A DNA stretch of 64,000 nucleotides from an uncultured Verrucomicrobiae bacterium (lineage in GTDB: Bacteria; Verrucomicrobiota; Verrucomicrobiia; Chthoniobacterales; UBA10450). This document shows positions 1-64,000 of the stretch, piece after piece. Numbering within the stretch: position 1 is the first letter of the stretch; every line of letters begins with the position of its first letter. The stretch is from the NCBI GenBank assembly GCA_963815455.1, contig CAWFGO010000002.1, forward strand, positions 192,001 to 256,000, read 5' to 3'. The translations under genes and the position numbers were made by a program. The notes below the pieces were generated by a model. That model saw only the letters and a list, made by a program, of their open reading frames with translations, had not been told where the DNA came from and did not search any database.

Positions 1-310
1 GTGCGTCCCTAACGACATTGACAATTTCGTCAATGGCCAGCTCGAAGGCGTGGGCGTCGCGTTTTCTGGCGGCAAAAGCACAGAACTGGCAGGAGAGAAC
101 GCAGATGTTGGAATAATTGATGTAGCGATTGTGAATGTAGGTTGCGTAGTTGCCGTTTTTCCGCTCCCGAACAACGTTGGCGATGATACCGAGCGCGTTG
201 AGATCGGTGGAGCGATACAGATCGACCGCATCAGCGTCGGAAATACGCTGCCCCGCCTCCACCTTTTCGGAAATTTTCCTGAGTTCTTTCGGAATCAGCC
301 GGTAATTCAT
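1..310 (-). CDS. mqnE: Radical SAM enzyme of the CofH/MqnC/MqnE family, most like aminofutalosine synthase MqnE (5' part; runs off the window)
   Basis: Manual minus-strand translation from ATG at 310 gives MNYRLIPKEL...RERKNGNYATYIHNRYINYSNICVLSCQFCAF, with a CxxxCxxC motif and NYSNIC context; not in the ORF track. Confidence 0.7.
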   Translation of the reverse strand, partial: MNYRLIPKELRKISEKVEAGQRISDADAVDLYRSTDLNALGIIANVVRERKNGNYATYIHNRYINYSNICVLSCQFCAFAARKRDAHAFELAIDEIVNVVRDA

Positions 311-433
311 TCAGTCTTAAAGTTAAAATCCTGGCCAAGGATGGCACATACCCTTCGCGGCTTGCAACAAAAAGCACAATAGCTAAAGGTCTGGTAATCC
401 CGCCAACGCCGGGAAAGGGAAAATTTTACAGCC

Positions 434-1039
434 ATGTCCCGCATTGATCGAAACCCGGCGGCGGGCGCACAGGAGGAGAACGAGGACGCGCAGCTGATGC
501 AGTTGGTCGGGCGCGGCGACATGGGAGCGTTCGAGAAGCTGGTCGAGCGGCACCAGAGTCTGGTCGCGGGAACAGTGGCGCGGATGCTTGGCAGCAATTC
601 CGACGTCGAGGACATCGCTCAGCAGGTCTTTATTCGCGTTTGGAAGAGCGCCAGCCGTTACACTCCACGGGCGAAATTTACCACCTGGCTGCTAAAGATT
701 ACCCGCAACCTTGTCTTTAACGAACTTCGCCGTTCCAAGCGCCACACCCACGTCCCGCTTCAACCCGAGGCGAGTGTCGATCCGCGTCCGTTAAAAGATG
801 AATCGGGCCTCGCCCCGGATGCATCGCTGTTGGAACTCGAGCTTCAGAGAACAATCGAGCACGCGATCATGAAGCTGCCCGAGGCCCAGCGAATGGCGCT
901 GATTTTGCGTCGCTACGAGGAACTCAGCTACGAGGAAATCGGCGAGGTTCTCGGTCTCTCCGTTCCGGCGGTGAAAAGCGTGTTGTTTCGGGCGAGAACG
1001 GAGCTGCGGGCCCGGCTGAGCAAGTATCTGACCGCGTAA
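434..1039 (+). CDS. ECF sigma-70 family RNA polymerase sigma factor
   Basis: Region 2 (DVEDIAQQVFIRVWK, FTTWLLKITRN) and region 4 HTH (LSYEEIGEVLGLSVPAVKSVLFRAR). Confidence 0.93.
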   Translation: MSRIDRNPAAGAQEENEDAQLMQLVGRGDMGAFEKLVERHQSLVAGTVARMLGSNSDVEDIAQQVFIRVWKSASRYTPRAKFTTWLLKITRNLVFNELRRSKRHTHVPLQPEASVDPRPLKDESGLAPDASLLELELQRTIEHAIMKLPEAQRMALILRRYEELSYEEIGEVLGLSVPAVKSVLFRARTELRARLSKYLTA

Positions 1040-1042
1040 CCC

Positions 1043-1134
1043 GTCATTCTGAGCGAAGCGCAGCGGAGTCGAAGAATCCCGTTGGGGTACTTTGTGCCAG
1101 CATCACGGGATCCTTCGACTTTCGCTCAGGAGAC
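1043..1134. repeat. GTCAT-terminated palindromic (REP/MITE-like) element, copy 1 of 5
   Basis: GTCATTCTGAGCG..GAGTCGAAGAATCCC....GGGATCCTTCGACT..CGCTCAGGAGAC; matches copies at 15334, 19717, 22358, 53878. Confidence 0.85.
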
Positions 1135-1206
1135 CCGGCGCCAAAAAGCAAAAGAGGGCGGACGTCTTGCGAGCATCCGCCCCCTCTCAACCCCACATCT
1201 TGCTGT

Positions 1207-2868
1207 TTAAAAATCGCGATCTTTTGCGCTCGATCTAAATTGCACTTCGTTTGTCGTCTCGGGCGGAGGCGGCATCCCCGGTTTCGCATAATCGGCCGCC
1301 ATCTGACGCTGAGGCGTAGGCACGAGGCGAACTGCGCCCTTGGCGTTGTTTCGCCAGCCATTGGGATCGGCAAACTCTTCGCCGCTGTGATGGATCCCGG
1401 AAACCTGATCTTCCAATCCGGTACCGTAGCGCTGATCGATAATCGTCGGCGTGACGAACACGAGTAGATTACGCTTCGTCCGCGCGTTCAATTTTTCCTG
1501 GAACAGATATCCAAGGATCGGGACGTCACCCAGCACCGGCACTTTGTTGCGGGCCTTGGTGACTTCGTCCTGAAGCAAACCGCCGATGGCCAGGGTGTCC
1601 CCGCTTCGTATGAGAACGTTCGAATCGAGCGAGCGGGTATCGATGATTGGGCTCGATACTGTAGTGCCGACGAAGTCGAAGGTTTGGTCCCCGACCTTGT
1701 TGCTGATCTCCGGCTTCACCATCAGGGTGATAAAGTTGTCCTTGTTCACCGACGGCCGGACCAGAAGCGTGTTTCCATATTTCTTGTCCAGAAATCCGCC
1801 GAACACGGCCTGGGCTGTTTGCTCGTTAAAGTTCAACTGCGGGACGGGCTGGTTCCGGGTAATCTCGATCTTGGCTTGCTGGTTATCGGCTGTCACGATC
1901 CGCGGGTTGGCCAGAAATTCCGCATCGGTATCCTCGTTAAGCAGACGCAACGTGGCCGACAATTGCGGCACAGTGAGGATGGCGAATTGACCAGCAGCCA
2001 GATGGCCGAGACTGCCGAAAAAGTTGTTGTTGCCTGGGTTGCCCAGCACAAATGGGCCGGAGCCACCGTCAGCATTGGTCCCGCCGTACGTGATGGTCTG
2101 CGCTTTGGTCGAGCTGCCAACCACGCCGCCCCAGTTAATGCCGTAGCTCTGCTTCGGATTTGCCGTCACCTCGACCAGGCGCGCTTCGATCATGACTTGC
2201 TTGGTCGGCTTGTCGATCTGCACGAGCATGCTCCGGATGTGATCGATATTGCTGCGGGTCTCGCGAAAGAAAATTGTGTTTGTGCGTTCGTCGATCTGGG
2301 GAGCGTCTTTGCTGGCGAGTTGGGAGGCCATGAGCGGCGCGGTGTCTTTCGCCCGCGCGTAACTGAATTGATAGCTGTCCGACTCGGTGGGTTCTTTCGC
2401 TCGCTCGGTATCGGTCTTAACGTAATAGACGCTGTCGATCTTATCCATGAAAAGGCCTTTGGCCTTCACGATGATCTCGATCGCCTGCAGAGCCGAAACA
2501 TCCTCCAATCGCATCGTCACGGTGCCGACAACGGCTTCGCTTACCACCAGATTGATCTTGGCCTGCCGGGCCAGCAATCGAAGGACCTGGCCGACGTCGT
2601 CGCCCTGAAATTCGCGAACACCCACTCCGCCGCTCTCGACCACGCTGTCTTGTTCGGGCGCGTTGGTCTTAACGGTTGCCGCGGGCGAGGCCGCTGCCGT
2701 GGCCGGCGCTTGAACCACTAACATCGACGAGTTGTCGGCGCTGGCGCTGCTAGGCGCAGCAGTTGTTCCGGCACCCGGTGCGGGCGCGCTGGTTTGTGCG
2801 TGCGAAAAGGACAATGCACCGAACAACGCCACCGCTGCACAGCCCAAGGGTTTGAAGGAATTTGCCAT
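1207..2868 (-). CDS. Secretin (PilQ/GspD-type outer membrane protein)
   Basis: Signal peptide from MANSFKP; N-domains; QVMIEARLVEV, LANPRIVTADN, LAIGGLL, KVPVLGDVPILGYLF, LLVFVTPTII secretin motifs; start chosen at ATG 2868. Confidence 0.9.
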   Translation of the reverse strand: MANSFKPLGCAAVALFGALSFSHAQTSAPAPGAGTTAAPSSASADNSSMLVVQAPATAAASPAATVKTNAPEQDSVVESGGVGVREFQGDDVGQVLRLLARQAKINLVVSEAVVGTVTMRLEDVSALQAIEIIVKAKGLFMDKIDSVYYVKTDTERAKEPTESDSYQFSYARAKDTAPLMASQLASKDAPQIDERTNTIFFRETRSNIDHIRSMLVQIDKPTKQVMIEARLVEVTANPKQSYGINWGGVVGSSTKAQTITYGGTNADGGSGPFVLGNPGNNNFFGSLGHLAAGQFAILTVPQLSATLRLLNEDTDAEFLANPRIVTADNQQAKIEITRNQPVPQLNFNEQTAQAVFGGFLDKKYGNTLLVRPSVNKDNFITLMVKPEISNKVGDQTFDFVGTTVSSPIIDTRSLDSNVLIRSGDTLAIGGLLQDEVTKARNKVPVLGDVPILGYLFQEKLNARTKRNLLVFVTPTIIDQRYGTGLEDQVSGIHHSGEEFADPNGWRNNAKGAVRLVPTPQRQMAADYAKPGMPPPPETTNEVQFRSSAKDRDF

Positions 2869-3003
2869 AGTTACGATGGAGATTGATAAGTGCGGCCTGT
2901 CTAAAGCAGGAAGCAGACCAGCACCGGCTGCGACTTTCCGGTTCCTCAATAAGGACCCTGGCGCGGAACTCCCGGGCACTGTTGGCGGCACAGCCGCAGC
3001 GGG

Positions 3004-3115
3004 AAGCACCAAACCCCAAGCACCAAATTCCAACGAAACCCAATTCTCGAAATGCCGAGATGCTAACGCCGCCTTTTGAGGGTTGGTTATTGGAGCTTCT
3101 TTGCGATTTGGCGCT
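3004..3115. repeat. Degenerate inverted element with 7-bp tandem arms (AAGCACC/AAATTCC ... TTGGAGC)
   Basis: AAGCACCAAACCCCAAGCACCAAATTCCAA at 3004-3033 and a complementary TTGG-rich arm at 3083-3115 next to a stop codon. Confidence 0.5.
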
Positions 3116-3117
3116 CT

Positions 3118-3534
3118 CTATTCCGGTTCGACAACCCGGCCCTTCACTCGCTTGATCTGGGCATGGTGAGCAAGGGTGTAAACGCGCCCGTCGCTGCCGC
3201 GAAAAAACGCGCTCAGGATCCAACTGACAATGCTGATCACGATCGCGCCCCAGAAAGCGCTCCAAAAACTGTCTACCTGGAAGCCGATCACGATATGCGG
3301 AACCAGCAGCAGCATTAGTCCGTTCACAATCAGAATGAAGAGACCGAGGGTCAGCAAGATCAGCGGTGCGCTAAGAATGAGCAGCACTGGTCGCACAAAG
3401 GCATTCAGGATCCCCAGGAGAAGCGACGCGCCAATGAGCGACGCCACGGTGTCATACCGGATTCCCTGGTTGATCGACGAAGCGACCATCACGGCAACAG
3501 TCGTTATAGCCCACCGAAAAATGAAGTGTCGCAT
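3118..3534 (-). CDS. Phage holin family / YvlD (DUF360) 4-TM membrane protein
   Basis: LLGILNAFVRPVLLILSAPLILLTLGLFILIVNGLML...GFQVDSFWSAFWGAIVISIVS. Confidence 0.85.
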   Translation of the reverse strand: MRHFIFRWAITTVAVMVASSINQGIRYDTVASLIGASLLLGILNAFVRPVLLILSAPLILLTLGLFILIVNGLMLLLVPHIVIGFQVDSFWSAFWGAIVISIVSWILSAFFRGSDGRVYTLAHHAQIKRVKGRVVEPE

Positions 3535-3648
3535 CTTCTGAAATCCTACCTGCGATTCGAATTCGTGCCAACTCTCGCCCGAGAAAACCACTTGCCAATC
3601 TTCCGGTGCAGGCTAATGCGATTACAATCATCAAGACCAAGGAAATCC

Positions 3649-3966
3649 GTGCCGAAAAAAAGTAAAAACAGCCAAGACCAGAGCGTTCCCGGTCGAGCAG
3701 CTCACGACGCAAAAGGCGCCAAAAAGCCGGCCCGGGGAAGATCGACAAGTGCCCGGAAGCCGGCCGCCGCAGGAAAGAAAAAGGCCGCTGCCAGCCCCGG
3801 CCCGGCCAAGGGATCGCGGGCGACGTCTATCCATCCGACGGACGAAGAAATCCGGCTGCGGGCCTATTTTATTGCCGAGCGGCGGCATCGGCTCGGGCTA
3901 GCAGGCGATTCCAATGGTGATTGGCTCGAAGCTAAGCGCCAGCTCGCTGCCGAGACATCACGCTGA
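3649..3966 (+). CDS. DUF2934-like protein with basic, Ala/Lys-rich N-terminus
   Basis: PTDEEIRLRAYFIAERR...DWLEAKRQL; GTG start after AGGAA. Confidence 0.75.
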   Translation: MPKKSKNSQDQSVPGRAAHDAKGAKKPARGRSTSARKPAAAGKKKAAASPGPAKGSRATSIHPTDEEIRLRAYFIAERRHRLGLAGDSNGDWLEAKRQLAAETSR

Positions 3967-4386
3967 TGTAGCCTCGATCCCGGGCACGGCATTGCGGACC
4001 TTTTCCATAAGCCGATTCATCACAAACGGCTTGGCAATGAAACCGGCCACCCCGGGCTCCTTCAATAATTCCTGGGCGCGCGTTTCATCGCCTTTACCCG
4101 AGACCAGCAACAGCGGCGGCACTATTCGCGCCGGCTCGATGCTATTGTAAACCTTGCCGATGAGGAAAAAGAGCATGGCGCCGTCGATCATCGGCATCGA
4201 GAAATCGAAAATGAAAAGGTCATACTTTTTCTTGAGCGCGAGTTCGAAGCCGTATTCCGGCTTGGGAGAGGTGTCCACCTCGCAGCGAAAATAGCTGCCC
4301 AAAGCTTCCCGCATTATGCCCAGCAGGGCGACTTCGTCATCCACCATCAAAATCCGTTTGGGACGGCTCTTAGCCATGGGGCCCAT
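3958..4386 (-). CDS. Single-domain response regulator (receiver)
   Basis: ILMVDDE, FIFDFSMPMIDG, LLLVSG, FIAKPF motifs. Confidence 0.9.
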   Translation of the reverse strand: MGPMAKSRPKRILMVDDEVALLGIMREALGSYFRCEVDTSPKPEYGFELALKKKYDLFIFDFSMPMIDGAMLFFLIGKVYNSIEPARIVPPLLLVSGKGDETRAQELLKEPGVAGFIAKPFVMNRLMEKVRNAVPGIEATSA

Positions 4387-4389
4387 TTA

Positions 4390-4480
4390 ACCACGAATAG
4401 ACACGAATGAACACGAATTCGTGAGACAGTCTCGCCTATAACCTTTTCTTTATTCGTGTCGATTCGTGTTTATTAGTGGT
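4390..4480. mobile_element. Empty hairpin element with 29-bp inverted arms of ACACGAAT units (MITE-like partner of the GxxExxY cassette)
   Basis: ACCACGAATAGACACGAATGAACACGAAT ... ATTCGTGTCGATTCGTGTTTATTAGTGGT; same arm design as 33065-33093 and 33465-33493. Confidence 0.7.
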
Positions 4481-4488
4481 TACTTCAG

Positions 4489-4722
4489 ATGCAGAACTTG
4501 ATTGTCGATCTTACCCGCGCTTTACGGGAGCGCCTTGCCATCATTGGCGACAAAGAAAGCCGCCGCGACGAGTCCGCGCACCTGGCTCGGCTGCGAAACG
4601 TCTCGGAGACGATCGACAAATTGCAGGCGGCGCTTCCGCAGTCGATCGATCCGCAGTTGGCGCATTATCTCCAGCGCCGAAGCTACGATAAGGCGCTCGA
4701 GTTTCTGGAAGGACGGGCTTAG
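4489..4722 (+). CDS. Small hypothetical helical protein
   Basis: 77-aa ORF with plausible composition (LPQSIDPQLAHYLQRRSYDKALEFL), convergent with rpsD. Confidence 0.65.
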   Translation: MQNLIVDLTRALRERLAIIGDKESRRDESAHLARLRNVSETIDKLQAALPQSIDPQLAHYLQRRSYDKALEFLEGRA

Positions 4723-4756
4723 TCCCGTGCCTAATTCGGCAAACGCGTCCGCTCAA

Positions 4757-5368
4757 TTATCGCGAATACAACTCGACGATGAGCTGCTCGTTGACGATCG
4801 GGTGCATCTCTTCACGGGTCGGAATCCGGGCGACCTTGCCGCTTAGCGCATCGCGATCGACCGTCAGCCAGTCCGGCACCGGGGCGATTTGAGTAAGATC
4901 GAGATTGCGCAGAACAAGCTGACGCGATTTGGGCTTGTCCTTGATCGTGACTTCGTCGCCTGCTTTCACGTTGTAGGAGGCAATGTTGACCCGGCGACCA
5001 TTCACCTGCACGTGACCGTGCGAAACGATTTGGCGGGCGGCATTGCGCGTGTTGGCCAGGCCGAGCCGGAATACTACGTTGTCGAGCCGGGTCTCGAGAA
5101 GCTGTAAAAGCGTTTCACCAGTGACACCTCGTTTGCGCAACGCATTTTGGAAAATCCGGCGGAATTGACGCTCCAGCAGCCCATATTGGTAGCGAAGCTT
5201 CTGCTTTTCGCCGAGCGCGATCGCATATTCCGACTGTTTGCGGCGAGAGCCCCTTGGGCCGTGCATGCCCGGCGGATAATTTTTTCGTTCGAGAGATTTG
5301 GAAGAGCCGAAGATCGGCACGCCGTAACGGCGGCTGACTTTCGTTTTTGGTCCGGTATATCTGCCCAT
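4757..5368 (-). CDS. rpsD: 30S ribosomal protein S4
   Basis: MGRYTGPKTKVSRR, EKQKLRYQYG, LETRLDNVVFRLG, IVELYSR. Confidence 0.98.
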   Translation of the reverse strand: MGRYTGPKTKVSRRYGVPIFGSSKSLERKNYPPGMHGPRGSRRKQSEYAIALGEKQKLRYQYGLLERQFRRIFQNALRKRGVTGETLLQLLETRLDNVVFRLGLANTRNAARQIVSHGHVQVNGRRVNIASYNVKAGDEVTIKDKPKSRQLVLRNLDLTQIAPVPDWLTVDRDALSGKVARIPTREEMHPIVNEQLIVELYSR

Positions 5369-5407
5369 GTGAAAAAGTTTAAGGTTGAGAGTTGGTAGTT
5401 GAGAGAA

Positions 5408-6028
5408 TCAGACGCGGCGTTGTTTTGGCGGGCGGCAGCCGTTATGCGGCACGGGGGTGACGTCGCGGATGAGGGTGAGATCGAGGCCGATTGCCTGCAA
5501 AGCACGCACAGCCGATTCGCGGCCGGCGCCCGGTCCCCGGACCAGGACTTCGACTTCTTTGAGACCATGCCCCATTGCTTGCCGTGAGGCGTCCTGGGCG
5601 ACCATTTGCGCCGCATAAGCGGTGCTCTTGCGGGAGCCCTTGAAACCGACTTTTCCCGCGCTGGACCAGCCGATCACGTTTCCGTTCATGTCTGTGATCG
5701 TCACAATCGTGTTGTTAAACGTGGCCAGGACATGGGCGATACCCGAATGCACATTCTTGCTGCCCTTTGCCTTGACGATCTTCGGCTTCTCCACGTCATC
5801 GGGCGAAAGGGAAAGATTCTCCACCGGTGGCGCGGCCGCAGCGGGCTCTTCCTTCTTGCCTTTAGCAGGTTTTTTTGCCGGTTTTTCCACCGTCTCAGCA
5901 CTGGGCGGCGCAGCCTGCGCCAGCGGAGCGGAGACCGCGTCTGGTTTTGGCACGCTCGCTTCGCTTTTCTCCGCCTCGACGGATGCCTCTTTTTCCTTCG
6001 TCGCCTTCGGTTTCTTTGATTCAGCCAT
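5408..6028 (-). CDS. rpsK: 30S ribosomal protein S11 with long N-terminal extension
   Basis: [57 protein letters not shown]. Confidence 0.97.
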
Positions 6029-6040
6029 GATGATTAATTT

Positions 6041-6436
6041 TTAGACAACGCCCGATTTTGCTTCCTTGCTGCGAATCACGCCCACCGTCTTGCGCGGCCC
6101 TTTGCGGGTGCGCGCATTTGTCGATGTTCGCTGGCCGCGCACCGGTAAGCCGCGACGATGCCGGATTCCGCGATAACAATTGATCGCCTGCAAGCGCTTC
6201 AAATTACTTTGCACATCCCGGCGCAAATCGCCTTCGATCTTGATCTTGTTGTTGGTGATTGCGTGAATGATTTCGTTCAATTGCTGCGGGGTAAGCTTTT
6301 TCGCCCGCAGATTCGGATCGATGTTTGTCTGCTCAAGGATCCGCCTGGCGGTTGCCAGACCGATCCCGAAAATATAGGTGAGCGAAGCCTCGATGCGCTT
6401 CTCCGCTGGTATTTCAACTCCGAGTAATCTTGGCAT
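6041..6436 (-). CDS. rpsM: 30S ribosomal protein S13
   Basis: [35 protein letters not shown]. Confidence 0.98.
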
Positions 6437-6462
6437 GGTAAATCGTTATTTCTCTACTGCTG

Positions 6463-6576
6463 TCAGCCCTGGCGCTGTTTATGGCGCGGGTTCTTGCAGA
6501 TCACGCGCACCACGTTCTTGCGCTTCACAATTCTGCAACTGGCACAAATTCTTTTTACTGATGGTCGTACTTTCAT
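6463..6576 (-). CDS. rpmJ: 50S ribosomal protein L36 (zinc-ribbon type)
   Basis: Manual translation [37 protein letters not shown]; below the ORF-track size cut-off. Confidence 0.97.
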
Positions 6577-6611
6577 AAATCAAAGGAAAACGCGGAGACA
6601 GGCCCGCGCAG

Positions 6612-6830
6612 TCATTTCTGGCGAAATGTGATTCGCCCCTTCGACAAATCGTAAGGTGAAATCTCTAGCATAACTTTGTCTCCTGGCAAGATGCGAATGA
6701 AGTGCAGCCGCATTTTGCCCGAAATATGGGCCAGGATACGATGGCCATTGGGTAATTCGACCCGAAACATGGTATTGGGCAGCAGCTCAACGACCTTGCC
6801 CTCTACTTCAATTGCGTCTTTCCGCGCCAT
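6612..6830 (-). CDS. infA: Translation initiation factor IF-1
   Basis: [25 protein letters not shown]...[13 protein letters not shown]. Confidence 0.98.
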
Positions 6831-7579
6831 GTCAGGATTTCAGGCTCATCCTTCGTGATCAAGACCGTGTGCTCGAAGTGGGCCGAAGGCAGACCATCCG
6901 CGGTCCGCACCGTCCAGCCGTCCTCCAGCAATCTCACTTCCGACGTGCCGACGTTAATCATCGGCTCGATGGCCAGCGTCATGCCGGCCTTCAATTTCGG
7001 GCCGCTCCCGCGTCTGCCGTAATTGGGGATTTGCGGCTCCTCGTGCATCTTTCGACCTACTCCGTGCCCGACAAATTCGCGCACAACCGCGAAGCCAAAA
7101 CGCCGCGCCTCATCTTCGATTTCGGCGCAAATATCGCCAACCCGCCGGCCCTCGTGAGCCGCCGAAATCGCGCGGGTAAGCGCATTTTGGGTGGCGCGCA
7201 ATAATCGGTCGGTTCGTTCGTCAATGATTCCGACCGGCACGGTCGTGGCGTTATCACCGACCCAACCATCCCGAATCACCCCGATATCCAGCTTCACAAT
7301 GTCGCCATATTGGATCCGCCGCTGGTTACCGATCCCGTGCACGACCTCGTCGTTTAGCGAAATGCAGATATTGCCCGGGAAAACGCGATGACCGAGCCGA
7401 TAACCGAGAAACGCGCTTTTCACGCCCGCATCGCTCATCAAGTCCGCGGCTGCTTCGTCCACTTCCTTGGTCGTAATACCGGGCCGAACCAGCTCACTCA
7501 CTCGATCGAGAATTTCGCTCGCCGTTCGGCACGCTTGCCGCATCTTCTCGATCTCCTTGGCGTTCTTGATCGGAATCAT
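6803..7579 (-). CDS. map: Type I methionine aminopeptidase
   Basis: [49 protein letters not shown]. Confidence 0.97.
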
Positions 7580-8235
7580 GCCGGCACCTTGCTTTCAAGC
7601 AGCCGCGAAATATCCGCGAAAACTGTTTCCCGGTCCCGGTTCCCGTCGATCCGATGCAAGATCGACATCTTCTCGTAAAATGCGGCCAGCGGCTCGGTCT
7701 TGGCGTGAAATTCCTGCAGTCGCGTTTGCAGGATGCTCACGTCATCATCGTTGCGGCGCACCAGCGGGCCATCGCAGTAAGGACAGATCGGGCGCTCGGC
7801 AAACTTCGCGCTCGATGCGCTGGTGGTAAATCCGCACTCCCCGCATTGCAGCCGGCCCGAAATGCGATCGTGAACTGTCTTTTCGGAAACTTCCAGCCAG
7901 ATGGCCAGATCGAGAGCCGTGTGCACCCGTTCCAAAATCTTCTCCAGGCTTTGCGCCTGGGGCAAAGTGCGGGGAAACCCATCGAAAATAAATCCGTGCG
8001 CGCCGTGCAACCGCAGCCAGTCCTCAATCAGCTTCACAATGATCTCATCCGATACCAGCCCGCCCCGCTGAGTGATTTCGGCCGTCGCCAGCCCCAGCGA
8101 GGTGCCGAGATCGCGTTCCCGCCGCAAGATCGCTCCCGGGGACGTGACCGGGATCCCAAACTGTCGAGTCAGCATTTCGGCCTGGGTTCCTTTTCCCGAG
8201 CCAGGCGCGCCTAGCAGAACGAGTCGCCTTTTCAC
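7576..8235 (-). CDS. adk: Adenylate kinase (zinc-lid)
   Basis: GAPGSGKGTQ P-loop, DGFPRT, CxxC...CxxC lid; GTG start overlaps secY stop. Confidence 0.93.
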   Translation of the reverse strand: MKRRLVLLGAPGSGKGTQAEMLTRQFGIPVTSPGAILRRERDLGTSLGLATAEITQRGGLVSDEIIVKLIEDWLRLHGAHGFIFDGFPRTLPQAQSLEKILERVHTALDLAIWLEVSEKTVHDRISGRLQCGECGFTTSASSAKFAERPICPYCDGPLVRRNDDDVSILQTRLQEFHAKTEPLAAFYEKMSILHRIDGNRDRETVFADISRLLESKVPA

Positions 8236-9740
8236 CTGGGGCCGTAGAGAAAAATTGCCACTCCGGCGATCACCAGCACGGCGATGCCCACGTAAAGCCA
8301 CATCAGCGCGCCCTGTCCGGCCGCCTCGCCGCGACTGTAAGCCGCACGATCAAAGGAACGCCCGCGAATCCGGCCCTTGCGCAGAAATCCGTCGTAATGG
8401 CGCTGAATCAAATGCGTCTCCACCTGCCGCATCGTATCCAGAATCACGCCGACGATAATCAACAAGCTCGTGCCGCCAAAAAATTGCGCCGTGATTTGAG
8501 GAACATTCAGTCCCTGGCTCATCAGGGCGGGAAGGATCGCGATGAGGGTCAGGAAAATCGCCCCTGCAAAAGTCAGGCGTGTCATCGTGAAATCGAGAAA
8601 ATCCGCGGTCGGCTTGCCCGGACGCACGCCTGGAATGTAGCCGCCGTATTTTTTCAAATCATCCGCAATTTGCGCCGGCTGAAACTGCGTTGCGACCCAA
8701 AAATAACTGAAGAAGAAAATCATCCCCGCCAGAACCGCGTAGTGCGGCCAACCGGTGGAAAGCGCGCTGGCGATCCGCGCAGCCGTCGGGCTCTGCGGAA
8801 ACGCGTAGCCAACAATTGTGGTCGGGAACAAAAGCAAAGCCCACGCGAAAATGATCGGCATCACTCCGGCGTAGTTCACTTTTAACGGCATATATTGCGT
8901 CTGACCGCCGTACATTTTGCGACCGATCACTCGCTTGGCGTACTGCACGGTTATTTTGCGCACACCCTGGGTGATCGCGATGACTCCGGCGATGACGATG
9001 AACAAGAACGCCACCATCAACACCAAAATGGCCGGATTGACCTGACTCGTGCCAGTCGCCGCCGAAGGAACAAACGTCTTCCAGGCCTGCGCCAAAGCCG
9101 CCGGCAAGCGCGCCACGATGCCGATCGTAATAATAAGCGAAATCCCGTTGCCAATGCCGCGCTCGGTGATTTGATCGCCCAGCCACATTAGAAAAAGCGT
9201 TCCCGTGGTGAGCGAAATCACGGTCACGATACGAAACGTCCACCCGGAATCCTCCACCAATGGGATACCGAGTCGCTGGATCGTGTCGGAAATTCCTCCC
9301 AGCACAATGTGATACGACTCCGGGTGCTGAAACGATACCGCGAGCATGTAGCCTTGAAAAATACAAAGCCCGACCGTCGCGTAGCGGGTTAACTGCATGA
9401 TCTTCTGCCGCCCGCCATCTTCGCGGGCCAGCCTGCTCAATTGCGGGATTACCGCCGTGAGCAGCTGCATCATGATCGACGCGCTGATGTAAGGCATGAT
9501 GCCCAGCGAAAATACGGCGCAGTTTTCCAATGCGCCGCCGCTGAATAAATTGAACAAGGCGCCAACGCCGCCTCCAGATCCCTTAGCTGCGCTGTTGAAC
9601 CATTCTTGCAGCACAGCCTGATTCACCCCCGGTGTGGTGATCGCGGCGCCCAGGCGCACAATGACGATCACCGCCAGCGTAAACAGGATGCGACGGCGCA
9701 ACTCCGGTATCTTGACCGAGTTTAGAAACGCCGAGACCAT
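8232..9740 (-). CDS. secY: Preprotein translocase subunit SecY
   Basis: LGIMPYISASI, GIGNGISLII, NYAGVMPIIFA, IPGVRPG, GGTSLLIIVGV; extra C-terminal hydrophobic segment. Confidence 0.98.
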   Translation of the reverse strand: MVSAFLNSVKIPELRRRILFTLAVIVIVRLGAAITTPGVNQAVLQEWFNSAAKGSGGGVGALFNLFSGGALENCAVFSLGIMPYISASIMMQLLTAVIPQLSRLAREDGGRQKIMQLTRYATVGLCIFQGYMLAVSFQHPESYHIVLGGISDTIQRLGIPLVEDSGWTFRIVTVISLTTGTLFLMWLGDQITERGIGNGISLIITIGIVARLPAALAQAWKTFVPSAATGTSQVNPAILVLMVAFLFIVIAGVIAITQGVRKITVQYAKRVIGRKMYGGQTQYMPLKVNYAGVMPIIFAWALLLFPTTIVGYAFPQSPTAARIASALSTGWPHYAVLAGMIFFFSYFWVATQFQPAQIADDLKKYGGYIPGVRPGKPTADFLDFTMTRLTFAGAIFLTLIAILPALMSQGLNVPQITAQFFGGTSLLIIVGVILDTMRQVETHLIQRHYDGFLRKGRIRGRSFDRAAYSRGEAAGQGALMWLYVGIAVLVIAGVAIFLYGPR

Positions 9741-9771
9741 TCGCTAAATCTGGAGCATCGCCTGACGAGCG

Positions 9772-10368
9772 CTAGCCCTTCTTTGATGCTTTCTTCTTGG
9801 GCGATTTCGCCTTAGCCGCGGCTTTGGTTGTCGATCTTTTCTTCGCAGGCGAAGCAGGCGCCGCCTTCTCCGCCGCAGCATCGACTTGTTCCTGCACGGC
9901 TGCCGCCGTTTCCGCTCGCCGGTCCCGCAATGTGATCGTTCCACCGGCCTTCTCGATCTTTTCCCGGGCCGCCGCGCTCACTTTGTCGGCCTCAACGGTC
10001 AGGCCGTGTTTCAATTCGCCATCACCGAGGATTTTTATTCCAACGAAATGACCGCGCACCAGGTTCGATTCGCGCAATAGCTTCTCGTTTACGACCGTCC
10101 CGGCCTTGAATCCTTTGAGAAGATCGAGATTAACGATCGCGTAATGCTTGTGAAACGCTGCGTTGTTGAAGCCGCGCTTTGGCAATCGCCGGATCAACGG
10201 CATTTGCCCGCCTTCGAACCCGAGCCGAATGCTGCCGCCGGAGCGCGCCTTTTGCCCCTTGTGGCCCTTGCCGCTCGTCTTTCCGTGTCCGGAGCTCTCA
10301 CCGCAACCGAGCCGTTTGACCCGATGCCGTGAACCCGGACGCGGCCGCAGATTATGAAGACGCATCAT
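9772..10368 (-). CDS. rplO: 50S ribosomal protein L15 with Ala/Lys-rich C-terminal tail
   Basis: [35 protein letters not shown]. Confidence 0.97.
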
Positions 10369-10919
10369 GACGGTTGCTCTGCCTTTCCATCCATGGAGCG
10401 AATCCCGCGCACTTTTAGAATTTCGTCGCGGCGTCGCAAAGATCGCAGCGCGGCGATGGTCGCCTTGACCACGTTGGCGTGATTGCTCGAGCCGAGCGAT
10501 TTCGCCAATACATCGCGAATGCCGGCCGCCTCAACAACTGCCCGCACACCACCGCCGGCGATCACGCCCGTTCCCGGCGAAGCCGGCCGCAACAATACGC
10601 GGCCCCCGCCGTACTGACCGATCACTTCGTGCGGAATCGTGTTTTCGTGCAGAGACATTTTTTCCATTGCTTTGCGGGCCGACTCGGAGGCTTTCCGGAT
10701 CGCTTCCGAAACTTCGTTCGCTTTGCCGAACCCAACCCCGACTTTCCCATCGTGATCTCCGGCCACGATCAACGCGCTGAAACTAAAACGCCGGCCGCCT
10801 TTCACGACTTTGGCGCAACGATTGATGAACACGACTTTCTCGGTCGTATCACCTCTTGCCGCCGGAGTCTTGTCCGTGTTTCGATCTGGTCGCCTACCGC
10901 CTGAACCTTGTTGTGCCAT
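10365..10919 (-). CDS. rpsE: 30S ribosomal protein S5
   Basis: [28 protein letters not shown]. Confidence 0.98.
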
Positions 10920-10922
10920 GAG

Positions 10923-11288
10923 TTAAAACTTTAAACCGCCCGCGCGCGCCGCATCCGCGAGAGCTTTCACTTTGCCTTGATATTGAAACCCGCCACGATC
11001 GAAAACCACCTTGTCGATCTTCTTTCCGAGCGCGAGTTCGGCGATTATTTTGCCCACCGCTTCGGCCGTGGCCCGGTTTGCTGCCAGCTTACTTTTGCCC
11101 AGCAGACCTTTTTGAGTTGTCGACGCGGAGATCAATGTCTTGCCGGCATCGTCGTCAATCACCTGCGCGTAAACATGTTTGCCGGAAAAATGGATGGCCA
11201 AACGCGGCCGCCCAGCAGTGCCGGAAATCTTTTTCCGGATCCGCAGGTGCAAACGTTTGCGCGTCGCTTTTCGATTGAACGTCGCCAT
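10923..11288 (-). CDS. rplR: 50S ribosomal protein L18
   Basis: RPRLAIHFSGKHVYAQVIDD, VVFDRGG, ADAARAGGLKF; start ATG 11288. Confidence 0.96.
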   Translation of the reverse strand: MATFNRKATRKRLHLRIRKKISGTAGRPRLAIHFSGKHVYAQVIDDDAGKTLISASTTQKGLLGKSKLAANRATAEAVGKIIAELALGKKIDKVVFDRGGFQYQGKVKALADAARAGGLKF

Positions 11289-11289
11289 A

Positions 11290-11829
11290 TTACTGAACCG
11301 TCTTACCTTCCTTGCGACGAACCTGCTCGCCCGCATATCGCACACCTTTGCCCTTGTACGGCTCCGGCGGATAAAAGCGACGAATGTCCGCGGCGACCTG
11401 GCCGACCAGTTTCTTGTCGACACCCTGGATGTCGATCTTGGTCGCGTCGGTTACCGTGATCTTAATATCTTTTGGGATCGGAAACAGAATCGGATGAGAA
11501 AAACCGAGGCTCAGGTTGAGTGTCGATCCTTGCACCGCCGCCTTGAAACCGACGCCCTCAATCTCGAGCTGCTTGCTGAATCCTTCGCTCACGCCCTGGA
11601 CCATGTTGTGAACCAGGCTGCGCGAGAGGCCATGCAACGCTTTCACGCTCCGCGTCTCCGCGGCCCGGGCGATCGTGATCCGGTTGTTGTCGATCTTGGC
11701 CGAGATGTGGCGAGGCAATTTCCAATTGAGTTTCCCCTTGGGCCCTTCCACGGCCACGGCGCCGTCGTTGCCGACGTTCACCTTCACTTTGGCGGGAATC
11801 TCGACCGCTTTATTTCCGATCCGTGACAT
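11290..11829 (-). CDS. rplF: 50S ribosomal protein L6
   Basis: MSRIGNKAV, PPEPYKGKGVRY. Confidence 0.98.
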   Translation of the reverse strand: MSRIGNKAVEIPAKVKVNVGNDGAVAVEGPKGKLNWKLPRHISAKIDNNRITIARAAETRSVKALHGLSRSLVHNMVQGVSEGFSKQLEIEGVGFKAAVQGSTLNLSLGFSHPILFPIPKDIKITVTDATKIDIQGVDKKLVGQVAADIRRFYPPEPYKGKGVRYAGEQVRRKEGKTVQ

Positions 11830-11834
11830 AAAAT

Positions 11835-12233
11835 TTACCAAACGTAAGCCAGCAGCTCGCCGCCGACCTTTTGCTTCTTTGCTTCGCGTCCCGACAGCAC
11901 ACCGCGTGGCGTGGAGAGGATCGCTACGCCCATTCCGCCCAGCACGCGGGGGATTTCGTCCGCACCGACGTAACGGCGCAGCCCCGGCCGGCTGACGCGC
12001 TTCAATCCAGTGATTGCGCTCGTTCGATCGACCAATTTATTCGTGACCTTGATTCGCGGATGGGCCGCCGTGGTGTCGACTGCGTAATCGCTGATGTAAC
12101 CTTCCTCTTTCAAAATGCGGATAATCTCCGCCTTTACCTTAGAGTACGGAACGAACATCTCGATCTTCTGCGCCTGCGCTCCATTGCGCAGCCGCGCGAT
12201 CAAATCTGCAATTGGATCTGTAACAGTGCCCAT
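11835..12233 (-). CDS. rpsH: 30S ribosomal protein S8
   Basis: DPIADLIARLRN, VSRPGLRRY, GGELLAYVW. Confidence 0.98.
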   Translation of the reverse strand: MGTVTDPIADLIARLRNGAQAQKIEMFVPYSKVKAEIIRILKEEGYISDYAVDTTAAHPRIKVTNKLVDRTSAITGLKRVSRPGLRRYVGADEIPRVLGGMGVAILSTPRGVLSGREAKKQKVGGELLAYVW

Positions 12234-12238
12234 GAAAT

Positions 12239-12811
12239 TTAAGATTGCGCGGCGGCCTTCTTGGCCCGGTCGCTGAACGGCATCCCCATTTCGCTCAAGA
12301 GCGATTTGGCTTCCTCGTTCGTCCGCGCGGTGGTGACGATTGTAACATCAAATCCGATGTTGCGCTTGATTTTATCCAGCTCGACCTCGGGAAAAATGGA
12401 TTGGTCCGAAACGCCCAGCGTGTAGTTGCCATTGTTGTCGAAGGAACGCGGCGATACCCCGCGAAAGTCGCGAATACGCGGCAGCGCGGTTTTGATGAAG
12501 CGCTCCAGAAATTCGTACATCCGCTCGCCCCGCAACGTCACTTTCGCGCCAATCATCTGGTCTTTGCGAAGCTTGAAATTCGCGATGCTTTTCTTGGCCC
12601 GCGTTTCCAAGGGGCGCTGCCCGGTGATCAAGGCCAGCTCCGCCTTTGCCTCCTCCAGCGCTTGCTTCACGTCCGTTTGCGAACCGACGGAGGTGTTGAT
12701 CACCACTTTCTCGACCTTCGGGACCTGGTGAACGTTCTTGTAACCGTGCTGCTTTTTCAGCGCCGGCATCACCCGCTCCTTGTAGTCTTTGTAAAATTCG
12801 TTTTCCATCAC
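12239..12811 (-). CDS. rplE: 50S ribosomal protein L5
   Basis: [26 protein letters not shown]. Confidence 0.98.
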
Positions 12812-13113
12812 GCCGCCTTCTTCTCAGTCGCCTTCTTCGGTTTCTTTTCCTTTACACTCTTCTTCTCAGATTTCTTCTCGCGCTCGATCAATCTCACGTT
12901 CGAGATATGAATCGGCCCTTCTTTTTCCGCGATCTTGCCGCTCGGGTTGTCCTGCGATTTGCGCAGATGCTTCTTAATAATACGCACGCCCTCGATCAGC
13001 ACCCGATGCTTGCTCGGAAGCACAGCCAGAATCTTTCCGGTGGACCCGCGAAAATTCCCGCAGATCACCTCGACCTGATCGCCTTTTTTTACGTGAAACT
13101 TAATGCGGTTCAT
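12808..13113 (-). CDS. rplX: 50S ribosomal protein L24
   Basis: [20 protein letters not shown]. Confidence 0.96.
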
Positions 13114-13118
13114 AAAAC

Positions 13119-13239
13119 TGGAGGACAGGCTGCCAGCCTGTCTCGGCCGACAAGCAGCCTGCTTGTCGATCTTGCCGCGGATGAAGAAGCAACACGCTGG
13201 CAGCGTGTTTGCCGAGTCAGGCAGGCTGCCTGACTTCCA
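13119..13239. repeat. REP-like cluster of four short palindromes bounded by TGGAG...TTCCA
   Basis: GACAGGC-TGCCA-GCCTGTC, GACAAGC-AGCCT-GCTTGTC, AACACGC-TGGCA-GCGTGTT, GTCAGGC-AGGCT-GCCTGAC between rplN and rplX. Confidence 0.8.
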
Positions 13240-13276
13240 TCCCTGACGTCAATCGTCATTCGGGCCTCATCATTCA

Positions 13277-13642
13277 TCATAGTACCTCCGGAGCGAGTGA
13301 CACGATTTTCATGAAATTGCGCTCGCGCAACTCGCGCGCGACCGGCCCAAAAATTCGCGTCCCACGCGGATTCAAATCCTTGTCGATGATAACGATCGCG
13401 TTGTTATCGAAGCGCAAAACCGAACCGTCGTCGCGTTTGATCGGCTGCCGCGTGCGCACCAAAACAGCCCGAACAACTTCGCCCTTTTTCACGGTTCCGG
13501 TCGCGCTCGCTTCTTTCACGTTCGCCGTGATGACGTCACCGATGCCGGCGTAAAGCGTCGACTTGCCGATTACGCCGATCATCGTCGCCATCCGCGCGCC
13601 GCTGTTATCAGCTACATCCAATCTGGATCGAAGTTGCACCAT
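13277..13642 (-). CDS. rplN: 50S ribosomal protein L14
   Basis: [37 protein letters not shown]. Confidence 0.98.
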
Positions 13643-13661
13643 AGAAATTTCCTCTTTTTCC

Positions 13662-13964
13662 CTATTTGGTCAGGACCTCCACCAGACGCCAGCGCTTCAA
13701 TTTGCTCAACGGCCGAGTCTCCATGATCCGCACTGTGTCGCCCGCCTTTGCCTTGTTCTCTTCGTCGTGGGCGTAAAACTTCCGCATCTGCTTGACGATT
13801 TTACCAAAACGCGGGTGCGGCACACGGGTCACGGTCCGGACAACGATCGTCTTGTTCATGCTGCTCGAAATCACCTGGCCGGTGCGCGTCTTCCGCGAAC
13901 TTCGGGTAACCGATGCTGGCAGCGGCGGTGGTTTGGCAAGCGATTGCTGGTCTGGTTCGGCCAT
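13662..13964 (-). CDS. rpsQ: 30S ribosomal protein S17
   Basis: [31 protein letters not shown]. Confidence 0.97.
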
Positions 13965-13969
13965 AAAAT

Positions 13970-14173
13970 TTATTTCTGGTTCGTCTCCCTGGTGCGGCGG
14001 GCGAGCACTGTTTCAATGCGCGCCACGTCGCGCCGCAAAAGGCGCAACCGGCTCGGTTGTTCGAGCTGGCCGCTCTGCTGCTGCAGACGCAAATGCAAGC
14101 TCTCCTGGCGCAAGTCGCGTTTCTTGGTCAGCAACTCGTCCGTGCTCATCTCGATGACTTCTTTAATTTTCAT
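13970..14173 (-). CDS. rpmC: 50S ribosomal protein L29
   Basis: [28 protein letters not shown]; position in operon. Confidence 0.95.
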
Positions 14174-14180
14174 GATCTCT

Positions 14181-14606
14181 TTACGCGGCCCTCAGGTGAT
14201 GGCGGCTCAAAAACTTCGTCCGCACCGGCAGCTTGTCCGCCGCCAGCCGAAGCGACTCGCGCGCGACCGATTCCGGCACGCCGTCCAGTTCAAACAAAAT
14301 GTTCCCGGGCTTGACCGTAGCGACCCAGAATTCCGGCTGGCCTTTGCCTTTACCCATTCGCGTTTCCGGCGGACGCGAGGTCACTGATTTGTCCGGAAAA
14401 ATGCGAATCCATAATTTGCCTTTGCGCTTCATGTTGCGAGTAAGGGCAACGCGCGCCGCTTCCAACTGCGTATTCGTGATCCAGGCGCGCTCCAGCGTTT
14501 GCAAACCGAACTCGCCAAAGTCGATCCTGAGATTGCGCGAGGCAGTCCCCTTGCGGCTTCCCCGCTGGGACTTGCGATACTTCACGCGTTTGGGCATCAA
14601 CGGCAT
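14181..14606 (-). CDS. rplP: 50S ribosomal protein L16
   Basis: [23 protein letters not shown]. Confidence 0.98.
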
Positions 14607-14617
14607 AAAATTTTTTC

Positions 14618-15304
14618 CTAGACTTGAGCTGGTTCAGGCGGCGGTGGCGGCGGTGCGGACATCGCCGGCTCGGCCGGCGCTTCTTCTTTCTTACAGATCC
14701 AGCACTTTACTCCGATCTTGCCGTAAACAGTGTTGGCTTCAGCGAAGCCGTAATCGATTGGGGTCCGCAATGTATGCAGCGGGACTTTTCCTTCACGATA
14801 CCATTCCGACCGTGAAATTTCCGCGCCGTTAAGGCGCCCCGAGCAACGCAATCGAATTCCCTGGGCGCCGAAATCCATCGCGGTTTGCACCGCTTTTTTC
14901 ATGGCCCGGCGATAGGCGATACGTCGCTCGATTTGCAACGCCACGTTTTCCGCGATCAACTGGGCATCGAGCTCGGGCGATTTGATTTCCTGGATGTCGA
15001 TCTTGATCTGTTTGCCCTGCGCCATCTTCGAAATTTCTTCGGTCATCTTCTCGATCTCGGCGCCTTTGCGCCCGATCACGATGCCTGGACGCGCGGTGAA
15101 GATGGTGACACGAATGCTGTTCCAGGCGCGCTCGATCACAATCTTCGACACGGCCGCGAACTGGAGTTTCTTTTTCACGTAGCCGCGAATCTCCAGATCG
15201 CTGTGCAAAAATGCCGGCAACTCCTGCGGCGACGCATACCAGCGCGAACGCCAGTCCCGGTTCACGCCCAGGCGAAATCCAATTGGATTAACTTTTTGTC
15301 CCAT
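14618..15304 (-). CDS. rpsC: 30S ribosomal protein S3
   Basis: [40 protein letters not shown]. Confidence 0.98.
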
Positions 15305-15333
15305 AATCAGTTTCTAAAAAACAAAATTACCCC

Positions 15334-15427
15334 TGTCATCCCGACCATGGTCGAGGGATCCCGTGGCGTTACCTTCACGTTCCAAAACGGGATTCTTCGA
15401 CTCCGCTTCGCTTCGCTCAGAATGACA
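15334..15427. repeat. GTCAT-terminated palindromic element, copy 2
   Basis: TGTCATCCCGAC..GTCGAGGGATCCC....GGGATTCTTCGACT..CGCTCAGAATGACA between rplV and rpsC. Confidence 0.85.
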
Positions 15428-15442
15428 GTGCATATTCAAAAT

Positions 15443-15922
15443 CTATTTCTTCGCTTTCTTCGCCGCCTTTTTCGCTCTCGGCTTTTTTCCGCCAGTTGTT
15501 GTCGATCCTCCGGCCTCGCCGGTTCCCTCTTTAGCCGCTTTCTCGTCCGCTTTGCGTTTGGCCTTTCGCGTCTCGCGCGTTTCAATTGGAATCTCGTCCG
15601 TCAACACGATGCGAATGTGACTGGTCCGTTTCAAAATGCCGCTCGCGCTTCCGCGGGCCCGGGCCATGATGCGCTTAATCGTTGGACCCTCGCCAGCCAC
15701 TGCTTCCTTCACCACCAGCCCGTCGGGCTTGAGATTCGCGTTATTCTCCGCGTTGGCGACGGCGCTCTTCAATGTCTTACCAACAAGAAACGCCGCCTTC
15801 TTCGGGGTAAAAGCAAGGAGATCGAGCGCTGCCGAAACCGGCAGGCCCTGGATCTCACGCGTGACTTCGCGCACCTTAAATGCCGAAATCCGCGCGTACC
15901 TGTATATCGATCTAACTTCCAT
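15443..15922 (-). CDS. rplV: 50S ribosomal protein L22 with Lys/Ala-rich tail
   Basis: ARISAFKVREV, LKSAVANAENN, RARGSA, KRTSHI. Confidence 0.97.
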   Translation of the reverse strand: MEVRSIYRYARISAFKVREVTREIQGLPVSAALDLLAFTPKKAAFLVGKTLKSAVANAENNANLKPDGLVVKEAVAGEGPTIKRIMARARGSASGILKRTSHIRIVLTDEIPIETRETRKAKRKADEKAAKEGTGEAGGSTTTGGKKPRAKKAAKKAKK

Positions 15923-16771
15923 TTATTTTAAACTCATATTCGCGTGCACGTCCGCCTGGAGGCGATCGCCCACTTTTATTTTCTCTTTTCCAGAATCCTC
16001 AATCACCGCACCGCAAATTTTCTGTCGCACATCGACCACTCGCAGGGTCGCGATCTTCTGATCGCCGCGCATCACCCGCATCGGCATCCCAATTTTTACA
16101 CCCTGCTTTTCTCCCAGGTTACCGACCACGAACGACCATTCTTCCTTTACGCTGATCACGCTGCCATCCATCAAACTTGGCTCGACCGATTTCTTGGCTG
16201 TCGATCCTGCCGCGATCTTGTTCGCCCTCCGCAACTGCGTTTCGAGATCCATCCGCGCCTGGGCGTTTCCACCCTGCGACGTCTTCAAGTAGCGTAACAT
16301 CGCTTCGTTCAATCGCAGCATCTGGTCGCGATATTCATCACGATCCTTCCGGGCCAGACGCAAATCGCTCACCGCCGCCAGCAGCCGCTGCTCTAGTTTC
16401 GCTCGATCTTTGCTCGCCGAAGCCAGCCCCAGCGCTTCCATTCGCAATTCCAAATCGGCATACTTCCGGCGAAACAATTCCGCCTCCGCATTCGATTCCG
16501 CCAGGCTGCCCGTCAACGTCCGCACCGATTCCCGCGCGATCGACAATTGCCGCCGCAGCTCTTCATTCTGCGTGAGCAACGCCGCCGCTGTCACCGCGTG
16601 TTCCGCGTTTTCAATCTTGGATTCTGACAAAGAACTCTTTCCCTCTGCCGCCAGCCCTCGAGCCAGCGTTATGCAGCCCACTAACGCGATTACCGGTCCC
16701 CAACCAACAGCCCTTTCAGGCAATCGAAAATCGAATGCCCGTCCGGCTCGGACCGAAAATCGAAAATTCAC
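15923..16771 (-). CDS. Hypothetical coiled-coil protein with C-terminal beta-barrel, inserted in the S10 operon
   Basis: Fills the rpsS-rplV gap exactly; hydrophobic N-segment, heptad-rich middle, GSVISVKEEWSFVVGNLGEKQGVKIGM...IKVGD C-terminus; start uncertain. Confidence 0.75.
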   Translation of the reverse strand: MNFRFSVRAGRAFDFRLPERAVGWGPVIALVGCITLARGLAAEGKSSLSESKIENAEHAVTAAALLTQNEELRRQLSIARESVRTLTGSLAESNAEAELFRRKYADLELRMEALGLASASKDRAKLEQRLLAAVSDLRLARKDRDEYRDQMLRLNEAMLRYLKTSQGGNAQARMDLETQLRRANKIAAGSTAKKSVEPSLMDGSVISVKEEWSFVVGNLGEKQGVKIGMPMRVMRGDQKIATLRVVDVRQKICGAVIEDSGKEKIKVGDRLQADVHANMSLK

Positions 16772-16772
16772 A

Positions 16773-17051
16773 TCACTTCGTTACCTTCGCTGTATGCGAA
16801 CCGTGTTTCTTGAAGATTCGCGTAGCCGAAAATTCGCCGAGCTTGTGGCCCACCATGTTCTCGGTAACAAAAACGGAAATGAAATTCTTTCCGTTATGAA
16901 CCAAAAATGTGTGCCCGACAAAATCCGGCGTTACCATCGAGCGTCGCGACCAGGTTTTGATCGGTTTTTTGGCGCTCGAACTGTTCATCTTGTCGATCTT
17001 CTCCAACAGATTCGACTCGACGAAGGGTCCTTTCTTTAACGATCTAGCCAT
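16773..17051 (-). CDS. rpsS: 30S ribosomal protein S19
   Basis: [27 protein letters not shown]. Confidence 0.98.
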
Positions 17052-17056
17052 AAAAA

Positions 17057-17905
17057 TCAACTCTTCTTCTTCGATTTCCTGCGTTCCATAATAAACCGAT
17101 CGCTCGGCTTATGTTTGGTGCGGGTCTTAAATCCCTTGGCCAACTGGCCCCACGGACTAACCGGATGATGCCGGCCGCCGCCGCCCTTCGATTTGCCCTG
17201 ACCGCCGCCCATCGGGTGATCGATCGGGTTCATCGCCATGCCGCGCACATGCGAGCGCCGTCCCTGCCAGCGGGTCCGCCCAGCTTTGCCGCTCGACACA
17301 TTCATGTGATCGACATTGCTGACCTGGCCGATAGTCGCGAAGCAGTTCTCGTGAATTCGGCGGATTTCGCCGGATGGCATTTTCACCAGCGCATAGCCGC
17401 TCTCGATGTTGGTCAAAGTGGCCTGCTGTCCGGCGCTGCGAGCAACCTGGCCGCCACGGCCCGGGCTCAGCTCGATATTGTGGATATTTGTGCCTAACGG
17501 AATCGCGCGCAGCGGGAGCGCATTGCCAAGTTCCGGCGCTGCCCCATCTCCGGCCGAGACGGTCGATCCAACCCGGAGTCCATTGGGCGCCAAAATGTAG
17601 CTCATGTCGCCGTCCGCATATTTAATAAGAGCAATGCGCGCCGAGCGATTCGGGTCGTACTCGATGCCGATCACTTCCGCAGGAACGTCCCGTTTGCCGC
17701 GTTTGAAATCGACTTTGCGATATTTCTGTTTGTGACCGCCGCCAATGTGTCGCGAGGTCAAACGCCCGCGGTTATTGCGTCCGCCGGTCCTTTTCTTCGG
17801 TTCGAGAAGGCCCTTATGCGGCGTCCACTTGGTGATTTCGTCAAACCCAGGGAGCGATTTGAATCGCTGGGCCGGGGTGAGTGGTCTGTAACTTTTTAGT
17901 GCCAT
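17057..17905 (-). CDS. rplB: 50S ribosomal protein L2
   Basis: [35 protein letters not shown]. Confidence 0.98.
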
Positions 17906-17914
17906 AACGATTAA

Positions 17915-18064
17915 AAATTCGAAATTCGAAATCCGAAATCCGAAACAATTTCAGATATCCGAATGTTCGAAACGCGCCCGCAGCGATTCGCGACCTGTTT
18001 TGAATTTCGACCTTTATTCATTCGAGTTTGTTTCGGGTTTTCGATATTCGACATTCGGATTTTC
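17915..18064. repeat. Inverted element with 7-bp tandem arms (TTCGAAA/TCCGAAA)
   Basis: AAATTCGAAATTCGAAATCCGAAATCCGAAACAA ... TTGTTTCGGGTTTTCGATATTCGACATTCGGATTT between rplW and rplB. Confidence 0.8.
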
Positions 18065-18068
18065 GTCG

Positions 18069-18347
18069 CTAGACGAGGTCGATCTTCTCGCCTTCCTTCA
18101 GCGTCACGATCGCCTTCTTCCAGTGCGCGCGCCGCCCGAGCGGGCCGCGTACCCGTTTTTCTTTGCCGGCGTAATTACAGGTATTTACATCCACAACCTG
18201 CTTCTGGAACAAACGCTCGACCGCTTGTTTAATTTGAATCTTGTTCGCGCGCGGATTGACGCGGAAGACGTACTTGTTCTGCTTCTCGCTCATCAACGTC
18301 GACTTTTCGGTCAGTGACGCAGTTCGAATTATGTCGTGCTCGGTCAT
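18069..18347 (-). CDS. rplW: 50S ribosomal protein L23
   Basis: TEKST, ANKIQIKQAVERLF, WKKAIVTL. Confidence 0.97.
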   Translation of the reverse strand: MTEHDIIRTASLTEKSTLMSEKQNKYVFRVNPRANKIQIKQAVERLFQKQVVDVNTCNYAGKEKRVRGPLGRRAHWKKAIVTLKEGEKIDLV

Positions 18348-18952
18348 TTAATTCTCTCCGCCAGTTTTTCGAGCGCCTTGGGCGTTACCAAAATTTTCTC
18401 AAAGCTAAGCAATTGTTCCGTGTTCACTTCCGTGGCTGTGGCCAGCTTGACCGGTTTAACGTTCCGGGCCGACCTGACAGTGTTCTCGTCGAACGAATCC
18501 GAAACAATCAGCACCTTCTCGGCGTCGGTTTGCTTCCGGAGAAGATCGACAAACGATTTCGTCTTTAATTCCGGCACAACAAACTTGTCGATCGTAAGAA
18601 CATCGCCGGCTTGAATTCGTTCGCTCAACGCCTTCTGGAACGCGAGGCGACGCACCGATTTCGAAACTTTCTTGGAATAATCACGCGGTTTCGGGCCGAA
18701 CACGACTCCGCCGCCACGCCAGATCACCGACGATTTGTAGCCCGCGCGGGCCCGGCCCGTTCCCTTTTGCCGCCATGGCTTCGCTCCGGACAAATCCACT
18801 TCGGCCTTTGTCTTCGTGCTCGCCGATCCGGAACGCCGGGCGGCCCGCATCGCCACCACCGCGTCGTGAACGGCTTGCGTCCCGCGACCGTTTTCGATGA
18901 TGTCGATCTTGGCCTCCTTGGCCGCGGCTTTGGTTAAAACTTTGGCGCTCAT
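18344..18952 (-). CDS. rplD: 50S ribosomal protein L4
   Basis: KPWRQKGTGRARAG, WRGGGVVFGPKPR. Confidence 0.98.
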   Translation of the reverse strand: MSAKVLTKAAAKEAKIDIIENGRGTQAVHDAVVAMRAARRSGSASTKTKAEVDLSGAKPWRQKGTGRARAGYKSSVIWRGGGVVFGPKPRDYSKKVSKSVRRLAFQKALSERIQAGDVLTIDKFVVPELKTKSFVDLLRKQTDAEKVLIVSDSFDENTVRSARNVKPVKLATATEVNTEQLLSFEKILVTPKALEKLAERIK

Positions 18953-19707
18953 TTCTTGGCGGCCTCCGCTTCTTTCGCGGGCTCAGGTTTCTTGGCTGCT
19001 TCCGGTTTCTTTGCCGTCTCGGGCTTCTTCGCAGCCGAGCCCTTCTTCGCGGGCGCCGGGTGCTTGCTAATCTGGGCGGCCGGATCCTTGATGGCCGGAC
19101 GAATAACGACATAACTGCCATTCGCTCCCGGCACCGCGCCGCTAACTAAAATAACTTTCTCAGTCTCGCGGACCTGCATCACCTGGAGGTTCTGCACGGT
19201 CACGCGCTCATCGCCCATATGGCCTGGCATGCCCATGTTCTTCCAAATCCGGCCGGGCGTGGAACGATTGCCCACCGCGCCGTTACGTCGATGCGTTTTC
19301 GAGCCATGCGACGCGCCTTGCCCGTCAAAGTTATGTTTTTTCATCACGCCTTGGAACCCTTTTCCTTTCGACCGGCCGATCACATCGACATAGTCACCTG
19401 GCTGAAACTGCGTGACGCTCAAATTGATCTCGCCTTCCGGAAGGTCGGCCTTCAGGCGGAACTCGCGCATGAGTCTTTTCGGTTCGACGCCGGCCTTCTT
19501 GAATTCGCCCAGCAGTTGTTGGGTCAGGCGCGACTCCTTTTGGGAATTGAAACCCACTTGCACGGCTGAGTAACCGTCATTCTCCGCCGTCAAACGGCGC
19601 AGTAAAACATTATCGCCCGCCGCGATCACGGTTACAGGACGCATCCGACCGTCGGCGTCGTAAACGCTGGTCATGCCAATTTTTTTTCCTAGTAACCCGA
19701 TGCTCAT
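18949..19707 (-). CDS. rplC: 50S ribosomal protein L3 with Lys/Ala/Glu tail
   Basis: GKKIGMT, SKGKGFQG, GHMGDERVTVQNL; start ATG 19707. Confidence 0.97.
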   Translation of the reverse strand: MSIGLLGKKIGMTSVYDADGRMRPVTVIAAGDNVLLRRLTAENDGYSAVQVGFNSQKESRLTQQLLGEFKKAGVEPKRLMREFRLKADLPEGEINLSVTQFQPGDYVDVIGRSKGKGFQGVMKKHNFDGQGASHGSKTHRRNGAVGNRSTPGRIWKNMGMPGHMGDERVTVQNLQVMQVRETEKVILVSGAVPGANGSYVVIRPAIKDPAAQISKHPAPAKKGSAAKKPETAKKPEAAKKPEPAKEAEAAKK

Positions 19708-19716
19708 TTTTTTGGT

Positions 19717-19811
19717 TGTCATCCCGAGCAACGTCGAGGGATCCCGTTGCGGTACCTTTAAGGTAGCTTTCCGGGATTCTTCGACTTCGCTTCGCTTCGC
19801 TCAGAATGACA
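19717..19811. repeat. GTCAT-terminated palindromic element, copy 3
   Basis: TGTCATCCCGAGC..GTCGAGGGATCCC....GGGATTCTTCGACT..CGCTCAGAATGACA between rpsJ and rplC. Confidence 0.85.
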
Positions 19812-19825
19812 GTGCTAATATTTCT

Positions 19826-20137
19826 CTAAATCTTGATCGTAATATCCACGCCCGCGGGCAGGTTCAGTTTCTTCAATTCGTCCACCGTCTTCGCCGTCGG
19901 CTCGATGATGTCGAGCAGGCGTTTGTGGGTGCGAATTTCAAATTGTTCCATCGATTTCTTGTCGACGTGGGGCGATCGGTTCACCGTAAATTTCTCGACC
20001 AACGTCGGCAGCGGAATCGGGCCGGCCACGCGCGCACCCGTGCGCTTCGCGGTTTCCACAATCTCCACCGCGGATTGATCGAGCATTCGGTGATCGAAAG
20101 CTTTCAAGCGAATGCGAATGCGTTGGCTATCGGTCAT
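19826..20137 (-). CDS. rpsJ: 30S ribosomal protein S10
   Basis: [32 protein letters not shown]. Confidence 0.98.
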
Positions 20138-22314
20138 TTTGTCTCCTTCTGATCGAGGATGGCCGCGACCAAATTCGCCGGCACCGGTTCGAAATGTGAT
20201 GGCTCCATCGAGTAACTCGAACGGCCTTTGGAAAGCGACCGGATCGCCGTCGCGTAACCGAATAATTCGGCCAGCGGAACGTTGGCGTGGATAATCGTCA
20301 GGTTGCCGCGCGTCTCGATGCTGTTGATGCTGCCTCGGCGACGACTCAAGTCACCGCAAATGTCGCCCTGATAATCTTCCGGCGTGATGTTTTCCACCTT
20401 CATGATCGGCTCGAGCAGGATCGGTTTGCCTTGCTTGAAACCATCCTTCATCGCGAAAATTGCCGCGAGTTTGAACGCAAGTTCGTTGGAATCGACTTCG
20501 TGGAACGAGCCGTAAACAATATCGACTTCAACGTCGACAACGGGATAACCGCCGAGCACGCCGTTGAGCACTGCTTCGTCGATGCCCTTCTTCACCGCCG
20601 GGATGTATTCCCGCGGAATGACGCCGCCCACGATTTTGTTTTCGACAACCAGTCCGGTGCTGCGAGCGCCGGGACGCACATCCACTTCAACGTGGCCGTA
20701 CTGACCGCGACCACCGGATTGCTTGATCAATTTGCCGACTCCGTGCGCATTTGTCGTGATCGTTTCGCGATACGCGATCTGCGGTTTGCCCGCGTTGGCA
20801 TCGACCTTGAATTCCCGGAACATGCGGTCCCGAATGATTTCCAAGTGCAGTTCGCCCATTCCGGCGATGATCGTCTGGCCGGTGTCTTCATGTGTGAAAA
20901 CGCGGAAGGTCGGATCTTCTTCGGCCAGGCGCTGCAACGCGATCGCCATTTTTTCCTGGTCCAATTTTGTCTTTGGCTCAATGGCCATGGAAATGACGGG
21001 GTCAGGAAACGTCGGCGGCTCCAACAAAATCGGATGGTCTTCATCGCAAAGGGTATCGCCTGTCGTAATATTCTTGATCCCGACGATGGCGGCGATGTCG
21101 CCCGAGTAACAGGTATCGATGTCTTCCCGTTTGTCCGCCTGGATTTGGATCAAACGCGAGATGCGCTCGCGCTTGTTCGTCCGCGGATTGTAAACCGTGT
21201 CCCCTTTGCTCAGCGTTCCGGAGTAAACCCGGAAGAAAACGAGTTTCCCGACGAACGGGTCGCTCCAAAGTTTAAACGCGAGCGAGCAGAATTTTCCAGC
21301 GTCGTCCGTTGGCGCCTCCATTGGCTCGTGCGTGTCGGGCTCCATTCCCTTGGCCGGCGGGATGTCGAGCGGGCTCGGCAGGTAATCAACCACCGCATCG
21401 ACCAGGTATTGGACGCCGATGTTCTTGAGCGCGGAACCGCCAATTACCGGCACAAATTTGTTCGCGATCGTTTGGCGCCGAATTCCCGCCTTCAAAAGCT
21501 CCGGCGTAATCGGTTTTTCCTCGAGCACGGCTTCGGCAATTTCGTCATCGAGATTTGAAATCTGCTGGACCAGATCGGCGTAGGCCTTGTCAACAAGATC
21601 GACATGTTCCTTGGGAATTTCGGTCACCTCGTAGGTGGATCCAAGCTGATCGCTGTCGGAATAAATAATCGCCTTCTTATTAATGACGTCGAGCTGGCCC
21701 TTGAGCTGGTCTTCCTTGCCCAGCGGAAGCAAAACCGGCCACGCATTCGCGCCGAGTTTCTTATGAATGCTCTCGACCGACATTTTGAAATCGGCACCCA
21801 CGCGATCCATCTTGTTGATGAACGCCAGTCGCGGGACGTTGTACTTCGTCGCCTGCCGCCAGACTGTTTCCGATTGCGGCTGCACGCCGGCCACACCATC
21901 GAAAACGGCGATCGCACCGTCGAGCACCCGCAGCGAACGCTCCACCTCCGCCGTGAAATCAACGTGTCCCGGGGTATCGATAATGTTGATCCGCTGCTTG
22001 ATTCCCTCGAAAATCTTGTAAACGCCTTCTTCCTTTTTCTGCGACCAGCTGCACGTCGTCGCCGCGGACGTAATCGTGATCCCGCGCTCGCGCTCCTGCT
22101 CCATCCAGTCGGTCACCGTAGTGCCTTCGTGCACCTCGCCCATCTTATGGATCATGCCGGTGTAAAACAGAACGCGCTCGGTAATCGTGGTCTTGCCGGC
22201 GTCGATGTGCGCCGCGATCCCGATGTTGCGCGTTCGCTCCAGCGGAAACTTGCGATCCGGCGAATTCGGATTCTTCGCGCCAGCTGCTTTCTTTTCCATC
22301 GTCGCGGTCGCCAT
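20134..22314 (-). CDS. fusA: Elongation factor G
   Basis: [51 protein letters not shown]. Confidence 0.99.
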
Positions 22315-22319
22315 AATCG

Positions 22320-22352
22320 TTACCAGCGGAAATGGGCAAACGCCCGGTTGGC
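22320..22352 (-). repeat. Duplicate of the last 11 codons of rpsG (direct repeat of 22522-22554)
   Basis: GCCAACCGGGCGTTTGCCCATTTCCGCTGGTAA vs GCAAACCGCGCGTTTGCCCATTTCCGCTGGTAA; 31/33 identical. Confidence 0.9.
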
Positions 22353-22357
22353 CTCTC

Positions 22358-22484
22358 TGTCATTCTGAGCGGAGCGAAGCGGAGTCGAAGAATCCCGCGA
22401 TGGCACTGTCGGACCCACAACCGTCGTTCGCGTGTTCCAACACCAATTGCGGATCCTTCGCCGTCTGCGCGGCTCAGGATGACA
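22358..22484. repeat. GTCAT-terminated palindromic element, copy 4
   Basis: TGTCATTCTGAGCG..GAGTCGAAGAATCCC....GGATCCTTCG..GCTCAGGATGACA between rpsG and fusA. Confidence 0.85.
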
Positions 22485-22521
22485 CTGCTAAAAAATTGGA
22501 GAGCGCGCGGCGTGTTCATGA

Positions 22522-22995
22522 TTACCAGCGGAAATGGGCAAACGCGCGGTTTGCCTGCGCCATCTTGTGAGTGTCTTCGCGCTTCTTGATTGCGTTACCC
22601 TGCCCGGAAGCTGCGTCCTTGATCTCGTGGGCCAGCGCTTCCGCCATCGGCATTCCTTTGCGCTTGTCCGCGTATTGCACGATCCAGCGCATGGCCAGCG
22701 ACATCTGCCGCGCCGGCGCCACTTCCATCGGCACCTGATACGTCGCGCCGCCGACACGCCGGGACTTCACTTCGAGACGAGGCCGGACGTTCTCCAACGC
22801 CTTGTTTAAAACTTCGAGTGGATCGACCGAGTCCGAGCCTTCGCGCGATTTATCGATCGCGGTGTAAACGATCCGTTCGGCCAGCGATTTCTTGCCCCGA
22901 TTCATCACCGTGGAAATAAGACGGGCCACCGCCGGACTCCCGTAACGGGAATCGACGCGCTCCTCTTTTTTGTAAACTTTCCGCCGCCGTGACAT
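22522..22995 (-). CDS. rpsG: 30S ribosomal protein S7
   Basis: [33 protein letters not shown]. Confidence 0.98.
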
Positions 22996-23016
22996 TGTCG
23001 ATCTTTCTATCCAAAA

Positions 23017-23451
23017 TTATTTTTTATCTTCCTTGGGCCCTGGCGCCGCTTTCGCCCCCGCCGCGCCGCCGCCTGCGCCGGCCTTTGGACGCTTGGCTCC
23101 GTACTTGGAGCGGCTGCGCCGGCGCCCATCCACGCCTAACGAGTCGAGCGTTCCGCGCACAATATGGTAGCGCACGCCCGGCAAATCTTTTACCCGTCCA
23201 CCGCGCACCAGCACGATCGAGTGTTCCTGCAAATTGTGCCCTTCGCCGGGAATGTAGGCAATCACTTCCTGGCCGTTCGTCAAGCGCACCTTGGCCACTT
23301 TACGCAGGGCAGAATTCGGCTTCTTCGGAGTGCGCGTCATCACCTGCACGCACACACCGCGCCGCTGCGGACAATTGGTCAGGGCCGGTGACTTCGATTT
23401 CACCGACACCTTCCGGCGTCCTTTCCGAATAAGCTGATTAATAGTAGGCAT
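23017..23451 (-). CDS. rpsL: 30S ribosomal protein S12
   Basis: [38 protein letters not shown]. Confidence 0.99.
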
Positions 23452-23560
23452 TTTTCTCTAACAAAACCGCCACGCGAACGGGGCCATTCCGGGCGACAAA
23501 AAACCCGCACCGGCCGCGTATTAAACTATCACGCGCCTGATGCGGTGAGCGGCGAATATA
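23452..23560 (-). promoter_or_regulatory. Putative str-operon -10 element (TATATT) and structured 5' leader with hairpin plus U-tract
   Basis: Minus strand TATATT at 23560-23555; stem CCGCATC-AGGCGCGTG/TACGCGGCC-GGTGCGG (23545-23505) followed by T6 (23503-23498). Confidence 0.45.
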
Positions 23561-23897
23561 GAGGCAAATTTACCCGCCGCAAAGAGATTTTTTTGTAGCA
23601 CAGCCATCTTGTCCGCCACCGGACGGACTCGCCGTGGCGAGCCTGCCGAGTTCTCTAACCGCGCAAGTGCCCTATTTTTTTGCCCACGAAACACGCGAAT
23701 TTTCAAGACTGCATTGAACAGATTCACAGTGGCGGGAAGGTGCGCCATCCTGAAGCGAAGCCAAAACTTCTTAATTCCTCCTTCATCCCTCATCCTTTCC
23801 AGGCCTCGATCGGCACCGAGGTTCACTGAAGTCTCCGACCTCTCTGCTTGTCACTCGTCACTTGTCACAGGCCCCTTCTTCAATGTAAGGACGTTGC

Positions 23898-24604
23898 GTG
23901 CTTTACCCGATTCCAACGAGTGAAACCAGTATTCTGGGCACGTTTGCCGCCACCTTGTTCGCGCTGCTCAACCCGCTTGGAATGCTTCCCGTCTTCATTG
24001 GCTATACCGACCATAGAAGTGTCAGCGTCCAACGTTGGTTGGCCCTCTTCATCTCTATCACGGTGTTAGGATTGATGCTCCTGTTTCTATTTGCCGGCAC
24101 AGCATTGCTGAATTTCTTCGGTATCACGATCGACGCTTTCCGCGTCGCCGGCGGAATTCTTCTCTTGTTAATCGGCATCCGCACGGTCGCCAGCGATCCA
24201 CTACTAAGGCGAAGGACCTGATGATCGCATCGGAAGTCGGCGCTCTGTGCGAAGCCGAATCTGTTTACGGCCAGATCGTCGTTCCGTTTGCCATGCCGTT
24301 GCTGGTTGGACCGGGTGTCATCGCCAACTTGATTCTGTACTCCGGCGAAGCCTGGGAAAGAAAAAGCCCCAAACTGGCTTCGGGACTGGTGGCCGTGACC
24401 GTGGGCATTTCCTTACTGACCTTCGTCATTCTACTTTCGGGTGGATTCCTGAGAAAACTGCTGGGCGACGTTGGTCTTAGCATCGCCACCCGCATTCTCG
24501 GGTTGCTCGTCGCCTCGATCGGCGTCCAATTCGTGATCGCGGGCCTAACGAACGTGATCGTCAATTCCATCGTGCCCGCCATGTTTCCACAACTTCACGG
24601 ATAA
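23898..24604 (+). CDS. MarC family membrane protein (frameshifted near 24200)
   Basis: LLNPLGMLPVF, FGITIDAFRVAGGILL in one frame; VPFAMPLLVGPG, TRILGLLVASIGVQF in another. Confidence 0.85.
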
Positions 24605-24635
24605 TAGGGTCAGCGGAGTCGGCGATATTCGAAAC

Positions 24636-24770
24636 TCGTGCTCGTAACGATCTTGATTGAACTCAACGGCTCAACGCCTCAACCGCTCACCTGTCCGCCG
24701 TAGCTTCGGCGAAGGAGGAACATCTCAACTCCTTTTTCAGCTTTCAGCTTTTCAGAGTTTCAGCATTTTT
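24636..24770. repeat. Mosaic of short-period repeat remnants (CTCAACG x3, CCGCCGTAGCTTCGGCGAAGGAGG, TTTCAGC x4)
   Basis: Directly visible tandem motifs; the CCGTAGCT..GCGAAGG motif recurs at 49042-49063. Confidence 0.65.
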
Positions 24771-24842
24771 TAGAAGGCACATGGCCAATTATCGGGCGGC
24801 GCGGGCGCTTATGGGCAAGGGAAAGAAGGCGAAAATAAAGAA

Positions 24843-25388
24843 GTGAAAATCGCACCCAACCTTGCTTTCCACGAGGCGGGGCATCTTGTCGTCGGACTCA
24901 AGCTCGGGCTGAAGGAACAGGGAATCAGTCTTCATCCGTTGATGCCGGGGCACGCAGCATGCGCCGCGTACACTTTCCAAAGTCCACAAACATCGCTGGT
25001 ACGGTGTTTCGCGGGACTTCTTGCAGAACTACTTCTCCTACCAAAGTCGATAGAACCGCATCTCCGCCGCGCCTACAGTCATAGCGTCATATTTGATCGC
25101 GATCATCCGCACTTCAATGACCTTACGGATGAGGAGCGTGATTTTCTCAGCGGGTCTCGGGACGACCTAATTCTTGCGCGACGTTTCGCGATGCAATTGA
25201 GTGGTGACAATCCGGCAAAAGCCACCGGGCTAATGCATGAATCAGAAAGTCGTGCTCACAATATTATTTCGGAATTGAGAAAAGAAATTTCTCTAGTTGC
25301 AGAGGATATTATCGCATTTGCGCTACACCCTGAAGATCCGGACTCCATCTTTTATTCAGCGGAACGTGCAGAAAAGTTGCTTCAGTAA
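24843..25388 (+). CDS. Hypothetical HExxH zinc-metalloprotease-like protein (M41/M50-like)
   Basis: AFHEAGHLVV, FAGLLAE, GSRDDL motifs reminiscent of the FtsH-protease-like fold. Confidence 0.6.
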   Translation: MKIAPNLAFHEAGHLVVGLKLGLKEQGISLHPLMPGHAACAAYTFQSPQTSLVRCFAGLLAELLLLPKSIEPHLRRAYSHSVIFDRDHPHFNDLTDEERDFLSGSRDDLILARRFAMQLSGDNPAKATGLMHESESRAHNIISELRKEISLVAEDIIAFALHPEDPDSIFYSAERAEKLLQ

Positions 25389-25442
25389 GGCTGATATGTG
25401 AATCGGACCGCCGTGGCCACCGCGCGCAAGATCGACATCTGT

Positions 25443-28400
25443 CTAATTCCAGTTCGGATTATCTTTTATCGCGTCTAAATTTAGAAATTCCGAACGACCT
25501 GCTCGCAGCAGATTTTCCCGCGCGAACTTAGCAGCTTCCGCTGTTTTTTCGTCCTGACTCGCCAGTCCTGCTTTCAGAATCGGCTTAATGTGTTCTGGCC
25601 TAATATAGAAATGCGATTGAGTAAGCGCGCCCTCGATAAGTTTTGCGAAACACTCCACCACAAGGTCGAGATGATCGGGGATCAATTTACCTAAATTCTC
25701 GATCAACGTAGAAGGACTGCGAGTTTGCCCTTTAGTGACTTCTAATATGCGGGACAGAGCGTTCAAACGCCACTCAGCATCAAGACACTCAGCTTGCATC
25801 CAAAATGTAAACTCCTTCAATTCTTCGGTGTTTGCCGCGTCGCAGTCGAGATTCGAAGAAAGCTTTACATCTTTCAGTCAGTTCATCGACTCAGCTCCGC
25901 GGTATTCTTTAATAGACGACCCAAATGGTCAAAGAGCGTCGCCCATTGTTTCGCATCTGTTTTGTTATAGAACCGCTGCAGTAAACTATCTTGACCTTCC
26001 AATGGGAGTCGTCCCCAGAGGGTGTAATCAAGCAAGTGTTCTCCGAGGTGAGATACTGGATCCGACCGCCGGCTGCCCTCATGCTTCCATAGTCGAAGAT
26101 TTTCGAGCGCGAACTCAAATTGCGGCCGTAAGAGCTCGAATAGAACTGAATGCGCTCGGTTGAAATTCAGATAAGTGCCAAATGCAATCTGCCATGCTTC
26201 AGGATCAGCTTGGAAAAAGATATTGGAGACATTCTCTTTGGCCCAAGATGAACTAAGCCCGTAGATGCGGTTAAAGTTAGCCGCCTAACAAAGCTCGTTC
26301 TGCGATAGGCAAGTGGGGGCGAGCCTGAAAAGCGCTGTTCAAGTATTTCGAAAACCTCGGATACTTCGGCTTTCTCTCCCTCATTTCGCCTTACCCAATA
26401 ACCGTAATCCAGAAGAGCCTCAAGCGCGCGACCACGCGTAGTATTGATCGCATCAGTTAAATAATCACGTGGCGTGACGACCGCGCGATCTTTGTCCAAG
26501 AAGAAATCTTCCGCAACGCATGCAGCTTTCAAAAGTGCGATGATTCTGGCTCGCCACTCGCCTCCAATCCCCTTGTCCTTATCAACGCAAATTTCCAGAA
26601 GATCGACAACTTTCTTTCGAGCTGAATCCCAATTCGCGTTGTCTTTAGAAGTTTCCGAAGCCTTCTCTCCAGATACTGCCGGACTGTCTTTCTGAGCCAT
26701 AATCCAATCGGCGAGATCAAACCAATTCGACAGTTCGTTTTTGTGCTCGACGATTCGCTTCGCAGCCAAATTTAGCGACATACCGAAAATAAACCGGTCG
26801 CTTCAATTCATGCCACCGCTCTCCCCAATCCAGATACCGTTTTGGAGCTCGCAGCTATTAGCTGCTGCAACGCGATACCCAACGCCGTCGAAATCGACAT
26901 CAATCCACCATTGCTCTGGATCGCGATGAACGTCTTCCCAGTCGTTCAAGAACGAGATGAGTTCATCATCGCCCATGGCGGAAAGTTCGGCGACGGATTT
27001 CGCGCTTCGCGATCCGCCTGTCTTGCTTTCCCAGCCTTGGTAAGCGACAAAGTCGTCGTCGGTTAGTTTTTGGATTTTCCGCATAGAGGCTGTCCATAAA
27101 GTTCTTTGTATTTCCCGAACAGGATCGATGCAAACGGCGTAAAGTGGCGTAGTTGAAAATAGCTTTTCCGACCAACATATGCTTCCTCAGCTGAACTGTT
27201 CGCCCATGAATCGCTTGTATCCGTCTTTGTCCGGGCCAGTTGAAAATCGTTTCAAGAATTCGCTCCACGTCGGCTTTGCTAACGATGGACTCACCAAATG
27301 TTTCGGCGGCGATGCGAACCATTCGTTGAAATTCAAAGCCGTAACGTCCCTCCGAGTAGTCCGGATATTCGACGATTGCTTCGCTGATCCAATCTTTCGC
27401 CTGGGAAGGGAATTTCGCGTAAAGATGATATCGAATTCGGTCGAAAATCTGCCATTTGGCCGCACGAAGCGCGTTATCGAGTTCACGAATCTCCGTTTCG
27501 TTGTTCTGATCGTAAACTTTCTCACATGCCTGCGTTAATGCGGTGATCAAGTCGGATTGCGGACTTGAATAAGGACCTCTTCTTTGATCGACACGAGGCG
27601 CCCAAATCTCAGATGCATCGCGCCAATCAGTATTGTTAGCGCGTTTCCCTGTTTCCAACCGCACCATTTGCGCTACCGCTCGGATCAAGAGCTTTGCTGT
27701 TTCCAGTGGCGCGGCGGTGGCCAAGCGCTGCGACTCCGTTTTCTAAGATTTGCTGATACTCCCATTCCTGAAAGCGAGGAGCAGGGCTTAAGCTTGTCGT
27801 CCAATCGTCAGGATCCTTTTCTGCGCGGGCACTCTTCTCTTCCTCCAAGGGATCCGGATCGAACAAAATCAAACGTTCAGAAAGTCGCAGTGCCGCCGCA
27901 ACACCCTCAGGACCTGCTTCCGCCCATTTTGCAATCAAACTCGTGAGGTTGTCCTCGAATACCTGATAGGGTGAGCAAGATACTTCAAGATTATAGGTTC
28001 TAGCTTCAGCGAAGCCGGGTCGTTAGCGGTACTAAGTGCGATCTCGACAACGTCCTCTAAAACTCTCGGGTTATCTGTGTCGCCTATTCCTAGTAGAATC
28101 TCCACGACATCTTCTCTAGCGACTGGTGCAACACGTTTCAGAAATTGAGCGGGCCACCAAATCGGAAAACTCACGTAACCTTCGCCCGCAGGAATTGCAC
28201 TGGGAGGATTTTCGAAGTACCCCGCGACTTTGAGCGGCTCAATCCAAATCGGATCTGAAGCATTTTTGAAGAAAAACGCGAAGTTCGCGCCGCGTCGCCC
28301 AATTAGCTCTAACGCCTTTTGAATTTGCTCCTGAGTCGCTGTTGCACCTTCCGCGAGGATCTCCGAAAGCAGCGTCTGATCATCAGCAGATATCGGTGCG

Positions 28401-29012
28401 ATTAGATCGAAAACTAAATTTTCGACATTCCACGACACACTCGGTGAAATCATCTTCTTTTTTCTTTCCGCCGTGATGTGCGAATCCCTCGAGCTTGGTC
28501 CATAGCTCGACGTATCGCTGTTGTTTCTCCTGGCGTAGTGGTGCCGGGAGCGTTTGGAGCATTGGGTCCAGCCGTGTCAATCCTACAGAGACTTGCTCCC
28601 GTCGATCAGGACGATGGGAAAGATCGAAGTATTGCTCAATGCCGTGCAGAACATTTTCCAATTCGGGACTTATGACCTTGTCTTGCCACTTACCTTCAAT
28701 CTTCAATTTCTCCGCATCGAATGCTTTGCGTAGAGCTTCGCGTATATTCTTGAGTTGCCCTCCCGTTATCCCCGATTCCTCTATGCTGAGGGCTCTTGGA
28801 ATTCTTTGCAGAAGCTCTCGTAAGCTATGCGCGGCCTGCGCGATTCGATCTGGGTTGAATGTATTTCTAAATGCAGCGATCGCGCCAAGATACCAATCTG
28901 CCAGTGGGTATTTCTCTGAAGACCTCGCGCGAAGAGCCCGCCAAACCTCAAGTTGGCGCTGTTCTAGTTGTGGTGGGCGTGCGCTGGAATCGTTGTCGTT
29001 CTCGATTTCCAC
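25443..29012 (-). pseudogene. Large (~1150-1200 codon) hypothetical gene split into at least 7 fragments; N-terminus resembles predicted pPIWI-associated/HEPN-like nuclease domains
   Basis: Contiguous minus-strand ORF pieces 28383-29012, 27935-28453, 27636-27938, 26966-27724, 26803-27084, 26167-26781, 25443-25820; visibly AT-richer; motif YLGA..NPDRIAQAAHSLRELL. Confidence 0.55.
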
Positions 29013-29106
29013 CGCTCAATTTGTACTCTGTGATCCCGACGGCCACAACAAGCATCGAACTGCTACGGCCTTTGAGGATGCAGCGACGAGATCGAATATT
29101 GACGAA

Positions 29107-29919
29107 ATGATCATCCACCTCGTTGACGGCACTTACGAACTGTTCCGCCACTTCTACGGCTTGCGCCGGTTTACGAAAGGCAAGGACCGGCCGTACGGCG
29201 CGGTCGTCGGTGTGCTGCAGACCGTTCTCCAAATAATCGAGAACGAGAATGGTCCCACGTATATCGGCGTCGCCACCGACCACGTAATCGAGTCGTTTCG
29301 CAATCGGCTTTGGCCAAATTACAAGACGGGCGACGGCATCGAGCCCGCGCTGTTTTCTCAATTTCATCCGCTCGAGGAGGCGCTCGCGGCGATGGGCGTT
29401 GTCGTCTGGCCGATGATCGAGCTCGAAGCCGATGATGCGCTCGCTTCAGCCGCGCATCTCGCGTCGAAGGACAAGAAGGTGAAGAAAATCGCTATCTGGA
29501 CGCCCGATAAAGACCTGGCCCAATGCGTACGGGGGGGGCGGATCGTGCAGATCGATGGTCGGCGCAAAACGATTCGCGATGCGGCTGGGATACGCGAAAA
29601 GTTCGGGGTTAGCCCGCAGCTCATCCCGGATCTGCTCGCGCTGGTGGGCGATGCGGTCGACGGCTACCCCGGTATCGCTGGGATCGGACCGCGGACCGCC
29701 GCCACACTATTGAACCGCTACGGTCCGATCGAAAAGTTCCCGCGAAAAGTTCTCGGCGAACAGCGCAAGCTCGCGCTGGTCTTCAAGAAACTCGCGACTC
29801 TGCGCACGGATGCGCCGCTCTTTAAGAAAGTCGAGACGCTGCGCTGGCGCGGTCCGACCAAGGAGTTCGCCGCATGGGCTGATCGAGAGTCGCCAGCCAG
29901 GGTCAGTCCTCACTTTTGA
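29107..29919 (+). CDS. 5'-3' exonuclease / flap endonuclease (PolI N-terminal-like)
   Basis: HLVDGT, EADDALAS, TPDKDLAQ, ALVGDAVDGYPGIAGIGPRTA (H3TH); C-terminus ends inside a repeat. Confidence 0.9.
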   Translation: MIIHLVDGTYELFRHFYGLRRFTKGKDRPYGAVVGVLQTVLQIIENENGPTYIGVATDHVIESFRNRLWPNYKTGDGIEPALFSQFHPLEEALAAMGVVVWPMIELEADDALASAAHLASKDKKVKKIAIWTPDKDLAQCVRGGRIVQIDGRRKTIRDAAGIREKFGVSPQLIPDLLALVGDAVDGYPGIAGIGPRTAATLLNRYGPIEKFPRKVLGEQRKLALVFKKLATLRTDAPLFKKVETLRWRGPTKEFAAWADRESPARVSPHF

Positions 29920-30050
29920 CATTTTTGGAGTCGCCAGCCAGGGTCAGTCCTCACTTTTGACATTTTTGGGCAAGCCTCGTCGACATGCGCTGTGTCAATA
30001 GTGAGGACTGACCCCGCTCCGTCCCCCTGCGCTGTGTCAATAGTGAGGAC
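29888..30050. repeat. Palindromic repeat array, left part (GGGTCAGTCCTCACTTTTGACA x2, then inverted TGTCAATAGTGAGGACTGACCCC copies)
   Basis: Tandem GTCGCCAGCCAGGGTCAGTCCTCACTTTTGACATTTTTG units facing CGCTGTGTCAATAGTGAGGACTGACCCCGCTCCGTCCCC units. Confidence 0.85.
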
Positions 30051-30080
30051 TGGGATTGCCCTGATTGTACGGACAGTTGG

Positions 30081-30923
30081 TTAAGGGTAATTTTGGTTTA
30101 GTTGGGATTCAAAGTTGATTGGGGTCTGGTAGGCAAGACTGGAATGAAGTCTGAGGCGGTTATAGAAGGTTTCGATATAGTCGAAGATGGCGGTACGAGC
30201 TTGGGCGATCGTGGCGAAGCGGTGATGATAGACCAGTTCGTATTTGAGGCTGCTGAAGAAGCTTTCGATAAAGGCATTGTCGTAACAGTTTCCTTTTCGG
30301 CTCATCGAAGCGGTCAGGCCATGTTGGCTGAGCAGTTCGCGGTAAGCGGTGCTGGCGAACTGGGCTCCGCGATCGGAGTGGACAATTAGATTTTTTGAGT
30401 AGCGTCGTTGATCGATAGCCATGCGCAGGGCGGCGCTGGTCAGAGCGGTATCGAGAAGCCGATCCATGGCCCAGCCGATGACGCGCCGGCTAAAGATGTC
30501 CAGAACGGCGACGAGGTATAACCAGCCTTGAGCGGTAAGCACGCAGGTCACGTCAGTGGCCCAGACTTGGTTAGGGCGTCGTACGACTAGAGCACGCAGC
30601 CGGTTTGGAGCGATTGGTCCACCGTGACGACTGTCTGTTGTGAAGTGGCGATACTTCGAGCGTTGCCGGGCAAAGATTCGCTCCTTGCGCATGAGCCGGG
30701 CGATGCGATTACGCCTTCCCGGGCAGCCCAACACCTGGGCCAGCCGCGGACTGCCGTAAGTCTGACGACTGCGGGCAAACTCCTCCCGGATGCGTTGACG
30801 CAACCGAATGTTCTCCAGTTGGCGTGGTCCAGGGCTACGCCGCCGCCGGATCCAGGCGTAATAGCCACTACGCGAAACCAAAAGCGCTTCACACAACCAT
30901 GCGATCTTGTAGGAGCCGCTCAT
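30081..30923 (-). CDS. IS3 transposase OrfB (DDE integrase core)
   Basis: YGSPR, WATDVT, DIFSRRVIGW, HSDRGAQF, GNCYDNAFIESFF, YNRLRLHSSL. Confidence 0.95.
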   Translation of the reverse strand: MSGSYKIAWLCEALLVSRSGYYAWIRRRRSPGPRQLENIRLRQRIREEFARSRQTYGSPRLAQVLGCPGRRNRIARLMRKERIFARQRSKYRHFTTDSRHGGPIAPNRLRALVVRRPNQVWATDVTCVLTAQGWLYLVAVLDIFSRRVIGWAMDRLLDTALTSAALRMAIDQRRYSKNLIVHSDRGAQFASTAYRELLSQHGLTASMSRKGNCYDNAFIESFFSSLKYELVYHHRFATIAQARTAIFDYIETFYNRLRLHSSLAYQTPINFESQLNQNYP

Positions 30924-31267
30924 CTGTTCGATTCGGGCATACCTCTCGGCGGCGCTTCGGAGAGGATGCCCAGCGATTTTTTTAAGACTTCACGTTGTTC
31001 TAGAAGTTTTGCGTTCTCGGCGCGCAACCGCCGGATCTCCGCTTCAAGGTCTTCTACGCTGCGTTTAGACTTCGACTCGCTCGGACAGGAGTTCGACTGA
31101 CGTTTGGGCCGCGCCCAACGGTAGAGCAGCGGTGCTCTTATGCCCAGCTCGGCCGCTACTTTGGCCGCACTGCGACCACTGTTACGCCATAACTCCAGCG
31201 CTTCCTTCTTATACTCCTCCGTGTATCTGGCTCTGTCGCGAGCCGGCTTACTTAACTGTGATTTCAT
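30920..31267 (-). CDS. IS3 transposase OrfA (HTH)
   Basis: YTEEYKKEALEL..VAAELGI..LYRW, leucine-zipper-like EIRRLRAENAKL, EVLKKS. Confidence 0.93.
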   Translation of the reverse strand: MKSQLSKPARDRARYTEEYKKEALELWRNSGRSAAKVAAELGIRAPLLYRWARPKRQSNSCPSESKSKRSVEDLEAEIRRLRAENAKLLEQREVLKKSLGILSEAPPRGMPESNR

Positions 31268-31328
31268 GTGGGCTCCTCTCGGGTTTTGACCCCTAGCCCA
31301 CTGTCCGTCAAACTAATGCAACCCTACT

Positions 31329-31410
31329 CTGACCCCGCTCCGTCCCCCATAGTGAGGACTGACCCCGCTCCGTCCCCCTCAATAGTGAGGACTGACCCCG
31401 CTCCGTCCCC
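31329..31410. repeat. Palindromic repeat array, right part ([ATAGTGAGGA]CTGACCCCGCTCCGTCCCC x3)
   Basis: Continuation of the unit interrupted by the IS at 30050. Confidence 0.85.
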
Positions 31411-31411
31411 C

Positions 31412-31609
31412 TGGATGCGAAGCAGAAGTGAAGGCCGTGCTGGAAACGCCGGAGGAAATTCGGCGTAGCAAAAGAGATGCAAACGTCTATCTTTTCTACC
31501 GCAGCCGACGCAACCAGCGTTGGGTCTGCGCCGTAAGTAAACAGGAGGGCCGCACCGGCTTTCTCATTACGGCGTATGTCACCGACGCCATTAAAGAAGG
31601 CGAAAAAAT

Positions 31610-31622
<13 letters not shown>
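31412..31622 (+). pseudogene. N-terminally truncated DUF4258/RelE-like putative toxin
   Basis: VLETPEEIRRSKRDANVYLFY...GFLITAYVTDAIKEGEKIW; overlaps the downstream DUF2283-like gene; 5' end abuts the repeat array. Confidence 0.55.
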
Positions 31623-33064
<1,442 letters not shown>

Positions 33065-33075
<11 letters not shown>

Positions 33076-33493
33076 ACACGAATGGACACGAATGATAAGA
33101 AGCTGTTGTTCAAGGAAGAGGTCTTTCAAATCGTCGGCTGCGCAATTGAAGTTCTGAACACGCTGGGTCATGGCATCGTCGAGAAGCCCTACGAGAACGC
33201 GCTAGTAGTCGAGTTCGGCCTGCGACAAATTCCTTTTCGTCAGCAACCTTCGTTAATGTCCTCTACAAGGGTCAGCCCGTTGGGTTGTTCATCCCCGATC
33301 TGATCGCTTTCGATAGCGTCGTGGTAGATACAAAAGTGATCGACCGAATCACCGATCACGAACGCGGATTAATGTTGAATTACCTTCGGATTACGAAACT
33401 CCGCGTCGGGGTAATCTTGAATTTCAAGCATCCTAAATTGGAGTGGGAGCGGATCGTTCTGTAGATTCGTGTCCATTAGTGTTCATTCGTGGT
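33065..33493. mobile_element. GxxExxY cassette bounded by 29-bp terminal inverted repeats
   Basis: Left ACCACGAATGAACACGAATGGACACGAAT (33065-33093); rc of right arm (33465-33493) ACCACGAATGAACACTAATGGACACGAAT; 28/29 match. Confidence 0.7.
33082..33464 (+). CDS. GxxExxY protein (PD-(D/E)XK nuclease superfamily), frameshift near 33252
   Basis: LGHGIVEKPYENAL (GxxExxY), then YKGQPVGLFIPDLIAFDSVVVDTK...MLNYLRITKLRVGVILNF in the next frame. Confidence 0.88.
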
Positions 33494-34250
33494 TACTCCG
33501 CGGCGGCGACTTTTCGGACTGGTTTGGGCAAAAAGTCGTTACACTTTGATAATCACTTTCCTGGCCCACGCTTCGCCCGATTCCTTGCTGTAGTGAACTC
33601 CGTCACCGCCGGTTTTTCCAGGCACGTATTGCGTCAGACGCCGTGAGTTAATCACCAGATCGCCGCGCGGAATCTCCTGCCAAATCAATCGATAAATCCG
33701 GCCTTGTACTTTCGAGAACCTGGATGAATCCGGCGGGCCGATCCAAATGATCCTGCGTCGGGCGCCGCGGTGCGCAGTGCCGACGAATCGATTAATGAAT
33801 GAACGAATCTGATCGTCGGACAGCGATCGGTCCATCCAGTTCGTGCCCTGTTGCACAATCACGATCGTCGGTTTGTACCGGGCCAGGAGCGATTCCAGTT
33901 TCGGCGTGCCGGTCGGCGGCGGCGCTTTGCCGTTACGAAAATCTTTATAGACATCCGTCGTCGGAGTTCGCTCGCGATAGCCGCACTTGGTATGAAAAAC
34001 CGGCTCCCCTCGTAGCCAGTTCTCCGGCGAAGAACCGCAGGAAGCGAAAAAGGCCACATTCCCGCGGCCGTACATATTTTCGAGATGTCGATCCAACGTT
34101 TCACCAAACCCGCCGACCGAGAGCGAGTCTCCGATCGATCAAGATTCTTGGCGGGGTCGGTATCGGCGGCCTTCTTCCGGCTGGCTGCGAGTACCGAGGG
34201 AGCCAATCACAATCAGAACCGCCAGAGCTAAGTGAAATGGGGCGAAGCAT
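33493..34250 (-). CDS. SGNH/GDSL hydrolase-like exported protein (frameshifted)
   Basis: IGDSLSVGG, QQGTNW, WIGPPD, GGDGVHY motifs. Confidence 0.75.
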
Positions 34251-34266
34251 TCGTGACCAATCTTTC

Positions 34267-35648
34267 TTAACGGGCATTTTCAGGATATCGCGCTTCATCC
34301 TGTATTCGTATGTAAGGTTGCAAGTCGATCCTGCCGGAATCGTCTTTGGATTTCACTGTGTTCCAAATGGAACCCTCAAGCTCACGCAACTCAAGTTTGT
34401 ATGTCCGGCCGACGTGATATCTATGGAGCGATTGTCTGCGCAGGCCGATGTAGGCTGGATGCATCACGAGGATTTGCCTGTCGGAATATTCGCCCGCGAT
34501 CACTTCTTTCACATCATAAATAAAACCGACCAGAAATTCCTGATACGGCAGCAACTGGCTCCGGTGAATCGACTTTGATTTGAAAGCGAGCCGGGCGCGG
34601 ACGACCAGCGTCGCACTATTTGACGGCTCGACGGGCGGCGTGGGCGATGTCACCGCAATCGCCCGCGGTATTGATGCAGGAACCACCGGCCCGGTCGGCG
34701 TCTGTGCCAGCGTCGGCGTCGGTCGGCGTCGCCACTGGCGCACTCGCCACCGAACCGCTGAGCGGTTTCACATTCGCCCATGGCTGCGCCGAAAGATCGC
34801 GATCGATGATTGCATAAACGTTATCCGCCCACGTGTTCATGTCTTCGCCGATGAAATGTTCCTTGTCCGGCTCCATGTGCTTGTAGGGATAGGAAACGAG
34901 CTTGCGACTGTCGATCACGTCGGCGATGCCGCCAATGTCGTGCTGGACCTGATCAAAAACGAAATCCTGAATCTCGGTTGAAACGCGCCCCGAGATCGGC
35001 GGCGCGACCCAGTAGATTTTTCGCAATCGGGACGGAGGCGCGATGGCTTTTTCGACAAAAGGCACGAGGTATTTTCGCAGAGTCGACGCATCCCGGTCCG
35101 GCTTGATTTTTTGGCGGCCAGAAAAAAGACCGAAAAGATTTCCACCGGTTTGCATGACCAGAATGTCCGGCTGAATCGCAGCCACCAGATCTTCCAGTTT
35201 CGGGACCAGGATGCGATTTTGGCTTATGCCCGCGCGTCATTCCGTAAACATCGGGAAGTTCCTTGACCCGATCGGAGTTCGGCACCGACTCGATGCTCCA
35301 GTAACCGCAGTGAGTCTGGACATGAGAGTACGGTTTTTCTTTCAGCCAGCTCAACGGCTGCGTTGCACAGGTGATGTATGTGAACGTGGATTTTACTCGC
35401 GGATCTTCGCGGATTTTTTCGTCGAGTCGTTTGCCGAATCCGCACAAGGCCAGCGAATCGCCGAGGATCAGCACCGTGAGGTTCCGCGGCGAATTCGAGG
35501 ATTGCATTGCGAGCTTGCCCGCGTCGGCCGCGGCGCGTTGTTCACTTATCGGCGGCGTCGGGGAAACTTGAGCGTTTGAGCTAAGTAGGCAGGCCGAACC
35601 AATTGCGGAAACTACCAGCCTTAAACAACGTCGATGTTGTATTCGCAT
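34267..35648 (-). CDS. SGNH hydrolase-like exported protein with C-terminal domain (frameshifted into 3 ORFs)
   Basis: Signal peptide, VLILGDSLALCG, MQTGGN, WVAPP, PDKEHF; Pro/Thr linker then a beta-rich C-terminal domain. Confidence 0.7.
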
Positions 35649-36754
35649 TATTTTGCCACCGGCACCTTTTCCCAGCCCTGGTCCGATTCGGTGAATTCGC
35701 GCGCGGCGAAACACCAGACAATCACCTTTTTCTTCGAGAGATAATCGGGATCTTTCAAGTTGCGGCGGTAAAGGCTGATCCGAACCGCAGTCGCGCCCGA
35801 TCCGCGAGTGCCAATCAAATCGGGAGCAAACCCCAGTTCATTCGCCAACTGGTCGATCAGCCCGGCCTTTTCCCCATGAAAATCATGAAACACGAGTGTG
35901 TGACTATCGCCGACGATCAGAAGCGGACTGTTCGGATCGGGATTGACCGCCGCGCCGGTTTCTTTCTCGCTCACGATTCGAACCGGCACTTTTTCCGGCG
36001 CGGGCTTCCTGCTTTTTGCGCCGAGAAGATCGACAAGATCACCCGTCAATTCGGTCTCTTTCCAGTCAGTCGCGTAATTCTTGCGCGGCTGGGCCGCGAA
36101 TTTTTCGCGGAGTCGGGCAGCGATTGTTTGCGCAGCCAGGACGCATCCAAATCCCGACCAGTGCGAATCTGTTTTGCAAAAGACCGGGCCGCGTTCGTTG
36201 GCGCGATTTTGAACAAAGGCCGGGACAACATCGACAACGTCGATACCGCGGGCCCGAAGTTCACCGTAAAAGCGCTCGAGAAATGGCGCCGCGCTCTGCC
36301 CGTTTAGATCGACATCGGGCACAATTTTCTCCGGATAAATTGCGGCCTTCGGCGGCACTGGCAGCACAAGCAACTCGATTCCGCGCTGTTTGAGTTGCTG
36401 GTAAAAATCGACGATCGCCGGAATTGGGTCCGCGGCTTCGAGTTTGCGCGCCCGGCTGACTTTGGCCGCTTCATCGCCCCAGAATTGACCCATGGAAAGA
36501 AAACGCAGGTCGCCGGCCAGGAACAACCAGTTGTCGATGCCGGCGATTGCGCCGGCGTTTTCTTTTTCAACCGTCCGCGATTTGGTCGCGAGCTCGTCGC
36601 GAAACTTTTGCTGCGCCTCGGAGAACGAAACGGAATCGGCCGCCCCAAAAGCTCCTGGGGCTGCCCACAAACCAGTTAAAATCGCGGTGCAAAGGAATCT
36701 TTTCGGGTTCAAATGAATTCGGCGTTGTGATGGAGGCGGACAACCGCCGGACAT
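35648..36754 (-). CDS. AlgX/AlgJ-like alginate O-acetyltransferase (SGNH)
   Basis: GIDNWLFL, LPVPPKAAIYPE, FCKTDSHWS, LLIVGDSH; the upstream part of the 691-aa track ORF is antisense to the MBOAT gene. Confidence 0.85.
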   Translation of the reverse strand: MSGGCPPPSQRRIHLNPKRFLCTAILTGLWAAPGAFGAADSVSFSEAQQKFRDELATKSRTVEKENAGAIAGIDNWLFLAGDLRFLSMGQFWGDEAAKVSRARKLEAADPIPAIVDFYQQLKQRGIELLVLPVPPKAAIYPEKIVPDVDLNGQSAAPFLERFYGELRARGIDVVDVVPAFVQNRANERGPVFCKTDSHWSGFGCVLAAQTIAARLREKFAAQPRKNYATDWKETELTGDLVDLLGAKSRKPAPEKVPVRIVSEKETGAAVNPDPNSPLLIVGDSHTLVFHDFHGEKAGLIDQLANELGFAPDLIGTRGSGATAVRISLYRRNLKDPDYLSKKKVIVWCFAAREFTESDQGWEKVPVAK

Positions 36755-36805
36755 TTTCGCGTTTTTTCTATAGCCGTCTCGCGAAAAAAAGCACCAAATA
36801 TCAGC

Positions 36806-38281
36806 GTGGTCTTTAGTTCCCACTTTTTCATTTATTATTTTTTGCCCTTCGCGCTGCTCGGTTACTACGCGCTTTTCCGGGCGCCGCAACGGTGGCGCAA
36901 TTTTTGGCTGATCGTTACCGGCTACATTTTTTACGGCTGGGCCGAGCCGCGATTCATGGCGCTCATGTTCGCCACCACGTTCGTGGACTGGCTGATGAGC
37001 CTCGTCATCGCTCACAACTCCTGGAAGGTTTGGCGCGTCTGGCGTTTGCCGGTCAAAATTGTCGATCCTGCGCACCGGAAAACGAAGATCCGGCACGCGG
37101 CGATCACCATCTCGATCGTCTCCAATCTCGCCGTCCTCGGTTTTTTCAAATACTTCAACTTCGGCGTCGATAGCTACAACACGCTGGTCCAGAGCGTTGG
37201 ATTCGCCAACCTGCACTTCGACACGTTCTTCCGCGTGGTGCTGCCGCTCGGGATCAGCTTCTACACGTTTCAGGCGCTCAGTTACACGATCGACGTCTAT
37301 CGCGGCAAGGCCGAGGCGATGGCGAACTTCATCGATTTCTCCTGTTTCGTGTCGATGTTCCCGCACCTGGTCGCGGGGCCGATCCTGAAATTCTCGTTCC
37401 TGGCCGATCAACTCAAGCATCGCCGGCTGACGAGCGACAAATTCGCGCGCGGCGTCGCCTTTTTCCTGCTCGGGCTGGCCAAGAAAGTTCTCCTGGCGAA
37501 TCCGTGCGGCAAGATCGCCGATACCGTATTCGACGCGGGCACGATCGGAACACTGGACGCGTGGTTCGGCTCGATTGCCTACGCATTTCAAATCTATTTC
37601 GATTTCAGCGGTTACTCCGACATGGCGATCGGGCTCGGCCTGATGTTTGGGTTCGTGTTCGCCAAGAATTTCGATTCGCCCTACCTGGCCCAATCGATCA
37701 CCGATTTTTGGCGCCGCTGGCACATCTCGCTTTCAACCTGGTTGCGCGAATATCTTTACATTCCGCTCGGAGGAAACCGGCGCGGCATCACTCGCACTTA
37801 CGCGAATCTCATTATCACCATGCTGCTGGGCGGACTCTGGCACGGCGCGTCTTGGAACTTTGTCATCTGGGGCGGGATTCATGGCGGAATGCTCGCTTTC
37901 GAGCGCACCCAGGGACGGGAAGGTTTCTATCACAACCTGCCGAAGCCGCTCCGCATCGGCCTGACGTTTATTATTGTTCTGCTGGGCTGGGTTTTCTTTC
38001 GCGCGTCGAATTTACGGCACGCGGTCGAATATCTCGCGGCCATGTTCGGCTTGAATCATCCGTTGCCTGCCGCATCGCTCATCGGCGGCGTCATTTACCG
38101 GCCCTACTATTTTCTTTCGATCGCCATCGCCGCCGTCGTGGTTTGGGCCGGAACTCAGACTTGGGATTGGACCCAGAAAATGACTTTGCCAAAGACCGCC
38201 GCCTGTTTCGCGCTCGGCTGGCTCGCGCTCATCGTGCTGGCCACTCAGGAATACAACCCGTTTATCTATTTCATTTTCTAA
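36806..38281 (+). CDS. MBOAT family O-acyltransferase (AlgI/PatA-like)
   Basis: LPLGISFYTFQ, FPHLVAGPI, QIYFDFSGYSDMAIG, FWRRWHISLSTW, GGLWHGA, FIYFIF. Confidence 0.95.
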   Translation: MVFSSHFFIYYFLPFALLGYYALFRAPQRWRNFWLIVTGYIFYGWAEPRFMALMFATTFVDWLMSLVIAHNSWKVWRVWRLPVKIVDPAHRKTKIRHAAITISIVSNLAVLGFFKYFNFGVDSYNTLVQSVGFANLHFDTFFRVVLPLGISFYTFQALSYTIDVYRGKAEAMANFIDFSCFVSMFPHLVAGPILKFSFLADQLKHRRLTSDKFARGVAFFLLGLAKKVLLANPCGKIADTVFDAGTIGTLDAWFGSIAYAFQIYFDFSGYSDMAIGLGLMFGFVFAKNFDSPYLAQSITDFWRRWHISLSTWLREYLYIPLGGNRRGITRTYANLIITMLLGGLWHGASWNFVIWGGIHGGMLAFERTQGREGFYHNLPKPLRIGLTFIIVLLGWVFFRASNLRHAVEYLAAMFGLNHPLPAASLIGGVIYRPYYFLSIAIAAVVVWAGTQTWDWTQKMTLPKTAACFALGWLALIVLATQEYNPFIYFIF

Positions 38282-38282
38282 A

Positions 38283-40110
38283 ATGCCCGCGCCGCCGCCA
38301 AATCCACCCATCTCCAAACGAGGAATCGCTTCCGCCGAAGCACTCGTTGCCCAGCTACAGCGAACCAACTCCGGAGACGCATCGCAAAATTTCGCGCGAA
38401 GAAGAAGCGGAACTGGCGCTAAAGAATACTGAATTCGCAGCCGGGAACGCGGTCGCTTCTCATTGCGCTCTTTCTTGCTCACGATCGCGGCGGTTCCGGC
38501 GATTCAATTCACCGCCGAGCTTCGCGCAACGTCCGCGATTAGCCGGCTCCCGACGTTTCTGGTTTTCAAATCGTTGCCCGCCTGGTCGCGGATTCATCAT
38601 GTCCGCGGAGCGCGCGATCTCTGGAATGTGCTCCCGCATTCGGCGGAACTGAAAGCGGCCGAGCGCACGCTGGAAACCGACTCCGTTGTTTCGCAATGGT
38701 TGTTGCCCCGGACGCAACTTGTCCTGACTGCGCTGCTCCACGCCGGCAACGAACAGGTTTATCCGGGCCGCGACCACTGGCTCTTTTACCGGGCCGATGT
38801 CGATCATGTGATCGGGCCGCCGTTTCTCGATCCATTTCGAATGAAACGCCGCATCCAAACCGGCGCGGTTCAGCCCGATCCGATCAAAGCGATTGTCGAA
38901 TTTCGGAATCAGCTCGCCGCTCGCGGGATCGATCTGGTGGCGCTGCCGATTCCGGTAAAGCCAAGCATCGAAGGCGGATATGTTTTCGTTCGAAGCACCG
39001 AAAGATGACGCGTTGCAGAATGAATCCTTTGCCAGATTCAAGACGCGCCTTCAACAAGAGGGCGTGCGCCTGTTCGATCCCACACCGCTCATGATGGAAC
39101 GAAAAATTGCGGCAAACGAACCGCTTTACCTCGAGAGCGACACGCATTGGCGACCGGAAACGATGGAATTCATCGCGCAAAAGCTCGCCGGTTTTCTCCA
39201 GTTGCCGCCCGCTCCGCGGGAAACTAGCGCCGGTTGTCCTGGAGAAAGAGGTTGTGAGTCATGGCGACGTTGCGACCATGCTGAAACTGCCGGCCACGCA
39301 AAAAGTTTATCCGCCGGAAAAAGTTACGATCCATCAAGTGATCATGGGCAATGCCCTATGGCGACCGAGCACAAACGCCGAAGTCCTGTTGCTCGGCGAC
39401 AGTTTTTCCAACGTCTTTTCCGTGGAGGCGATGGGCTGGGGCGAATCGGCCGGATTCGCCGAGCATCTCAGCCTGGCCTTGCATCGGCCGATCGATTGCA
39501 TCCTTCGCAACAGCGACGCCGCCTTCGCCACGCGTGAAATTTTAAGCACCGAACTCGCTCGTGGCCACGATCGCCTGGCCGGAAAGAAATTGGTGATCTG
39601 GGAATTCGCGGCCCGCGAACTCTCGTTTGGAAATTGGAAGTCGCTCGATCTGAAACTCGGGCAAGCCAAGAACTTCCCGATTTTTTACCCTGAAGTCCGG
39701 TGAAGAGATTGTCGTGACCGGAACAGTCGAGAGCATCTCGCCGGCGCCGCGGCCGGGAACAGTGCCTTACAAGGATCACATCGTGGCGCTGCATCTCATC
39801 GACATTGTAGCCGCGGGCGCCGACCGCGGCTACGGCGGAAGCGAGAAATCTTCGCTAAGCCGAGGTCAGCGCCCTCGGCAACAGAGGCGGACACGTGCAG
39901 GCGGTGGTCTATCTCTGGAGCATGCGCGATAATGTCTGGACACCGGCGGCGCGCCTGCGCCCCGGCGATCGAATCAAGCTGCGTCTGCGCGCGTGGTCGG
40001 ATGTTTCGGCTCAATACGAAAAATTCAATCGAACCGAGTTGGATGATTCTGCTCTGCAACTGGAGGAGCCTGTCTGGGGTGAGTTGGACGAATCAACGTT
40101 GAAGCGTTGA
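38283..40110 (+). CDS. AlgX/AlgJ-like O-acetyltransferase with C-terminal OB-like domain (multiple frameshifts)
   Basis: GRDHWLFY, LPIPVKP, YLESDTHW, LLGDSFSN, VIWEFAAREL spread over 5 ORF pieces. Confidence 0.8.
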
Positions 40111-40178
40111 ACAGTTAAAGCGTTAAAAGCGGAAGACGCCCCCCTTCCCCACTCCAACCCTTCAACGCTTTAACGTTT
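40095..40178. repeat. Inverted element with 8-bp tandem arms (GTTGAAGC / GCTTTAAC)
   Basis: AACGTTGAAGCGTTGAACAGTTAAAGCGTTAAA ... TTCAACGCTTTAACGTT; contains the upstream gene's TGA. Confidence 0.7.
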
Positions 40179-40277
40179 CTCCCTTGGTTTTCTAAAAGAT
40201 CCTTTGCAAAGGGGGCGGGATTATGCTCTGTGAACTGCTGCTTTTTTAACCGAGTGACGCGTGTTTAAAGAACGCCG

Positions 40278-40610
40278 GTGTCGATCCACACGTTAGAATG
40301 TTTATCACACTCCTCTGCTCAGTCTCCCGCTCCGGCGGCGCCGGCCGGTGGCGGCCTCGGCTTTTTTGTGCCGCTCATTTTTATTTTCATCATCATGTAT
40401 TTCGTGATGATCCGGCCCCAGAAGAAGCGGCAGGACGAACAAAAGAAATTGATTTCGAGCCTGAAAACAGGCGACCACGTCGTGACGAACGCTGGCATTC
40501 ATGGCCTGATCTCGAACGTCAAGGACACCACCGTGATGGTGAAAGTCGCCGACAACGTGAAGATCGAGATGGAAAAATCGGCCGTTACGCATGTGCTGAA
40601 AGAAGGTTGA
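40278..40610 (+). CDS. yajC: Preprotein translocase subunit YajC
   Basis: YFVMIRPQKKRQ, LKTGDHVVTNAGIHG. Confidence 0.95.
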   Translation: MSIHTLECLSHSSAQSPAPAAPAGGGLGFFVPLIFIFIIMYFVMIRPQKKRQDEQKKLISSLKTGDHVVTNAGIHGLISNVKDTTVMVKVADNVKIEMEKSAVTHVLKEG

Positions 40611-40699
40611 GTAGTTGAGGACGTTGAGATGACAATGACCACGACCCGCAACTACGAAGCAGGAACTCAACCCCTCAACTTCTCAACCCCTCAACCCTC
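40606..40699. repeat. Inverted element with 8-bp tandem arms (GTTGAG.. / CTCAACCC)
   Basis: GTTGAGTAGTTGAGGACGTTGAG ... CTCAACCCCTCAACTTCTCAACCCCTCAAC; contains the yajC stop. Confidence 0.7.
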
Positions 40700-40702
40700 A
40701 TC

Positions 40703-43052
40703 ATGAGTCCCATCCTCACATTTTTCATCGGCCTGGGGATGCTGGTCCTGTTCGGCTGGTATTTCGCCACCGATGTGGGCCTGCGGAAACGTCTCCTGGC
40801 CCTGGCGTTGATGATGTCGTTGGTCGCAGTCAGCCTGGTCACGATCTGGCCGCCGACGGAGAAAATCACGCTTGGTCTCGACATCAAGGGCGGCACTTCG
40901 TTTCTCATCCGACTGGTGGCCGGCGACAAGCAGATCAACAAGGTAATGCTCGATCAGGCAGTCGAAGTGATCCGGAAACGGGTCGATTTCTTCGGCACCG
41001 GCGAACCGATCATCGGCCCGGTCGGCAACGATCGGATTCTAGTGCAGCTTCCCGGCCTCAGGCCGGCGCAAATTCAGGAAGCGCGGGATCAGCTTTCGCG
41101 CGTAGCCAAGCTCGAATTTCGGCTGGTTTATCCCGATAACGGCCAGCGCTTGAAAGACGATCGACGAAGGCAAGGAAGTGATTCCGCCGGAATACCGGAT
41201 CGAGGTTTACAAGATCGCCGCGGAGGCAGATGAAAAGCCGCGAGAAGAGCGATTGCTCGTAAAAAAGAAGGCTGACTTGGGCGGCAATCACGTAACCGAA
41301 GCGCACGCCGGATTTGGTGACAAGGGTTGGGAGGTGACGCTGAAGTTCGACGGCGAGGGCGCAAAGAAGTTTGGCGAGATTACTGCAGCGCATGTGAATC
41401 ATCGCTTCGCCATCGTGCTGGACAACGGGGTTCATATCCGCTCCCAATGATTCAGGAACCAATCTATCAGCGGGAGCGCTCGCATCAGTGGCCATTTTAC
41501 CGAACAGGAGGCGCGGGGCCTCGCCAGCGTCTTGGAAAACCCGTTGCAGACGCCGGTAAGCATCGAGGAGGAGCGCAGCGTTTCGCCCACGCTGGGAATG
41601 GATTCGATTCGAGTGAGCGTAATCGCGGGCTTGATCGGCCTGGCCATCACGCTGTTCGCCGTGTCGATCTACTACAAGTTCGCGGGGTTGATCGTGAACC
41701 TGATGTTGATCGTCAATCTCATCCTGTTGCTGGGCGCGCTCACCATGTTCCGGTTCGTGCTGACCCTGCCCGGTATCGCCGGCATGATCCTGACCATTGG
41801 CATGGCGGTCGATGCCAGCGTGCTGATCTACGAACGGTTGCGTGAAGAAATGGCGGCTGGCAAGTCGCTCAAGGCCGCGCTCCCCGCCGCCTACGACAAG
41901 GCCTTCAGCTCGATCTTCGACGCCAACGTAACGACGCTCATCACGGCCGCGATCCTGTTCTGGAAAGCGAGCGGCCCGGTCAAAGGTTTCGCCATTACCC
42001 TGACCCTTGGAATTCTCGCTTCGCTTTTCACAGCCCTGATTGTCGGCAAGAACGCCCTAGGCTGGGCGGTCGATTCCGGCCGACTCAAGCGCATCTCGAT
42101 GTTGCATCTGATCACGGCCAAGAACATCAATTTCCTGAGCAAAGGTTTTCTGGCCTGCATGTGCTCGCTCGCGCTCATCATTGCCGGGGCGACCGCGTTC
42201 TACATGCGCGGGGAGAAGAATTTCGGAGTCGATTTCCGCGGAGGCGACCTCGTCACTTTTAGCGCCCCGAGCAAGATTAACGTCGGCCAGGTGCGCGGCG
42301 CCTTGAAACCGCTCGGGTTTGCCGACGCTACGATCCAGGAATCGCAACAAGGCGAGCGAAGTTACATCACCATTCGCACACCAATTAATACCAGTGACAG
42401 GATCGAGAAGCAGTTGGCCGATTCCCTTCCCGAGGCAGGCCTCCGAGTGGAGGGCTCCGAACGAGTGGGTGCGCTAGTCGGTGGTGAGTTGGCCAGAAGT
42501 TCTCTGATCGCGCTGGGGCTCGGGATTTTCGGGATTCTGATCTACGTCACGTTTCGCTTTGAACTTTCCTTCGCGGTGGGAGCGATCGTCGCCCTGTTGC
42601 ACGACGTCCTAATCACCGTCGGTGTGTTCGCGCTGCTCGGTCGAGAATTGACCCTCACCATGGTGGGCGCGGTGCTGACCATCGCCGGTTATTCGATCAA
42701 CGACACCATCGTTGTGTACGACCGGATTCGGGAAGGTCTGGCCAGCGGCCGCAAAGGTTCGGTCGAGCAGATCATGAACGAGAGCGTCAATCAGACCCTA
42801 AGCCGCACCATCCTGACCAGTGGCACCACCCTGATCCCGATCTGCTGCCTGTTTTTCCTGGGCGGCGCGGTCCTGCGCGATTTTGCCCTGGCCATCATCA
42901 TCGGCGTCGTGGTCGGGACGTATTCATCCGTTTTCATCGCCTCGCCGATCGTGCTCTGGTGGACCCGCGCCCGAGGCGGCAGCGCCACCGCCCTGCGCCG
43001 CGAAGTCACTCAGCAAACCACCGCGGCCAATCCCCTCGCGCCGAGGCCGTAA
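40703..43052 (+). CDS. secDF: Fused protein translocase SecD/SecF (frameshifts near 41155 and 41430-41470)
   Basis: LGLDIKGG, FAIVLD, LTLPGIAGMILTIGMAVDA, IFDANVTT, GVDFRGG, GYSINDTIVVYDRIRE, GTYSS. Confidence 0.95.
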
Positions 43053-43194
43053 GGGCCCGAACTGAAGCCTCTCGCGCTGGGCGCGCACCCGCCGGAGCGC
43101 CGAAGATAACTCAGTTTTCTGGGGATTTGACGGGACTGCCCGGCCCGATTAGGCTCCGCGTCGCCAGACCCATTAAACCCAGGAGTGATAATTG

Positions 43195-43389
43195 ATGCCA
43201 GAAGTGACCGTCCGCAAAGGTGAACCTGTCGATCGCGCGTTAAAGCGGCTTAAGAACAAGCTCGATGCCGAGGGCATTCTCGAGGAGGTCCGCCGTTTGC
43301 GCGCCTTCGAGACGCCCAATCAGAAGCATCGTCGCAAGGCCAAGGCCAACGCCAAACGCGTCCGCACAAAGTTCCGTTTCAATCCGTAA
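43195..43389 (+). CDS. rpsU: 30S ribosomal protein S21
   Basis: MPEVTVRKGEPVDRALKRLK...FETP. Confidence 0.93.
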   Translation: MPEVTVRKGEPVDRALKRLKNKLDAEGILEEVRRLRAFETPNQKHRRKAKANAKRVRTKFRFNP

Positions 43390-43398
43390 GATTGCCCA

Positions 43399-43464
43399 GT
43401 GTAGAGGCGCCCGTCTCGGGCGCATTTTCTGCACTCCCCGCGGCTGGCGCGACCGCCACTACAC
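43399..43464. repeat. GTAG-type REP doublet between convergent genes
   Basis: GTGTAGAGGCGCCCGTCTCGGGCGC ... GCGGCTGGCGCGACCGCCACTACAC; supplies the TAG of the FGE-domain gene. Confidence 0.75.
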
Positions 43465-45072
43465 TTCGCACTCGCAGACAACGCGAAAGCCGAGATCGTT
43501 GCAGGAATAATTAGGGGCGTTCGATCCGCGCACGGTCGCTTTGAGACTGTTGAAGCGCGATTTCCAACTGCCACCCCGATAAACCCGCCGGGCGCCGGTC
43601 GCCGGTCCTCGGGGGTTGACCCGGGCGGCGCCGTGATAGGGGGCGTAGTAATCGATGCACCATTCCCACACGTTGCCGGCCATGTCTTCGATTCCAAACG
43701 GGCTCGCCCCCAATGGAAATGACCCCACCGGCGAAGTTTCGGGGTAGCCGTCGTCGATCTCCCGGTCGCTCCAGGCAAACACGGTATTCTTATCGGCAAA
43801 GTTCCCCAGATCGCCCCGGCCTCCATGATTTCCCCACGGATATCGGCGGCCATCGGTCCCGCGGGCCGCATACTCCCATTCCGCTTCAGTGGGTAAGCGG
43901 TACTTCTTGCGTTCGCGGGCACTCAACCATTGGCAGAACTTGATCGCCTCGGCGCTGCTAACGTAGACCACCGGATGCCGGTCTCCGGCGCCCGGCATTC
44001 GTTTCTGCGCATGGGCGGGGTCGAATTTTTCGTAGTCGGCATTTGTAATCAAATACCGCGACAGATAAAAGCAGCCGACGGTTACTTTGGTCAGGGGCCG
44101 TTCGTTCGGGGCCGCCTCGGGATCTTCGCTTCCCATAGTGAATTCTCCCGATGGGATGAGCAGCATTTCGAAACCGAGCGAGCATGGAAAATTAGAATAA
44201 CGCGACCGTTCCGCCTGCGCATTGAGCTCGATCTTCTCTGGGAGAGGCGGTTTCTCCTCGGGTCCACGCACGGCCGTCGCCGGTTTCGGGACTTCTACTC
44301 GGCGGGGAGCGGGTGCTACCGCGGCGGCGAGCGACTTCTCATCGGCTTCTTCCAAATAAACATCGACAAGGTCCTCGGCTTCCCCAGGGTCCATGCCGAG
44401 GTTTTCTGCCATGTTGATGAGGGCATCGCGCTGGTCGTCCGTCATCGAATCACTGTCGAGGCCGCTCAGCCGCAGCAGTCGGAGAAATTCTCCCTCGGCA
44501 TTAACGGGCTGTTTTCCGTTCGATTGCTGGGCCGGGGATGGTTTCGCTGAGGCGGGCGCTTGGACACGCTGGACGCCCCGTTCCTTCAATTCCGTCTCGA
44601 TCAACGATGTCATTTGCTCGTTGCCCAGACCGTTTTCCGCCCCAAAGCGCAGTAAGTTCTTTTCCTCCTCGGCGGTCAAAATCCCATCCGCCGTGGCAAA
44701 GCTGAAGTATTTCCTAAATTCCCCCAAGGCGGCTTCGTGAAGATGCGTAGCCAGGCGTTCATCCAGCTCATGGCGCCGGGCTGGATCGAGCAGTTCCACG
44801 CGCGCCTCGGTCAGGTACCGCGACGATTCGTCCAGTCCAGCCCGCAGCATTTGTGCGATTGGATTGCTCGGCTGGTTCTTGAGCGGCAATTTTTTCTGCC
44901 ACCAGCGCAGCAGTTCCCGGCAATGTTCTTCGATCAGCTCGTTGCTCGGATTCGAGCGCGGATCGAGACAGAGACGCTCGTAGGAATTCGACGAACTATA
45001 ATTGTTCCAGCCGTCCCACTTTTTGGGGTCGTCTGGGAGCGGAATGGGAAAACTGATGTCGCATTTAGGCAT
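43459..45072 (-). CDS. SUMF1/FGE-sulfatase domain protein with N-terminal J-domain-like and helical regions
   Basis: IPSGEFTMGS, ITNADY, HPVVYVS, RLPTEAEWEYAARG, DMAGNVWEW, RGGSW, LGFRV; N-terminal YERLCLDP...LLDPARRHELD. Confidence 0.85.
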   Translation of the reverse strand: MPKCDISFPIPLPDDPKKWDGWNNYSSSNSYERLCLDPRSNPSNELIEEHCRELLRWWQKKLPLKNQPSNPIAQMLRAGLDESSRYLTEARVELLDPARRHELDERLATHLHEAALGEFRKYFSFATADGILTAEEEKNLLRFGAENGLGNEQMTSLIETELKERGVQRVQAPASAKPSPAQQSNGKQPVNAEGEFLRLLRLSGLDSDSMTDDQRDALINMAENLGMDPGEAEDLVDVYLEEADEKSLAAAVAPAPRRVEVPKPATAVRGPEEKPPLPEKIELNAQAERSRYSNFPCSLGFEMLLIPSGEFTMGSEDPEAAPNERPLTKVTVGCFYLSRYLITNADYEKFDPAHAQKRMPGAGDRHPVVYVSSAEAIKFCQWLSARERKKYRLPTEAEWEYAARGTDGRRYPWGNHGGRGDLGNFADKNTVFAWSDREIDDGYPETSPVGSFPLGASPFGIEDMAGNVWEWCIDYYAPYHGAARVNPRGPATGARRVYRGGSWKSRFNSLKATVRGSNAPNYSCNDLGFRVVCECEV

Positions 45073-45073
45073 C

Positions 45074-46636
45074 TTACTGAACGCTCAACTCGCCCAGATT
45101 GGAGCAGGCCCTGCCGATTTCGTCGGGAGCCAGGCCGGTATTGCGCTCGATTGCGACCTGGGCACGGTTGCCGCACGCCTCGACAGCAATCTCAAGCACC
45201 TGGTTGGCATTGTATTCGTAAGTCACATCCACCGGCGAACCTTTTGGCAAGAATGCCGGCAGTTTAATGTGGCAGGTTCCAAGAGGCGTACACTCCGCCG
45301 GCACGGTGCTCTCGCCTTCGACCACCCGGACAACTGCCCGCGGCATATTCGAATTGGCCGTGCCGAACGAATTCATCGCTGCCGCCGGAATGGCCGTGCG
45401 CTTCTTGATCATTGGAAAAACATATTCCTCGAGGTGCTTGTCATCCCAAAGCACCACGCCAAGCGTGTGCGAGGTGATGTCGGTCACCTGCATTAACTGG
45501 CCGTCGGCCGAAGAAAATTGCCGCCGCGTATCGTCACCCAAGAGTTTCATGCCGGAGGCATCTCCTTCGCGCAGCAACGACAGCGTCGCCTGAATCGCCG
45601 CGCCCACCGCCACCGCCTCGTCCGGGTTTACCTCGTCCACCAGCGGCGCATCCAGCGAACCCGCCACCATTTCGCGCACCATTGGCATTCGCGTCATGCC
45701 GCCCACCATCAGAACCTTGTCGATCTTGTCCCATTTCAATTTCGCTTCCTGCATCACGATCTCACAGATCGTTTTGCATTTTTCGATCAGATGCCGAGTG
45801 AGTTTTTCGAATTCCTTCCGGCTCAATTCCACTTTAACGCTCTTGCCATTGTGATGATGCACAATGGTGGTGGTTTTCCGGCTCGAAAGCTGGATCTTCG
45901 CGGCCGTCGCCCGGAGTTGCAGGTCCTGGTAACTCTGCAAATCGAGCAGCGGATTCTCGCCATGGGCGCGATCGAACTGCTCGGCCACGTGGTTCACAAT
46001 CACGTCGTCCCAATCTTTTCCACCGAGACGGTGATCGCCGTTGGTGGTTACGATGTCGATCTTGTGCCCCTCAATCCGCATGATGGTGACATCGAACGTG
46101 CCACCACCGAGATCGAAAACGAATACCGTTTGATTCTCATCGAGCTTATCGAGTCCGTAGGCAAGCGCCGCCGCAGTAGGCTCGTTAACGAGCTGGACGA
46201 CATTTAGCCCGGCTAGTTGTCCGGCCGTGATTGTCGCCGTGCGCTCGGCATCGTTGAAATAGGCCGGCACAGTAATGACCGCGTCGGTCACCGGTTCCTT
46301 CAGATACTTTTCCGCGTCGGCCTTGAGCTTCTTCAAAATCAGGGCGGAAAGCTCTTCCGCCGAATAAATCTTGCCATCGAATTCGCGATTGAATTGCTGT
46401 TTCGGCTTGCCCATCTCGCGCTTCACGAAATCGACGATCCGCTCCGGCTCAGCCACGGAATTATTCTTCGCCAATGTGCCGACAATCACGTTGGTTCCCT
46501 CGAAGAAAATAACCGACGGGGTGATGCGTTCGTTCTCCGAGTTGGGGATGATCTGCGGTTTGCCGTAAGTATCGATATGCGCAACGGCGCAGAAGGTGGT
46601 TCCGAGGTCGATCCCGATTGCTTTGCGTTGGCTCAT
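45074..46636 (-). CDS. Hsp70/DnaK-family protein lacking the helical lid (non-canonical paralogue)
   Basis: GIDLGTT, ITVPAYFND, NEPTAAA, DLGGGTFD, VGGMTRMP, NPDEAVAVGAA; only 520 aa. Confidence 0.93.
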   Translation of the reverse strand: MSQRKAIGIDLGTTFCAVAHIDTYGKPQIIPNSENERITPSVIFFEGTNVIVGTLAKNNSVAEPERIVDFVKREMGKPKQQFNREFDGKIYSAEELSALILKKLKADAEKYLKEPVTDAVITVPAYFNDAERTATITAGQLAGLNVVQLVNEPTAAALAYGLDKLDENQTVFVFDLGGGTFDVTIMRIEGHKIDIVTTNGDHRLGGKDWDDVIVNHVAEQFDRAHGENPLLDLQSYQDLQLRATAAKIQLSSRKTTTIVHHHNGKSVKVELSRKEFEKLTRHLIEKCKTICEIVMQEAKLKWDKIDKVLMVGGMTRMPMVREMVAGSLDAPLVDEVNPDEAVAVGAAIQATLSLLREGDASGMKLLGDDTRRQFSSADGQLMQVTDITSHTLGVVLWDDKHLEEYVFPMIKKRTAIPAAAMNSFGTANSNMPRAVVRVVEGESTVPAECTPLGTCHIKLPAFLPKGSPVDVTYEYNANQVLEIAVEACGNRAQVAIERNTGLAPDEIGRACSNLGELSVQ

Positions 46637-46717
46637 AAGTGGAGTGGAAATGCGATGTCGATCTTGGGCCGATGCCCAGGCCGCTTAGGTGCAGTTTTCG
46701 TGCCGGAGAACCGGCCT

Positions 46718-46784
46718 ATTTTGGAGTGCGCGCCGACGTATTGCCGACCTCTTGATGCACGGACATATGCGCGCCCTCCAAAAT
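46718..46784. repeat. TGGAG-type REP-like inverted repeat at the grpE-like stop
   Basis: ATTTTGGAGTGCGCG ... GCGCGCCCTCCAAAAT. Confidence 0.65.
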
Positions 46785-47504
46785 TATCCCATGCGCTTGG
46801 CGATAACCTCTTCAGGTCGAATGAGCTTCCCGCGCCAGAGAAATCCGCGCCTCACCCGCATGACGATTCGCCCGTCGTCTTCGGCAAAATCTGCCGGCTC
46901 GTAGCTGACAACCCGGTGAACGGCAGCGATCGAGAAATTCCCTCGGTTCAACCTCTTTCACCTCAAATCGGTGAAGGATCTCCACCAGCGAATGAATCGC
47001 GTTGTCCAAATTATCCCGCCACTGCGCGACATGGCCGCGCTTTTTTTGCTCGTCGGCTGACCTGCGCAACTGCTCGGCCAGGCCGTTCAGATCGTCATAG
47101 AGCAGCACCAAATCGTGAATGAACGGTTTCTGAAGCGATTCGTGCAAAAAATTGTCGCGATAATTTAGTAACTCCGCGTGTAGCGTATCGAACAACTTCT
47201 GGTTCACACTCTCGCTGCCACGGATCGCAGTCAGACTCTCATCCATCTTTTCCAGCCGCTGCGCGAAATCGGCCGGCGCTCCTGCCGAGGCGGCCGCCGC
47301 ATTGTCGTTCTTATTCGTTAGCACGCCCTCCAGGCTCTCCAGCCGGGTGCCCAACCCGCGAACCTCCCAAACTAGTTTGGACAAAGCGTCGGTGCCTCCC
47401 GGATGGTCCTCTCCGGGCCCAAGCCTCAGGGTCTTTTGCGCCTCGGCGCTCAACTGTTGCATCGCCGCGGCGAACTCGTCTGACGTTTTTAGTGGTTCAG
47501 ACAT
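46784..47504 (-). CDS. GrpE-like nucleotide exchange factor (frameshift near 46930)
   Basis: Coiled coil, LVLLYDDL, LVEILHRFEVKEV; shifted frame gives HRVVSYEPAD..RIVMRVRRGFLWRGKLIRPEEVIAKRMG. Confidence 0.8.
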
Positions 47505-49023
47505 TTGCTGGATTCCCAGCGAAGAAGCTTCGGATCGCCTGCACCAATCCGTCGATGTCGTGCATGCGTGCTTCAACGTCTACTTTCAGGCCATGATCGC
47601 GTGCCGTCTTCGACGTGATCGGGCCGATGCTGGCAATTTGCATCCCCTTCGGCCACGACAAACCGAGTCCGAGAAAATTTTCCACAGTCGATGAGCTGGT
47701 AAACGTGATCAGGTCGGCCCCTTCCTCCAATAAACGGCGGCGCGCGCCGGTCAGGTCGCGCGTCTCTGGAACGGTGCGATAAGCGAGGGCTTCGTCCACA
47801 ATTGCTCCCAAAGATGAGAGCCCCTTCGGAAGCACGTCCCGGGCCCTTTCCGGCTGCACCAGGAGGATCCGCAGGTTTTCCACGCTCCCCTGTTTCTGAA
47901 AAGCCCGGGATACCGCTTCGGCCACGGAATCCTCCGGCTGAAGATCGACATGGAAATGGAAATCCTTGACCCGCTGGGCCGTGGCCGGGCCGATAGCCGC
48001 GATCCGGGCTGCGCCAATTTCGCGGCCGTCGTCGTAAAGTTTGAAAAACATATCGAAAAAGGCCTCTACGCCGTTCGCGCTGGTGAAGACGATCCAGTCA
48101 TACGCATGAGCGTCCTGCACCAGTTCGGCAAAAGCGCGCACATCGATGGGAGGCTCGATTCGGATCGTCGGTAATTCGAGCACTTCAGCACCCAAAACCC
48201 GCAATTTGCCGCTCAGCGCACCCGCCTGTTTTCGCGTCCGCGTTACCACAATCCGTTTCCCCGAAAGCGGCCGTTTTTCGTACCAGTTCAAGTTTTTTCG
48301 CAGCTCTACCACTTCGCCAAAAACCGCCACCGCCGGCGCTTCGAATCTGGCATCGAGAGCGCGTTTGGCGATGTCTTCCAGAATCCCGACCAGGGTCTCC
48401 TGCCGACCGGTTGTGGCCCAGCGCACCAGCGCCACCGGCAAATCCGCGCGCACATTCTGCCGGAGCATTTCGCGCGTGATCGCTTCCAGCCGTTCCACCC
48501 CCATCAGCATCACTTGCGTCCCCCCGATTTTCGCCAGCCCCGCGTAATCGATCGCGCTTCCGGTTTTTTCCGGATCTTCGTGCCCGGTAAAAAACGTGAC
48601 GTGTGAATTTTCCGCGCGATGCGTCACCGGAATTCCAGCGTAAGCCGGCCCGGCTATCGCGGAAGTAATTCCCGGCACGATTTCAAATTCAATTCCCGCA
48701 TCGACAACCGCCTTCGCCTCCTCCGCGCCGCGTCCGAAAACAAACGGATCGCCGCCTTTTAATCGAACGACCTGTTTGTCTGCGCCCGCTTTTTCGATCA
48801 GCAGCGCGTTGATCTCATCCTGCTTCAGCGCGTGCTGGCCGGCTTGTTTGCCCGCGTAAATAATCTCCGTCTCCTCCCGGGCCCAGGCGAGCATCGCCGG
48901 ATTCGCCAGATGGTCGTAAACGATCACATCCGCCTGTTCGATGCACTCCTTCGCCCGCAACGTAACCAGTCCAAGATCCCCCGGCCCCGCGCCGACAAGA
49001 TAAACCTTCCCTTTGTTTTTCAT
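47497..49023 (-). CDS. cobA: Uroporphyrinogen-III C-methyltransferase / synthase fusion (CobA-HemD)
   Basis: VYLVGAGPGD, RLKGGDPFVFGRG, VPGITS; C-terminal IVVTR, FTSANGV, AIGPAT, FTSSSTV. Confidence 0.95.
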   Translation of the reverse strand: MKNKGKVYLVGAGPGDLGLVTLRAKECIEQADVIVYDHLANPAMLAWAREETEIIYAGKQAGQHALKQDEINALLIEKAGADKQVVRLKGGDPFVFGRGAEEAKAVVDAGIEFEIVPGITSAIAGPAYAGIPVTHRAENSHVTFFTGHEDPEKTGSAIDYAGLAKIGGTQVMLMGVERLEAITREMLRQNVRADLPVALVRWATTGRQETLVGILEDIAKRALDARFEAPAVAVFGEVVELRKNLNWYEKRPLSGKRIVVTRTRKQAGALSGKLRVLGAEVLELPTIRIEPPIDVRAFAELVQDAHAYDWIVFTSANGVEAFFDMFFKLYDDGREIGAARIAAIGPATAQRVKDFHFHVDLQPEDSVAEAVSRAFQKQGSVENLRILLVQPERARDVLPKGLSSLGAIVDEALAYRTVPETRDLTGARRRLLEEGADLITFTSSSTVENFLGLGLSWPKGMQIASIGPITSKTARDHGLKVDVEARMHDIDGLVQAIRSFFAGNPANV

Positions 49024-49959
49024 GCTCCTGCTCGCTTGCCGCGCCGTAGCTTTGCGAAGGCGGGTGCTCGTAATCGATCCAACAGCTGCGCGGCAAGACG
49101 TTCTCCCTGATCGCGCTCACCTTCCACTTCGCCTTCGTCCGGCGCTGCCGAATCATCCCGGAAAAACTGCGCCCGCATTTTCATCACGCCGCTGTCGATC
49201 CTGGCCAGAACACCAACCGGCGCGTTGCAGTCCACGTTAAGCAATCGCAGAAACGCGCGTTCCGCTCGGAGGCAAAGCAATGTGTCCCGGTCGTTCACAG
49301 AATCGACAATGGCTCTCACTTTTTCATCATCGGCGCGAATTTGAATCGCGATGATCCCCTGCCCGCCGGCCGGCAAAAAAATTTCCTGCGGCAGAACATC
49401 CGCACCCAAATTCCCCGACCAAAGGCTCAGCCGCTCGAGCCCGGCTCGGGCCAGCACGATTGCGTCCCAATTATTTTCCGCCAATTTGCGCAAACGCGTC
49501 GGCACATTGCCGCGAAGATCGACAACTGTTAAGATCGGGCCGTTTCCAGAGCAATTGACGTTTCCGTCGCACGCTGCTGGTGGCAATGGTCGCGCCCTTT
49601 GGAAGGCCGGCAAAACCGGATGGGTGCTTCGAAATCAGGACGTCGTTGGATGGCCCACGCGGCAGGACCGCGGCGATCTCCGCGCCCGGATTTGTTTCGC
49701 TCGGCAAATCCTTGGCGCTGTGGACCGCCAGATCGACATCTCCGGCCAGCAACGCTCGCTCGATTTCCGCAGTGAACAATCCTTTCCACCCCGCGCGATG
49801 ATCGACAATCTTCTTTTGATCGCCCGTTGTCTTGATGATTCGCGTCTCGATCTTCAGTTCAGACCGTTGCGCCTGCAGCGCATCGGCGACCAGTTTACTT
49901 TGCCGAAGCGCCAGTTCGCTTCCGCGCGTGCCGAGCACAATCTTTAATGCGGCGGTCAT
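49020..49959 (-). CDS. hemC: Hydroxymethylbilane synthase (frameshift near 49530)
   Basis: GTRGSELALRQ, KGLFTAEIE, AVHSAKDLP, TSSVRR; then DLRGNVPTRL, LPAGGQG, AERAFL, DCNAPVG. Confidence 0.93.
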
Positions 49960-49973
49960 AGACCGCCGCTACA
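49949..49973. repeat. GTAG-type REP palindrome forming the hemA stop and hemC start
   Basis: Minus strand TGTAGCGGCGGTCTATGACCGCCGC; near-identical copy at 50811-50835. Confidence 0.85.
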
Positions 49974-51057
49974 GCTCGGAAGCACGCAGCGAACTTTCTT
50001 CCACCGATGGATGTTCCATGCCCGATGTTCGACCAAGTCCAGCCGAGACCTTTTCGCCAAAGTCGGCAACGTGTGTGACGATAATTTCCTCGGCGGCAGC
50101 CATCTGCTGCCGGCGCAACGCGAGCGATTGCTCGGCGATCGATTGCAACGAATCGATATCGTAAAGATAGACGCCTCCCATTTCGTTCACATCGGGATCG
50201 ACATCGCGCGGCACGGCGATGTCGATGATAAAAAGCGGCCGGTCCAGGCGGTCGCGCAACATCGGCGCAAGATTTTCAGAACTGAGCAACGGCGTCTCGG
50301 ACGATGTCGACGCGATCATGATGTCGATCTCGCGGCATTGCTCCGGCCATTGATCGAAGGAGACCACTCGCCCGCCCACCAGCCGGACCAAGTCTTCGGC
50401 CCGTTCGATGGAACGATTGCTCACGCGCAGATCGGTCACGCCCCGCGAAATTAGCGCCCGCGCCGTGCGTTCACTCGTTTCACCGGCGCCGAGCACGAGA
50501 ACTTTGCGATCGGTCAATTCGCCAAAAATTCGCTGAGCCAGATCGACTGCGACAGATCCGACCGAAACCAAGCCGCGTGCGATCTCGGTGTGAGTGCGCA
50601 CCTGTTTCGCCACCCGGAACGCGCGCTGGAACAACCGATGCAGATACGAGCCGGCTGCGCCGGAAGTGCGGGCCGATTCATAGGCCTTCTTGGCCTGGCC
50701 GAGAATCTCGCTCTCGCCCACGACCATCGAATCGAGCCCCGAAACGACACGAAAAAGATGCTGCACGCATCTGTTGCCTTCGTACCGGTAAAATGGAGGA
50801 GCTTCTGCGCTGTAGCGGCGGTCTATGACCGTCGCACTCTTATCGATTTCCCGCACCAAACACTGCGCAATTTCATCTGTCGATACCCGTTTCTCCGAGG
50901 CGCCGTAAACTTCCACACGATTGCAGGTAGCCAGCAACAGTGCCTCCACGCAACCGGCATCGCGCAAAGTGGATTCGCTCCGGGCGTGACCAGCGAAGCG
51001 CTCGCGAGTCTCGACCGTGGCGGTGTGATGGCTCAGCCCGACGCAGAAGATATTCAT
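49969..51057 (-). CDS. hemA: Glutamyl-tRNA reductase
   Basis: GLSHHTA, TCNRVE, GLDSMVVGESEILGQ, GAGET, DIAVPRDVD. Confidence 0.96.
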   Translation of the reverse strand: MNIFCVGLSHHTATVETRERFAGHARSESTLRDAGCVEALLLATCNRVEVYGASEKRVSTDEIAQCLVREIDKSATVIDRRYSAEAPPFYRYEGNRCVQHLFRVVSGLDSMVVGESEILGQAKKAYESARTSGAAGSYLHRLFQRAFRVAKQVRTHTEIARGLVSVGSVAVDLAQRIFGELTDRKVLVLGAGETSERTARALISRGVTDLRVSNRSIERAEDLVRLVGGRVVSFDQWPEQCREIDIMIASTSSETPLLSSENLAPMLRDRLDRPLFIIDIAVPRDVDPDVNEMGGVYLYDIDSLQSIAEQSLALRRQQMAAAEEIIVTHVADFGEKVSAGLGRTSGMEHPSVEESSLRASEL

Positions 51058-51848
51058 GGCACCGAATGCGTTTGTGCCGAAAAGGTGATGCCCCAAAGAA
51101 GCGTCAGCGCCACGCTAAATCCGAGGATGCAAAAAGCCGCGACGCGTTTCGGCGCTAGCCGGTGGAGATGCCGGGCTTGTAAGATTGCCCCGTACAGCAG
51201 CCAGACCGCGATCGCAGCCACGACCTGCACGAGAGGCAGCGGGCGTCCGGTAAAAAATCCGCTCACGATCCCAAGCGTATAAAGCGCAAAGCCAAGCCAG
51301 AGCAGCCGCGTGATCGCCGCAAAAAGATCGGTTAACGGCGGCAGATGATAAAAAATGGAATGCAGTTGATGGGTCTTGAGCTGGCGCTCCTGCACCAGAT
51401 ACATAACGGCAGCGATACAGGCGAGCCCGAATGCGCCATACGCGACGATCGACATCGATGCGTGAAATTCCAGCCAGGGAGAGGGCGGCAACACAATCGT
51501 GTGCCGCACGTCGATCGGCGCGATCAGGGCAAGCGTTTGAATCACGAAAACCAACGGCGCGGTGAACGCCCCCATCAGCGAGAGCCGGTAAACCGGCCCG
51601 ATCAGCATGTAAATCAAAGCGATCGACCAAGCCAGAAAAATGAAGACTTCAAACAGGTTCGTCAGTGGGCAGCGACCCAGGGCCTGGCCCCGGATCGACA
51701 TGAACGCCGTTTGAAAAACAAACCCCAGCCCAATCGCGAAAAAACTGAACCGCCCCGGTCGAAAAACCCCGGCCCGCAACGAGACAATCGTCCGCACAAT
51801 TGCCGCGAAAAAACAGAGCGTCGAGATGATGAGAAAATATCGATCCAT
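51054..51848 (-). CDS. Cytochrome c assembly protein CcsA / HemX family
   Basis: Multi-TM; CPLTNLFE, WLEFHASMSIVAYG, MYLVQERQLK, LPPL; directly upstream of hemA. Confidence 0.85.
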   Translation of the reverse strand: MDRYFLIISTLCFFAAIVRTIVSLRAGVFRPGRFSFFAIGLGFVFQTAFMSIRGQALGRCPLTNLFEVFIFLAWSIALIYMLIGPVYRLSLMGAFTAPLVFVIQTLALIAPIDVRHTIVLPPSPWLEFHASMSIVAYGAFGLACIAAVMYLVQERQLKTHQLHSIFYHLPPLTDLFAAITRLLWLGFALYTLGIVSGFFTGRPLPLVQVVAAIAVWLLYGAILQARHLHRLAPKRVAAFCILGFSVALTLLWGITFSAQTHSVP

Positions 51849-51965
51849 CGCGAGGGACGACTTTACCGGTGCGCGTCTGTCTTGGCAATCCTATGGCGCT
51901 CCGCCGAGCCGCGTTTGGCCGCTTTATGCTCGCTATCTAAACCGAGCGTCGGCAATCATCCGCCC

Positions 51966-52382
51966 ATGAACATAAAACGCCTCCTTATCGCTATCGTTGT
52001 CGCGTTCGTCGTCCTGTGGGGAACGGACTTTCTTATCCACGGCATCTGGATGAAGGCCGATTATCTGGCCACCCAATCGCTTTGGCGGCCCGAGGGCGAA
52101 ATGACGTCGTACATGGCCTGGATGCTCGGCGCCCAACTGTTGTTCGCGATCACCTTCGTAATGATTTGGACTCGATGGGCCGATACCGCGCGTCTCATGT
52201 GCGCAATCGTCTTCGGTTTTCTCATGGGCATTTTTTCCGGCGCCTGGGCGATCATCATGTATGTCGTTATTCCGATGCCCGGGTCAATCGCTGCCAAGTG
52301 GTTCTTTGCCGGCATCGCCCAGGCAATCCTAATTGGCCTAGTCACCTTCTACGTTTACAAACCAAAGACTGCGGGCGCTTAG
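51966..52382 (+). CDS. Hypothetical 4-TM membrane protein
   Basis: Hydrophobic 138-aa ORF from ATG 51966 (MNIKRLLIAIVV..DFLIHG..SLWRPE). Confidence 0.7.
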   Translation: MNIKRLLIAIVVAFVVLWGTDFLIHGIWMKADYLATQSLWRPEGEMTSYMAWMLGAQLLFAITFVMIWTRWADTARLMCAIVFGFLMGIFSGAWAIIMYVVIPMPGSIAAKWFFAGIAQAILIGLVTFYVYKPKTAGA

Positions 52383-52440
52383 CACGCGCCCTTGAGTCGG
52401 CGCATTGACGTTTCCCGGTCGCTCGATAGCATCGCGCGTG

Positions 52441-52968
52441 ATGGCCGATGTTCTCAAAAAACTGCGCGCCGGCGTGCGCGATGTGCCCGATTTCCCGAAA
52501 AAGGGAATTATCTTCAAGGATATCACGCCAATCCTGAGCGACGGCGCCCTGTTTCAGGCGTCGATAGATGTTTTTGTCGAACGCTGCCGGGGAAAGAAGA
52601 TCGACAAGATTGTCGGGATCGACGCGCGGGGATTTGTCTTCGGATCGGCGGTCGCCTACGAGCTCGGCGTTGGTTTTGTTCCGATTCGCAAGCGGGGAAA
52701 ATTGCCGTTCAAAACCGAGATCGAGAAGTATTCGCTGGAGTACGGCGAAGCCGAAATGGAAATGCACATCGACGCGATGCTGCCCGGCGAACAAATCATT
52801 CTCGTCGATGACTTGCTCGCAACCGGCGGAACGTCTGCTGCCGCCGCCGCGCTCATCGCCAAGGTCGGCGGCAAATTGATCGAAGCGCAATTCCTGATCG
52901 AGCTGGAATTCCTAAAGGGGCGCGAAAAACTCGCGCCTACGCCGGTGGTGTCGTTTCTGAAATACTGA
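52441..52968 (+). CDS. apt: Adenine phosphoribosyltransferase
   Basis: PDFPKKGIIFKDITP, DARGF, RKRGKLP, YSLEYG, VDDLLATGGT. Confidence 0.97.
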   Translation: MADVLKKLRAGVRDVPDFPKKGIIFKDITPILSDGALFQASIDVFVERCRGKKIDKIVGIDARGFVFGSAVAYELGVGFVPIRKRGKLPFKTEIEKYSLEYGEAEMEMHIDAMLPGEQIILVDDLLATGGTSAAAAALIAKVGGKLIEAQFLIELEFLKGREKLAPTPVVSFLKY

Positions 52969-53023
52969 GACAGGATTTACAGGATTATTTGGATTGGAAT
53001 CTGAAAATCCCATTAATCCTGTC
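52969..53023. repeat. Inverted element with 9-bp tandem arms (ACAGGATTT / AATCCTGTC)
   Basis: GACAGGATTTACAGGATT ... AATCCCATTAATCCTGTC between convergent stops; encodes the last codons of the downstream gene. Confidence 0.7.
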
Positions 53024-53384
53024 CCTCCTTTGGTTTCATCACCACTTCCATCTTGATCTCCTGAAACCCGAGTTGATCGTGAATCAAGCCGAGCAATTCG
53101 AGCGCTCGCGCGTCGGGCATTTGCTCGCATCGGACTTCAATGCGCGCTCGTTTCCCGGCCAGCTCCGGGTGCGTCTGCACTAGTTCGCCGTCGAGCAGAA
53201 ATGAAACGTAAGCGTTGAAGCGCTCCTGTAATTCGAGCAACCGCTCATCCGAGCCGTCCCATTCGCCCGGCTCGTTCATGACCAGAAGGATGCTGTCGGT
53301 TTTTGTGTCGTGGGCGATCACATCGATTACGCCGATTCGATCTCGGACCGGGGGACCCTCGTTTGGATTGTTTGCTAAAGCCAT
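53013..53384 (-). CDS. Hypothetical protein (DUF6572-like)
   Basis: VIDVIA..LLVMNEPGEWD..LLELQERFNAYVSFLLDGEL. Confidence 0.65.
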   Translation of the reverse strand: MALANNPNEGPPVRDRIGVIDVIAHDTKTDSILLVMNEPGEWDGSDERLLELQERFNAYVSFLLDGELVQTHPELAGKRARIEVRCEQMPDARALELLGLIHDQLGFQEIKMEVVMKPKEGQD

Positions 53385-53426
53385 GGTTGGGAGTTAAACG
53401 TTGGGCGTTGAACGTTCAACGTTCAA

Positions 53427-53870
53427 GTGATGAAACGACCGAAACCTACGCGCCTGACGCTACTGGGCCGAAGCGAGGCGAAACTTCCCTCGTCGCCCGT
53501 TGCAGCGTGCCTGGAGACTTTTTCAAATCCGGCCCGGCGACATTATCGGATTCATTTCGAAACCGACGATTTCACTTCACTTTGTCCCATCACCGGCCAG
53601 GCCGATTTTGCCAGGATCGACATCGATTACGTTCCGGACCGTTTGTGCGTGGAAAGCAAATCGCTCAAGTTTTATCTCGCCTCTTATCGGAACGAGCGCG
53701 CGTTCAATGAAGCGGTCACCAACCGAATCCTCGATGATTTCGTGAAGGCGTGCGCACCCCTGGAAGCGATCGTGACGGCGCAATTTTCCGCTCGCGGCGG
53801 AATCGCGCTTACTGTCCGGGCGGAATATCCGGACGAAAGATCACGCGGGGCGAGCCGCGATGGCCGATGA
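53427..53870 (+). CDS. queF: NADPH-dependent preQ0 reductase (type I QueF)
   Basis: FTSLCPITGQADFA, VESKSLKFYL, RGGI. Confidence 0.95.
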   Translation: MMKRPKPTRLTLLGRSEAKLPSSPVAACLETFSNPARRHYRIHFETDDFTSLCPITGQADFARIDIDYVPDRLCVESKSLKFYLASYRNERAFNEAVTNRILDDFVKACAPLEAIVTAQFSARGGIALTVRAEYPDERSRGASRDGR

Positions 53871-53877
53871 AAAGCAG

Positions 53878-53959
53878 GTCATTCCGAGCGGAAGTCGAGG
53901 AATCCCGTTGCAAACCAAGCCGCCGTTCAACGGGATCCTTCGACTTCGCTCAGGATGAC
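53878..53959. repeat. GTCAT-terminated palindromic element, copy 5
   Basis: GTCATTCCGAGCG..GTCGAGGAATCCCG....CGGGATCCTTCGACTTCGCTCAGGATGAC between queF and queC. Confidence 0.85.
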
Positions 53960-53982
53960 CAGGTAAGATTGCGTCACATCAA

Positions 53983-54669
53983 ATGAAACACGCGGTTGTT
54001 CTTCTGAGCGGCGGACTTGATTCGGCCACCACTTTGGCCATCGCCATCGCGAATGGCTACCAAGCGTATGCGCTCTCGTTTGATTACGGCCAGCGTCACC
54101 AGGTTGAAGTGGAAGCAGCCCGGCGCGTGGCAAAAGCCCTCGGTGCAAAAGAGCATCGAGTGGCTCAGATCGATCTGCGCGTCTTCGGCGGTTCGGCGCT
54201 GACCGCCGATGTCGATGTTCCGAAATCGCGTTCGGACGCGGAGATCGGGAGGGGGATTCCGAGCACCTACGTCCCGGCCCGCAACACAATTTTCCTCGCC
54301 TACGCGCTCGGCTGGGCGGAGGTGCTCGGCGCCGGTCATATTTATTTAGGCGTGAATGCCATCGATTACAGCGGATATCCCGATTGCCGGCCGGAGTTTA
54401 TCGCCCTGTTTGAAACGCTGGCCAACATCGGCACCAAGGCCGGTTTGGAAGGGCGGCGCTTTCAAATTCACACGCCGTTACTAAAGCTTTCCAAAGCGGA
54501 GATCATTCGAAAAGCGATCGAACTCGATCTTGATCTTTCACTGACCCATAGTTGCTACGATCCGACGCCGGCGGGTCTCGCCTGTGGTCAATGCGATTCG
54601 TGCCTGTTACGGCTGAAAGGTTTCCGCGAGGCAGGCGTGCCCGATCCGATTGGTTATGCCGGGCAATGA
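53983..54669 (+). CDS. queC: 7-cyano-7-deazaguanine synthase
   Basis: [41 protein letters not shown]. Confidence 0.97.
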
Positions 54670-54866
54670 AATCGCCGGGGATTTTCGTCTTAACCAAGCG
54701 TGAACAGCGCGCCGCAATTGTGATCGCGGTCGCTCTGGTGGCATTGGCCATGGCGACACATCATCGCGATAACGAAAAGCAAATCATTCCGACCACATCG
54801 ACATCGGCTGAGCCGAGCATCACGCCACCTTTAGCGGAAGAAGACAGCGCCGACAGCGGCGATTGA
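54666..54866 (+). CDS. Small hypothetical membrane-anchored protein
   Basis: ATGA overlap with que[21 protein letters not shown] segment. Confidence 0.45.
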
Positions 54867-54868
54867 CG

Positions 54869-55720
54869 TCAGCGCTGAGTCAAACCCGGCACGCGCCCGT
54901 AGCCGACAAAGGTCGGGCCCGAGTGGTCGTCGGATTTCTGCTCCGGGCGCACGACTTTGAAATCGACCACACTGACTCCACTGCGCGGCTGATCCTTGTA
55001 CATTCGTCCGTCACTCGCGCCCACCATGAGGCGTTGTCCGGTTCCCTTCTCGCGCCCCAGATAAATCATCGTTTCCGTTATGGCCGGCTCCCGACTGGGT
55101 GAATGCGTGTCGGCCCAAAAAAGCAGATCGCCAGGCTGAAGAGCATTCAGCTCGAAAGTATCGTCGCTTTGAGCAAGAACGGCCTGAAAGTTTCCGGCTT
55201 TGCGAACCCAGACGTATTGGTCACGCGCATCTCGCGCCACATCCGACATGCCGCACTTGAGCAGCACATAATAAATAAAACCGGAGCAATCCATTCCGCC
55301 GTTTACCGGATCGGCCGAGCCATAGCGATAGTCCAGGTTCAGGCTGGTTAGGCCAAGCGCGATTTCGATGATCTTTCGCACTTCCGGCGGATCATTCTCG
55401 TAATCTGAAATTTCGTCGGACGAAATGGTCGCATTCGGCGCAGGTGTTTGTTTGGGAGTTGCCTGCGGGCGCGGCGTCTCGGTCGCGCTTGGCTCAGACG
55501 CCGCCGCTTCGGTCGATTCGGGAGACGCGGATGGTGTAGGAGAAGGCGTTCGCTTCGGTTTCGCCGGTTTCTTTTCCTTGCTATGGAACGGATTGAGGCC
55601 GCTAAAGAAACTCTTCTTTTTAGGGGCGGGCGTTTCCTGTTCTTCCTCAGCCGCAATCATCGTGGCCGCAAACGTGACCACCGACACAAGCAGGACCCAA
55701 ACTCGCAGCTTTTTCTTCAT
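54869..55720 (-). CDS. NlpC/P60 family protein, paralogue 2
   Basis: Signal peptide, Pro/Thr linker, YRYGSADP..MDCSGF, PGDLLFW. Confidence 0.88.
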   Translation of the reverse strand: MKKKLRVWVLLVSVVTFAATMIAAEEEQETPAPKKKSFFSGLNPFHSKEKKPAKPKRTPSPTPSASPESTEAAASEPSATETPRPQATPKQTPAPNATISSDEISDYENDPPEVRKIIEIALGLTSLNLDYRYGSADPVNGGMDCSGFIYYVLLKCGMSDVARDARDQYVWVRKAGNFQAVLAQSDDTFELNALQPGDLLFWADTHSPSREPAITETMIYLGREKGTGQRLMVGASDGRMYKDQPRSGVSVVDFKVVRPEQKSDDHSGPTFVGYGRVPGLTQR

Positions 55721-55802
55721 CGAAAATCTGCCATGACTAGAATCCAAAACGGCATCCGCACAACTCGCATTGGTCAAGACTCTCCGGCGTTTGCGAAAAC
55801 AA

Positions 55803-56819
55803 TCAACGTAATCCGGGAATGTGGCCGTAACCGACAAATGTGGGAGTAAGCCGGCCTTCCTGGGTTTTCGTCGACGGCGCAATCTTGAAATCGAACACGC
55901 TGACGCCATAACGCGACTCACCGTGGTAGGTGCGCCCATCGCTGGCCCCGATCATGATGCGATGCTTCGTGCCTTTCTCGCGGCCGAGGTAAATCATCGC
56001 ATGCGTGATCGGCGGGTCGCGTTCGATCTGATAGGTCCCGGTCCAGAAGAGCAGATCGCCCGGCATCAGATGCTCGAGCTCAAAAGTGTCTTCCTTTCGG
56101 CTGATCACCGGCTCGAATTCTCCGGCCTTGCGCAGCCAATTGTATTGCTCGCTCGAATCCCGTGGCACATCCGGAATACCGGAATTCGTCAGCACATAAT
56201 AAACAAAACCGGAACAATCCATGCCCCCGCTCTCCGGATCGGCCGAGCCGTATTTGTAATCCAGACCCTGACCGGCCAGATCCAGCGCAAGATCGACAAC
56301 TTTTTGCACGTTGCTTGGATAATCTTCGTATCCCGAAATTTGATCGGCTTTGATAGAAACCGGTGCGCCTTTCCTTGGCGTGGGAGTCGGCGTGGGTTCG
56401 GGCGTCTCGCTTGGCTCTGGAGAGGCGGTTGCGCTCGGTGACGGCGTCGGCGTTTCAGTCGGTGTTGGCGTGGGCGAACCTTTTCGACGCTTTTTGGGGG
56501 ACGGAGCCCGCGACTCTTCCGGCGTTGGACTCGGCGAGGTTTTCTTGCGGCGTTTCGGCGATGACGAAGCCTTGGGCTCGGGCTTCTCCGAACTCGCGGC
56601 CTTTTTGGAACTCTTCGACTTGGGCTTCGCCGAAGGACTGGGAGACGGCGACGAATGCGTTTTCTTGGTTGTTTTGCGGTGCTTGCGCGGAGTCGGCGTC
56701 GGGGTCGGAGCGAAGACTTTTTTGATCTTGTCGCCGAGCGATTCTTCCGCCGTCTGAGCACTGAGAACCAGCGAACAGACCGCGCCAACGATAAGAATCG
56801 ATCGCCAACCCGCTGTCAT
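55803..56819 (-). CDS. NlpC/P60 family peptidoglycan endopeptidase, paralogue 1
   Basis: Signal peptide, long SP/TP-rich linker, YKYGSADP..MDCSGF, PGDLLFW, ITHAMIY. Confidence 0.9.
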   Translation of the reverse strand: MTAGWRSILIVGAVCSLVLSAQTAEESLGDKIKKVFAPTPTPTPRKHRKTTKKTHSSPSPSPSAKPKSKSSKKAASSEKPEPKASSSPKRRKKTSPSPTPEESRAPSPKKRRKGSPTPTPTETPTPSPSATASPEPSETPEPTPTPTPRKGAPVSIKADQISGYEDYPSNVQKVVDLALDLAGQGLDYKYGSADPESGGMDCSGFVYYVLTNSGIPDVPRDSSEQYNWLRKAGEFEPVISRKEDTFELEHLMPGDLLFWTGTYQIERDPPITHAMIYLGREKGTKHRIMIGASDGRTYHGESRYGVSVFDFKIAPSTKTQEGRLTPTFVGYGHIPGLR

Positions 56820-56829
56820 TATCCGACGT

Positions 56830-58164
56830 TTAGCCGGCAAGTTCCTCCAACAGCGCTTTGTTCATCCGAATTCCACCCTCGAAATTTTCCAGCGGGAAAT
56901 TTTCGTTAGGCGAATGGGCCCGGCAATCCGGCAGAGCCAGCCCGCATAGCAACGTTTCCGCGCCGAGAATGTTTCGAAACTCGGACACGATCGGAATGCT
57001 GCCGCCTTCGCGAATCAACGCGACGTCGTGATTGAACGCTTTCTTGAGCGCGCGCTGCGCCGCTTTCCCGAATTCGCCATTCGGATCGGTCAAATACCAC
57101 GGCCCGGAATGACCGCCGATCGTTTCCAGCGTGACTCCCGGCGGCAGATTTTTCTGAAAATGTTTTTTGGCAAGATCGACAACTACGTCGCCCTTCTGGT
57201 TCGGCACGAGTCGGAACGTCAGTTTGGCAAAAGCGTAACTTGGCAGAACGGTTTTCGTCCCCTGGCCTTGATAACCGCCACCGAATCCGTTGATCTCCGC
57301 CGTCGGCCGCGCCCAAATCCGCTCAAACGTGCTGAAACCTTTTTCGCCGAACAGCGCGGGCGAGCCGCTTTCCTGCAGCACCAGCGCATCGGCATCAATC
57401 GGGAGTTTGCTCCACATTTCGCGCTCCCATTTTTCCAGTGGCAGCACGTCGTCGTAAAAACCCGCGATCATGATGTGGCCATCTTTATCGTGCAAACTCG
57501 CCAGTAACTTCGACATCGCCATTAACGGATTCGCCACCGCGCCGCCGTAGATGCCGGAATGCAAATCGATCTTCGGCCCGGTCACTTTGAGTTCGAGCCC
57601 GACAACGCCTCGCAATCCATAACTCAGCGTCGGCATGCCCTTCGCAATCATTCCCGTGTCCGACACCACCACCACGTCGCACTTAAGGCTCTCGCGATTC
57701 TCTTTCAAAAATTTCGGCAGATTCGTGCTGCCGACTTCCTCTTCGCCCTCGATCACAAGATCGACATTGACCGGCAACTCGCCCTCTTTCTCGATCGTTT
57801 CCTGCAAACCGAGAATGTGCGCGAGAATTTGTCCTTTGTTGTCGGTCGATCCGCGCGCGAAAACGTAGCCGTTTTTTAAGACCGGCTCGAACGGCGGCGA
57901 ATCCCAAAGGTCGAGCGGATCGGGCGGTTGCACATCGTAATGACCATAGATCAGAACGTTGCGAAGCCCGGGCCGATGCTTGTTTCGCGCCCATACCACC
58001 GGATGACCCGCAGTCGGCACGACTTTGGATTCCAAACCGATTCCCTCCAGCTTCTTCGACAACCATCCCGCGCATTCGCGCACCTTTGGGGCAAACTGAT
58101 CGTCGGTTGAAACACTCGGGAACCGGAGAAACGAATAATAATCCTCAAGATAACTTTCGCGCAT
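56830..58164 (-). CDS. M20 family dipeptidase
   Basis: YGHYDVQP, ARGSTDNKGQ, EGEEEVGS, GGSIP, AHSPNE. Confidence 0.95.
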   Translation of the reverse strand: MRESYLEDYYSFLRFPSVSTDDQFAPKVRECAGWLSKKLEGIGLESKVVPTAGHPVVWARNKHRPGLRNVLIYGHYDVQPPDPLDLWDSPPFEPVLKNGYVFARGSTDNKGQILAHILGLQETIEKEGELPVNVDLVIEGEEEVGSTNLPKFLKENRESLKCDVVVVSDTGMIAKGMPTLSYGLRGVVGLELKVTGPKIDLHSGIYGGAVANPLMAMSKLLASLHDKDGHIMIAGFYDDVLPLEKWEREMWSKLPIDADALVLQESGSPALFGEKGFSTFERIWARPTAEINGFGGGYQGQGTKTVLPSYAFAKLTFRLVPNQKGDVVVDLAKKHFQKNLPPGVTLETIGGHSGPWYLTDPNGEFGKAAQRALKKAFNHDVALIREGGSIPIVSEFRNILGAETLLCGLALPDCRAHSPNENFPLENFEGGIRMNKALLEELAG

Positions 58165-58211
58165 GAGGAGAGCTTAGACAGAGCTGGGGACGTCGTCCAA
58201 CCTTGAACCGC

Positions 58212-58742
58212 TTATTCCAGCGATCGAAACATGACGTAAACATCGACATCGCCCTTTTTGGGATGTCGAAATGCTTTCGGTAACGTGCCGACGATCTTGA
58301 ATTCGAGCTGTTTCCACAAACGAATGGCCGATTCGTTCGTCGAAACCACAAAGTTGAATTGCATCGCGCGAAACCCGAGCCGGTGTGCCTCGGCCAGGCA
58401 ATGTTCGGCCATCGCGCGTCCCACTCCCCGGCCGCGTGCCGCCGATGCAACCATGAAAGCCGCATTGGCAACATGCGAACCTCCAGCGGCTTGATTGGGC
58501 TTCAGGATATACGTCCCAACCACCCGACGATCTGGCTGAGAACTTGACCGCTTTAAACGGTCAAGTTCCGCGGCGTAGGCATGCGTGCCGGGAGCGAACC
58601 AATAGGCAAGCGCGTCTTCGCGCGATATTTTCGGTTCGATCGCATAGGTATCTCCAGCAGCGACGACTTCTCGGAAAATTTTCCAAATCGCATCGTGGTC
58701 CGCCTTGGTGGCTTCGCGAATCTCCACGAGCGCGGATTTCAC
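58212..58742 (-). CDS. GNAT family N-acetyltransferase
   Basis: HVANAAFMV, RGRGVG, QFNFVVSTNESAIRLW, GTLPKAFRHP. Confidence 0.92.
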   Translation of the reverse strand: MKSALVEIREATKADHDAIWKIFREVVAAGDTYAIEPKISREDALAYWFAPGTHAYAAELDRLKRSSSQPDRRVVGTYILKPNQAAGGSHVANAAFMVASAARGRGVGRAMAEHCLAEAHRLGFRAMQFNFVVSTNESAIRLWKQLEFKIVGTLPKAFRHPKKGDVDVYVMFRSLE

Positions 58743-59773
58743 CGGCTCTTGAAGGTTAATGGAACAATCACGAAACCTTCATGGCCCGGCTCACATTTCC
58801 ATTGCCCAAGCCCCTTGATGGAAGCGGCATCGAGAGCTTCGACCCCGGTCGAATTCAGTACCTGAACATTTTTGACGGTGCCATCCGCATTAAAATTGAC
58901 TCGATAACGGCCCGACCTGGCGACCCCGTCGCTGAAACGCGCCTCGGACGGATAAATCGGCTTCGGCGTGTAAACAAGACGTGGCCTGGGCGTCGGCGTA
59001 GGACGGGGTTCGCCTGGCCAGCGGGCGGTCGCATTCGGCTGAATTTCCTCCACAACGGATTTCACTGCATTCACCGATTGAATAACGGTCGATCCTTCCT
59101 CTTTCTGGTCGCGTTCCGTTACAACTCCGATGACATCGCCGTTTTCACCAACAACGGGGGCACCAAGCGAAATCTCTGGAACCTGAGCCACCAGGCCGAA
59201 TTGGTTTTGGCTCTCCTCGGCCCCGTTGCCCGCTATTTTTCCCTCGACCGGGGCGCCTTCGCTCCCGGCTAGCGAGCTTCCTATCACCGCCACTTGCGTG
59301 CCGGGCTCAGGCTTGGCGTTCTCAGCCAGAGGCAGAAATGGGACGGTCTTAACATCGGCATTGAGAACGGCGAGATCGAGCTTCGTGGAATGCACCAGGA
59401 CGTTGCTGATGTTGTAAAGCCCCCCATCTGCGGTCTTGGCAACCGCGTTCACCGCGCCCTCAATCGTGCGCGACGCGGTGATGATCCTGCCGTTATCGGA
59501 AATGAAAAATCCTGTGCCTGAGCGCAACAGATTTCCCGCTGGATCAAAAACCGTAATCAAAATTACTGCGGGCCGGATTTTTTCGGCAAGTTGCTCCAGA
59601 TGCGTTTTCTCCGGCGTCGGAGTCGCCGTGGGAACCGGAGTAATTGGAGCCGGAGTGGATGCCTGCTCCGTAACCTGAGGAACGGTTTCGGGCTCCGCCT
59701 TTCGCTTGCATCCTGTCGCGGCGAGAACGGCAAGGCAAAGGGCGTATCGAATTGTGAGCCAAAAGAGTTTCAT
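58739..59773 (-). CDS. Lipoprotein with degenerate trypsin-like domain fused to a TonB C-terminal domain
   Basis: Lipobox-like LAATGC; SGTGFFI, DLAVL, GAPVV..GDVIGV; C-terminal PKPIYP..VNFNADGTV..STGVEALDAA..QWKCEP. Confidence 0.75.
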   Translation of the reverse strand: MKLFWLTIRYALCLAVLAATGCKRKAEPETVPQVTEQASTPAPITPVPTATPTPEKTHLEQLAEKIRPAVILITVFDPAGNLLRSGTGFFISDNGRIITASRTIEGAVNAVAKTADGGLYNISNVLVHSTKLDLAVLNADVKTVPFLPLAENAKPEPGTQVAVIGSSLAGSEGAPVEGKIAGNGAEESQNQFGLVAQVPEISLGAPVVGENGDVIGVVTERDQKEEGSTVIQSVNAVKSVVEEIQPNATARWPGEPRPTPTPRPRLVYTPKPIYPSEARFSDGVARSGRYRVNFNADGTVKNVQVLNSTGVEALDAASIKGLGQWKCEPGHEGFVIVPLTFKSR

Positions 59774-59860
59774 CTGTCTCCCGTCATAGTGTCCGACATT
59801 AGGCGGGATTCAATCAAGCCAGCAAATTGCCGGTGCATTTCTGCCCCGCGCTCAGGTCCT

Positions 59861-60280
59861 CTACGACGGCTTTGGCGGTCGAGTCGCGAAGCAAAGGACA
59901 ATCAACGCGCCGAACAGGGCGAGATCGGTCGCCATATGTGCCGGAAAACTCCAGTGTTGGCTGGCGTGACCGAAACAACCGCAGGTAATGTCCAGCCCGC
60001 GAATTTTCGCGGCAACAGTGGCAATGATGAAGACCGAAACGAGCGCGATCAGGATCGACAATGCACCGCGATACAACAAACGAAAAATCAGAGCCAGACC
60101 GCAAAAGATTTCCAGCCACGGCAAGTAAAAAGCCAGACCGGCACATACGGTCCACGGAAGGATCTTGTAATTATCGATGTCGCCGGCGAACTGGACCGGA
60201 TCGAGCACTTTGATCACCCCGGCATAAAGGAAAAGGCCGCCGATGATAAGATCGACAATGCGCCAGAGAATTTTCATCAT
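59861..60280 (-). CDS. MauE/DoxX family membrane protein
   Basis: FLYAGVIKV, LPWLEI, RGLDITCGCFG. Confidence 0.88.
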   Translation of the reverse strand: MMKILWRIVDLIIGGLFLYAGVIKVLDPVQFAGDIDNYKILPWTVCAGLAFYLPWLEIFCGLALIFRLLYRGALSILIALVSVFIIATVAAKIRGLDITCGCFGHASQHWSFPAHMATDLALFGALIVLCFATRPPKPS

Positions 60281-60720
60281 TTTTTCTTCAGCCACGCTTC
60301 CCAGCCGCCTTCGAGGACGAACACGCAATTTTTTCCATCGGTGTCTCTCAATTGGACCGCGTCGCGCAATTTCTTTGCGACCTCGCGACTGGCGTTGCAA
60401 CTGAGGCTGCTGCAATAAACGACAACCTTCTTATCCGGCGTCCAGGCTGCCAATAACTGCGGCAGTAATTCGTTCCAGCGATCTTCATTCAACAAGATCC
60501 CGCCGGGAACGTGTTCTCGCTCGAACTCGTCGGCCGGCCGTGCGTCAACCCAAATCGCGCCGTCTCCCCAAGCCCGCGCCTGATCGACAGTGACCATTTC
60601 CGATGCAAGCACCGGCGAGCGCCACGAAATTTTATCGCGAAAATAAATCGCCTCCCCCAGCGCAGGCAGCAATGTCAGCGCAGCAAGGATGACCGCTTGG
60701 CGGAGCCAGGGTAATCTCAC
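60277..60720 (-). CDS. Rhodanese-like domain protein
   Basis: WVDARP..FEREHVPG, VVYCSSLSC, LEGGWEAW. Confidence 0.9.
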   Translation of the reverse strand: MRLPWLRQAVILAALTLLPALGEAIYFRDKISWRSPVLASEMVTVDQARAWGDGAIWVDARPADEFEREHVPGGILLNEDRWNELLPQLLAAWTPDKKVVVYCSSLSCNASREVAKKLRDAVQLRDTDGKNCVFVLEGGWEAWLKKK

Positions 60721-60736
60721 AGAATTGCGCCGGCTA

Positions 60737-61507
60737 CTAATGTCCTCCCGGCGAATCGGGCGCTGGATCGCTGAACGGATTCTTCAAAAGATCCTCCGTC
60801 GGCTGGCTGGATGGATCCGACAAAAGATTTTCCGGCGACCCCGACCCCATCACGCGAAGGTTTACTGGAAATTTTCTGGTCGAGTTTTCGATCTCGATCG
60901 TCACCGTCGCGGCCGTGGCCCGCGACGTGTCCCTGGGTTGCACATCGACCTTGAATTCGTGATCGCTGATCTTCTGGACGTTGGTTTGAAAATCCCAGTT
61001 CGATGACGAAACCTTAAGCGCCCTGACCGGGAATCCCCAATCCTTGGCAACCTTTACCTTCACCGTCTTTGCTTTCGGTTGCTCCCCCCCTTGCCAAAAT
61101 AAAAACGTGGGAGCAACCTCCAGCGGCTGCGGAATCACCGCCTTTATGGTGAGCACCGTGGAAGGATGAATCGGATCATCCGTCTCGACCGCGATTGTCT
61201 TCTCCTGAACGCCAGTCCGGTCGCCGATGTTCAGCCGGGCCGTGATTTCCCCTTTTTCGCCCGGCGGCACCGCCTCTGCCTGCGTCTGGACAGTGGTGCA
61301 TCCGCAGGCCGGCTTAACAGATTTGAACCGGACGGGACTGGTTCCGGGGTTTTGGTATTTGAAGTGAGCGACGGCCATTTGATCGTTGGGACCGGTATGC
61401 ACTTCGATCGTGGTTTGTTCCCATTTTAATTCTGCGTCGACGGTGGCACCAAAAAGGATGACCGCAATGCCGATGACGCTGGAACAAATGGCCTTCATTG
61501 TTTCCAA
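60737..61507 (-). CDS. DUF1573 domain protein, paralogue 2
   Basis: FKYQNPG, KPACGCT, PPGEKGEI, KTIAVETDDP. Confidence 0.85.
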   Translation of the reverse strand: METMKAICSSVIGIAVILFGATVDAELKWEQTTIEVHTGPNDQMAVAHFKYQNPGTSPVRFKSVKPACGCTTVQTQAEAVPPGEKGEITARLNIGDRTGVQEKTIAVETDDPIHPSTVLTIKAVIPQPLEVAPTFLFWQGGEQPKAKTVKVKVAKDWGFPVRALKVSSSNWDFQTNVQKISDHEFKVDVQPRDTSRATAATVTIEIENSTRKFPVNLRVMGSGSPENLLSDPSSQPTEDLLKNPFSDPAPDSPGGH

Positions 61508-61519
61508 AAATGAGGCGCG

Positions 61520-62275
61520 CTATCGCGGAGCCGGGCTCGCTGGCGGCGTAGCCAGAGCATTGACCGCCGGCTTGAGCTGCTGCTTGGTCATCGGGTTTGC
61601 CGGATTCGCCCCCGGTTGGGGAGGAGCGCCCATCACTCTCAAATTCGCGTAGAGCAATTTGCTGGATTCGTCGGGCTGAATCGTTAGCGCGGCCGACAAC
61701 AGGCTCGATGTATCCTTCGGTTTGACCTCGATCTTGAACTCGCCGTTGCCGGTTTTTTCGACCTTGGTCTGGAACAATGGGCTCGATGAGGTGGCCTTGA
61801 TCGCCTTGACCGGGAAATCCTTGGCCGCTTTCACGGTGATCGTTTTAGGCTTCGCCTCCTCGCCGTTCTGCCAAAAAAGATAGGTGGGGGTCGCCTCGAT
61901 GTTTTGCGGAATAACCGCCTTGAGCACCAGCATGGTGGTGGCCCGCGTCGGATCGGGGTCATCAGTCTGAACCGTCACGTTTTTCGTCTGGGTGCCGGTG
62001 CGATCGCCAATCGTAAACGTAGCGGTGATCTCGCCTTTCTCACCCGCTTGCACGACGTCTTTTTGCGTCTGGGCAGTCGTGCAGCCGCAAGAGGCGTGCA
62101 CCGATTTGAACCGGACGGGTTGAGTCCCGACGTTTTGATACTTGAAATGCGCGACCGCTTGTTTGTCGCTGCTCGTGGGATGAAGCTCGATGGAGGTTTG
62201 TTCCCATTTCAGTTCGGCCCGCGCACTCGCGGAAACAAGGATCGACAGAATGATTGCTAAGGTAGGATTTTTCAT
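61520..62275 (-). CDS. DUF1573 domain protein, paralogue 1
   Basis: FKYQNVG, HASCGCT, GEKGEI, KNVTVQTDDP. Confidence 0.85.
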   Translation of the reverse strand: MKNPTLAIILSILVSASARAELKWEQTSIELHPTSSDKQAVAHFKYQNVGTQPVRFKSVHASCGCTTAQTQKDVVQAGEKGEITATFTIGDRTGTQTKNVTVQTDDPDPTRATTMLVLKAVIPQNIEATPTYLFWQNGEEAKPKTITVKAAKDFPVKAIKATSSSPLFQTKVEKTGNGEFKIEVKPKDTSSLLSAALTIQPDESSKLLYANLRVMGAPPQPGANPANPMTKQQLKPAVNALATPPASPAPR

Positions 62276-63208
62276 TTTTGGAAGTGGAGGCGACTAATAT
62301 AATCAACCACAGCCTCTCGCCAAGCCCGGGGTGAGGCCCCCGTAATGCCGGCATATTTGGCCGTGGAAAGCACCGAATAAACCGGGCGACGCGCGACGAA
62401 GTTCTTCATATCGCGCAGTTTAAGCGGGCGCGACTTCCTTCGCTTTCAGCGCGACACCCTGCTCGCGGCAGCAATCGAGCGCCCATTGCCCATATTCCTG
62501 CCAACTGCATTCGCCGGCATTGGCGAAATGCAAAATGCGTGGCATCTGCATCTTGCCGATGATTTCCGGAACATCGGCTGGAAGCCGATGCCACGGAAAA
62601 AACCGAGGGAGCATCTCCGCAATGTCGCGCGTATAAGTCGGGGTGGCGAATTTATCCGCGATCGCATCGACATGCTCGCTTTCCCGAGCGCGCTTGATGA
62701 TTGCATCGACAAAACTCGGGCGATCCGGGCCGAAAACCCAGGAAACTCGGACGACGAGAGGCCCGGTAGTTGCCGGGAAGCTGTCAGCTTCCCCTACAGC
62801 CAGGACGTTCTTTTCGCCTTGCCGTTTCGATTCACCATAAACGCTGATCGGACGCGCCTCGTCCTCCTCGCTATACGGCTCGCGTTTTTCACCATCGAAA
62901 ACGTAATCCGTGCTGAAGTGGATCAGCTTCGCGTTCTTGTTTTGGCAAATTTCTGCAAGAAGGCGTGGCGCCTCCGCATTGATTCGAAAAGCTTCCTCGC
63001 GATGTGTTTCGCAATAGTCAACGTTGGTCAGCGCTGCTGTGTTGATGAGAAGCTCGAAATCAAGGGGCACGAGCAAATCGGCGATTTCCTTTTCATTCCC
63101 GAGATCGAGGTCGTCATGATCAAAGCCGACCAGGTCGAATTTGTCTCGATATTCGCGCATCAGCGCCGAGCCGAGCCGACCTCCCGCGCCGATGATTGCG
63201 ATTTTCAC
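62272..63208 (-). CDS. rfbD: dTDP-4-dehydrorhamnose reductase (frameshift near 62425; continues ..RRPVYSVLST..W to TGA 62272)
   Basis: GAGGRLG, AALTNVD, HFSTDYVFDG, YGESK, PTYT, RPVYSVL. Confidence 0.92.
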
Positions 63209-63214
63209 CTTTGA

Positions 63215-63631
63215 TCAAACGCCCTGGACGCGAAAATTGGCGCTGCGCGCACCCAGGGCGAGCTGGGTATCGTGGGTAAGAAATGTCAGTTCAATTCCGT
63301 CGATCTCGGCCAGACGCAATGCCGTTGCCAGATGCAATGCGTCCAACGTGCCGAGCGGAGTCAGAAAAGACTGCGATGCCCGCTCCAAAATCAATCGACC
63401 AAGTGGAACGAAGTCCAGCGTATCAAAAATGGCGTGAGCCCGGCGTACAAACTCCGCCGCTTCCTGGTCCGCGACTGCGCCTTTCAATCGATTTCGGTCG
63501 ATCGTGCGCAAGACCTCGACGCGAAGCAATTCGCTGGCATAGGCCCGCTCCCATCGCCCCCAGGTTCCGAGCGAGCCGGCTTCTCGCTGAAGCTTCCGCA
63601 CCACCACCGACGAATCCAGATAGACCGTCAT
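63215..63631 (-). CDS. VapC-type PIN domain toxin
   Basis: VYLDSS, LRVEV, LGTLDALHLATA, FLTHD. Confidence 0.9.
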   Translation of the reverse strand: MTVYLDSSVVVRKLQREAGSLGTWGRWERAYASELLRVEVLRTIDRNRLKGAVADQEAAEFVRRAHAIFDTLDFVPLGRLILERASQSFLTPLGTLDALHLATALRLAEIDGIELTFLTHDTQLALGARSANFRVQGV

Positions 63632-63879
63632 CGCCGGCGTCGGTCGGCCAAAAGATCGGCCAGGAGATCGACCTGCAGATTCAACCCCTTAACTTTCTTC
63701 AGCGATGAGACCGGCTTTTTCGCGGGAATAATCTGCAAATCTGCCGAGTTTTTCTCGATCGGAACGATGCGCGCAATCGGATGTCGATGCGAAGTAATGG
63801 TGATCTCCTTTCCTTTCTTCACTGCGGCCAAATAAGCACTCAGTTTGCTTTTCAATGTGGCCACGCTAACCGATCCCAT
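63628..63879 (-). CDS. Phd/YefM family antitoxin
   Basis: VSVATLKSKLSAYLAAVKKGKEITITSHRHPIARIVP; ATGA overlap with the toxin. Confidence 0.9.
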   Translation of the reverse strand: MGSVSVATLKSKLSAYLAAVKKGKEITITSHRHPIARIVPIEKNSADLQIIPAKKPVSSLKKVKGLNLQVDLLADLLADRRRR

Positions 63880-63914
63880 GACCACATTATGACCATACTA
63901 TGACCATAAGTCAA
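63878..63914 (-). promoter_or_regulatory. sigma70 promoter (TTGACT-N17-CATAAT) overlapped by three TGGTCAT direct repeats (putative TA operator)
   Basis: -35 at 63914-63909, -10 at 63891-63886; ATGACCA on + strand at 63878, 63889, 63900 (11-bp period). Confidence 0.7.
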
Positions 63915-64000
63915 AGGTCGATCTCGCCTCGTGGCGGCTGGACCACAAAATCACCGCGGCAGTTTCAAATCGCGAACGCGCGTGGTCCCTTCCGGAGCCG

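Follow-up and report, generated by a model that had tools for sequence, protein, structure and literature searches.

GxxExxY genes lie between inverted repeats, which we call arms, and the type of arm tracks the tree of the enclosed protein and not that of the host. We regard the resulting cassette as probably a slow-moving selfish element of gene junctions, and we put at a little over one in two (about 0.55) the probability that the GxxExxY protein recognises and nicks its own arms, with host repair occasionally copying the cassette to a new junction. The copy that serves as our reference lies behind tgt in the window, by which we mean the whole 64,000-nucleotide stretch of DNA from an uncultured Verrucomicrobiae bacterium that was analysed. 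The initial annotation of this DNA had described near-perfect inverted arms of three units of about 10 bp each; when they were re-measured, the left arm matched the reverse complement of the right at 28 of 29 bases, and each arm consisted of three 10-bp units with the core ACAC.AAT. The features concerned are as follows.

31894..33075, plus strand: tgt (host gene), with several frame breaks as assembled; its final codons are replaced by the left arm.
33065..33093, plus strand: left arm, three 10-bp units; provides the tgt stop (33073-33075) and the GxxExxY start (33082).
33082..33464, plus strand: GxxExxY gene (TIGR04256 / PF13366 PDDEXK_3), split, with one base missing near 33253.
33465..33493, minus strand: right arm, a 28/29 inverted match to the left arm; then TA, part of the convergent gene's stop.
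33493..34096, minus strand: convergent host gene, no family assigned; true stop at 33493-33495.
4390..4480, no strand: gene-less arm pair, arms matching at 25/29; TA on both sides; between a response regulator and a 77-aa gene.

The tgt stop (TGA) and the GxxExxY start (ATG) both fall inside the left arm, as had been claimed, and the right arm does begin directly after the GxxExxY stop (TAG, 33462-33464). That the right arm ends on the TAA of the convergent gene also holds, after allowing for one indel: the convergent reading frame as assembled meets an earlier stop, at 33539, and is one base short relative to the same-genus genome G001, whose protein has identical terminal residues at the 33493-33495 stop. 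The tgt proteins of relatives have about seven more residues at the end, and the open frames of tgt in relatives vary widely in length. Three-unit arms number 34 in this 3.6-Mb genome (90% complete) against 1-3 in three order-4 Markov simulations; an artefact or a chance repeat is ruled out by the simulations together with flank controls in the order and in other phyla. The genome has two GxxExxY genes, both with arms, the second standing after nuoK and using a different unit, CACGAAA; this and the other gene names that we give to junctions, such as nuoF-nuoG and metK-ahcY, are presumed from the translations. Where CCAC-type arm pairs lie 250-2500 bp apart in this genome, the two GxxExxY genes are the only ones enclosed. 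Just upstream of tgt, at 31428-31819, are two small overlapping genes, the second a DUF2283 gene, which we take to have the look of a toxin-antitoxin pair, and at 30048-31329 is an IS3-like element (HTH_Tnp_1 plus rve integrase) with imperfect terminal inverted repeats and short direct repeats nearby.

The frame of the GxxExxY gene is interrupted by a single gap relative to four intact relatives. This is probably an assembly error, because the base is gone from a run of T, other genes of the same assembly are frame-broken too (tgt, the convergent gene and the second GxxExxY gene), and a short-read contig of 151 letters spans 150 positions (33119-33268) with no mismatches and one extra letter somewhere within; on these grounds a true pseudogene need not be invoked. 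Both halves of the gene score above the TIGR04256 cut-off (42.7 and 53.8 bits against 35), and PF13366 is also above its own. PMC3424549 lists GxxExxY as a very large family of unknown function. Among 40 family members D67 and K79 are invariant and E28 nearly so, and E28, D67, D77 and K79 are all retained in the clade of the window copy, which is under purifying selection (dN/dS 0.03-0.09 in the 17 unsaturated of 55 pairs, the other 38 being saturated). The predicted model of an intact relative (L070; pLDDT 96.8) has a confident PD-(D/E)XK core that is closest to Cas4, lambda exonuclease and Hjc, with Cas4 SSO0001 the best match (Z 8.2, rmsd 3.1, 98 residues aligned). Fold matches at Z 8.2 or less and Foldseek E values of 0.003 or worse fix the superfamily and not the substrate. 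A sequence search of the PDB returned T7 endonuclease I alone, at an E value of 0.73 that makes it a lead only, and the ESM Atlas matches were GxxExxY clusters exclusively. The enclosed protein is not of the GIY-YIG type (cd10448), the gene between these arms is a PF13366 gene and not an HUH Y1 transposase, and a search of this genome (90% complete) found no DUF559 gene.

Arms are a general property of the family. In the order, PF13366 is matched in 29 of 41 genomes and in none of the remaining 12; 69 loci yielded 62 full-length genes (loci L018 and L022 come from the unpublished genomes G008 and G003), and an inverted flank match, counted at a score of 28 or more, was present at 53 of the 62 against 4 of 400 control ORFs. 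A cross-phylum sample, which represents one large branch of the family, was built from 80 GTDB loci, 5 of them dropped as partial or short-flanked, and has 76 rows including one duplicate of L136; arms pass in 68 of these rows, compared with 2 of 66 when flanks are shifted and 70 of 449 when partners are swapped. Armed genes occur in 15 named phyla, and their units are clade-specific and the same on left and right (CACGAAT, CACAGAG, CGCAGAT, CAGGAA, ACAGAAT and others). In all these phyla the gene has its cognate repeat to the left and to the right, as in an Ssn/NTS-type arrangement. The initial annotation had named three observations that would count against it, and for CCAC-type arms none of the three was seen: the relatives have the arms, the sites vary, and unrelated genes are not flanked equally often.

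The association between arm and protein was followed on a quick tree of 129 proteins, restricted to those whose arm passes and can be classified. On this tree there are 8 changes of arm class against a shuffled mean of 48 (six states), and host phylum changes 37 times against a shuffled mean of 60 (16 states). Several arm classes are also found together in single genomes. These tree and genome counts overstate the case, since an arm is passed on along with its gene and related carriers do not count as independent; a host-defined arm would nevertheless follow the host. We found no description of an arm-bounded GxxExxY cassette in a search of the openly available main texts. Within this scope nothing on GxxExxY, PDDEXK_3 or TIGR04256 gave an account of arms, a GxxExxY passage being concerned with Cas4 and RTs, and six arm motifs used as queries returned chance primer matches only.

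The cassette also comes and goes at its sites. Comparison of the tgt 3' end in relatives, a check proposed at the outset, established that presence and absence are real: GxxExxY is lacking there in 29 of 29 other genomes (one of them, G015, unpublished), including G001, which has the same convergent neighbour. At four of the 29 loci a gene-less pair, built of another type of arm, stands directly at the tgt stop. Two public runs yielded contigs in which tgt is linked to the convergent gene over 33056/33059-33494; the match resumes at precisely 33494 after 40 or 194 letters of other sequence, and the cassette therefore replaced the last tgt codons. The clade of the window copy (72% identity or more) is present in 17 of 151 family genomes and at 78 metagenome loci, with both arms at 70 of the 74 that have enough flank. 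Its sites fall into 18 flank groups, 10 of which have three or more members and two of whose singletons probably belong to larger groups; the tgt site is occupied by the window copy alone. At one site (L111) the gene occurs in opposite orientations, and the cdsA-dxr junction has different clades in different genomes. Relatives often share one flank only, as in L209 and L210 and in the flank groups, and arm ends coincide with synteny breakpoints. Extra arms were found in 14 of 17 clade carriers against 43 of 134 other genomes; 20 of the 134, where no cognate gene was detected, have five or more arms, and the five that were checked have other GxxExxY genes. Coding sequences from different flank groups are at best 91-93% identical, with synonymous sites mostly saturated, and no very recent hop was seen among these groups. 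Given this figure and the conservation of the protein, movement is real but slow.

These observations can be assembled into a proposed mechanism. The consensus of 52 arms starts TA-ACCAC and repeats ACAC.AAT in direct tandem, and it does not include a GTAG-tagged palindromic REP unit; variation is found at position 6 and in the 2-bp linker and hardly touches the cores of the units, a result that depends on the pattern used for the search. We take the three phased units as putative binding sites of the encoded protein, as is suggested by an arm class that follows the protein and by the several classes that share a host. Expression would be borrowed from the host operon, the start codon lying in the arm a few bases past the upstream stop, and pairing of the arms in the transcript may damp it. 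The enzyme would nick or break the DNA at the arms, probably in a single-stranded or hairpin form as with SsnA and RAYT, and repair by recombination through homology in the arms or in neighbouring genes would account for the replacements, the diverged duplications and the occurrence of either orientation at one site. Insertions would survive mainly at stop codons because the arm starts TA-ACCAC and carries further stops; clade cassettes usually stand at a stop codon, and the arm provides the upstream stop in 35 of 78. Decay of the gene would afterwards leave arm pairs and single arms. More tentatively, and here we are inclined to doubt, the cassette could represent a mobile element of a new class, powered by a single 125-residue PD-(D/E)XK enzyme that reads three helically phased 10-bp sites and cuts short-spacer arm pairs extruded as a hairpin or cruciform. 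The break would be repaired from a gene-filled copy via arm homology, and the cassette would in effect home, in one orientation or the other, to empty shells of its own. If this were true, the imperfect pairing of surviving empties would reflect escape from cutting, and the family would be a source of hundreds of compact nucleases, each clade with a target repeat of its own that can be read.

The layout of the cassette is not confined to nuclease genes. Four-helix-bundle (IVP, PF05635) genes have inverted arms in 14 of 16 copies in this genome (L336-L351), made of 7-bp (sometimes 6- or 8-bp) tandem units with each copy using a unit of its own, and in four genomes where GxxExxY has no match, inverted arms are also present at 4 of 6 copies. 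IVP genes are not nucleases by family annotation, and our literature search found no description of their arms. Because these non-nuclease genes share the arm-gene-arm arrangement, layout alone is no proof that the passenger is the catalyst. Arms of both kinds might be moved by shared machinery of the host or acting in trans, such as the Y1/HUH transposases that are matched 16 times in this genome, leaving GxxExxY at most an arm binder or a protein with an unrelated job; the persistence of arms without a cognate gene would fit this. We consider it unlikely, since the arm class tracks the GxxExxY clade across phyla with several classes in one genome, the unit length is specific to the family (9-10 bp against 7 bp) and the catalytic residues are conserved under strong selection. 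Several other repeats were seen in the same DNA. Inside tgt, at 32425-32505, is a stretch of tandem 7-bp units like those of the four-helix-bundle arms. Palindromic repeats stand beside 3 of 7 GIY-YIG and 6 of 9 Y1 genes in this genome; in the window, GTCAT-tagged palindromes that resemble an Ssn-related motif are found at 1043-1119, 15334-15431, 19717-19815, 22357-22406 and 53928-53974, the genome as a whole having seven short GIY-YIG genes. GTAG-type palindromes at 49948-49983 and 50801-50836 lie inside a reading frame, presumably that of a hemA-like gene, and are apparently translated in frame.

A host role can also be proposed: an Ssn-like system might have been domesticated, with arm-bearing DNA cut for a host purpose (control of recombination or of incoming DNA), the arms selected by the host and relocation incidental. 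The purifying selection suits this, as does a long stay at conserved junctions, many clades being loyal to one junction across genera (for example nuoF-nuoG and metK-ahcY); such loyalty fits plain inheritance and counts against the self-acting model. The cassette is chromosomal, with matches in 0 of 50,697 INPHARED phage records, 1 IMG/VR contig and 6 of 72,556 plasmid records, and SsnA modulates transformation in Neisseria (PMC11893778). A patchy distribution (17 of 151 family genomes for the clade, no family match in 12 of 41 relatives) and the many broken or deleted copies make host service improbable in our view.

Loss of the gene leaves arm pairs behind. The gene-less pair reported at 4390-4480 is real and folds with z = -6.0. 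Among 23 syntenic genomes, 14 have a conserved short arm-free spacer at this site, eight (this one included) an arm or remnant, one another arm type and none the gene; the conserved arm-free spacer identifies the pair as a replacement. Its spacer bears a weak likeness to the two ends of the gene (shuffle p 0.045, in a test that the letters of the arms inflate). The 66 paired elements taken from 15 genomes, which are a sample and no full count, include 2 with full genes and 64 that are gene-less or decayed; spacers resemble the ends of the gene at p below 0.05 in 12 of the 64, with the same inflation, and in about six the likeness is plain on inspection. Several gene-less pairs arose from full cassettes by deletion. 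The cleanest case is nuoL-nuoM, a junction filled in G001 and occupied here by two ends of the same gene with the interior deleted. In this nuo operon (G000:C1:132568-136811) a full GxxExxY cassette, a deletion scar and a further arm follow one another from junction to junction. Beyond the right arm of that full cassette, the second of this genome, the terminal 51 bases of nuoK are repeated, 41 of the 51 identical and the changes synonymous only; the rear copy is nearer G001 (39 vs 36) and the front copy nearer the four other genomes tested, which weakly hints at arrival by recombination from another lineage.

The proposal that the filled and empty forms are an autonomous element and its MITE has therefore to be divided. 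The armed gene that is present or absent stands, as do the empties, and dispersed inverted doublets and singlets that match the repeats of the enzyme gene are found. The gene-less pairs are short and non-coding with terminal inverted repeats, but 'MITE' overstates their nature, since at least part of them are scars and they do not form families of near-identical copies in a genome: none of 119 within-genome comparisons of distinct elements (one nested match removed) found a shared spacer, and spacer lengths range from 56 to 317 bp. Two near-identical gene-less elements with different outer flanks in one genome (L213 and L240 in G087), whose spacer is below the length for the sharing test, could reflect genuine copying or an error of binning; they hint that empties themselves are copyable. 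Other repeat families are nested in CACGAAT arm pairs at L249, L239, L278 and L335, making compound hairpins.

The search for target duplication, which the initial annotation had suggested, gave a mixed picture. The dinucleotide TA borders 91 of the 132 ends of paired elements; 49 of 84 clade cassettes have it on both sides, and the cassette at tgt has it at the right end only. This is compatible with TA duplication and also with stop-codon selection. Diverged direct repeats flank 6 of 77 clade cassettes (at two sites; control 0.2%), 2 of 53 at the level of the order and 2 of 67 across phyla, and around gene-less pairs 0 of 60 at score 24. No one constant duplication emerged, and both window sites are replacements. 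It is accordingly a remote prospect that we are dealing with TA-targeting TIR elements (IS630/Tc1-like MITEs) that captured a nuclease gene and whose gene-less pairs are mobile MITEs. The TA borders, the terminal inverted arms and the L213/L240 pair would agree with it, and REPIN spacers also vary (PMC3116915), but spacers are unshared, no transposase was found between arm pairs in this genome, TA also begins the stop codons that tolerate insertion, and arms change wholesale between clades.

Mismatches compatible with G.U pairing on the sense strand are not in excess (105 vs 87, p 0.22; 115 cassettes) and partner arms do not co-vary (85 matches vs 94.5 expected; 50 pairs), an apparent anti-correlation being weak (p(low) 0.005 on 38 non-deduplicated pairs and 0.043 on 50 deduplicated); without partner compensation or G.U bias, phased protein sites suit the arms better than a selected RNA helix. 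Arms do pair in the MFE and centroid structures of 33040-33520 and cassettes fill operon junctions from stop to start, but with no Rfam match at the locus, a convergent gene downstream at the tgt site and the 4390-4480 pair set between divergent genes, we find it scarcely credible that selection maintains them as a stem in the mRNA by which the insert is looped out or excised (cf. 23S rRNA intervening sequences), with upstream stop and downstream start kept together.

The arms provide a candidate substrate, readable from the flanks, for every GxxExxY clade and so make function testable. If the enzyme does act on its arms, as we favour, the PD-(D/E)XK fold would be the third, after HUH (RAYT) and GIY-YIG (Ssn), with a repeat-enzyme-repeat lifestyle; abundant intergenic hairpins in many phyla would be explained, and small sequence-specific nucleases may be supplied. 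The parallel IVP cassettes, with the same layout in the same genome but 7-bp units and a non-nuclease protein, suggest a wider, undescribed ecology of junction-filling cassettes.

Known systems offer partial likenesses. PD-(D/E)XK homing endonucleases such as I-Ssp6803I show presence and absence at conserved sites, clades that are loyal to a site and a cycle of decay. The GxxExxY cassette resembles them in presence/absence, site loyalty and decay, with repair-mediated spread as its inferred route, and differs in being free-standing at junctions, without an intron or intein (no Rfam match), bounded by repeats and, within one clade, located at many unrelated sites. Prokaryotic MITEs, as described in PMC10969869, share with the gene-less pairs a short, non-coding form, terminal inverted repeats and decay from a coding element; the pairs depart from them in having no families of near-identical copies, no fixed target duplication seen at the sites compared and a parent gene that is not a DDE transposase, and it is the copy-family test that places them outside. 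Closer are the RAYT/REP, REPIN, REPtron and TIRtron systems, in which (PMC3116915, PMC3733652, PMC8266576) an enzyme gene also lies between inverted repeats, gene-less doublets and singlets occur, pairing is imperfect, spacers vary and repeat and enzyme co-evolve, TnpA-REP processing its cognate REP (PMC8266576). The GxxExxY cassette, unlike RAYT/REPIN, has neither an HUH/Y1 transposase nor a GTAG tag, is found complete at many sites and has several doublets that are demonstrably deletion scars. The Ssn/NTS system (PMC11893778) likewise has a small single-domain nuclease gene between its own repeats, a dispersed repeat and enzyme-repeat pairs that co-vary, and its authors remark on the IS-like layout of NTS-ssnA-NTS. 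Ssn, however, is a GIY-YIG single-strand nuclease whereas GxxExxY has the PD-(D/E)XK fold; NTS is a hairpin palindrome present in hundreds per genome whereas the GxxExxY arm is non-palindromic, has three 9-10-bp units and occurs 2-45 times per genome; and cutting of the repeat that flanks its own gene is a property of SsnA (PMC11893778) that for GxxExxY is predicted only. The GxxExxY cassette thus works like RAYT/REPIN or Ssn/NTS and is a member of neither, since it fails the enzyme and repeat tests by which each is defined.
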